Shown piece by piece: positions 1 through 32,733 of a stretch of DNA of 32,733 nucleotides. The notes under the pieces are model-generated. The model was not told the DNA's origin. It did no database searches and was given only the letters and a program-made list of their open reading frames with translations. The stretch covers positions 1-32,733 of the forward strand of contig MCFH01000129.1 in the NCBI GenBank assembly GCA_002104945.1, in the 5' to 3' direction. The stretch's first letter is position 1. The number at the start of each line of letters is the position of its first letter. This stretch comes from Piromyces finnis finn. Its lineage: Eukaryota; Fungi; Neocallimastigomycota. A program made the translations under genes and the position numbers.

Positions 1-289
1 TAAGATGTGTAAATTTAAAATAATTAAAATGTTATTATTGAATTATTACAATGTTAAATACTTTTCATGATGATTTGGTATATAATGGTATATTAAAATA
101 AAATATTTCTCAAAAAAAAAAAAAAAAAAAAATTAAAAAGGATGTAATACTTTTTTTAAAAAAAGAAGAAACAAGTGTTTTGTTTTCATCTATTTTATAT
201 TATCTTATTTAATGTGCTGTTGAATTGTATTGCGTGTCATTGATATCGTTTTAATTAATAATTTATTGATTATTAATTTTTATTCTTCA

Positions 290-2130
<1,841 letters not shown>

Positions 2131-2771
2131 TTTTTATTTTTATTTTTATTTTTATTTTTATTTTTTTAATAAAATATTTTAAAAAATTATTAATTTTAAA
2201 TTAAAAATTTATATTATTTGAAAAATAATAATTTTTAAGTTAATTATTTAATTTCATTATTATTTATTTTATTTTATTATTATTTTTTTTTAATATCATT
2301 CTATAAATGATAAATTTTATAAGCATTTTTTTTTTTTACATAATTTTTAAGTTTTTTCTTTTCTTTTTTATTAGTTTTATTTTAAATTTATTTAAGTGTA
2401 TAATTATAGTGTTATAACGGTAACGTTATATCTTAAAATATATTATATAAAAAATATATAATCAAGAAAATAGAATAAAAAAGAAGAAAAAGAAAAATAA
2501 TGCAAATTTATTTACAATAATAATAATATTATTATTTTTATCAGCTATCTTTATTATTAATGTAAAATTTGCTTATAATTGTTTTTTTTTTTTTTTTTTT
2601 GTATCCTTAATATTTTGTGCTTGTGATTATTATTTTAATTATTGAATTTTGATATATTTATAAAATTAAAAATGTATTTATTGATTTAAATGTCAACTTT
2701 ATAGAATAAGAATTATAAAAAAAAATATTATTAAATATTTTTATATAAATTAATTAAATTTTAATTGGGGA

Positions 2772-3264
2772 TTATGCAGATTTTCTTGCATTTGATAATC
2801 TTCTAAGTTGCTTTAATTTACTAACAGCTTTAATCTATGTATTATATATATATTAACAATTATTATAATTATTATATTGTTATATATTATTTATAAAATT
2901 ATATATGAATAAAATACTTACAACAGTAAATAAGTTATTAATATTTCTAACAGCACCTTGTAAATCATCTTCAGTAATAAGTTCAATAACATTAGTACAG
3001 TTTTCTTGTTTTGATGGTAATGGATCAATGCCATTTCTAGTGAGCCATGGATGATCCTAATTGAAAATAGGCGTTATTTGAAAAATATCCATAATTATGA
3101 ATATTATATTTATAAATATTTAAATATATATATTGAATAAATACATACTCTTATTTCAGAAATAGTAATTCTCTTTTCTGGATTTCTTTCTAACATTTTT
3201 AATAATATATCATTGAAGGAATCACTCATACCACTTGGGATTTCAATTCTATGCATATATATAA

Positions 3265-3307
<43 letters not shown>

Positions 3308-4962
3308 GTAGTAGTAGTAGTAGTATACATACGGTTTATTTTGAATTAAATCATATAATTCAATAATAGAAACACCTTCAAATGGTAAGCATCCGAAAGC
3401 AAAGCAATATAAAGTAATCTAAAAAATTTTAAATAAAATAAGATTATTATATATTATATATATTTAATCAAGAATTAAATAAGCTTACACCCATAGCCCA
3501 AATATCACATGCTTTAGCAGATAATTCACCATGTTGGATTTCACATAATTCTTTCATAATAAAATAAATTGAAATAAATAATTGGGAAAGAAATATTTTA
3601 ATTTCATAATTCTTGTTATATATAATATTAAAGATTAAATACCTGGAGCAAAAAAGGCTATAAATTTCAATATATAAAGTTAAAATATTTTCATTTTGTT
3701 CAAGAATGATAAATTAATATTCGTATTAATTAATTCATAGTAAAAATAACAAAATAGATTGATATTGGAATTTTTCTTTAATTAAATGATCTTAAATAAA
3801 ATAGATAAATAGATACTTTTAATTATATATATATTTTTCTTTTTTTTTTTTTACCTGGAGAACCAGAGGATTTTTTAGACATATCATCACCTGATGAAAA
3901 CATTTCAGATACACCAAAATCGACAATTTTTAAAGTACCATTAGCAGCTAACAATAAATTGTCAGGCTAATAAAATAAAATATTTATATTATTGTTAAAA
4001 TGTCTTATATAGGTAAATAAATGATAGAATAAAATTAATAAATTCTTAATTACCTTGATATCTTATATTATATAATATTATAGTGTTATTAAACAAAGAT
4101 TCATATATAAATTTGATTAATATATTATATATTATTGCTATTAAGTTATTATGCTCTTTTTTCATTTTGTGATTGCTGTTATATAATTTTCAAAAATATA
4201 CTCAATTTTTTTTTTTTTTTTTCCATTTATTTATTTACCTCTATGAGCAATATCGTTTTCATGTACTAATATTGAAAAGATTCATAGTAAATAAAATAAT
4301 TATATATTCATTTAATATTAAAAGAAAAATTATAGTTTTAGTAAAAACAAATAATTAATAATTATATTGGTTTATATATATATATATATATTCTTTTTTA
4401 TTTATAAATTTAAATGTATAAAAATTTATACTAACAATATTCAATTCCGAGGAACATTTCTCTAAAATAATATCTACACATTTCTTCATCAAATGATTCA
4501 GTCTTTCTATTTAATGAAATGTTCATAACAGTACCCTTTTCGCAACATTCATAAACCATATATAAACCGTCACCATTTGGATCATCTAATACTTCAAAAA
4601 GTTTAACAATATTTCTGTGATTAAGTTTCTTTAAAATAGCAATTTCTCCTCTAACAAAATCAATTGGATTTGATGGTCCTCTCATTAAATTTGGACGCAT
4701 TCCACCACGCATACCACCACGCATACCACCTCTACCAATCATTCTACCAAAACCATTAGCTTGAAGATGTTGCTTTCTTAAACGTGTTTTACTGAAAACT
4801 TTGACAGCAACTGGTCTACCATCATTGGTATCTCTTCCACGACTATGTATTATATATTTTATTATTTTCATTATAAATTTATTTATTTTAATAATTAATA
4901 ATTTTGAAAATAATTTTATACTAGTATAATTCTTAAATTGTATTTTTTTTATTATTTTATTG

Positions 4963-5011
<49 letters not shown>

Positions 5012-5428
5012 TACAAAACTGTTCCAAAGGATCCCTTTCCTAATTCTTCTTCTAATACCTTTTTTCATTTTCATTTATAATAATATAAAAGTAAAATTAA
5101 AATTGTAGAAAGAAATAAAAATATTAGCAAATAAATAAATGAAACATTTATAATAATAATAATTAAATAATAATGAAAAAATGCAATAATGTTAATAATA
5201 ATGATAATAATAAGAATAAAAAAATAAAGAATGAGTATATATATATATGCAATAATAATATTAATAATAATGATAATAATAAGAATAAAAAAATAAAGAA
5301 TGAAAATATATATATATATTTTAAGGGGATTATCATACATAATTATTAAGTTGGATTTCACCCTCATCATTTTGTTCATATTGTGCGTTGAGAGTTTCCT
5401 TAATTGTGTTTGGAGAGCTACTATGCAT
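2772..5428 (-). CDS. Ca2+/calmodulin-dependent protein kinase kinase (CaMKK/Ssp1/Sak1-like Ser/Thr kinase), 382 aa, 12 exons: complement(join(2772..2834,2922..3056,3149..3248,3333..3418,3489..3550,3643..3657,3855..3966,4054..4061,4239..4265,4436..4842,5015..5058,5339..5428))
   Basis: The spliced frame (1149 nt) gives KETLNAQY...NNYVLEEELGKGSFGTV, VAVKVFSK, EIAILKKLNHRNIVKLFEVLDDP, HRDIKPDNLL, DFGVSEMF, GSPAFFAPE, DIWAMGITLY and HPWLT. The insert after subdomain II and the VKETL-like N-terminal motif are CaMKK-family features. The start codon is the least certain element. Confidence 0.9.
4695..4736 (-). repeat. 12-bp coding tandem repeat giving GRGGMRGGMRGGMRP in the kinase insert
   Basis: The + strand shows repeated ccaccacgcat(a/t) units. 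The translation is visible in ORF 4431..5027. Confidence 0.85.
4966..5011. repeat. (AAT)n microsatellite in kinase intron 2, next to the donor site
   Basis: Uninterrupted taa run. It produces the poly-Tyr artefact in ORF 4431..5027. Confidence 0.9.
5181..5319. repeat. About 67-70 bp tandem duplication in kinase intron 1
   Basis: atgcaataat...ttaataataatgataataataagaataaaaaaataaagaatga...tatatatatat occurs twice, starting near 5181 and near 5247. Confidence 0.8.
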
Positions 5429-7931
5429 TATTACTAATAAAGCATAATATATGAATATAATTATATAATAAAGAAGAAGAAATAAAATTTATTAATTTCT
5501 TATTATTATGATTTATTTATTACAAATGAAAATAATTCCCCGTAATTTTAATATTTCATTTCAACTTTTTTTTTATTTATTTTTCTCCACTCCAATAATA
5601 ATAAATAACATTATAAATGAAAATTGCTTATTTATTTTATTACAAGAACTTTAAATAATATATATAATTGATTATAAAAGGAATGAAATTTTTGAATTCT
5701 TATGAATCTATATAAATTTAATTTGTTTAATATTTGCTTACTTTAATAATATTGTTATGTTAAGTACAAAAAAAAAAAAAGATAGAATGAAATTGAATAA
5801 AAAATTATTAATTTTCAATATATTAAAAAACCATATAAATTATCCATTTAAAGATAAATTTTAAATTAATCATCATTTATAAAATTTAATTCTGATCCAA
5901 TTTTATGATTTTAAAAATGCAGAGAGAATAGATAACAAAAGAATAACTTTTAAAGGAAAAAACAATAGAAAAATGGTAATAAATAAAATAAATGATCTTT
6001 TATTTTAATGATATCAATATATATATTGATATTGATTACTTAATTATTACTTTTAAATAAGAATTTTTATAGTTAATAATTACCATAAAGAAATTCGATA
6101 ATTGTGTCTTATTTATAATTAAGTTTATTGCAACTTTTATTTTCAAGTGGAAAAATGAATTATTTTGCTTTGCTTTATTGATCTTTAATAATAATTATAA
6201 CTTTAACCATTAATAATTCATAGTTTTTTTTTAATTAATATTGATAAAATATTTTAATTTCAAATGCAAAATAATACTTTCTGTATTTTTTTTTTTTATA
6301 AAAGTATTTTTAGATTCCTAATATATATATACAAATATAATAATAATAATAACTAATTATTTTTATTATTATTATTGGATTACTACTTTTTTAAATTTGG
6401 GAATATTGTTTAAATCCCTCTATTGTTATTTAGTTGAATAGAAATTCATTATTTAACATAACCCTTTAAAATATAGATTTTTTAAATTAAATAAAAAATA
6501 ATAATAAAATACCTTTTTTTTTTTTTTAAAAAAAATAGGAATAACAAATCATTTTTTAGGTATTATAAATATAAATTATTAATATGAGTTAATCTTGGGT
6601 TGGTGGTGTTTATCAATTTTAATTAATCTATTTTTTTTGGTAAAACCATTGACTTTTATTGCTTTATTAAAAATGTGACAATTAAATTTTATTGTTTTTT
6701 TTTATATTATTTTTATATAAATATTTTTAAATATAGACAATAAAATGATGATAGTGTGTATGTTGTGTGTGGTGATGTTAGAAATTATTATTTTTTAATA
6801 TGAATAATAAGAAAAAAAGTAATCTTAATTATTAATACAAAAATACAATATACTATATTAAAGTAATCGTTACTCTATATAGTGAATACTTTTTTTTTTT
6901 TTTAAAACTATATTTTATATTAAAATTTAAAATTTTATTAAAAAAAAAAAAATCATATTCTTATATTAAAAATGATACTATATAAGATTAATTTAATATA
7001 TATTATTCCACTGTATATAAAGTATTAATTCAATCATTTAAAATTTAATATAAAATTAATGATGATGATTTTTTTTTAAAATTTTGTTTTTTTACTTTTT
7101 TTTTTTAAAATTGAAATTATAAGAAAAAAAAAAGAGTATATATTAATATTAATAATAATAAATAAAGAATGAAATAATTAATAAATATAAATAACAACAA
7201 TAATAAAAACATATTTATTTTAATGTAATTTATTCAAAAATAAAATATATTTATTTCAAATAAATTCAATTAAAGTTAAAATTTGAGAAATAATTAATAA
7301 AATTAAAAAAGCCAAAATATAAACAATATTCATAACAACAAAACAAAAAATAAAAAAAAAAGTCAAAGTTTCAGTTGAAATAAATAAAGAATATTAAAAC
7401 AAATAAAAAACAAAATTAAAATAGACAATTGAAACATTAAATTTGTTATTATATATCTTTTTATTTATTATTTTCATGTACTTTTTTTTAAAAAAACAGA
7501 AATATATTTTAAATAAAAAGATAAATAATAGTAACTATTTGTTTATTTATTCAATTTAATAAAAGCTAAATTAATATCCAATATCTTATTCATATTTTCT
7601 CTTATTTACTATTTATTTAACAATAAAAAAATAGTTCAATTCTTTTTATATTTATAAAGATTATAATAAATTTTCAATAAAATTTATTTTTATTTTAATA
7701 ATATAAATTCATATTTTTAAAAACAATAATAATATAAACTATCAATATTTGTAAATATATTTTCGTAATCTCAATTTATATAGTAAAAAAAAAAAAAAAG
7801 AAAACATAGAATTCTTAAAAGTTTAGTAATATTTATATAAGCGACAAAAATAACAATTTAAAACAATCTATCTTTAAATATATATAATCAGTAATTTAAT
7901 ATTAATACATAAAAAGCAAGCCAACAAAAAA

Positions 7932-8861
7932 ATGGATAGTGACAAATTAAACGAAAAGAGAGCTCAAGAAATTCTTGATCGTTTAGACAAGGATGAATTT
8001 GTATTTACTATGAATGAATTGGAAAATGAAGAATATGTAAGATTTTTTTTTTTTTAATATTTCAATAATCATAAAGAAAAATCTGGTATTAAATGATAAT
8101 ATTTTTTTGAAATAAAATTTTTAGGTTACATTACCCAATGGAACTAAAATATTAACTGACATTTTAAATGGCAAAATTAATGACCAACAAAAGCAGCATA
8201 AAATAAAAGAAAATGGCAAACCAATTAATGACCAAATATTACAATTTGATGATTACATAAGTACTTTTGATAATGACAATGGTACAAAGGATGATAATAA
8301 TTTATTATTTGAAATTGATGGTAAATATAATGATTTATATGCTTTTAATTTTTTTTTATATTTATTTGAATTTATAATAATAAATAATGCTTTTTTTTTT
8401 TTATTACTTAAATTTTTATTAAACTAATATTTTTATTATTTTTTTTTAAATGTATTAAAGATACAGAAGGAGAAGATGCTTTCGAAGAAACTGAAAAATA
8501 TTACGGTAGTGATGAAGAAGTAACTATTAAAATTACCAATAATGACAAAGACGAAAAAATCTCATATACTTCAACAACATCCAAACCAATAACTATTCAA
8601 TCATCTCATAGACAACCAATATCTGTTGGATCTTTAAGTGTTAGTGATGATGGTCATTTAATGGCAAACTCACCAAATATACCTGTTACACCACCACCAT
8701 CCTTAGCAAAAAGTCAAAATATGTTTAACATATTTAAGAATAAAGAGGACATCCTTAATTCAGATAAAACATCTCAACCTATCCCTGATGGTGAGTTTAA
8801 AGAAGAAGATATTCAAGAACTTTTAGCAAAACTTGTTATTCATAAAGATCAACAAAACTAA
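7932..8861 (+). CDS. Hypothetical acidic, largely disordered protein, 233 aa, 3 exons: join(7932..8036,8125..8320,8461..8861)
   Basis: ATG follows an A-rich leader. The GTAAGA/TTAG and GTAAAT/AAAG introns give a 702-nt open frame: MDSDKLNEKRAQEILDRLDKDEFVFTMNELENEEY...LLFEIDDTEGEDAFEE...KDQQN*. GC is clearly above the flanks. No family recognised. Confidence 0.85.
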
Positions 8862-9126
8862 ATTATTTATTTATTAATAAAATAAAGTTAAAAGTACTTT
8901 TTTTTTTTTTTTTTTGCGCCATCCGTCATTGAAACAATTTAAATTTTAAAATGGCTTTCTATTTTATATGTAACTATGTCAAAAATATTGATAAAATAGC
9001 AAAATTATTATAAAAATTAATTCAACATTAATATATAATTATATAATTATTAAATTTTAATATTTTAAATAAAGATTATTCTAATACATCATTATACAGT
9101 ATATCAATAAATTTATTATCATCATT

Positions 9127-9157
<31 letters not shown>

Positions 9158-11131
9158 CAATAAAAATAAAAACTAAAACAAACAAACAATAAATGATAAA
9201 TAATAATAATAAAAAATAATAAATAGTAAATAAAAATAAAAAATAAAAATAAATCATTTTAAAATACCATATTCTCCATTTTAAAATCTATTTTAAAACC
9301 TTTTATTTCAGTAATAAGAATTTAAAATAAAACAAAAATTTAATTATTAGATAATGTTATATAAAGTAATTTTAATATATTTACGAAATAAAAAAGAGGA
9401 ATGTTCTTTTATTTTAAATAAAATTGTTTATTTATTATATTATTATTGAAGATCGTAAAAAAAAAAAAAAAAAAAAACACATGGCTATTCTTTATTTTTT
9501 TTTTTTATTAAATATATTCAGTATTTATTAAACTTGATTTATAAAAATTGAATATGCCTTTGTAAGTGTTGAATTAACAATTATACCTTGATCAATTTTA
9601 TTTATTTTGCAGATCTAATTTATATATCAAAAGTGGTGTTGAAAATTTATAAGTAAGTTTTTATGTCAATAGAATCTTTGGAAAATTCAAATTTAAGAAT
9701 AAATGCTAATAAGATAATTAATTATCCAATTTCATTATAAAATGTTTGAAATAAAACAAAAAATAATGATAAAATTATACAATTGCAACTGTCTCTCTCT
9801 ATATTTTGTGTACAAGACATAAATATAAAAGTGTTAAACTATTTACTCTATTTATTTATTGTAAATATTAAAAGGTTTAAATATTATTTTAAACTTAAAT
9901 AGGTTGATTAAAGCAACAAAAAAAAATGTTACAGTAAAATGAAAGTTATAATTAAAATTATAATAATTATTTTTTTTTATTTTCATTTTTTTTTTAATAT
10001 AAAATTACTTTTTTTTTTTTTTTTGTTTTTATTTCTATATAAAGAATTAATTAAAATTAAAATCAGTATTATTTAATATTTATTGGTTGATGGCCAAATA
10101 TAGAATTTTTTACCGTTTATAAACAGAGCGGCCAATTTAAATTAATTATTTCTATGGATACAATAATTATTAAAAAGTAAATAATTATATTAAAATAGAA
10201 AAACGGTTCATATTAAATTTAAAAAAAATAATATTAATGAATAAAAATTACCAATGAAAAATGAATAGAAAATGTTTTTTTTTATTATTATTTAATTATT
10301 ATTTGGAAAAGGCTTAGGAATATAAAATAATGGAAAATAGTGTGGTTCATTACTTAAGTATTAAATGAGGAATGATTTTAACATTAAATTAGTAAACCAA
10401 TATTTATATTAAATCTATCTTTTTTTTTTTATATAATCAAATAGTATTATTATTTTATTTTATAAAATATCTTTTAAGGTATTAATTCCTTTTTTTTTTT
10501 TTTTTTTTTTTTTGACTTTTAAATACATATTATTGTATTATTTTATGTACAATATTAGTTTATTTTATGTTGGTAGAATAAAATGTTTTTTTTTTTTTTT
10601 TCCATATTTTAATTATAAATTTTAAACAAAAATAATAATAAATATAACTTTATTTATTATGATAATTTCATAATATTTTCCATTGATCAAATGGTAATAA
10701 TTATTAATGGAAAAAAAAATAGGAAAATGTAAAGTAAAAACTTCCGTGACAGAGAGATATATATATTTTAATAATAAAATTAAATTTTAATAAAGTAAAG
10801 AATTCTGAAAAAGGAATATATTTAATAGTAAATTAATCATATACACGTAATAGAGTTTGCTAGTTTTGTATGAATTTTAGGAATTATAGAGATTAGAGGT
10901 TTAATACTCTTCATAATTCAAATATTAATATAGATGTAATATAGAATAACTTTATGTTATTAGATAGATTAATAATATAACACATCAATGTATATATAAA
11001 AGATTAAATATTATTAGTAATAAGCATATTCAATGCATATATACATAAAATGTCAAAGAGATATTGATTACAAATTTAAAATTTCTATTATATATATTAG
11101 ATTGAATCTTTTTTTTTTTTATTATACTTTG

Positions 11132-11163
<32 letters not shown>

Positions 11164-11328
11164 ATTTTCCTTTTTAATACTTTATGTTGAACTATGATAA
11201 ATTGTAATTTGTTCTTCTCTTAATATTTCTTATTAACAAACCATATAGTTTATACATTTTTTTTATGGTTAATAATTATATAGTAAAAAGCATATGTCAC
11301 AATTATTTTAAAAACCCATTCATTTATA

Positions 11329-11374
11329 GAGTTATATCCTCTTATATATACTATCCTATAAGAGGATATAATTC
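11329..11374. other. Intergenic stem-loop: 15-bp perfect inverted repeat with a 10-nt loop
   Basis: TTATATCCTCTTATA (11332-11346) is the exact reverse complement of TATAAGAGGATATAA (11357-11371). The stem extends by G-T, A-T and G-C pairs. Confidence 0.75.
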
Positions 11375-13578
11375 AGTTCTTTATTACCTTTGTACAATGA
11401 TTGTTCAATTTCACATAAATTTCATAAATCCTATCTTAACCTTTTATATTAATTAATAATTTATTATTTAATAATAGTTAATATTAATTTTATTTTATAT
11501 TGTATAATATATTAAATTTATATTAAAATTTGTAAAACAATATATTTTAATATATCAATCAATATATATTAATGTTATATTAAATTTTTAATTAAAAGAT
11601 TTGGGAAGATGCGTTTTGAAAGGTCAGTTTTTTTTGTTAACTATTTTATAGAATTAAAAAAAACCTTTTTTTTTTTCTTTCTATTATTAAATCTAATCAT
11701 TATGAATTAATAAAAGAAAGTAATTTCAATATAAAATAGAATAATAGTTTCTATTGAAATTACATTTATTTAATAAGTATAATTATTAGGGTGATTTAAC
11801 CTTTTAAAATATTATTATTATTTGTTACTTTAAAATAAAAATTTTCTTTTTAATATAAATTCATATATTAATATTTAATTTATTAAAAAAAATAATGACG
11901 GTGACATTTCAATCATTTTTTTTTTCTTTTTAAATAATAATAAAATATATATAATAAAATAGATAATTATTTATTATAAAATAATATAATAATAATAATC
12001 AAAATGAATAATAAAAACTATATTGAATGTATATTAGTATAATATAAATCTCAATATAACAATAATATTATTTTTGAAAATATTTTATATCATTTTTGTT
12101 GTGTATTATTATTTATTATATTAAATATTAAATAATAGTAAATAAAATTTATTAATCAATTTTTTTTTTTTTAAAATAAATATTTAATATTAATATTAAT
12201 AATAATATTTATAATTAACATTTTTTAATATAACAAAAAACTTTTATATAAAACTACTTTTATATTTCTTTCTTTTTATTTTATCATTTTCAAATTTTAA
12301 TTTTTTTTAGATTTATAATTTTAAAATATTTAAATATTAACTCTTATTATTATTATTTTTTTTTCTAAAACTAAATTTTATAATAGTTTCTCTCTTATTG
12401 AAATTTCAAAAATAGATTTAATAATTATCATTTTTCAATAGAAATAATAACTACGATTTTATTTCTATTTTGTATTATTAATTTTTAAATGATAATTGTA
12501 AATTTATTCTTATTTCAAAGAGTTAAAAAATAATAATAAATTTTGTATTTAAAACAACATAAATAACAAGAAGAAAAAAAAAAAAGAAATCAAAGTAAAT
12601 GTTGTAAAATACAACAAACTAAAACATTTTTAAAAAGAAAAAGAAATATAATTGTAAATTAAGAAATTTGAAACAATATAAAAAGTTATACCATTTATTT
12701 AAGAAAAAAGAAACCTAATTTAATAATTATAGAAAATAATACTTTACTCTTTTTTTTTTCTATATCAATTTGTTAAACTAGAAAAAGAAATATAAAGTAA
12801 GAAATATTTATTATTTATTTATTGAATTTTTTGAATAATGAAAGCTTAAATATTTATAAATTATAAACAAAAACAAAAGTAAAATAATAACAATGAATAA
12901 ATAAATAAACAATCAACATTAATAAAAAAATGTTGATGTTAAATTATAGTTAAACATTTCTTTTTATATTAACTTTTTTTTTTTTTATTTTAATTAATTT
13001 TATCAATTATTAAAGAAAATATTTAACATAGAAATTTGGCAAGTTTAGCTACAAATATCAAACCCGGAATTAAAAAAAAATTTAAGCTAAATAACTATTT
13101 TTCATAAATAAATATTAAAATAAAGAACAAAAAAATAAGAATAAAAAACATTATTTTTCAAAGCAAAATTAAGAAAAATAATCAAAAACAAAAACAAAGT
13201 AAATAAAAAAAAAAAAAAAAAATTTGAAATATAATAAAAATATAAAAGAAATAGTTAATAATTTTCAAAATATTCCTTCTAAAAAGTAATAATTTATTTA
13301 TTATTTTATAAAGCTATATAATTTGTTAAATAATTGTATATAAAGCAAAAATATATATTTTACATATTAATTATATTATAAATAGTAATTATAAATAACA
13401 ATATATACAATATATATTATATATCAAGAAAATAAAAATCAAAATATTTAAGAAATTATATAATAAAACAGTAAGTAAATAAGTTTTTATCTCTCTCTCT
13501 CTCTTTTTTTTTCGTATTAAAGTAAATTATATTTATAAAAAATATATTATAAAAATATTTAGATTTTAAAAATAAAAA

Positions 13579-15411
13579 ATGTCTACGGTCAAAGAAATGA
13601 ATGAGATATTGGAGGAGTGTATATTGTAAGTGATATAATAAAAATAATAATATTTATAAAATAAAAATTTTAGAGATAATTTATCTCATTAAAAAACAGA
13701 ATTTGAAAAGTGAGAATAGTTTCATTATTAACTATTTTATTATTAATTATTTAATATTAATTTTTAGATCCATAAATCCAACAACACTCGCAAATATTAC
13801 CACATCTAAATTAAATGCATACTATCAAGATGTCCAATTAGATATGAGAAGAGTTGTTTTAGTTCAAAATCTTTTCAATGATATCTATAATAATTGGACA
13901 GAATATCAAATTCGTTATCAACATCATCAAAAACAATTGAAGCAAAAGAATAAAAGACAAAGTCAATCAAGATCATCAAGAAGAAGATCACAAGCTGCTG
14001 CTGCTAAAGCAAAACGTCTTAGTTCTGCTAATAAAGAAAATATAAGATTAAATGATAATACACCATCTACCGAAAAGAATAATAAAAGCATTAATAATAA
14101 AAATAATGATAATAAAAATGATAATGATATTCCATTAGGTGTTTTATTAAAGAATAAACAATCCTCTGAAAACATAAAGAATAAAGAAAATAACAGTGAT
14201 AACAATGAAAAAGAAGACAATCCTAAAAGAATTTCAAGCCAAGATTATAGTCAACAAAATAGTGTTAAGGATTATAATCAACAACAAACTCAATCTCATC
14301 CATCCCAAGTAAATCAACAACAACAACAACAACAACCATCATTACAACAACAGTCATATTCTTCTCAATCATCCATGTCTCAAATTCAAGCATCTTCAAT
14401 TAGTTCTAGTCAACAGTCAATTTCTAATGATGTTCAACAACAACCACAACAAACACAACAAATACCAAATGGAATGTATCAACAACAGCAACAACAACCA
14501 CAACAAACACAACAAATACCAAATGGAATATATCAACAACAGCAACAACAGCCACAACAAACACAACAAATACCAAATGGAATGTATCAAAGTAATGAAG
14601 ATATTGTATATGATTCATATGTTGAAGACCTTAATGAAACCTCTCAATCATCTGATTCCGAATCTATGTCTTCTCCAGAAGATGAAAAGTTATACAAGAA
14701 TAACCTTAATACTGCTTTATTAAATTCAAATAATGGTTATATTAGCAGTGATTATGAAACAGAAGATTCTGAAGATGACTATGCTAGTAATTATGAAAGC
14801 GATTATGAAAAGATTAATACTAATAACCTAGCCTTTAACAATGGAATTAATAATTACAATCAACAAGAACCATACACTAATAATTACGATCAACAAGAAT
14901 CATATACCAATAATTACAGTCAACAAGAGCCTTACATTAATAATTACATGCAACAACAATCTCAAATACCAAATGATGATGGTAAAGAATTACGAAAGCA
15001 AAGATCATTTAGTGAAAGCCACATTGATGTAATGAATCCTACTGATAATAGAAATAATGAAGTAAAGTATAATAGAAAAGCTTCTGTTCCAAATCTTACA
15101 ATTAATACTTCCTTTAACGAACAAGATTCTGCTACAGCGGTTAATGATGCCAATAATTCTTATGTTATTAAGTCATATTCTATTCCACCAACAACAGAAA
15201 ATGCTTCTGGTAATGAAGCCACTTTACTTAATACTTCTGTTCAATCTCAAAATATTAACAGTCAATCCACTAATTTATTCATACCACCATTTGAATTAAA
15301 TGAAAATAACAGTATAATTTCACCAATCAAATTCTCATGGATGACAACCGATAGTGAAGAAGAAAGCGATCATAATGAAGAAAAGAATGGAAAACACTTT
15401 AATGAATATTC

Positions 15412-15461
<50 letters not shown>

Positions 15462-17281
15462 TAAATAGTATAAGTAATACTGATTCATCAATTCCACCAC
15501 CAACTAGAAATATTTCATTAAACCATTCTCTTCCAATTGTTCAAAATAACAATGTCAATAGTGATAATGGCTATGACAACATTAATAGTTCAGATAATTA
15601 TCTTAATAATAACAATCAATTCTCAACCCTTGAAAATTATGTTGTTAGATATCCATATTACGATGACAATGAAGAAGATAACTTCTTTAATAAAAATAAT
15701 TATTTATACAAACCACAAATTCATTTGGAAAAACAACAAATTGGTCAATTAGAACAATTACAATCCCAAATCCAACCAGAATACAAGGAACAAATCCAAC
15801 AATTACAACAACAACAAGAACAGTTAGTTATCAACACTAACCAAAACGAATTATTATCTGTACCAAAGTCAAAGGCATCACCAAGAAAGTCACCAAAGGT
15901 TCCAAAGATTATTATTCCAAAGGTTCAACCACCAGAAACTAAACTTATGAGTGATTATGCTGATGTTATGGATATTGTTTCCTTAATTCCAACCATTTTA
16001 GGAGAAAACATTGATATTCCTCCTGAACAATCTCCAATTCGTCAACATTTTGTTGCTCCATCACCAACATCAAAATCTGTACCAATTACTCCATTGTCTG
16101 AACAAATTAATGTTACCTCCAAACGTCACAATGAATACATTAAGAAGAAGGAAGTCACTTCATTAAAGAGACGTTCTTCATTAAAATACGAAAGTTACCA
16201 TGGATACGATGAATCTACTAATGATGGTTCTCCAGCCATTGTTTACTCTAATCCAGATACCAGTTGTAGTTTTAAAAGAAGTAGTAGTAACGGTAGTAGT
16301 CGTTTATCCATTAATACCGACGCACAACCCAAACAAACTATTAATAAAGCAAAATCACCTTTAGGTCTCAATGCTCCAATATTACCAATGATGATGGATT
16401 CCACTACAGCAGCTATGCTCGAAACTCATGGCAATTCACTTCTTTTACAACAAGATCATCCATCGATGAACAACACTTCTAATAATATGATGAATATGAG
16501 TTTCTCTGAAGGTGTTACCAATAAAATGAACCTTGGAAATACTGGTTCATCAGAGTTACAAGATACTTCATTTACTAACATATTACCAAGAAAGGCCGAT
16601 AATAGACGTCATACCGTAATGAGTGAAAATATGGAACTTAATGGTGAGAAGCGTGAAAGACGTCATCGTTCTAGAAGACATTCCCATTCTCGTCATAGAA
16701 GTATGCGTCCGGAAGGAGGTGAAGGAGGTGACCGTGAACGTCGTGAAAGAAGACATTCTAGACGTCCAGATGAAACAGAAAGTGAACGCCGTGAAAGACA
16801 TAGAAGATCTCGTCGTCCAATAACTATTATTGATGAAAATGGTTTAGAAAAGGTTGTTTATAAACGTCGTCATCATCACCATCGTTCTAGTCGTTATGTC
16901 GAAGGGGAAGCAGGTGGTGAAGAAAGGCCAGAAAAGCCAAGTTCTTCTTCTAGTCATAGACATTCTCGTCATAGACAATCCGTTGCTGTTGGAGAACAAC
17001 AACAACATCGTCATCATTCTCATTCTCATAGTCGTCTCAGATCTAAGCATCAATCTATAGCTCCAAGCAATGCTAGCCCATCCTTGGACTATTCAATCGG
17101 AGGAAATTCATTTAGTTTAGAAACAAGATCATTATCTGAAGTACCACCACCAAAATATAATACTAATCCTAATATCAATAACAATGCTTCCACTACCATA
17201 AATAACAATTCAACCAACCTACCTACACAAGAAATAAACGATTTCTTTGATAATATATTTAAGCTTAACTGGTCATTGTAA
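13579..17281 (+). CDS. Large low-complexity protein, 1186 aa, with an N-terminal SERTA/Ecm13-like helical motif, Q- and N-rich repeats and an R/H/S-rich C-terminus: join(13579..13625,13768..17281)
   Basis: Exon 1 MSTVKEMNEILEECIL ends at a GTAAGT donor and splices to a TTTTAG acceptor in frame with the 3.5-kb ORF. The ORF-track start at 13703 lies in the intron. The domain label is motif inference only. Confidence 0.88.
14435..14590 (+). repeat. 54-bp coding tandem repeat x3 (PQQTQQIPNG[M/I]YQQQQQQ)
   Basis: ccaaatggaat recurs at 14465, 14519 and 14573. Confidence 0.9.
14849..14959 (+). repeat. 30-bp coding tandem repeat, about 3.5 copies (NNYxQQExY[T/I])
   Basis: aataattac recurs every 30 bp: NNYNQQEPYT, NNYDQQESYT, NNYSQQEPYI, NNYMQQQ. 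Confidence 0.85.
15416..15457 (+). repeat. (AAT)14 coding microsatellite (poly-Asn)
   Basis: Pure AAT run in frame within the 1186-aa gene. Confidence 0.9.
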
Positions 17282-17617
17282 GTTTAATTAGCAAGGATAT
17301 ATATATGTTATTATCAATATAAAAGAAAAAGAATATAAGTAATGATGGGTATACCTTTATAACAAAATTAAAAGAGATAAATATATATTATATTCATCCA
17401 TAGATAATATATACTATTTATAATTTATAATTACATACTACCTACCTATATACATATAATAAATATAAATATTATTATCTATCAAGGTATTATAAAAAAT
17501 AATGTATTAACGCTATTTTCAATCCTTTTTTTTTTAAAAAACGTTTTTTTTATAAAAAATTTCATTATTTTTGATACTCAAAACATAAATAAAACAAATA
17601 AACAAAACCAAAAAGAG

Positions 17618-17696
<79 letters not shown>

Positions 17697-17710
17697 ATAC
17701 ATAAATAAAT
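17618..17710. repeat. (TAAA)n microsatellite
   Basis: Long, nearly perfect taaa array in the convergent intergenic spacer. Confidence 0.92.
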
Positions 17711-17889
17711 AATTTATAATAAAATAAATATATAATAAAATAAATAAATAAATTAAAAAATAAAATAAAAATAAAATAATATTACTTTTTGTAATAATAA
17801 AATAGAAGAAAAAGATATATAAATAATAAAAGATATTTGTATAACACAAACAATTAATAAATATTTATTTTTTTTAACATACTTTTTTT

Positions 17890-17908
17890 TTTCTTTTCTT
17901 TCTTTATT

Positions 17909-17943
<35 letters not shown>

Positions 17944-17963
17944 AAATAAATAAATAAATAAAA

Positions 17964-18002
<39 letters not shown>

Positions 18003-18197
18003 AAAATAAATAAATAAAATAAATAAATAAATAAATAAATAAAATAAATAAAATAAATAAAATAAATAAAATAAATAAAATAAATAAATAAATAAATAAA
18101 ATAAATAAATAAATAAATAAAATAAATAAAATAAATAAAATAAATAAAATAAATAAAATAAATAAATAAATAAATAAAATAAATAAATAAATAAATA
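17890..18197. repeat. Compound microsatellite: (TTTC)n joined directly to (TAAA)n/(TAAAA) array
   Basis: tttc units at about 17890-17942 are followed by about 255 bp of mixed 4- and 5-bp A-rich units. Confidence 0.9.
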
Positions 18198-18518
18198 ATA
18201 CCAATGATTAATGCCTAAAAATATTTTAAAATTAAAATATTTATTATGTATATGCAATACAGAAGAAAGAATTAAATATTATAAGCATATATTATATCTC
18301 TACATACAAAAATATTTCTTTATATGATTTTTCATAAACACTATAAATAAAATACGTTATATGTTATATGGCGATAAACACAAATTATTAATTATATTTT
18401 TTAATCTATTTGTTATGAACTCATAATTACAGATAAAATTATATAAACTATCTAGATAATGAAATACTATATATATATTGATAAAAATATAATATATATA
18501 TTATATTTTTAATGTAGT

Positions 18519-21500
18519 TTATGTTGAGATGTATTCTACATAAGATTCTGGTATTAAACCAATACGACCATTTGTTTCATTTTTAACCTAATGATAATAA
18601 TTAAAAAAAAAAATAAATTAAAATTTATTTACCTATATTGTTTTTTTTTATTAAAAATAAATTTCTAATTATTATATTTACCTTTATCCATCCTGGTTCA
18701 GAATTTTCAATAAAAGTAACAATATCATTATGAGTTACTGTTAATTCTTCATCCATTTGACCAGTATAATCATATATAACCTTTGCTTGCTTTATTACCT
18801 CCATAAATGGTGAACTATAATCATTATTTGATGTAGTATAGTTTCCTTCTTTTTTATCTGATGAATTAGAAGGAACTAAATAATTTGCTGGTACTAAACC
18901 TGTACCAGACGAACAAGAAACCTTTATCCATCCGTCTCCTTTATCTTTAGATAAAAATATTTATAGTGATATATACAAAATAATATTTATTAAATAAACG
19001 ACTTTTTTTTATATTTAAATTTTTTTTTTTTTATATACCTGGTTCTATTATAGTAACTTCTTCACCCGCATGTAGATCAACCTCATCATTTATTTGTTTT
19101 GTGTAGTCATAAGCCGCTATCATGGTTGGTAAATCAATTTGAAGATCACTTGAGCTAGAGAATGGGTTAGCACCTAGGTTTTTTTTTTTATAAAATAATT
19201 GTAAATATGATTTTTTTTAAAATAAAAAAAAATTTTTTTTTTTAAATATTATATATATATACTATCTAAAACATCATCATCATCATCGTCGGTATCATCT
19301 TCCAAGAATGGATTTTTAGTTTTTGATGTTGGTTGAACACCTTTTTTTATAAAATATAGGATAAAAATATAGTGATTTTTTTTTTTTTTTTGGTATTATA
19401 AGTTATTTAAATAGGCCATTTTTTTTTCGAATATTTTAAATAAATTATAGAATTAGATATACTTTTTGATGAATAAGTTGATAATTGAGACACTGTAACT
19501 GAAGTTGGTATAGTCGATATACTTTCTAATAATTTATAATATTGATAATGTATATATATGTATATATATATATATAAAGAAAAACTTTAATTTATTTATT
19601 ATATATAATATAATTATAATCATATATTATTAGTATTATTGAACTTTTTTCGGAAGAAGGGTATGAAGAAATTGTTGCTCTTTTGTTTTTTGGCAACTTT
19701 TGTTTAGTACAGTTTGGTGGAACATTTAATTCACATTTAAGGTGACATGAATAACCACATTCACGACAGGATAAACCTTTTCTCCATAAAGATTCACCAC
19801 AACATGAACATACAGTTTGTTTTATAAAGTTTTTATTTTTGAAATTATGTGGAATGATTTCCATTTCAGTACCACCTATAGCTTCTGAAATTGCATTGAT
19901 TTGAACTTCACATTTTAATTCCTCTAATTGTAAAAGTGCTATTTCTTTTTTAGCATCAACAACCTTTTGATAAATTTCATTTGGATCACCAAATGAAGGA
20001 GTTGCTTTATATGTTTGATAGACACTATTTATTCCTTCTAATTCTTTATTCTTTGAATTAATATCATCTTTAATGATACTCAGATTTTGTTGTAATTTTA
20101 ATGATGTATTCCTAAGGAATGTTATCGCATTTATATCCTTTGTATATATATCCCCTGTTGTTTTCCATAATGGAATGGTGGCAAAGGTTTTAACTTCCGG
20201 TGATTTCCATTCCTTTTTATTATATTGGATAAATAAAGCAATATCGTTTGATAAATCTATTTTATTACTATAGTCTACAGTTTTGTTATTAGTGGATTTT
20301 AATTTTTCCATTAATTCATTTTCACTATCTAAATAATCTTTACAAATTGATTTGTAATATTCTACAAGTGATTCGTGCAATTCTTGCATATTCTTTATAT
20401 ATATATATTAAGTTATATATTAGTTTTTTTTTTGCATGCTTTGTAATATCATTTGAATTTTATAATAGTTTTCTTTTCAAAAATTTATTTCTTATTTCAT
20501 ATTTACTACTACATACGTCAAGAACATTTTTATTTTCCACATTAACTAATTTATCATTATAGGCGTTAGCAACTTTAATTGATAATATATACATATTCTG
20601 AAAATAATTAAAATTATAGTTAAAAAAAATTATTTAATTTTAATATTTTAAATTTATTGAGGTTTCCTTTTTAAATATATCCATAACCATATTACCATTT
20701 TATTATTCATATCAATTATATTTTGATCATAGATTTTTTTAGACTGTTAGATATTTATTTAAAGAAATTTTAATATTTTATCCAATAAAATATAGTAATT
20801 TTGTGAATAGTTATTATTATTTTATTTTATTTTTATTTACTTTTTCATCTTCATTTTTTTCAATTTTTTTTTTCATTGCATCTGTATTGTTACACGCTTC
20901 ACGAAATTTGGTTTCATTCTTCGGTTATATATATATATATATATATTATATTAATATAATATTTTCATTTTTTTTTAATTTATTTAATTCAATTTATAAT
21001 ACGTAAATCTAATAAATTTATAATATTACTTTATCGGCTTCCGTACACATGTTTGTAATTTCAGTATTAATTCTTGATGAATAATCCAAATGCTTGTATA
21101 AATATAATATAATATATAAATATATATATTATAAATTTATTTTTATTATTATTATATATATTATGTTAGAGGTACCTTTTTTCTTATTTCTTCTTTTTTT
21201 ACTACGGATAATTTTATATTTTCTGATAAAGAATTTAATTTTTCAACATAATCATTTCTATCTTTTATACTTTCTTCGAATTTTTTTAAAAATTTATCAT
21301 AAGATTTTTGAAAGGTTGAACTATATTAATGTTTAAAAAAAAAAAAAAAAAAAAAAAAGAAAATTAAAAAGTTTTTCTTAAAAAGGAATTTTATTTTGAA
21401 TGGCATTTTTTTTTGTTTAATCCCATTCTTTTTATAATTGTTTTTATTTTAAGGTTTACTCTATATTAAAAAATATTTACTTTTTTGGAATGACTGTATC

Positions 21501-21920
21501 ACCATTTGGTAATTTTACACTTCCTACAGTTAGGGTTAATCCTCTTTTATCATTCTTTTGAGAACATTTTTTTTGTAAGTTTTCTAATTTATGAATATAA
21601 TCTTTTTCTATGCTAATTCTTTCTTTAATTGTATCTCTGTTTTAAAAAAAATAATAAAAAAAAGTGTATTTTAATTAATATTTATTTAATAGATTGCATT
21701 ATTCTATAGTTAAAAAAAATATTTTTTTATTTTATTTTATATATTACCGAAATTCTTGTATAAATGCTAAATCTTTGATTAGAAGTAGAAAAAAAATTAT
21801 TTAATATATAAATTCTTTTAATTCATGTTATATGTTGCTTATAATTAAATTTATTAATTTACCATTTATAAGGTATGAATTTACTGCTTGAATATCTTGA
21901 AGTTCACTTCCAAAACTCAT
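18519..21920 (-). CDS. BZZ1: BZZ1-like endocytic adaptor (F-BAR, C1, two SH3), 669 aa, 14 exons: complement(join(18519..18587,18682..18944,19039..19173,19263..19340,19463..19525,19645..20392,20517..20597,20696..20743,20841..20918,21030..21092,21176..21320,21481..21636,21748..21772,21863..21920))
   Basis: The N-terminus MSFGSELQD...ERISIEKDYIHKLE is FCH/F-BAR-like. The C1 domain reads HNFKNKNFIKQTVCSCCGESLWRKGLSCRECGYSCHLKCELNVPPNC. SH3-1 is AAYDYTKQINDEVDL...GDGWIKV...GLVPANYL and SH3-2 is VIYDYTGQMDEELTV...PGWIKV...GLIPESYV. This domain order is the Bzz1 architecture. The spliced length is 2010 nt; one donor (19644) is weak. Confidence 0.87.
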
Positions 21921-22683
21921 GATTTAGATTAGATCATAAAACGATTTTATTATTATTATTATTATTATTTATTTTTAAAATTTCAAAATAATTAAGGATA
22001 AATAATTTTGAAAAAAGTATTAAAATGAAATTGTGTTTTTTATCTCTTTTTTTATTTAGAAAAAAAAAAAACAAGATAATAGCTTAAATTTTTTTTTAAA
22101 AAAAAAAGCTAATAAATCTATAAAGAATTATTTAAATATGAAATATTAAATAGTTTATATAAATAATTTTATATCTTATTAATCGTTCTTAAAAAATAAT
22201 AAAAAATGACTTTGGATTTCATTATTCTTATTTCAATTAACATATTAATTCTTTTTTTCTACTGTCATTTTATTATATTTTAAAGTTTCGGACTTTTAAA
22301 CTTTAAAATAAGTTTTTTATCCCCTTTACTTTTATGAAAAAGTGCTAATAAAATATTTGATTTTAAAATTTAAAAAAATTTAAAAGTTTATTAATATATA
22401 ATTAAATAAATATTAATATTGAGTATGGATTATGTATAATGATTTTAAAAGCTATACACTAAACCTTAATATATATATATTTTCCCTTTTTTTATTTAAT
22501 ATTTTTTAGTACTTTTTTTTTTTTTTTATAAATTTTTTTTATATTCAAATTTTAAAAAATCGAGAAAATTAAATGAAAATCTAAAATAAAAGATATATAT
22601 GTTTTGATATTAATTTATTGAAATATTACAGTATTTTTATTTTTTTTTTTTTGTTAAGAGATATATAAAGGTAGATATACATT

Positions 22684-25600
22684 ATGGATACTGATATCAG
22701 TAATGAATCAGAATCTTATGATGAAAACCTTGAGGAAGAATTAAAAATAGAAGAAGAAAATGGAAGTGTAAATTATGATGATCAAATAAACTTAATATCG
22801 CTAGTATCAGATGAATCTCTTAAAGAAGAAAAAATAAAATCAGGAAAAAATAGTATTGATAATATAGATTTAAAAGATGATCAATTAAATAATAATATTC
22901 GAAATGAATCAACACCATCAAAAGAAATTTCATTGGAAAATAAAGAGGAAGATTATAAATGGAGTGAACATTCATTACAAGGTTCCAATCTTTCAAATAG
23001 TTTACATGAACGAGAAGTTGATATAGATGAAGGTGATATTGTATTAAAGTCAATAAATGGTATTAAAAAAGATGAAAATGGTTTTATCATGAATTCAAGT
23101 GAATCAAAAAAATCAAAAAAATCACTTTACGGTAGTGGATATTTTGGTAGTAATAGTCAAATTGCAAGAAGTAATAAAGAATTATATAAAAATATTGTTC
23201 AGAAAAGATATCCACTAGGAAATAAAAATTATGAAGTAAAACCTCGTACTCCTATTACTGAAGAAACAATACCATCAGAAGTTAAAGCACAAGAAATATA
23301 TGAAGAACAACAAAGTTCATTTTCAAAAGGTACTATTCATTATCATTTACAAGACCCTGTAGAATCACAAAATTTTCCAAATAAAAGAGAGAAAGTTAGG
23401 TATATTGAATGTAATATGTTTAATTCTAAATCTTCTGTAATACTGGATAAACTTACGGATGATACAATTAAGAAAAAAAGTGATCGATGGTTATGTTCAT
23501 CTTATTTAAATAATGAAAAATATAAAAAAAACTTTGATGTTGATATAAATAATCTTTCAGTTCAAGTTCTAGCACAGGAATTTTTAACAAATGAAAAAGT
23601 TGACTTGGAAACTAGAGCATACCTTTTAGAATCCGTTTTTCCAATTCTCTGTGTTAGTTTAGAAAAATTATTAATGGAAATTGATAGAAGAAAAATTATT
23701 GAAAATGATGAAAAACCTTCTGAATTTGTTGTAGAACGTGATCATAATGCAATACCAAGAGATGTTCCATTTGATTCTATAAATTGGTTAGGTAAAATGT
23801 TTATTTTTAAAAAATAATATATAATAACTTTTAATATAATTAAAAGAAAATCTAAAAAAAAAGTGGAATTATTATTGAATATTTTTTTAAAAAATTTTTT
23901 ATGTATTAATGTTTAATAATTTTTAAAAAAAATATTATTTTGATACTCAATATTTTATGCCAATAATATATATAAATTTTAAAATTTCAGCTCAATATCT
24001 CTATCGTAATAATCCTAAATATTCAAATTTTACCGATGCTACATCAACACCATATCTTAAATCTATTAAATCAGTGTTGACAACATTGAAAGCAAAATTA
24101 TTTGAAATGGATGTTAATAAAAAGGCATTTGAACGTGCAGATGAACTAGCCAAAAAAAGAGAAGAAGAACGACAACAAAAAATTATGGAAGCACTATATA
24201 TTGAAAAGAAAAAAACTTATAGTAATTTATTATCATCTCTTTATAAGCAATGGGTGAGAAAAAAGTGGAGAAAAGAAAGTGACTTATATTTAACACAATT
24301 CGAAATTGTAAATATTTATTAACATAATATTGTTTTTGTAATGTTATATATTCTAATAGTATAAAATTGTATATATATTTCGTTAGAAAAAAAAATAATA
24401 AAGATATTTATTTCTTTTTTTAATTTTTTAATAAATAACAATAGATTGATTGTTTTAAAACTATTTATTCAACTTATGAGCCTTCAAAGGATTCAGATGA
24501 TTTTAAAGAAAAAATGGATAAATTAATTCAGAGTATTATTGTTGAATTTGACACTATAATCAACAAAAGTAAAGATAATAAGGAAAATAATGATGACCTT
24601 AAAATCGAAGAAATAGATGAACCAGTAGAAAATAATAAAGATAATATAAATGAACAAGATAATAATAATACTAACAATGCTGAGAATAAGACTGTGGCAA
24701 ATACTGAAACGAATAGTAATGAAAATATTAATGGAAATAATAACAATATCAATATTTCAAATGATGGTGAAATAAATGATGAAAATAAAAATTTAATTAA
24801 AGAGAATGATGAAAATCATATCATTCAAAATGAAACTGAAAATATAAAAGAAGATAATAAAGATAAAAATAATGTTTCTGAAAATAAAGATCAAATAAGC
24901 TTAGAAAATAATTCATCTTTAAAAGAAACCCAAAATAAATCTGATAACAATAATGAAAATTGTAAAGAGCTTCATATTTCACAAGAAGATTTTATAGATA
25001 TCATTCTAAATAATATAATGGAGTGGAAAATTGAAGATGTTTCTCAATTACTTTCTTTAATCATTGAAAATGCAAAATTAGAAGAAACTGAAATGAATAG
25101 AATATATGAAATTATTTGTAAACTTCCAGGACTTTTACTTCTTGGAAATGATTGGAAAAAATTTATTGAAAGTAATTATGAAAAATTAGAATTACCATTA
25201 TATTTTGTAGATAATAAAGATAATGAAAAAAGGACAAATTCTTCAGATGGAGAAGAGGAAGAGACTAAAAATGATAATATAATAGAAGATCAAATCAATA
25301 TTAATGATGATAGCTTTGGTATAAATGAAATTAAATCGTTAGAACTTCGAAGAAATATAAAAATAATTGATGATATTTGTACAATAATTATATCTGAACA
25401 TAATGATAAAAAGGAAAATAATGACGATAATACTGATGATAATGTGGAGGCTGAAAAAACAGCAACAACCAATAACAATATATATGATGATATTAATGAT
25501 GAAAAAGAAAAAGAAATATTTAATATTACCCCACTATTTAATAAATCTGTAGAGAGACTCATTGATTATTTGAAATATAATAAAATTAATATAAAAGAGT

Positions 25601-28600
25601 TTAATGATATTAATGTTGAAGAAAACTTCAACGGAAATAATTTCCAATATTTTATAAAATATATTATAAGTACTTATTCTTCCAGAACAGCTTTATTTAT
25701 TTTTTATCAGTTAAATTATTTGAAATTAATAGAAATTGAGGAAGCTAAAATCCAAGAAATAAAAAGAAAAGAAAAAGAAATATTACAAAAAAGAATCATG
25801 AAAATAAAATTGATTTTCAAAAATGTGGATAGCGAAAACAAAGGTTCAGTTTTAGTAAAACAACTAAATACAATTTTTGAAAATGTTCCAACATCTATTG
25901 ACGATATGGAATTTTTAAAATATCCAATGGAAGTACAGGATATGTTCGTATATCTTAAAATTCCTGTAATGGCTAGAGCCCTTTTAACTAAAACTATTAC
26001 AGAACAAGAATTTGTTGACCATGTATTAAATGTATGTGCTTCTCTTGCACCAGAACATTTCGATATTGTTTTACAATTGATTTTAAATTCTTTAGGAATT
26101 AATTTAGATGCTGAAGAGAATCAAGAAGAAAAAGTTAATAATGAAATTGATGAAGAAAATGAATTGTCAGAAAGAGAAAAGGATCAGAATGAAGTTCTTA
26201 AAATGATATGGTCCCTATTGAAAGATCCTGGTTCCGATATTTCTCAGATATGCGATTTAGGTTTAACATGGACTATGGATATAATTTCTAAATATAATAA
26301 AACAGGTCAATTCATTGGTGATCTTGTTGTTAGTAATTCAGTAGTAGATAATACTGGAGGTGGGGATGAAGAAAAGAAAGATAATGACAAAACTAATTTA
26401 ATATATATATCTGTTGATAATACGGGTAAAGAGTCAATAGAAAATATCGATAAACAATTTAGTTCATTAGATAATCCAAAATCTTCAATTTTAGAAGCAT
26501 TTAAAAATAATATTGTTAAAGTTACAAATTGTAATGAATCACTTTCAGAAGATGAAAAATCTATGAAAGATTCATTAATTCTTAATGTACCATTTACAGG
26601 AAAAGATGATCAAGTTGCATTGGGTGTTATGTCTATTTTGTTAAAACCACAAAGTAAAGAATCACTTGAAAATAAAGAAGAAGCCGGAAATAATGAGAAT
26701 AATTCTGAGGAAAAACAAGATACTTCCGATGAAAATACAAATAGTAATATTTCCCCTGAGTTCTCAAAAGAAGATATTAGTTTTATTAAGGTATGTAAAA
26801 TTATAAATCAATATATATATACATAATAATTAATAATGAATACTAAGATTTTTTTAATTTTAATTTTAAATAATACAATAGGCCGTGGGAAAAGTTTTAG
26901 GTTATGCAATTGAACATATTGTTCATCGAGAAAGGTCAAATGCTATCCTTGAATCATGTTCAACTTATATATTGGACTTACTAAAGAATAGTAATGTTAA
27001 TTTATATTTAGTTGAAAAAGTACCATCTAAAAATGCTATTGAAAAAATAGGTAAAAAGAAGAAGAACAAAGAAAAAACCAATAGTATGGATGATGATGAA
27101 GAAGAAGACCAACCATTCTCAAACGAAGATTATACTTATGTTATGTATGTATCCGATAAACCAACAGAAGAAGAAAAGAAAAAGATATCAAAAAAGAATG
27201 GAAAGAAGAAAACTAATGATAAAAATAATAAAAATAAAGTAAAATTCCAAAAATCTGAAAAAGATAATGTTTTGAAGAAAGTAACTAAAAAGGATAAAAA
27301 TAGGTTTGTAATATATATTGAAATATAATTTATCAGTATTATAGTAAATAAATAAAGGTTAAATCAGTGAAATGTATTATACTAAAAATTTTTTTAATAT
27401 TAATAGAAATGCATTAATGGAATCCGTTACTACTACTAAAGTTGTAACTAGACCTGAAGATGAAGGTAATGAGGAAAAAATAACAGTAATACCAATTTTA
27501 GATCAAATGAACCAATGTATCGGTATGATTTCAATGAATACAAAATTGGCAGAAAATGATCCAACGTTCATTGAGGATTTAAATGAATTGAAGCATTTAG
27601 CTGAATTAATTTCTGATGCCATGATATTAGCAGATCAAGAAGCTAAGAAGAATAATAAACCATTATTATGTAGGAGAAAATTTATAAAAATATATATATT
27701 AATTATTAATTAAAAAGATATAACTATATTTATGTATTGTTACATTAACTAAAATTTTTTCCCCTAATGCTGTATTATTAATAAATTTAATATAGATGCA
27801 GAAACTATAAGTGAACAATTAAGAAGAAAACTTTTCTTCCCAAAATTATTATTATTAAAAGCAAGAGAAAACTTATCTAAAATTGATGCCAATTCTATAG
27901 CTGAATTAAAGAGTTATCGTGTACCACCAACTATTATTCATAAAGTTGTATGTTGTATTTTATATATTTTTGGTCACACTCCTAAACAAGGTATGAAAGA
28001 AAAAATATTGATAATTTACGCTAAATAGAATTAAACTGATTATATAAATTTTATATAACTATTTTATTATAATAAACTAGTTGAATCATGGCAAGATGCT
28101 GCAAAGGTATATTTTTTCATTTTATTTATTTTTTTTTAAAAATTAAAAATTTTATTTTATAACTATTAAATTAATATATAATATTAATTTAATATTAGTA
28201 TATAAATCAAGACTTGTTACGTAAGATGCAACAATATGATTCAACAGCAAAACAAAAAAGCTCCGTATTCAAAAGAATTAAATCTATTATTAAAAGTATT
28301 AAAAAAAATTTTTTTTTTATATAAAATTAAAATAATAATAGTATAGCATTTTTATTAACTATAATATTTAATGATGAAAAAAAAAATATTTCATAGAATT
28401 TATAAAAGGAAATGATATTAAGAAACAATCCTCACTTCCAGCTCAATGTATGTATGATTGGTTATTGGTCTGTTTAACACTTCGAAGTATTGCAATAAGA
28501 AGTAGAAAAGCTCATAAAGAGGAAAATGTATTTGCTAATAACGATTATGAAGAAGAGGAGGAAGAAGTATTTGATGATGAAGAAGAAGAAGAAAAAACTC

Positions 28601-28761
28601 TTAATTATATTCTTAATCATCAAAACGGTAATTCACCGAACTTTAAATCCTTATTTAATTTAACTTCCAAGAAAAATGAAGATAATGAACCAGAAAAAGA
28701 AAAAACAATTCATTATTCATTTTCATATTCTAGAATTGATAAATATAGGAATGGAAATTAA
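22684..28761 (+). CDS. EFCAB5: EFCAB5-like multidomain protein, 1712 aa, 9 exons: join(22684..23791,23991..24307,24445..26790,26882..27303,27407..27669,27796..27990,28081..28106,28199..28295,28397..28761)
   Basis: All introns are GT-AG with consistent phase (5139 nt). LETRAYLLESVFPILCVSLEKLL...FDSINWLAQYLYRNNPKY matches my recollection of the conserved EFCAB5 N-terminal block. There is a degenerate EF-hand (FKNVDSENKGSV) and GAF-like segments (LNVPFTG...LGVMSIL; VIPILDQMNQCIGMISM). The gene model is firmer than the symbol. Confidence 0.75.
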
Positions 28762-29362
28762 TATAATATTACTGAAAACCTAATCTTTAATCGATATTCA
28801 TATATATTTAAATATGTTAATTTATTTTATTTTAGCATTTTAATTTGCATTATATCAACAATTCATAATTCATACTTTCATCTATTTCAAATTTTTCAAT
28901 TTATAAATATTTTTATTATCATTATCATTATCATTTATATTTTTTATGAAATAATAATTAAAAAAAAAAGAAAAATATTATAATAGATATAGCAATATCA
29001 TTATTATTATTTCAAAAATAAAAATCCTATTAAATATACTTTTTCTTTCTGGTAGTGATATTTTCATTAATTTAATTTTTGTGATGATAAGTTATCATTT
29101 TTTATATCATACATTTAAATATGGTATACAAATATATTGAATACCTATAAATTATTTTTGTAAATATAAATTGTTAATATTAGAAAATAAAATTTTAGTG
29201 TAAAATTCTTTAAAATTTAAAAGTTAAATAATTAATAATAAAATTCAAAATTCAAAATTTAAAATTCCAAAAAAAAAAAAAAGTGAAGATAAATGAAAAG
29301 TGAAAAATATTAAGGAATAAAATTATTTAAAAGAAAAAGTATTATATTAATTAGTAGATATA

Positions 29363-29393
29363 ACAATAAATAAATAAATAAATAAATAAATAA
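29363..29393. repeat. (TAAA)n microsatellite
   Basis: Short taaa array between the EFCAB5-like gene and VPS39. Confidence 0.7.
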
Positions 29394-29804
29394 TAATTAT
29401 AATAAAGACTATTAAATAATTATAATAAAATAAAACAAAATTAAAGCAATTTTAAAATGTATTTTTTGAAATTATAAAGAATATAATTTCATTAGATAAA
29501 CTTATAAACATTGTTGAATAATATAATTCAATATATAATTATATTTTCCATTTTTATATTTAAGAAAAAAAGTTAAATTATTTCAGTTTTTATAATCATA
29601 ATTAATATTTAATATAACCTTCAAATAAAACCATACAAATAAAAAGCTTACTTCAATAATACTTTTTTTTTTTTTCTTTCATAAGCAAACAAAGGAATAT
29701 TTTATAATATATATTAAATTTATACTGCAATTAGTATATATATATATACATATACATATATATATAAAAAAAAAAAATAAAAAAAAAAAAAAAAAAAAAA
29801 AAAA

Positions 29805-30785
29805 ATGCATGAAGCATTTACATACAAACTTATTGAAGATAAACCTCCTTTAGAAGTTACAACATTATGTTCATATGGTAATTTCAATTATAATATTTTT
29901 TTATATATTTACAATATTATAGTTATATTTCGTTAATAATAAGCCGAATAAAAATGGAAAATGAAATTAAGGGAAATATTATTGTATATAATTATAAAAT
30001 TTTAAAAACATGAAAAATAAAGTTAAAACAATACGAGTATGATACATTTATATTAATAAAATAGAAACATAGAAACCGAAGTTTTAATTAAAAATATTTT
30101 TTAAAATATATATTAAAAGTTCGTACTAACATATTCCTTTTGTATTATTTTTCATAACATTTGAATTCTTTATTTTAAATAGATAATAAATTATTAGTAG
30201 GAACAAAAGATGGAATTTTACTTATTTATGAAATAAATGAAAATGATGAATCATTTTATGTTAATTTAGTGGATTCTCGAAAAGATTTTACGAAAAAAGA
30301 GATAAGGGCATTATATGCAATTAAAGAAATTAATATTTTATTGTGTTTGTCAGGTACAAGTGAATCATATATTGTAATAATTATATTAAAATATATTAAA
30401 TATGACTTATTAACATATTATCTTAAATTTTTAATTATGTAATTTATTATAGATACACAATTATTAGCATATAATTTAGAAACCCTCCAATTTATCACGC
30501 ATATTTCAAAATTACAAGGAGTATTGTTAATGGACATTTTCAATTCAAATAAAAAAAATAATGAAGATGATATTAAAAATAACAATAGCAACAACAACAA
30601 TAATAATATAGATAATAAAATAATAATAAAAATAGCTTTAGCTATTAAAAAAAAATTAGTAATTTTACAATGGAATCAAGATTCATTTGAAAAATTAAAT
30701 GTAAGAAATAATATCTAAAACATATATTTTTATTTATGTATATTTATTAAAAATCATTATATAATAAATAATATGTATGTACTGC

Positions 30786-30816
<31 letters not shown>

Positions 30817-31755
30817 CGCTATCAATAATAAAGGAATTTAATTTATCTCATACAATTAAAGCAATATCATGGGGAAAGGAAAATACTCTATGTATTGGCT
30901 TTGCAAGAAACTATGCTTTTATAGATTTATCTAATGATACCATTGACTATTTCTCAATAGGAAACTCTCTTATTGATTTAACGTCTTTTACTCCATCGAA
31001 GTTTACAAAAGTTTATGCAAATTCATTACCAAATCACCAATTTTTATTAACAAAAGATGGTAATATTGAGTTTAAATAATAACATAATAATATATATTAC
31101 ATTTATTTATATATGTATCAATATAAAGCAAAAAAAAAAAATAAAAATAAAAAGATAATAATAACAATTACAATAATAATTATAATTTATATATATAAAA
31201 AGATTCGAGTACTTTTATTGCAGAAACAGGTCAACCAATAAAATCAATAAACATTAAATGGTCAGCAATTCCATTAGGCATAGGTAAATACTTTTTTTTT
31301 TTAAGAAAAAAAATAAAAAGAAAAAGAAAAAACGGAAATATAAATAAAATTATTGAATTATTTAATAGTATATACATATCCTTATTTTATTGGTATACTG
31401 CCGCAAAAGATTGAAGTTAGAGCATATAATACTGGTGTATTTATACAAGAAATCCCATTAAATAATACTAATATTATTGTTGCAAATGATGTTCTATTTT
31501 CTTCAAATGAGGAAAATTTATATACTTTACTTCCAATTGATTTTGATAACCAAGTATGTATAATTATAAATATTATAAAATTTATCATCATTTAAATTAC
31601 TGATAGTAAAATATATATTATATTTAAATTTTATTTATATATTTATTTTATTAATGTAAAAAAAAAAGGTTGTCCAATTATTAAACAAAAAACAATTTTC
31701 AGAATCACTTCAACTTGTAGAATTATATTCATCCATATTCACGCCGGATGAGAAA

Positions 31756-31821
<66 letters not shown>

Positions 31822-32107
31822 AAATATTAAAAAATTTATGTTAATTTTTTTTATTATAGATAATAGAAATAACAAGAATACGCTCATTAGAGGCAAAAAA
31901 TTTATTTACAAAAGAAAAAGATTATGAACGTGCATTTGGTATATTTTTAAGTTTAGAAATAGATCCAAATGAAATATTACAACTTTATCCAATGCTAAAT
32001 TCTACTGAAGAAATTATTGCATTAAAAAATAGTAAAGACAATAAAGATGGTAAATTTAAAAGTATTATTTACTTTAAATGATTTAAAATACAATGTTTAA
32101 ATTATAT

Positions 32108-32139
<32 letters not shown>

Positions 32140-32733
32140 GAAATAATATTATTATAACAGAAAAATCATTTGATACTTTAAAATCAATAAATTATTTAAT
32201 TCATTATTTAACTGAACAACGTTCTAGACTGACAAAACAACGATTATATCTCCTAACAATTCAAAATCGTTCTTCTATGTCTAAATCACTATCAAATTCT
32301 ACCATAAATTCCTATCTTTCAACAGCTGCTGCATCTGAAATATCTTTAAGTACTATTGTATATTATCGTCAACTTTCACTACCTGATGTAGAAGCTCTCT
32401 CAAATATTATTGATACTGCTTTATTCAAAGTTTATATAATTATAAATGATGCATTGGTCGGACCATTATTACGTGTTCAAAATAATTGTGATATGGACGT
32501 TTGTGAAGTTCTTTTAAAATCTCAAAATGTAATTTATATATATATTAAAATTTAGATTTCTTTTTTTTTTTGTTTCATTATATATAAGCAAATAGTCATA
32601 AAATAACAATAGATAATGAAATAAAATAAAATATAAAAAATTAACTGTATATATATATAATTTTATATTCAATAGAAATACTCTGAATTAATAGATTTAT
32701 ATAGAGGAAAGAATTATCATAAAAAGGCTTTAG
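29805..32733 (+). CDS. VPS39: Vam6/Vps39 HOPS subunit, 3' incomplete: join(29805..29877,30183..30353,30453..30700,30834..31059,31203..31283,31369..31553,31669..31755,31860..32049,32161..32528,32676..>32733)
   Basis: The N-terminus MHEAF...LLVGTKDGILLIY is CNH beta-propeller-like, with YPYFIGI...IEVR further on. IIDTALFKVY...LVGPLLRVQNNCD...KYSELIDLYRGKNYHKKAL is the Vps39 domain-1 signature. All exon phases are consistent. Confidence 0.9.
31760..31821. repeat. (AAAT)n microsatellite at the 5' end of a VPS39 intron
   Basis: Perfect aaat array starting just after the GTAAAA donor at 31756. Confidence 0.9.

Follow-up and report, generated by a model that had tools for sequence, protein, structure and literature searches.

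Gene organization at the locus

The window, i.e. the whole stretch of DNA analysed here, comprises 32,733 nucleotides of the forward strand of Piromyces finnis contig MCFH01000129.1. It contains an AT-rich fungal gene whose last four small exons encode a compact C-terminal module (Table 1). For simplicity these exons are called a to d, exon d being 28397-28761 in its full length. In the frame used, exon a is free of stop codons from 27798 to 27989 (64 amino acids), exon b from 28083 to 28106 (ESWQDAAK) and exon c from 28199 to 28294 (32 amino acids), while exon d is open from 28399 to the terminal stop codon. The codons split across the three junctions within the module encode Y, V and K. Each of the four introns in this region has GT..AG boundaries; their length is 90-126 nt and their A+T content 86-96%, against 54-75% in the exons.

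Table 1. Features of the EFCAB5-like gene in the window, with the observations on which each assignment is based
Feature	Position	Strand	Evidence
Exons for the N-terminus of the protein, with the Dpy-30-like docking region of EFCAB5	22684..24322	+	ORF 22684-23814 matches 9fqr_Xl; ORFs 22684 and 23957 colinear with EFCAB5
Exon directly upstream of the module; end of the second GAF-like domain	27407..27669	+	Weak GAF_2 match, E 0.13; L001 ORF residues 35-123; acceptor AG 27405-27406
Intron, 126 nt, 86% A+T, GT..AG	27670..27795	+	Missing in L001; present in L002, 52% identical
Module exon a: CC1 helix stub, helix H1 (E-L-K-S-Y-x-x-P-P motif), next helix	27796..27990	+	Translation; Pfam MT, PDB and Atlas matches; L001
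Intron, 90 nt, 86% A+T, GT..AG	27991..28080	+	Missing in L001
Module exon b, 26-nt micro-exon; conserved Trp of the H3 region	28081..28106	+	Translation; 7/8 identical to L001 ORF residues 190-197
Intron, 92 nt, 96% A+T, GT..AG	28107..28198	+	Sequence
Module exon c: invariant Y-D-x-T motif, then helices	28199..28295	+	Translation; 28/32 identical to L001; D87 and T89 invariant in the family
Intron, 101 nt, 91% A+T, GT..AG	28296..28396	+	Sequence
Exon d, first part: last MTBD helix (S-x-P-A...W motif) and CC2 helix stub	28397..28533	+	37/45 identical to L001; model helix 119-150 = 28435-28530
Exon d, remainder: acidic low-complexity C-terminal tail and stop codon 28759-28761	28534..28761	+	20 D/E against 9 K/R in 75 residues; outside the fold

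The exon structure of the module is predicted from the sequence and from comparison with two relatives. The first, L001 (a contig of 1423 nt), comes from a related organism and carries the same exons without introns in a single ORF of 351 amino acids. The window exons, beginning with the one directly upstream of the module, correspond to the adjacent L001 residues 35-123, 125-188, 190-197, 198-229 and 231-351. Identity between the two organisms reaches 134 of 151 residues (89%) for the module and 61 of 64 for exon a. The second relative, L002, is a genomic contig which keeps two upstream introns at the same positions; compared with the window, its introns are 51-52% identical and its exons 76-89%. 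An earlier note on this DNA had proposed splicing of four small exons between 27796 and 28500. The peptide was reproduced exactly and its junctions are identical to those in L001, the module itself ending at about 28533, slightly further downstream, and being followed by the acidic tail up to 28758.

Identity of the gene

Sequence comparisons identify the predicted gene as a fungal orthologue of EFCAB5. A search with exon a retrieved 105 proteins at E ≤ 1e-3, many of them 1000-1500 amino acids long with the module near the C-terminus, and in several chytrids and a hemichordate the NCBI label of these matches is EFCAB5. By BLASTP, the window exons are colinear with the chytrid and hemichordate EFCAB5 proteins, and the ORFs at 22684 and 23957 are colinear with their N-terminal parts. 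Residues 276-348 of ORF 22684-23814 align with the Dpy-30 region (residues 134-207) of bovine EFCAB5, chain 9fqr_Xl, at E 1.1e-5. At the other end of the same chain, residues 1322-1476 are matched at E 1.2e-14 by a profile of the module built from 35 family sequences (profile A1), and a full-length family profile (A2) matches the chain at E 5e-132. The chain corresponds to UniProt E1B7P6 (PMC11779644); we assign it to EFCAB5 because the hemichordate protein named EFCAB5-like by NCBI matches it at E 5e-234. The molecule names in entry 9FQR are apparently shifted, with a 1509-aa chain called AKAP14 and a 4583-aa chain called RSPH9.

The order of parts is apparently the same in bovine EFCAB5: the N-terminal Dpy-30-like motif, the GAF region and the C-terminal module. 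In Pfam, window exon 27372-27710 matches GAF_2 only weakly (E 0.13), and the orthologues match GAF or GAF_2 at E 3.5e-8 to 1.8e-3. The predicted structure of the tandem GAF region plus module of the hemichordate orthologue contains GAF domains folded like those of PDE5/6/2. This model superposes on 9fqr_Xl with a TMq of 0.84 and E 1e-32, which means that the bovine sperm axoneme structure resolves the module. No Pfam EF-hand match was found in any ORF of the window, where the central ORF is of low complexity and divergent, and the match in the hemichordate orthologue is weak (E 7e-4). This central ORF of 770 amino acids is Asn-rich and had no meaningful match in the PDB. A word-index protein search returned a single 440-aa fragment for it, because Asn-rich words swamped the candidates and the length filter left out the full-length relatives.

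With Pfam, neither AAA nor dynein domains were detected in the ORFs of the gene or in full-length orthologues of 1200-1500 amino acids, which carry only Dpy-30, EF-hand and GAF domains. A dynein gene or dynein fragment in the window was rejected, and the segment stands, as the earlier note had it, as the C-terminal module of a non-motor EFCAB5-like protein.

Homology to the dynein microtubule-binding domain

For the comparisons with dynein, window exons were searched singly, and the uninterrupted ORF of L001 took the place of the joined module for searches and folding. With phmmer against the PDB, the L001 module matches the yeast dynein microtubule-binding domain (MTBD; 6KJO/6KJN/6KIO) at E 1.3e-6 over residues 14-127 of 141, and the first 17 matches are all dynein heavy chains. 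Profile A1 reaches the same three structures at E 5.5e-11. At E ≤ 1 it retrieves 88 PDB sequences; the 60 matches listed comprise 58 dyneins, aligned at the stalk tip, plus EFCAB5 and RSP2. The alignment spans the globular head and keeps the landmarks PP, W, YD-T and S-PA-W in register. Exon a behaves similarly when searched by itself: its 12 matches among PDB sequences all fall on the stalk tip of dynein heavy chains, and 29 of its 30 Atlas feature matches fall in PF12777 clusters.

The Pfam family for this domain, MT (PF12777), has a curated gathering score of 24 bits. Exon a scores 13.4 bits (E 0.041, profile positions 91-129) and the contiguous L001 module 14.9 bits (E 0.014), both below this score. 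Of the 35 family modules, 13 match MT at E ≤ 0.01 (best 1.3e-4), MT being the only Pfam family matched. Taken together, these comparisons establish the module as a true, diverged homologue of the dynein MTBD, far beyond chance. The family is thus homologous in sequence to the domain represented by PF12777 and by the structures 3ERR, 5AYH, 6RZB and 6KJO. Dynein heavy chains, however, possess an AAA+ ring and a long stalk; the EFCAB5-like gene lacks both and retains only about three heptads on each side of the head.

Predicted fold of the module

The module was modelled with AlphaFold2 on the L001 sequence, which is 89% identical to that of the window protein (pLDDT 93.0, pTM 0.86). In this model a six-helix head sits between two short antiparallel helices of about 22 and 32 residues which are equivalent to the initial turns of CC1 and CC2 in the dynein stalk. 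The dynein MTBD has the same layout, its helical head (H1-H6) lying between CC1 and CC2, which run antiparallel. Foldseek superposes the model on 3ERR and 8PTK with TM scores of 0.77-0.80 and an rmsd of 2.3-2.5 Å. With VIA-align, Z is 15.8 to 5AYH and 3ERR over 144 residues (rmsd 2.5-2.9 Å; 2.5 Å for the mouse dynein MTBD at the same Z and length) and 14.9 to 6RZB, whereas the best unrelated chain reaches 5.5. The proposal that this segment is homologous to the dynein stalk-tip MTBD is therefore borne out by the phmmer and profile matches and by the structural Z of 15.8. The profile and structure comparisons suggested in the earlier note agree with it, the exception being Pfam MT, which remains below its threshold.

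An MTBD-like fold is also present in chain 9ya2_L of a Toxoplasma intraconoidal microtubule structure (Z 11.5).

A second spoke protein with the same fold

Bovine EFCAB5 has the module, and the same fold occurs in Chlamydomonas RSP2, where residues 449-599 (7jtk_C) superpose on it with a Z of 14.7 over 149 residues (VIA-align). Profile A1 matches this chain at E 1.7e-8, and the model of the GAF region plus module aligns with it over 400 columns at E 6.3e-5. Like EFCAB5, RSP2 (7jtk_C, 7jrj_I) combines Dpy-30, GAF and module. It differs in belonging to the neck of RS1/RS2 instead of RS3 and in lacking the EF-hand region, being annotated as calmodulin-binding. The literature describes it as a spoke neck protein whose C-terminal part extends up to the head surface. 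With the full-length profile A2, RSP2 is absent among the matches at E ≤ 0.01; we rejected it as a full-length relative, only the module being matched.

Tubulin-contact residues and charge

In yeast dynein, six MTBD residues form salt bridges to tubulin: E3122, K3117, R3124, R3152, R3159 and R3201 (PMC7042235). Each single mutation of the basic residues among them lowers microtubule affinity more than two-fold (PMC7042235). The window protein and L001 keep two of the six equivalents (E and K) and the family consensus keeps three. E3122 is kept in 35/35 family members and R3124 in 33/35, so that the H1 Glu and Arg/Lys contacts of the dynein domain are conserved in the module. The positions equivalent to K3117, R3152 and R3159 are basic in 0/35, 2/35 and 2/35 members, respectively. 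The R3201 equivalent is basic in 26 of the 35 and is Q in the window. Loss of the H3 arginines is not decisive, since they are not conserved in Dictyostelium dynein either (PMC7042235).

Fungal modules differ from animal ones in charge and from the bovine one in the H1 motif. Over about 121 residues the net charge of the fungal modules is +10 to +19, whereas that of animal modules is close to zero (-2 to +2). The H1 motif E-L-K/R-S-Y-x-x-P-P is intact in the fungal proteins; in cattle, insertions occur in this region and the conserved Glu is lost. To the question whether animal EFCAB5 keeps the module, the answer is yes: it is intact in the hemichordate and degenerate around helix H1 in the bovine protein. 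With their basic character the fungal modules would be well matched to acidic partners, tubulin for example, and their function may differ from that in animals.

Functional interpretation

EFCAB5 is a component of radial spoke 3 in bovine and mouse sperm (PMC11779644, PMC12423330). In the bovine axoneme it lies in the RS3 stalk and forms a bridge between RS2 and RS3, reaching RGS22 in the RS2 head (PMC11779644). RGS22 is reported to be metazoa-specific (PMC13443885), and the fungal protein must therefore have another partner. The four exons of the window thus form the conserved C-terminal domain of a fungal orthologue of this radial-spoke-3 protein, and we consider it probable that this domain serves as a docking or structural head within the spoke. 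In the zoospore flagellum the module, which directly follows the putative tandem GAF region, would most likely engage in protein-protein docking or act as a structural element inside the spoke. There it would anchor the EF-hand/GAF scaffold within the RS3 stalk or connect this scaffold with an adjacent spoke, probably without clamping on the tubulin lattice as dynein does. For this spoke-internal role we rely on published descriptions of the whole EFCAB5 and RSP2 proteins.

The earlier note had instead pictured a stand-alone microtubule dock, perhaps tethering a scaffold to the axonemal doublets. That part of the proposal fared poorly, as the solved homologues reside in radial spokes and only two of the six salt-bridge residues are kept. 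In its developed form, this reading sees a working, motor-less microtubule-binding head which docks the EF-hand/GAF scaffold on doublet or central-pair microtubules through the face formed by H1, H3 and H6 in dynein. True homology to tubulin-binding MTBDs with the same fold, the nearly invariant H1 Glu/Arg pair, the H6 Arg/Lys present in 26/35 members, the strong positive charge of the fungal modules and the MTBD-like fold in a chain of the Toxoplasma intraconoidal microtubule structure (9ya2_L, Z 11.5) all speak for such a head. However, three of the six salt-bridge residues are missing family-wide and four in the window protein, in a set whose basic members each cost yeast dynein more than half its affinity when mutated (PMC7042235). 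Moreover, the two homologues of known structure are assigned to parts of the spoke which the literature places away from the doublet surface, and bovine EFCAB5 has lost the H1 motif entirely. The module may thus bind microtubules; on balance we regard a working microtubule head as unlikely. Still less probable is a signal-driven switch in which ligand binding by the GAF domains or Ca2+ sensing by the EF-hand shifts the register of the stub helices and alters the affinity of the head, a scheme that would fit a spoke partner as well as tubulin. The module does follow a putative tandem GAF of the PDE2/5/6 type and is flanked by CC1-like and CC2-like helices, and in dynein sliding of the CC1/CC2 registry sets affinity (PMC7042235). 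Such a switch is nevertheless deduced by analogy; the stubs measure only about 22 and 32 residues, and the GAF and EF-hand matches of the window itself are weak or absent.

Chance resemblance, as generic helices or coiled coils might produce by their composition, or an incorrect gene model could account for Pfam MT scores of 13.4-14.9 bits against a cut-off of 24. Either would have to contend with exons joined in L001 exactly as modelled, with an exon a conserved in 105 database proteins, with a profile match at E 5.5e-11 whose landmarks align across the globular head, and with a Z of 15.8 to dynein MTBDs against 5.5 for unrelated helical proteins. The junctions in L001, the phmmer and profile matches and the structural Z effectively refute this explanation, whose probability we consider negligible. 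As compared with these alternatives, a docking or structural head inside the spoke remains the preferred reading. A broader and rather speculative extension would regard the unit of GAF and MTBD-like module common to EFCAB5 and RSP2 as an ancient signalling device of radial spokes. In such a device, sensing by GAF and EF-hand domains would shift the stub helices and switch the head on or off an acidic partner, in fungi perhaps the tubulin tails. The unit would then represent a dynein-type stalk tip without a motor and could hint at the origin or the fate of the dynein MTBD.

Relation to previous work and distribution

The dynein MTBD is usually regarded as peculiar to dynein heavy chains. Here a clear homologue of it proves to be a constant part of the C-terminus of EFCAB5, a radial-spoke protein; this links axonemal motors and regulators by a common domain and supplies an annotation of the module that Pfam misses. 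Our literature search found no paper in which EFCAB5 or RSP2 is connected with a dynein-like MTBD; a remark in the 2021 radial-spoke structure papers (PMC7855293, PMC7855469) is conceivable. The gene is thus a new fungal member of a known and structurally solved family whose domain homology has apparently gone unremarked. The understanding of its function is so far unchanged, the EFCAB5 family and structure being already known and the motor-less microtubule dock being an idea only. Module-bearing proteins occur in gut fungi, chytrids, Rozella, Amoeboradix, a heterolobosean and a hemichordate, with a degenerate version in cattle, and the range of EFCAB5 is thereby extended well past the chordates discussed in PMC12423330.

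Gene structure and splice support

The window has a G+C content of 20%, and a protein search returns chytrid fungi as its closest matches, in keeping with an origin in an anaerobic gut fungus. The C-terminal module, a 151-residue domain resembling the dynein stalk-tip microtubule-binding domain (MTBD), is encoded by exons a to d of a forward-strand gene. Translation of these four small exons exactly reproduces the peptide reported in the earlier note. Three codons (Y, V and K) are split by introns. All four introns are of the GT..AG type, measure 90-126 nt and contain 86-96% A+T, versus 54-75% in the exons.

Features of the window
Feature	Position	Strand	Remarks
Multi-exon gene	~22684 to 28761	+	Exon ORFs
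Exon a	27796-27990	+	Stop-free in the frame of the earlier note
Exon b	28081-28106	+	Stop-free in the frame of the earlier note
Exon c	28199-28295	+	Stop-free in the frame of the earlier note
Exon d	28397-28761	+	Stop-free in the frame of the earlier note; last exon of the gene
Acidic tail after the module	28534-28758		20 D/E in 75 residues
ORF with TOCA-type HR1 domain and C1 domain	19592-20386	-	Neighbouring gene; E 3e-11 and 6e-11
Protein-kinase exon ORF	4431-5024	-	Neighbouring gene; E 3e-12
1192-aa ORF	13703-17278	+	Neighbouring gene; no Pfam match at E<=0.001

Metagenome contigs scanned with exon a yielded two relatives. The first, L001 (1423 nt, ~80% DNA identity to the window), carries the module exons and the exon just upstream of them (27407-27669) without introns in a single ORF of 351 codons. 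The window exons map to its residues 35-123, 125-188, 190-197, 198-229 and 231-351, the single residues between them being the split codons. Since this ORF joins the exons without introns, every junction is confirmed; the contig behaves like the spliced transcript of an orthologue. In the second relative, the genomic contig L002, the two upstream introns occupy identical sites, with an identity of 51-52% in the introns versus 76-89% in the exons.

For searches and folding, the joined module was represented by L001:608-1060, in which 134 of 151 residues agree with the window, while the window exons were searched singly. Relative to the upstream conserved frame, L001 contains a one-base frame shift (200-260, in an A-rich run near 236-250), most likely a homopolymer assembly error; it lies upstream of the module, which is unaffected. 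The acidic tail following the module adjoins a head of net charge +10 and is common to L001 and many chytrid orthologues. It might fold back onto the basic head.

Identity and distribution of the protein

An exhaustive search with exon a retrieved 105 proteins at E<=1e-3. The full-length matches are 1000-1500 residues long, and between the module and the C-terminus lie 150-250 residues. According to Pfam, these proteins contain Dpy-30, EF-hand and GAF domains but no AAA domains. The window exons are colinear with EFCAB5 proteins, the N-terminal ORFs aligning with the N-terminus and exons a, c and d with the module. The non-motor, EFCAB5-like character proposed in the earlier note is thereby upheld, and the window gene is an EFCAB5 orthologue.

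In its Dpy-30 region, chain 9fqr_Xl is also matched by an N-terminal window ORF (E 1.1e-5). This chain of 1509 residues is matched end to end by a hemichordate EFCAB5-like protein (E 5e-234) and is, judged from its sequence, the bovine EFCAB5 in the published model of the sperm axoneme (PMC11779644). Some molecule names listed for 9FQR chains in the structure search appear shifted: the 1509-aa chain is labelled AKAP14 and a 4583-aa dynein-like chain RSPH9. Because these labels fit poorly, chains were identified by sequence.

Several matches bear the NCBI name EFCAB5 (Cladochytrium, Irineochytrium, Physocladia, Polyrhizophydium), the hemichordate Glandiceps match is named EFCAB5-like, and a partial EFCAB5-named match occurs in the heterolobosean Acrasis kona. 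Unnamed module-bearing proteins were found in Rozella and Amoeboradix. According to a mouse study, EFCAB5 has been conserved across most chordates, and Chlamydomonas and Tetrahymena lack it (PMC12423330). Given its presence in all these lineages, the family is far older than chordates. It is known and structurally solved; the window adds a new fungal member.

Homology to the dynein microtubule-binding domain

By itself, exon a hints at a relation to the dynein MTBD. It matches Pfam MT at the correct profile positions (E 0.041), each of its 12 PDB matches is to the stalk tip of a dynein heavy chain, and 29 of its 30 language-model neighbours fall in PF12777 clusters. With phmmer, the L001 module significantly matches the yeast cytoplasmic dynein MTBD in the PDB (6KJO, 6KJN, 6KIO; E 1.3e-6) over MTBD residues 14-127 of 141, and the first 17 matches are without exception dynein heavy chains. 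A profile of 35 family modules from the exon a search (A1) reaches dynein MTBDs in the PDB at E 5.5e-11. It retrieves 88 PDB sequences at E<=1, and the best 60 of the 88 consist of 58 stalk-tip dyneins, EFCAB5 and RSP2.

In the confident AlphaFold2 model built on A1 (pLDDT 93.0, pTM 0.86), six short helices lie between a long helix at the N-terminus and another at the C-terminus. Dynein MTBDs returned by Foldseek for this model have TM values of 0.77-0.80 at an rmsd of 2.3-2.5 A. In VIA-align, Z was 15.8 to 3ERR and 5AYH (144 residues), 15.7 to 6KJO and 14.9 to 6RZB, against 5.5 for the top unrelated chain. The stalk-tip pattern read into this segment by the earlier note is thus borne out in sequence and predicted fold. 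The L001 module and the family modules score under Pfam's own threshold for MT, which is why the domain has no database annotation. Homology of the module to the dynein MTBD is nonetheless well supported.

Solved relatives

Animals keep the module: the A1 profile matches bovine EFCAB5 residues 1322-1476 (E 1.2e-14), where insertions break up the helix H1 motif and the conserved Glu is missing. In an AF2 model of the C-terminal 449 residues of the hemichordate protein (pLDDT 86.6), the module is preceded by two GAF folds. Superposition of this model on 9fqr_Xl (TMq 0.84, E 1e-32, 452 columns) shows that the module is experimentally resolved in the bovine structure.

The top Foldseek match of the A1 model is Chlamydomonas RSP2 (7jtk_C, residues 449-599; Z 14.7), a region also matched by the A1 profile (E 1.7e-8). 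Like EFCAB5, RSP2 is a Dpy-30 and GAF protein, and the hemichordate GAF and module model aligns to it across 400 columns. A profile search detected no full-length sequence similarity between the EFCAB5 family and RSP2. In the literature surveyed, which did not include two 2021 radial-spoke structure papers, we found no statement of dynein MTBD homology for the C-terminal domain of either protein; it appears to be unremarked so far. The result is useful for annotation and forms an interesting link between dynein and radial spokes in evolutionary terms, rather than a novel kind of system.

Proposed roles: inside the spoke or in microtubule docking

EFCAB5 has been placed in the RS3 stalk, its Dpy-30 motif paired with AK7 on CFAP91; its contacts with LRRD1, STKLD1 and, in the RS2 head, RGS22 form the RS2-RS3 bridge (PMC11779644). 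Sperm motility suffers when Efcab5 is knocked out (PMC12423330). RSP2 belongs to the spoke neck, and its long C-terminal portion extends to the spoke head surface. In neither account does the module lie on the doublet lattice. Yeast dynein uses six residues for its salt bridges to tubulin, and affinity depends on each of the basic ones (PMC7042235). These positions were transferred to A1 through HMMER alignments.

Yeast dynein salt-bridge residues in the 35 family members and the window
Residue	Family	Window
E3122	Glu in 35/35	Glu, kept
R3124	Basic in 33/35	Lys, kept
R3201	Basic in 26/35	Gln, lost
K3117	Basic in 0/35	Ala, lost
R3152	Basic in 2/35	Gln, lost
R3159	Basic in 2/35	Asn, lost

The microtubule dock suggested in the earlier note thus finds no support, with the solved homologues located in spokes and four of the six residues lost in the window. 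On the same grounds we lean towards a docking or structural role inside the spoke. Direct docking onto microtubules is a live reading, weaker than the spoke-internal one and rather improbable. Caution about the spoke-internal role is advised by the charge of the fungal modules (net +10 to +19 versus neutral in animals). It is also advised by the reported restriction of RGS22 to metazoans (PMC13443885), by which the fungal partner would have to be a different protein. Moreover, this role rests on descriptions of the solved structures rather than on their atomic contacts.

Other MTBD-like proteins

Several non-dynein proteins among the exon a matches contain tandem dynein-MT modules (P0102, P0081, P0029, P0072), so motor-less MTBD modules seem more widespread. 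A 682-aa protein of the sponge Oopsacas minuta combines a Hemingway/CFAP97 domain with two Pfam MT stretches (E 6.7e-13). Three such stretches occur in a 465-aa protein (E 2.8e-50) and five in a 746-aa protein (E 4.1e-34), while exon a matches two stretches of a 457-aa Pharyngomonas protein. In the Toxoplasma gondii intraconoidal microtubule 1 structure, 9ya2_L residues 1207-1457 align to the module model (Z 11.5, 121 residues) and may represent a dynein-tip-like fold on a microtubule. Eight short stretches of the fish (Menidia) protein ehbp1l1a (P0054, 3337 aa) are matched by exon a (query 24-54), which could stem from motif repetition or from composition.
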